Origin: Pseudomonadota bacterium | GTDB taxonomy: Bacteria > UBA10199 > 2-02-FULL-44-16 > JBDRGF01 | Assembly (NCBI GenBank): GCA_043818055.1 | Contig: JBDRGF010000049.1 | Span: forward strand, 1 to 10,335 | Length of the DNA: 10,335 nt | Reading direction: 5' to 3' | Shown: piece after piece, positions 1 through 10,335 of the stretch | Numbering within the stretch: position 1 is the stretch's first letter | Layout of the letters: the number at the start of each line of letters is the position of its first letter | Notes under the pieces: model-generated | What the model was told of the DNA's origin: nothing | The model's input: the letters and a program-made list of their open reading frames with translations, nothing else | Databases searched by the model: none | Program-made: the position numbers and the translations under genes

Positions 1-851
1 ACTAACGTATGAAGTTCGTCGATGAAGAGGATTATATTTCCAGAGGCTGCTGAAATCTCCTTCAAGACTGCCTTGAGACGATCCTCAAATTCGCCGCGAT
101 ATTTTGCGCCGGCGACCAGAGATGCGAGATCTAGCGTAACAACCTTTTTATTAAGCAGCGTCTCGGGAACATCCTTTTGAATAATTCTTTGAGCAAGTCC
201 CTCGACTATCGCAGTCTTCCCAACACCCGGTTCGCCTATCAGTACAGGATTATTCTTGGTACGACGGGAGAGAACGTGGATGACCCGGCGAATCTCATCA
301 TCGCGACCGATCACAGGATCGAGCTGACCGCTTCTGGCAAGGTCGGTGAGATCGCGGCCATATTTTTTCAACGCCTGGTATTTCCCTTCAGGATCCTGAT
401 CGGTCACGCGATGCACACCGCGAAGATCCTGCAACGCCTTTAAAAGCAGATCCTTGCTCAAACCATTTCCACGCAGAATCTCTGAGGCCTTGCATTTTTT
501 CTCCTCCACCATGGCGAGGAGTATGTGTTCATTCGAGACATATTCATCATGCAGATCCGTTGCTTCCTTAAATGCATTATCCATGATCTTCTTGAGAGAA
601 TTTGAAATATATACGCCCTCCGAACCACTTACCTGTGGAAGGTTGTGCAATGAATTTTCAAGCCTCTCCCTTATGATGGATGTATCGATGCCGATCTTCT
701 GAAAGAGAGCTGGCACAACACCACCCTCCTGCTCGAGCATCGCAAGCAACAGATGCTCGGGCTGAATCTCCTGCTGATTTTTCGCTCCAGCTAAATCCTG
801 AGCTGCCTGAAAGGCCTCCTGGGCTTTAATAGTCAATTTGTCCAATCTCAT
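1..851 (-). CDS. clpB: ATP-dependent chaperone ClpB, N-terminal part (runs off the left edge of the window)
   Basis: Manual minus-strand translation from ATG at 851: [21 protein letters not shown]...PEHLLLAML...[47 protein letters not shown]...[13 protein letters not shown]...LFIDELHT. This is the Clp N-domain plus NBD1 Walker A/B. SD AAGGAG at 863-858. Confidence 0.95.
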
Positions 852-912
852 AGTTAACTCCTTGATTTTAAATCAATAAATAGCATTATCAAATTCATTT
901 CCTACCTTGATA

Positions 913-1042
913 GAGGCTGTTGCTGAATTAACTCCCCTCCTTGATAAGGAGGGGCTGGGGGAGGTAAGTATTTGATTTATGCAGTTTCTCGACCCCCTCC
1001 ACCTCCCCCTTATTAAGGGGGAGCGACTTCAGCAACAGGCAC
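913..1042. mobile_element. MITE-like element (130 bp) with 15-bp imperfect terminal inverted repeats, carrying an inverted pair of G/C-rich REP-like hairpins
   Basis: Left end GAGGCTGTTGCTGAA (913-927); right end 1028-1042 reverse-complements to GTGCCTGTTGCTGAA (13/15 match). Internal hairpins CCCCTCCTT-GAT-AAGGAGGGG (934-954) and CTCCCCCTT-ATT-AAGGGGGAG (1003-1023) lie in inverted units 932-965 and 992-1023. Confidence 0.75.
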
Positions 1043-1078
1043 TTACGCGCGAATGACATTTTTTACTATCTATCATTA

Positions 1079-1105
1079 ATATGGGGACAAATCGACAAGA
1101 ATCAA
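1079..1105 (-). promoter_or_regulatory. Putative sigma32 (RpoH)-type heat-shock promoter of clpB
   Basis: Minus strand reads TTGATT-N13-CCCCATAT, versus the RpoH consensus TTGAAA-N13/14-CCCCATnT. It points toward clpB, a classic heat-shock gene. Confidence 0.75.
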
Positions 1106-1114
1106 TACCGGGTG

Positions 1115-1143
1115 TTGACTGTGAAGGGAGAACTGTTTAGAAG
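1115..1143 (+). promoter_or_regulatory. Putative sigma70-type promoter of the hydro-lyase operon
   Basis: TTGACT (1115-1120)-N17-TAGAAG (1138-1143); the ATG follows 6 nt later at 1150. Confidence 0.4.
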
Positions 1144-1149
1144 AGTTTT

Positions 1150-1980
1150 ATGAAAGAACTGAAGAATTCCATTTTTGATCTTATTAAAAAGACCTCAACT
1201 GAGCTAGCTGATGATGTTGTCGCGGCTATGAAAAAAGCCTCGGAGCATGAGAAGGATGAACTCGCAATAACTACCCTCAACGATATTATAAAAAATATTG
1301 ATCTCGCAAAAAAAAACCAACTTCCGATCTGTCAGGATACTGGAACACCTCACTTTTTTATCGAAATTCCTGATGGATTCAAACAGCTCTCTTTAAGAGA
1401 CTCTATTCAATCTGCTTATGAAGAAGCTATTGTAAAAGGCCTTTTGCGCGACAATCTCAAAAAACCTCATATTCATATTGATGTAACTGATTCTTCATCT
1501 GTTTCAATCAGGCTTCTTTTAAAAGGTGGTGGATCTGAAAATGTGAGTGCACAATATTCGCTGCCGGATAAGCGAATCAATGCTCAGCGTGATGTGGATG
1601 GTGTGAGGAGAGCTCTTCTCGATGCGATCTACAAGGCGCAAGGGCGCGGCTGCTCGCCCGGCATCATCGGTGTATGTATCGGCGCCGATCGTGCAAAGGG
1701 CTATGAACTTGCTATGCGGGAGCTGCTAAGAAAGATTGATGATACCAATTCCGATGATGCACTTGCCAAATTCGAACTTAAGATCGTGAATGACGCAAAT
1801 AGTCTTGGCATTGGACCAATCGGTGTCGGCGGCAATTCCACTCTCCTCTCTTGTAAGATCACTGAGCACGAACGCCATCCTGCGAAGTTTTTTGTCAGCA
1901 TCGCTTACTGTTGCTGGGCTTTGAGACGGCAGGGAATAGAACTCAATAAAGATGGGGGGATTGAAAAATGGCTGTATTAA
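1150..1980 (+). CDS. Fe-S hydro-lyase, class I fumarate hydratase / tartrate dehydratase alpha subunit
   Basis: Family motifs PICQDTG, KGGGSEN, GRGCSPGIIGVCIG, LGIGPIGVGG and YCCWALRR. Overlaps the start of the beta-subunit gene by 13 nt. Confidence 0.93.
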   Translation: MKELKNSIFDLIKKTSTELADDVVAAMKKASEHEKDELAITTLNDIIKNIDLAKKNQLPICQDTGTPHFFIEIPDGFKQLSLRDSIQSAYEEAIVKGLLRDNLKKPHIHIDVTDSSSVSIRLLLKGGGSENVSAQYSLPDKRINAQRDVDGVRRALLDAIYKAQGRGCSPGIIGVCIGADRAKGYELAMRELLRKIDDTNSDDALAKFELKIVNDANSLGIGPIGVGGNSTLLSCKITEHERHPAKFFVSIAYCCWALRRQGIELNKDGGIEKWLY

Positions 1981-2687
1981 ATCCTCCGATTTCAGATGAA
2001 CAGGTTCAAAAACTCAAAGTAAGGGATCAAGTTCAGATCACAGGCACCATTTATACGATGCGGGATAAGGCGCACAAATATATAGTTGAGGGCGGAGAAC
2101 TGCCTTTTGATTTAAATGGGGGGGTGATTTTTCATTGTGGACCTATAATATCCCCCTCACCCATAGAGGCTGTCAGAAAATGTATTAATGTAGGGGTCGG
2201 CCCCTGTGCCGATCCGTTAAAACCCGGGCAGCCACAGGGGGCTGCCCCTACAAAAAGTAAAACATGTTGTTTTCAGACAGCCTCGCTAAGCTGTAGGGTC
2301 ATTGCGGCGGGGCCGACAACCTCTATGAGGATGGAGGACTTTGAGGCAGATGTTATAGAAAGGCTTAGGATAAAGGCGATTATCGGCAAGGGGGGTATGG
2401 GAGAGAGAACGACAAAGGCCTGCAAAGATTTTGGGTGTCTCTATCTGCAGGTGACAGGGGGTGCCGCCCAGCTAATAGCTTCACACATCGTGGCTGTTAA
2501 GGGTGTTTATTTTCTTAAAGAATTTGGGACTGCGGATGCGATCTGGGTGCTAGAAGTTAAAAATCTGCCGACTATAGTGACAATCGATTCGCATGGAAAT
2601 AATTTGCATGAGAAGATTAAATCCTTATCTAGTAAGAAATTGAAAAACTTACTAAGAAATAAAATCACCAATCACAAAGAAAATTGA
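1968..2687 (+). CDS. Fe-S hydro-lyase, class I fumarate hydratase / tartrate dehydratase beta subunit, with an in-frame repeat-derived insertion
   Basis: Motifs TGTIYTMRDKAH, FHCGP, AAGPTTSMRM, IIGKGGM, GGAA and IDSHGNNLH. About 40 extra residues lie between HCGPII and RVIAAGPTTS. SD-like GGGGGG upstream. Confidence 0.93.
   Translation: MAVLNPPISDEQVQKLKVRDQVQITGTIYTMRDKAHKYIVEGGELPFDLNGGVIFHCGPIISPSPIEAVRKCINVGVGPCADPLKPGQPQGAAPTKSKTCCFQTASLSCRVIAAGPTTSMRMEDFEADVIERLRIKAIIGKGGMGERTTKACKDFGCLYLQVTGGAAQLIASHIVAVKGVYFLKEFGTADAIWVLEVKNLPTIVTIDSHGNNLHEKIKSLSSKKLKNLLRNKITNHKEN
2166..2284. mobile_element. MITE-like element (119 bp) inside the beta-subunit CDS
   Basis: Left end GAGGCTGTCAGAAAA (2166-2180); right end TTTTCAGACAGCCTC (2270-2284) reverse-complements to GAGGCTGTCTGAAAA (14/15 match). 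It coincides with the non-homologous protein segment, aa 67-106. No clean target-site duplication. Confidence 0.85.
2189..2252. repeat. Inverted pair of GTAG-family REP sequences (REPIN-like) nested in the MITE-like element
   Basis: TGTAG-GGGTCGGC-CCCTGT-GCCGATCC (2189-2215) and, on the minus strand, TGTAG-GGGCAGCC-CCCTGT-GGCTGCCC (2252-2226). Same GTAG foot and loop; different but self-complementary stems. Confidence 0.88.
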
Positions 2688-3600
2688 TTTGATCCTGAAT
2701 GTATTGAAGCAATCCTCCCGTCTGAAGTGCCTTTCCTACGATGAAGTACTTATGACGATTCAGAAGTTTTGCAATTAACTCTTTTCCACGAGATAGACAA
2801 AAATCATGGACATGAGCGATCTTCTCGATAATCCCAGGCATCTCCTGAATTACCTTATCATAATATTCTTCAAGTCTCCCAGTTTCTATTGCATATAAAG
2901 TCATGTAACTGAATGTATTATCAAGCATATCTGCCAGATCGAACTTGCCCTCAGATTCCCATTCCTTAATTTGCTTTTGTTTTCTTTCCAACATTTTTTT
3001 AAGCGACTCTGCAACTTCAACGACATAGTCCTCACCCTTTCCAAATTTAATACAATGGCACACTATTTCATTGATGTTAAATGTAAACAAATCCCGTGCA
3101 TCATTTTCCTCTGAAGATAACAACCCCTCTTTAATTTCATCGAATTTCATATATATAGAGGGTAATGTTTTAATAAGAGTGTCGATATAGGCTTCATCAG
3201 ATCCGATTTCTAATATTCGATCGACTACTAAATTACCAAAACAATCAAGGTCCTCGGCAATTCTTCGATTTAGTTCGCTTCCAGTCTCTCTCAATTCAGT
3301 TGCCACAGATTCGATTAAAACCTCGAAGTAATCGACTATTCCTCCATTGGATTCAACATCATCATTGAACGCAGGTGTTTCATGGATTCGATCCGGAGTT
3401 AGAGGAATGCCATTAGCCCACACTCGTCCACCCATAGTAATATCCGTTTTGACAAATTTTTGTAAGCTGGAAAGACAGATATTCCTAAATGGATGCCTTT
3501 GAAAAGAGTCTATCGGATCTGAACGAAGATAAGGTACAAAATGCTCCGTTTGCATTTTAACACTATTCAACAAAATATTTTTATAGTGAATGGCCACCAC
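2665..3600 (-). CDS. Hypothetical protein (acidic, probably alpha-helical)
   Basis: 311-codon ORF. SD GAGGAG upstream of tandem GTG codons (start 3600 or 3597). Preceded by the shared promoter-like motif. Its 3' end overlaps the convergent beta-subunit gene by 23 nt. No family recognised. Confidence 0.8.
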   Translation of the reverse strand: MVAIHYKNILLNSVKMQTEHFVPYLRSDPIDSFQRHPFRNICLSSLQKFVKTDITMGGRVWANGIPLTPDRIHETPAFNDDVESNGGIVDYFEVLIESVATELRETGSELNRRIAEDLDCFGNLVVDRILEIGSDEAYIDTLIKTLPSIYMKFDEIKEGLLSSEENDARDLFTFNINEIVCHCIKFGKGEDYVVEVAESLKKMLERKQKQIKEWESEGKFDLADMLDNTFSYMTLYAIETGRLEEYYDKVIQEMPGIIEKIAHVHDFCLSRGKELIAKLLNRHKYFIVGKALQTGGLLQYIQDQINFLCDW

Positions 3601-3610
3601 ATAGCTCCTC

Positions 3611-3626
3611 TTGATAATATTATCAA
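3611..3626. promoter_or_regulatory. Perfect 16-bp palindrome (operator or 5' hairpin candidate)
   Basis: TTGATAATATTATCAA lies between the -10-like element and the SD of the 311-aa ORF. Confidence 0.45.
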
Positions 3627-3631
3627 AGGGG

Positions 3632-3661
3632 TTATCGGCTGATGATCATAAAAAGTTGCTA
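3632..3661 (-). promoter_or_regulatory. Putative alternative-sigma (sigma28/FliA-like -10) promoter, copy 1
   Basis: Minus strand TAGCAACTT-tttatgatcat-CAGCCGATAA. Identical boxes and spacing recur at 10029-10058. GCCGATAA is the sigma28 -10 consensus. Confidence 0.75.
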
Positions 3662-4414
3662 TCTTTTTATCTTAAGGTGATTAGTGGAACAGGTATCTTT
3701 TTTGGGGCCTTTTGGAAAGATATTCATAAGCTCATGAACACCCGGGTACCCCTCAGGATCAGGAAGCGAGAGCTCATGATATGATTGAATTGCACTTCGA
3801 AACATCGTCTCAACTCTCTTTGCAACATCTATTTTCCAATCCTCCACTATAGTGCGGTGCAATGATGAGCATATACAATCGTAACGTTCATGCTCTGCAA
3901 GATATCTCCAAAGATGGCAAGTTCCTCGTTCTATAGCCGCATCCACTTCAGCCGGAACTTCTTTATCAAAAAATGACCTCGCTATGCTCAAAAGCACTCC
4001 CACGAGAGAGGAATTTTCATACATCACATGTTCGCCATCGTAAAATAAAAGTTCCGCACTATCCACAGCAGCTCTGGCCACTATTTCACAGCTTATTCCC
4101 TGATCCTGAGATAATTCCAATAAAAACGACCTGTTTGTGAAAAAGATGACCAGCCCTTCAGCAATATCAGCCATGATATCTGAAAAATGATCCAGAAAGA
4201 TACGTCCCCTCTTATCATTTATCTGCACACCAATTTCGATCGATTCTCTCCATAAATTTGAAACATTTGATAAGATAATTGGATATGGTGAGCTGATCGA
4301 ATCAGCCTGAGGCTTGTGTTTCCATGAAGATGATCTATGTTCAAGCCGTCTCATCTCATATCCAAATTGTGCAGTAAAATATAGAGGTCTCGAAAAATTT
4401 ATTACCCCGATCAT
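3659..4414 (-). CDS. Hypothetical protein
   Basis: 251-codon ORF with SD-like GGGGG upstream of the ATG. It fills the gap between the degP terminator and the next gene. No family recognised. Confidence 0.72.
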   Translation of the reverse strand: MIGVINFSRPLYFTAQFGYEMRRLEHRSSSWKHKPQADSISSPYPIILSNVSNLWRESIEIGVQINDKRGRIFLDHFSDIMADIAEGLVIFFTNRSFLLELSQDQGISCEIVARAAVDSAELLFYDGEHVMYENSSLVGVLLSIARSFFDKEVPAEVDAAIERGTCHLWRYLAEHERYDCICSSLHRTIVEDWKIDVAKRVETMFRSAIQSYHELSLPDPEGYPGVHELMNIFPKGPKKDTCSTNHLKIKR

Positions 4415-4435
4415 TATTATCCCCCAAGCTTATAC

Positions 4436-4461
4436 AAAAAAGGGCTCATCGATGTGAGCCC
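4436..4461 (-). terminator. Rho-independent terminator downstream of degP
   Basis: Minus strand GGGCTCA-catcga-TGAGCCC-TTTTTT, 30 nt after the degP stop codon. Confidence 0.85.
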
Positions 4462-4491
4462 CTTTAAAATTTAAAAAAGATAAAAATAATT

Positions 4492-5955
4492 TTACAGCTG
4501 AAACGCGACATAGATGCTTGAGCGGCCGCGTTTTAGAAAAATGCGGACGATCTTTCCCTCTTTGAGCTGATCAACTACCTTTCGGTATTCCTCAATAGTC
4601 GATATCTTCGCCTGATTTATCTCCAATATCACATCCCCCGATCTGATCCCTGCAGACATCGCAGGAGAACCTGACTCGACATTCTTAACCACAACTCCCT
4701 TGAAATTAGCGGGGACATCGAGGGTATCTCTGTCCTCCAGTGTGATCGTCCTTGCTATTAATCCGATTTTGTCAGCTTTGTTACTGCCTGCTACAATCGT
4801 CTCGCTCTCCTCATTCCATGTTCCGATCGTAACTGAAGTTGTCATTTTTTTCTTGTCGCGTAGATATTCAAGATCAAGCTTGGTATCCGGCTTCGTGTTT
4901 CCAATGATGACAGCCAGCCCCTGTGGTGCATCAATCTTTTCCTTCCCAACTTTTAAGATAATATCCCCTCTTTGCAAACCTGCTTTGGCGGCAGGCGAAT
5001 TATTTACCACCTCGGAAAGAAGCACCCCTTCAGGCTTATCCATGTCAAACGATTTAGCCAGATCCTCGTCTATGATCTGAGTCACAACACCCAGCCAGCC
5101 CCTCGATACTTTTCCTTTCGAGATCAGGTCGGGAATGAGTCTTTCGATAAGCTTGCTCGGTATGGCAAAACCGATACCCTGAGCATTTGCAAAGATCATG
5201 GTGTTCATCCCTATGACTTTACCCTCCATATTGAAAAGAGGACCACCGCTATTTCCAGGATTGATCGAACAGTCGGTCTGAATGAACTTTGCAATTGGTC
5301 CTTGTCCGACCATGCGTCCGATAGCGCTGACAACACCAACTGTAACGGTATGACCGAGTCCAAATGGATTGCCTATCGCCATGACCCATTCTCCGGGCCG
5401 CAGGTTGTCGGAATTTCCAAATTCGAGATATGGAAGATCTCCCTTCGCATCTATTCTGATCACGGCTATATCCCGCGTATCATCGCCACCTACAACCTTT
5501 GCCTTAAACTTTCTTCCATCGGAAAGCTTGACTGTTATATCGTCCGCCATTCCTACGACATGATAGTTTGTGATTATATCACCGTTTTTGTTGATGATAA
5601 AGCCTGAGCCTAAGCTCTTAAGTTCTTGCTCCTGTGGCATCTGACCGCCAAAAAACTTATCGAAAAAATCATCAAATTGATCTTTTGGACCGAACCTTCC
5701 AAATGGCGACGGCATAGCCCTTCTTTTAAGCGTCTGACTTGTTGAGATATTGACAACGGACGTCTGAACCTTCTCAGCCAGATCTGCAAATGAGAAGGCT
5801 GGAATCACAATCTTTTTCTCAGGTTCGTCGGTCTTAAACCATGAGGCCAATTTTACCTGACCATCATATTGGCTTGCCTCTGCTATTGAAAATGAGATCA
5901 AAACTATAATCATCAAGAGCGAGCTTAAGAGACCCAATAACGATTTTTTCTTCAT
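4492..5955 (-). CDS. degP: Periplasmic HtrA/DegP/DegQ (Do family) serine endoprotease with two PDZ domains
   Basis: Signal peptide MKKKSLLGLLSSLLMIIVLISFSIAEA; motifs SLGSGFII, ITNYHVV, DIAVI and IQTDCSINPGNSGGPL; two PDZ domains (SPAAKAGLQRGDII, SPAMSAGIRSGDVI); SD AGGAGG. DegP and DegQ cannot be distinguished by eye. Confidence 0.95.
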   Translation of the reverse strand: MKKKSLLGLLSSLLMIIVLISFSIAEASQYDGQVKLASWFKTDEPEKKIVIPAFSFADLAEKVQTSVVNISTSQTLKRRAMPSPFGRFGPKDQFDDFFDKFFGGQMPQEQELKSLGSGFIINKNGDIITNYHVVGMADDITVKLSDGRKFKAKVVGGDDTRDIAVIRIDAKGDLPYLEFGNSDNLRPGEWVMAIGNPFGLGHTVTVGVVSAIGRMVGQGPIAKFIQTDCSINPGNSGGPLFNMEGKVIGMNTMIFANAQGIGFAIPSKLIERLIPDLISKGKVSRGWLGVVTQIIDEDLAKSFDMDKPEGVLLSEVVNNSPAAKAGLQRGDIILKVGKEKIDAPQGLAVIIGNTKPDTKLDLEYLRDKKKMTTSVTIGTWNEESETIVAGSNKADKIGLIARTITLEDRDTLDVPANFKGVVVKNVESGSPAMSAGIRSGDVILEINQAKISTIEEYRKVVDQLKEGKIVRIFLKRGRSSIYVAFQL

Positions 5956-6008
5956 AAACCCTCCTATAAAATCGATCTTTGGTGGTTTAAATTTTAATTC
6001 GATAAAAA

Positions 6009-6305
6009 TTACTTCGAAAGTTCCAAAAATTTCAATCGCAGATCGTAGAGCAGGTGTTCGATAAGCCTCAACTCATTATCATCGAGGTTTCCCTTAGTCT
6101 TCACCTCCAGCACTCCAATAATATCTATAGTCTGTTTTGCCAGAGTTAAGTCCTTCTCGACACCTCCTGTCACAGGGTTTGGAACTGTACCGAGATGAAC
6201 CTGCGCTGATGAAGCTAGCGAGAGGACGAATGTAGAAAAGTCTATTGGCTTTAGGTTATCCATATAATTGTTCTTTCCTGACTCAGTATTAGTTTTTTCA
6301 GTCAT
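6009..6305 (-). CDS. DUF1844 domain-containing protein
   Basis: IDFSTFVLSLASSAQVHLG..P...DLTLAKQTIDIIGVLEVKTKGNL...E...LLYDLRLKF fits the DUF1844 pattern as recalled. SD AGGGGG. Likely co-transcribed with degP (53-nt gap). Confidence 0.88.
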   Translation of the reverse strand: MTEKTNTESGKNNYMDNLKPIDFSTFVLSLASSAQVHLGTVPNPVTGGVEKDLTLAKQTIDIIGVLEVKTKGNLDDNELRLIEHLLYDLRLKFLELSK

Positions 6306-6331
6306 CGAACCCCCTATAAAAAACGCCTCCG

Positions 6332-6360
6332 ATTTAAACTTAAGTGGCGAACTATGTCAA
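6332..6360 (-). promoter_or_regulatory. Putative sigma70-type promoter for DUF1844-degP
   Basis: Minus strand perfect TTGACA (6360-6355)-N17-TTAAAT; the -10 is imperfect. Confidence 0.4.
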
Positions 6361-6376
6361 GATGCGAAACATCCCA

Positions 6377-6395
6377 TTCCACCCCGGAGGTGGAA
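6377..6395. repeat. Mini-hairpin related to the one nested at 7402-7416
   Basis: TTCCACC-CCGGA-GGTGGAA; compare TCCACC-TCT-GGCGGA at 7402-7416. Confidence 0.45.
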
Positions 6396-6402
6396 AAGCC
6401 GC

Positions 6403-6431
6403 TTGCGCTTTTGTGAGGCATAATTTATACA
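6403..6431 (+). promoter_or_regulatory. Putative sigma70-type promoter for bamD
   Basis: TTGCGC-N17-TATACA, 27 nt before the GTG start. Confidence 0.35.
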
Positions 6432-6458
6432 ACATCTAATTAATCCAAGGAGAAAAAA

Positions 6459-7232
6459 GTGAATATTAAAAAATGTCTACTAATGGCGATCCTTACCATC
6501 TTTTTATCGTCATGTGCCAAAGATGTTCCGTCGTTCAAACAGGGAGACGCAGAGGGAGAGCTCAAAAACTGCATATGGCTGCTCCAGAATAAGAAGTTCG
6601 AGGATGGCGTACAGTGCCTCGAGATCCTCAAGGCAAGGCATCCGGGAAGCATGGCTGCCAGAGATGCTGAGCTTGCGGTCGGCGATGCCTATTTCAGAAA
6701 AAAGGACTATTTAAGCGCGGTTGAAGCATATCAGAGCTTCGTGCGACTTTATCCCACTCATCCCAAGGTTGGATACGCTTACTATAAAATAGGACTCAGT
6801 TATTTAAAGGAGAGCCCTAAAGCGATCGACCGGGATCAGACCTATCTATTCGAAGCGGAGAGGTACCTCAAAATCTCTATCTCAAGATTCGGTGATACCA
6901 ATTATCACGCCTTGGCAAAGAAATACCTGAACGACACCAGGCTGCGCTTGGCCAAAAGAGAGTTCTATATCGGAAGATTTTACTACAGGACAGGGGAGTA
7001 TATCTCATCAGTTCCGCGTTTTAGAGCTATAGTAGAAGAATATCCCGACGCAGGTTTGAACGAAAAGTCGCTCTATTATATGACTATCGCCAGCATCAGG
7101 CTCAAAGAACTGGAAGATGCCCGGGTTTCATTCACCATGCTCTCGACAAAATTTCCAAGTAGCAAATTTACAAAAAAAGCGGAGGGGAAACTTATCAGAG
7201 CCTCTGAGAAGGAAAACAAAAAAAGCGAGTAG
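6459..7232 (+). CDS. bamD: Outer membrane protein assembly factor BamD (TPR lipoprotein)
   Basis: Lipobox FLSSC; TPR repeats; BamD-type motifs YQSFVRLYPTHPKVGYAYYKIGLSY, IDRDQT and RLAKREFYIGRFYYR; SD AAGGAG before the GTG. Confidence 0.93.
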   Translation: MNIKKCLLMAILTIFLSSCAKDVPSFKQGDAEGELKNCIWLLQNKKFEDGVQCLEILKARHPGSMAARDAELAVGDAYFRKKDYLSAVEAYQSFVRLYPTHPKVGYAYYKIGLSYLKESPKAIDRDQTYLFEAERYLKISISRFGDTNYHALAKKYLNDTRLRLAKREFYIGRFYYRTGEYISSVPRFRAIVEEYPDAGLNEKSLYYMTIASIRLKELEDARVSFTMLSTKFPSSKFTKKAEGKLIRASEKENKKSE

Positions 7233-7261
7233 CCCTGGCGATTTTATTCGCGTCGGGCTGC
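7229..7261 (+). terminator. Imperfect hairpin overlapping the bamD stop (possible terminator or degenerate REP)
   Basis: GTAGCCC-tg-GCGA-ttttat-TCGC-gtc-GGGCTGC; the T-rich tract begins only several nt later. Confidence 0.35.
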
Positions 7262-7336
7262 CTCGCTTTTATGTTAATTCCAGCAAAACTAATCCTTAAC
7301 ATCGTGTGCGGATCTTTCCTGTAATATACCGATTAT

Positions 7337-7432
7337 TGTAGGGGTGGGTTTCAAACCCACCCGGAGTAGATTCACAGGCAGGTTTTCAGCCAAAGGCTGA
7401 ATCCACCTCTGGCGGAAAAACCTGCCCCTACA
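7337..7432. repeat. Inverted pair of GTAG-family REPs; the right copy has a double mini-hairpin inserted in its loop
   Basis: Left TGTAG-GGGTGGGTTT-C-AAACCCACCC (7337-7362). Right GGCAGGTTT-[TCAGCC-AAA-GGCTGA-A-TCCACC-TCT-GGCGGA]-A-AAACCTGCCCCTACA (7377-7432). Lies between convergent genes. Confidence 0.88.
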
Positions 7433-7451
7433 AAAAAACTAGCACACAGCT

Positions 7452-8495
7452 TTAATCCTTATAGGCCAGCATAACCTTTGAACCTTTAACATCTTTTGTT
7501 GTTGATATCATTACTTCAGGTGTTGACCATCCATCATCATCCTTATCCATGTTGACTATTTTGATCTCCACAACTGCTTCTGGAATACTGGATAACTGCT
7601 TTGATAAATCATTTGCTGCATAAACAGGCATTTTTAATTCTTCCTCGTGGTTATTAGGTGTACCCATGCCCTTTAGATCACTTAAAATCAGCTCGCGCGC
7701 CCTTCCGATATATGAGCTGCCAACAAGTGCGTTTTTTGTGAAAGAGGTTAGAGCATCAAGCTTCTTAAGATCGACAGTTCCATCTTCGTTATACAGCTTT
7801 ATAAATCTATCCTCATAATTTATCCTCAAGACTCTGACAAGCTCAGCAGCTTTGGAATCAGAGGTCTTGCAATAGGAGAACCTCTTTTGAAGCTCCTCTT
7901 TTTGGGTTCTGGTTATCAAACCCGTTGCTACGATTTGACCCAGGTCACTCTCAGCCTTTTTGACAGGAGTTTTAACACCCGAGAGCACTGCCCTTGCGCT
8001 AAACATCCGAAAATCAGAACCAAAGATCTTCCCTTTTAAGCCATTCAACTCTCCAAGCAATCCGGCTGAAGCTATTTTCCTGGAAGTGTTTTCATAACTA
8101 TCTTTCTGTGCAAATAATTTATTCTCATTTTTCTCCACAGCTTTTTTTGGAGAAATCTTTTTTAGAAAAGATCTTGCAACATCTTCGATGCATTTAGCAC
8201 CTTTGAATTTAGTTTTGATATCCTTAATCAATCTCTCCTTTTCATGTTCATTTAGATCTATTCTATCATACCTCTTCATAAACCAGCCTTTGAGTGCCGA
8301 CTCGAGAACTTTCGCTCTCTCAAAAGGTTTAGCGCAGATGATTCTCTGTACAACGTCATACAACCTGTCGAAACCAAATTTCTGATCTACAAGAAGCTCT
8401 GTGAGCAAATTCCCCAAAGCTCTCTCCAGGGCTTTTGCATCGCCCCCCTGATAACTACAATACAAATCGCTGCGCACTTTAGATGATACGTCCAT
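7452..8495 (-). CDS. Hypothetical protein, divergent paralog of 9197-10000
   Basis: 347-codon Lys-rich ORF with SD GGGGGT; shows gapless similarity to the neighbouring ORF. Confidence 0.85.
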   Translation of the reverse strand: MDVSSKVRSDLYCSYQGGDAKALERALGNLLTELLVDQKFGFDRLYDVVQRIICAKPFERAKVLESALKGWFMKRYDRIDLNEHEKERLIKDIKTKFKGAKCIEDVARSFLKKISPKKAVEKNENKLFAQKDSYENTSRKIASAGLLGELNGLKGKIFGSDFRMFSARAVLSGVKTPVKKAESDLGQIVATGLITRTQKEELQKRFSYCKTSDSKAAELVRVLRINYEDRFIKLYNEDGTVDLKKLDALTSFTKNALVGSSYIGRARELILSDLKGMGTPNNHEEELKMPVYAANDLSKQLSSIPEAVVEIKIVNMDKDDDGWSTPEVMISTTKDVKGSKVMLAYKD

Positions 8496-9196
8496 ATACT
8501 ACCCCCATTGATTAAAACGTTAATTGGTTATAATTCAACTGCACACAAATTACTTACTACTTTCACTTATAGATAGAGATCACCCCTTTCAGATGTAGAT
8601 TTCAAGACATCCTCCCCTTGTGTGCACCCCTACGTGTCACACTGAGTTAAATTAATGAGATTTAGATCAATAATTTTGATACTGTTAAAATGTGGTTTAC
8701 AAAAAGAAAGTCTTAGCTGTGTATCCCGGGTGATGCCTCCCCAGAATGGAAATGATTTTTGAAACTTAATTTTCTTAAGCGCATTAACTCTGCGCTATCG
8801 TTCTCTTACCCTTCCCTTCCGCTTAGTGCGAAAAGAAACAACTAAAGAGAAAAAATCTAAGAGTGATCTATTTCGAATTACAATCTTTGTCAATTTATTG
8901 AGAAATAATTTGCCAGAATTTGATTAAGAGTTGCGAATCAACAGGATCAATGATCAGAGCCAGCACATTATAATGAGAAAAGAATATCTTATATCATACG
9001 ATAAAATAATTCCCTTTGTGTGACAGGAGGTTACACATGGTGAAATAGAATAAGCTTGAGTGATGTTGATTATTTTAAAAATGCAGTCTTTATGCGCATT
9101 AGAGGCGAGTTTGTTTTATCTTAATAACAACATAATAATGAAACAAAAAAACATTATTCGCTTATAATTATGTCTGATGAGGGCTGGAACAATTTA

Positions 9197-10000
9197 TCAG
9201 ATAATCTCAATCAACAGATCGGCAACTTCGTTAATATAGTCGGCAACTCCGGGGACATTAAACACTCTGACTATAATTGCCTGAAGTGAGTCCTCGTTTT
9301 TAAAATTATGTATTATCCCAGGATATACCGCATCGAAGAGCATTTTCGCCTTTTGCGAATCTCCACTTGCGCTCATAATCTCTTTCTTGAGATCACGCGC
9401 TTGCTCCCATGTCAGAACCCGCTCCGAGACCAGCTCGGCAAGAGTTGTGTATAAGCCCTGATCCTTATCAAAGAGCTCCTTTTTCTCCTGCACCTTATTG
9501 AGTGGCGCCCAGTTAGAAAAACTCATAGCTATTGGTTTTTCTGTGATAATAGCGATTTTTTTTCTTGGAGTTGCAACTTTCTGAAATGTATCTTTATCTG
9601 TTGTGACCAGCTTTTGTTCTTTTTTATCACATAATTCAACTTCATTCACAAATGCTGTCAGCTCAACCATCGCCTCCACAGCAAAATCCCCGATCTCCTC
9701 GGACTTAGACATCGCTTTATTGATTGCAGCTTTAACATCATCATAGGTAAACTTTTTTCCATCTACTTTATTGAGGAGTCCTGCCACCCACGGTTTGAAA
9801 AACTGTGTTAAAATTCTCACTCTATCTTTATTATTTGACTGGACTATCTTATTTACTGTTGGCTCAACGATTCCGGCATCTTCATCTGTTGTAGCAATCG
9901 CAAAGAGTGTTTCCCCCAAGAGCTGTCTCATCTTTTTTATGGCTTCATCTTTATTGATAGGTTCGTAAGTGATCTGAACAACTGCATTAACTTGTGACAT
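9197..10000 (-). CDS. Hypothetical protein (267 aa), divergent paralog of 7452-8495
   Basis: Start moved from 10081 to the ATG at 10000 (MSQVNAV) for three reasons: SD AAGGAGG lies 5 nt upstream; the promoter-like motif lies within the 81-nt extension; and residue numbering then matches the paralog (Y12, V49, R60, W71, D80). Confidence 0.85.
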   Translation of the reverse strand: MSQVNAVVQITYEPINKDEAIKKMRQLLGETLFAIATTDEDAGIVEPTVNKIVQSNNKDRVRILTQFFKPWVAGLLNKVDGKKFTYDDVKAAINKAMSKSEEIGDFAVEAMVELTAFVNEVELCDKKEQKLVTTDKDTFQKVATPRKKIAIITEKPIAMSFSNWAPLNKVQEKKELFDKDQGLYTTLAELVSERVLTWEQARDLKKEIMSASGDSQKAKMLFDAVYPGIIHNFKNEDSLQAIIVRVFNVPGVADYINEVADLLIEII

Positions 10001-10028
10001 TAAGGCCTCCTTTTTGTTGTCATATACA

Positions 10029-10058
10029 TTATCGGCTGGTAGAGGGTAGAAGTTGCTA
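10029..10058 (-). promoter_or_regulatory. Putative alternative-sigma (sigma28/FliA-like -10) promoter, copy 2
   Basis: Minus strand TAGCAACTT-ctaccctctac-CAGCCGATAA, 28 nt before the ATG at 10000. Confidence 0.75.
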
Positions 10059-10134
10059 TTTTGGAAAAAAAACAAAGACAAGTAAACAGTTGCTAGTGTT
10101 TAGAAGAATTCTACTCTTAATTCTGGGCTTTTTC

Positions 10135-10335
10135 TTATTGCGACAGCATTTCTTCAAACTTCTTAAACAATTCTTTAAGCTTCTCAGGCTGGGTTCCGCC
10201 GCCTTGGGCCATGTCGGGGCGTCCGCCCCCTTTTCCGCCTATGATTGGAGTGAGTTCTTTGACTAGTTTGCCTGCCTGGAAACGCCCTTGCAGGTCTTTT
10301 GAAACGGATATTATGATAGAGACCTTATCTTCGAA
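10135..10335 (-). CDS. alaS: Alanine--tRNA ligase, C-terminal (C-Ala/DHHA1) end; enters from the right edge
   Basis: Manual translation [81 protein letters not shown] is the AlaRS C-terminal signature. Confidence 0.92.

Follow-up and report, generated by a model that had tools for sequence, protein, structure and literature searches.

A palindromic repeat carried in frame at a hairpin tip of a class I fumarase beta subunit in a Pseudomonadota bacterium

The beta subunit gene of a two-subunit class I fumarate hydratase in a Pseudomonadota bacterium contains, in frame, one copy of a palindromic repeat that is found throughout the genome. The repeat lies at the tip of a beta-hairpin and is probably translated as 41 disordered residues, a neutral cargo of an enzyme that still works but is only weakly selected. 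The insert derives from a repeat, its frame is open, the catalytic residues of both subunits are kept and the same loop has been lengthened repeatedly in other bacteria. The first-pass annotation had proposed that the enzyme tolerated sequence created from repeat DNA while remaining under selection; a multicopy repeat, its position in frame and a predicted surface loop are supported, tolerance is likely, and the claim of lasting selection was overstated. The DNA analysed (the window, 10,335 nt) is one whole contig (C49) of a 2.93 Mb genome that is 93.6% complete. The features at the fumarase locus are:

1150-1980, plus strand: class I fumarate hydratase alpha subunit, 276 aa (PF05681, TIGR00722)
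1968-2687, plus strand: class I fumarate hydratase beta subunit, 239 aa (PF05683, TIGR00723; 7xky_B, 5dni and 2isb by sequence and fold)
2151-2294, plus strand: lengthened hairpin loop, aa 62-109, 48 residues against 7 in orthologs, predicted disordered
2154-2162, plus strand: 9-nt match to the first block of the BoxC/TM triplex consensus (chance within 30 nt ~0.002, judged post hoc)
2166-2284, unstranded: composite repeat, 119 nt, terminal inverted repeats around a REP pair
2166-2180, plus strand: left terminal inverted repeat, 15 nt
2189-2252, unstranded: inverted pair of GTAG-tagged REP hairpins
2270-2284, minus strand: right terminal inverted repeat, 15 nt, one mismatch

The original description of the element at 2166-2284 holds: it is a unit of 119 nt within the coding sequence, with inverted ends matching at 14 of 15 positions and an internal GTAG-REP pair. 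These ends are the sole such pair spaced 100-140 nt apart in the window, and none of 100 shuffles yielded one. The element folds into a single long hairpin (-59.4 kcal/mol, z -6.7), and each of the two inner arms is a short GC-rich stem-loop with an unpaired GTAG end, the form expected of GTAG-REPs. Its right end is uncertain by 2-6 nt, the closest copy, on contig C8, having 5 of the next 6 bases in common. As also annotated previously, aa 67-106 read without a stop and include C72, C80, C100 and C101, followed by C109. Relative to orthologs, exactly 41 codons have been gained. A TA duplication can be read, the element taken as 121 nt plus 2 bp giving 123 nt, but this is inconsistent across copies, fitting the fumarase copy and that on C8 and not the other four of six; a target duplication longer than 2 bp is present in none of the six.

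The short match immediately left of the element corresponds to the first block of the BoxC/PIT/TM intrastrand-triplex repeat, the consensus of which is given in PMC4666352. The same block opens BoxC-like repeats on contigs C99, C28, C33 and C50. To judge from the sequence, the 9 nt are a possible remnant of an earlier repeat in the loop, one that presumably formed a hairpin. Only the one block remains here, whereas the E. coli motif is, in the available part of that source, always intergenic. By eye, palindromes in homologs L047 and P0074 and in five protease paralogs described below are also BoxC-like.

Both genes keep the known active-site residues. The beta start overlaps the alpha stop, the beta reading frame is open and the PF05683 and TIGR00723 matches each fall in two stretches with the insert between them; both subunits score under the equivalog cut-offs. 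All 15 catalytic and cluster residues named for the Methanocaldococcus jannaschii enzyme are kept, despite ~50% identity to homologs. The alpha subunit retains C61, C168, C255, Q62, D63, R100, the KGGGS motif and H243, and the beta subunit R32, T117, T118, R121 and K141. KGGGS, at aa 125-129 of alpha, fits the KGXGS motif assigned to fumarases, the counterpart in L-tartrate dehydratase being AGGGC, in the portion of bioRxiv 10.1101/2023.06.17.545066 that was available. The two-subunit M. jannaschii enzyme (7xky; bioRxiv 10.1101/2022.09.03.506457), as far as the accessible text describes it, shares the fold, the alpha-beta gene pair, the three cluster cysteines, all named active-site residues and the KGXGS motif with the pair described here, which differs in a beta hairpin 41 residues longer and an alpha subunit shortened after its substrate-binding arginine.

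No other fumarase was found in the genome, the Lyase_1 match being PurB and the FAD_binding_2 match NadB, and neither was an SdhA-type gene. With one query, only 3 of the 21 genomes of the same order yielded the gene. In two genomes of the order the fumarase genes lie close to clpB, and they therefore look inherited. The enzyme likely recycles fumarate produced by PurB rather than serving a full TCA cycle, and this restricted role would explain weak selection on it.

An AlphaFold model of the beta subunit, which matches 7xky_B with a TM of 0.88, places 140 of 239 residues at pLDDT of at least 90, with core blocks mostly at 88-98. The insert, between strands 59-62 and 110-114, has a pLDDT of ~50. 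The model predicts a disordered hairpin tip, in agreement with the surface loop that the annotation had suggested looking for, and we read the loop as a permissive hairpin tip on the strength of this prediction and of the homologs.

The length of this loop was compared as the spacing between the HCGP and GPTT motifs, which is 59 here and 18 in all eight relatives first aligned. Among 19 genomes of the phylum that could be parsed, the spacing is 18 in 18 and 19 in one, one more two-subunit locus being unparsed. The statement that family members normally have only a short loop does not extend to the family as a whole, in which spacings of up to 56 occur. Six of the 119 top homologs have a shorter loop (spacing 14) and nine a longer one. 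Over four protein searches the spacing is at least 23 in 45 of 350 scored proteins (378 examined), so that the present insert forms the longest loop in this set. The least biased sample, representatives of 50% clusters, gives at least 23 in 9 of 122. Long loops are most conspicuous among homologs of P0074 (Nitrospirota-like by their names), occurring in 36 of 119, a share that may be inflated as the query itself had an insert. These loops fall into at least three peptide classes that resemble two types of palindrome and tandemly repeated heptamers. Five other spacings between motifs are of a single length in 112-120 of 120 rows. When a tree of this set was calculated without the loop, by a quick method lacking bootstrap and with insert classes taken from our own patterns, insert presence changed 24 times, at least seven of which are forced by strongly supported branches; one starred clade keeps an insert in 7 of 8 rows.

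The DNA encoding long loops was collected by a pattern that sees only loops with one His codon and gives no frequency; it returned 32 matches, of which 14 that were not fumarase loops were dropped, leaving 18. A Verrucomicrobia insert (L032), a dimer of 77 nt, has 99 matches within the genome that carries it, an Anaerolineales insert (L047) is a hairpin with only three weak matches in its own genome, and two of the long loops seen as DNA look like heptamer runs. The empty site that close relatives had been expected to reveal was not seen among 93 phylum genomes (the same family being absent from them), a metagenome scan (seven loci, one of them close), three protein searches and seven sequencing runs; the second-strain contig L075 carries the insert. 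The single case is ordinary and the site is the useful result: one hairpin tip before the catalytic threonines has acquired repeats of four or more kinds across several phyla, with other spacings fixed. The loop offers a natural series in which to ask whether coding palindromes are neutral and whether hairpins attract further repeats, and it is a candidate site for inserting tags into class I fumarases.

The genome abounds in related sequence. The search for further copies that the annotation recommended revealed five more that are near full length, with 77-93% identity, and nhmmer gave 135 matches to the element. GTAG-REPs amount to 142 monomers in 93 clusters, 15 monomers falling in reading frames of at least 150 aa and seven deep inside them, two of these being weak matches; high copy number, mostly extragenic location and frequent inverted dimers are typical of REPs. 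Paired ends of the element's type occur 21 times, 13 with repeat cargo of varying kind. Only one of these 13 repeat-bearing composites, that of the fumarase gene, lies in a reading frame of at least 120 aa, in a genome of which long reading frames make up 85%, and only 5 of 36 frames are open over the six copies. By eye, four composites are nested within the loop of a different palindrome, and half-hairpins flank several others on one side. Elsewhere in the phylum matches are confined to the inner REP pair and occur in 17 of the 92 other genomes. A loose pattern based on a single terminal repeat gave mostly chance matches and was dropped.

The rarity implied by the annotation is not supported, given many inserts in the same loop elsewhere and the other coding sites in this genome. 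A k-mer screen gave 20 matches at 19 sites deep in long reading frames, a few of them weak or in doubtful frames, which makes the fumarase insert one of about 19 candidate in-frame repeat sites. At the site in MnmG (C77:3430, L134) there are ~23 residues more than in the 3cp2 chain. MutL, HemW and ComEC contain in-frame repeats too (C12:9993 L135, C26:3227 L082, C102:14180 L083), the HemW loop varying in length in three relatives. Repeat-bearing genes at C102:23171, C44:4848 and C96:418 resemble what we take to be a UvrD/AddA helicase, an AsmA-like protein and a restriction-modification enzyme.

The element resembles a MITE in its size of 119 nt, its inverted ends, the lack of a transposase gene and the occurrence of six near-full copies with the same ends. 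Bacterial MITEs such as ERIC, RUP and NEMIS, which are described in the accessible part of PMC3733652 as 70-300 bp long with terminal inverted repeats of 15-30 bp, share with it size, short terminal repeats, multiple copies and the absence of their own transposase. It differs from them in that neither a consistent target duplication nor a cognate transposase was found, in the variable cargo enclosed by its ends and in its frequent nesting in other hairpins. A search for an autonomous insertion sequence covered the PF13751, PF01609 and PF01797 families. No PF13751 transposase was found in the genome, four DDE_Tnp_1 (PF01609) genes were without these ends within 250 nt (by eye) and, as to a cognate RAYT, neither of two Y1_Tnp (PF01797) genes has these REPs within 400 nt in a genome of the completeness given above. 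RAYT genes can be lost, according to the same partial source (PMC3733652). Because no target duplication is consistent among the six copies, no transposase with these ends was found and only the inner REPs occur elsewhere, the element is termed here a REP composite that looks like a MITE; the label MITE used before is not retained, membership being unproven.

Intragenic GTAG-REP dimers and the coding palindromes of Rickettsia are already published events of this kind. In the available text of Di Nocera et al. 2013 (PMC3733652), intragenic GTAG dimers encode 20-30 aa and clusters 43-82 aa, and neutrality in flexible loops is suggested. Those REP-decorated proteins likewise have a GTAG-tagged dimer wholly within the reading frame of a known protein; here the dimer is wrapped in 15-nt inverted ends and lies in a metabolic Fe-S enzyme. 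Inserts in the same gene are described there as mostly at differing sites, except in recB of two Xanthomonas, whereas a single loop of the fumarase has received unrelated repeats in different phyla. Rickettsia palindromic elements in frame, and MITE fusions, are reviewed in PMC10969869. As far as that review could be consulted, these elements are also palindromes of ~120-150 nt translated in frame as extra peptides of unrelated housekeeping genes, and the fumarase insert, in frame in a predicted surface loop of a conserved gene, is of their type. They are often in frame with a conserved peptide, while the present composite is genic only once in 13 cases and has most of its frames closed. Literature searches found nothing on repeats in this fumarase loop, which is weak evidence of absence as the two subjects were treated separately.

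Combined, these comparisons are consistent with a scheme in which repeats would land genome-wide and the genic survivors would be those that read through without a stop, add a multiple of three nucleotides overall and fall where the protein permits it. The hairpin tip may be such a site, just before the catalytic GPTT yet apparently dispensable, and a BoxC-type hairpin may have been present in the loop before the composite arrived. As a guess, mobilisation could depend on a REP-type HUH tyrosine transposase or a hairpin nuclease acting in trans.

Whether the enzyme stayed under selection, as annotated, is a question with evidence on both sides. Signs of purifying selection are present, but a clean in-frame deletion in alpha and an apparent acceleration of both subunits had been missed. 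The deletion removes 15 residues after LRDN and the substrate-binding arginine (near nt 1455; 1444-1470, aa 99-107), a segment that all 119 homologs and all eight relatives possess. Distance ratios to five relatives are 1.35 for alpha and 1.64 for beta as against 0.99 for ClpB, the one control gene. Of 139 conserved columns alpha deviates at 38, including 8 gaps, a count exceeded by a single one of the 119 homologs; beta deviates at 5 of 58, equal to or above all but 4 of 119. Because alpha has lost residues kept by every homolog and both subunits seem to evolve faster than ClpB, the alignments suggest that selection on them is likely relaxed, although not absent.

A leaning towards synonymous changes is seen in two comparisons. 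The first is with contig L075, of a second strain, which covers 669-2813 and is 99.39% identical with 13 differences, none in the element. Nine of these lie within 84 nt, alpha and the rest of beta being identical:

2552-2635, plus strand: divergent patch between strains, 9 differences, 6 synonymous and 3 not

The synonymous excess in the patch has a p of 0.005-0.04. The patch is likely a recombined tract, and it may come from a strain without the insert. The second comparison is among copies of the element, where three of the four changes private to the fumarase copy are synonymous (p 0.04-0.11); these changes may be older than the insertion.

The main rival to relaxed selection is early decay, in which selection on the operon has lapsed, the alpha deletion and the beta insertion became fixed and the frames remain open for want of time. 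We consider this possible, though unlikely. It would account for a deletion shared by none of the 119 homologs, accelerated rates in both subunits, the patchy occurrence in the order and the missing SdhA-type gene. Open frames do not weigh heavily against it, as a substitution-only simulation left both open in 27-50% of runs at 1.7-3.4% divergence. A simulated neutral operon at 3.4% divergence stayed open in 0.5-27% of runs, which counts for continued selection. Early decay is opposed by the complete set of catalytic and cluster residues at ~50% identity, by the synonymous bias of the changes and by the absence of a second fumarase among the genes found. Age also speaks against it. A contig of run X6, from a relative ~9% divergent, aligns without a gap across the alpha deletion, at 23 differences in 254 nt, and the deletion therefore looks old and shared. 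It looks survivable as well, since the shortened alpha subunit models at a pLDDT of 90.9. A working enzyme under relaxed selection remains our preferred reading of the operon.

Recruitment of the Cys-rich insert is very unlikely, be it for metal binding beside the cluster, for redox sensing or as replacement of the lost alpha segment, with hairpin families replacing each other at the loop. Its appeal lies in four cysteines beside an Fe-S active site in the longest loop scored, in an insert unchanged in the second strain with mostly synonymous private changes, and in its coincidence with a unique alpha deletion. The Cys codons, however, come with the repeat, as intergenic copies on C8 and C131 read much the same peptide; the insert is predicted to be disordered, and the other inserts in this loop are unrelated to the element and mostly Cys-free. 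The strain comparison tells little, as L075 is identical to the window across all of alpha. The special weight placed on new Cys-rich sequence is thus not justified, and nothing suggests any role for the insert cysteines.

It is more improbable still that the hairpin is removed or bypassed at the RNA level and the insert left untranslated. The stable stem would bring the ends of the element together, but no joint across it was seen in seven runs, two of them RNA-labelled, whose contigs show presence rather than absence; no Rfam family reached gathering score, and a net insert of whole codons would make removal needless. The RNA-labelled run X1 covers 1335-2117 and 2319-3217 and leaves the element uncovered. 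This proves neither transcription nor splicing because the run covers 26 of 30 window bins, including intergenic DNA. Run X13 contained next to nothing.

The insert is genuine and not an assembly artefact. The annotation had called for reads across both junctions, which are spanned by contig L075 and by unitigs of run X3 (1934-2212 and 2183-2365) that tile them with no differences; unitigs of run X2 cover the left junction. Assembly graphs do break at repeats, and reads from other copies map onto the element, but a chimera produced by the repeat is already largely refuted by the X3 tiling, by the second strain and by four bases private to the fumarase copy, and its probability is negligible. 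The runs that best match the window are labelled groundwater, biofilm or plain metagenome, and X2 or X3 may be the source sample.

Nine large protease-like paralogs (C35, C38, C87, C99, C100, C103, C107, C109, C148; L085-L087, L090) contain an in-frame palindrome at one site, a GTAG-REP pair in four of them and a BoxC-like hairpin in five. It seems that repeat families swap for one another at this coding site, which provides a second natural series. Several BoxC-like hairpins also lie on either side of a DUF559 gene (L128:1220-2160, C73), with no tie to the fumarase element.

The remainder of the window contains ordinary neighbours:

3-851: ClpB, N-terminal part
4495-5955: DegP-type protease
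6012-6305: DUF1844 protein
6459-7229: YfiO/BamD-type lipoprotein

The ClpB assignment is our presumption from motifs in 3-851. Four minus-strand reading frames of 251-347 aa (2668-3600, 3662-4414, 7455-8495 and 9200-10081) had no Pfam match. A promoter scan gave four sites, with 3.5 expected by chance, and no terminators were found. Between the divergent clpB and fumarase genes, at 912-1043, lies a second composite with similar inverted ends but a different hairpin cargo. An intergenic REP cluster occupies 7283-7526; these 244 nt are skipped by a contig of run X6, which suggests an empty site in a relative.
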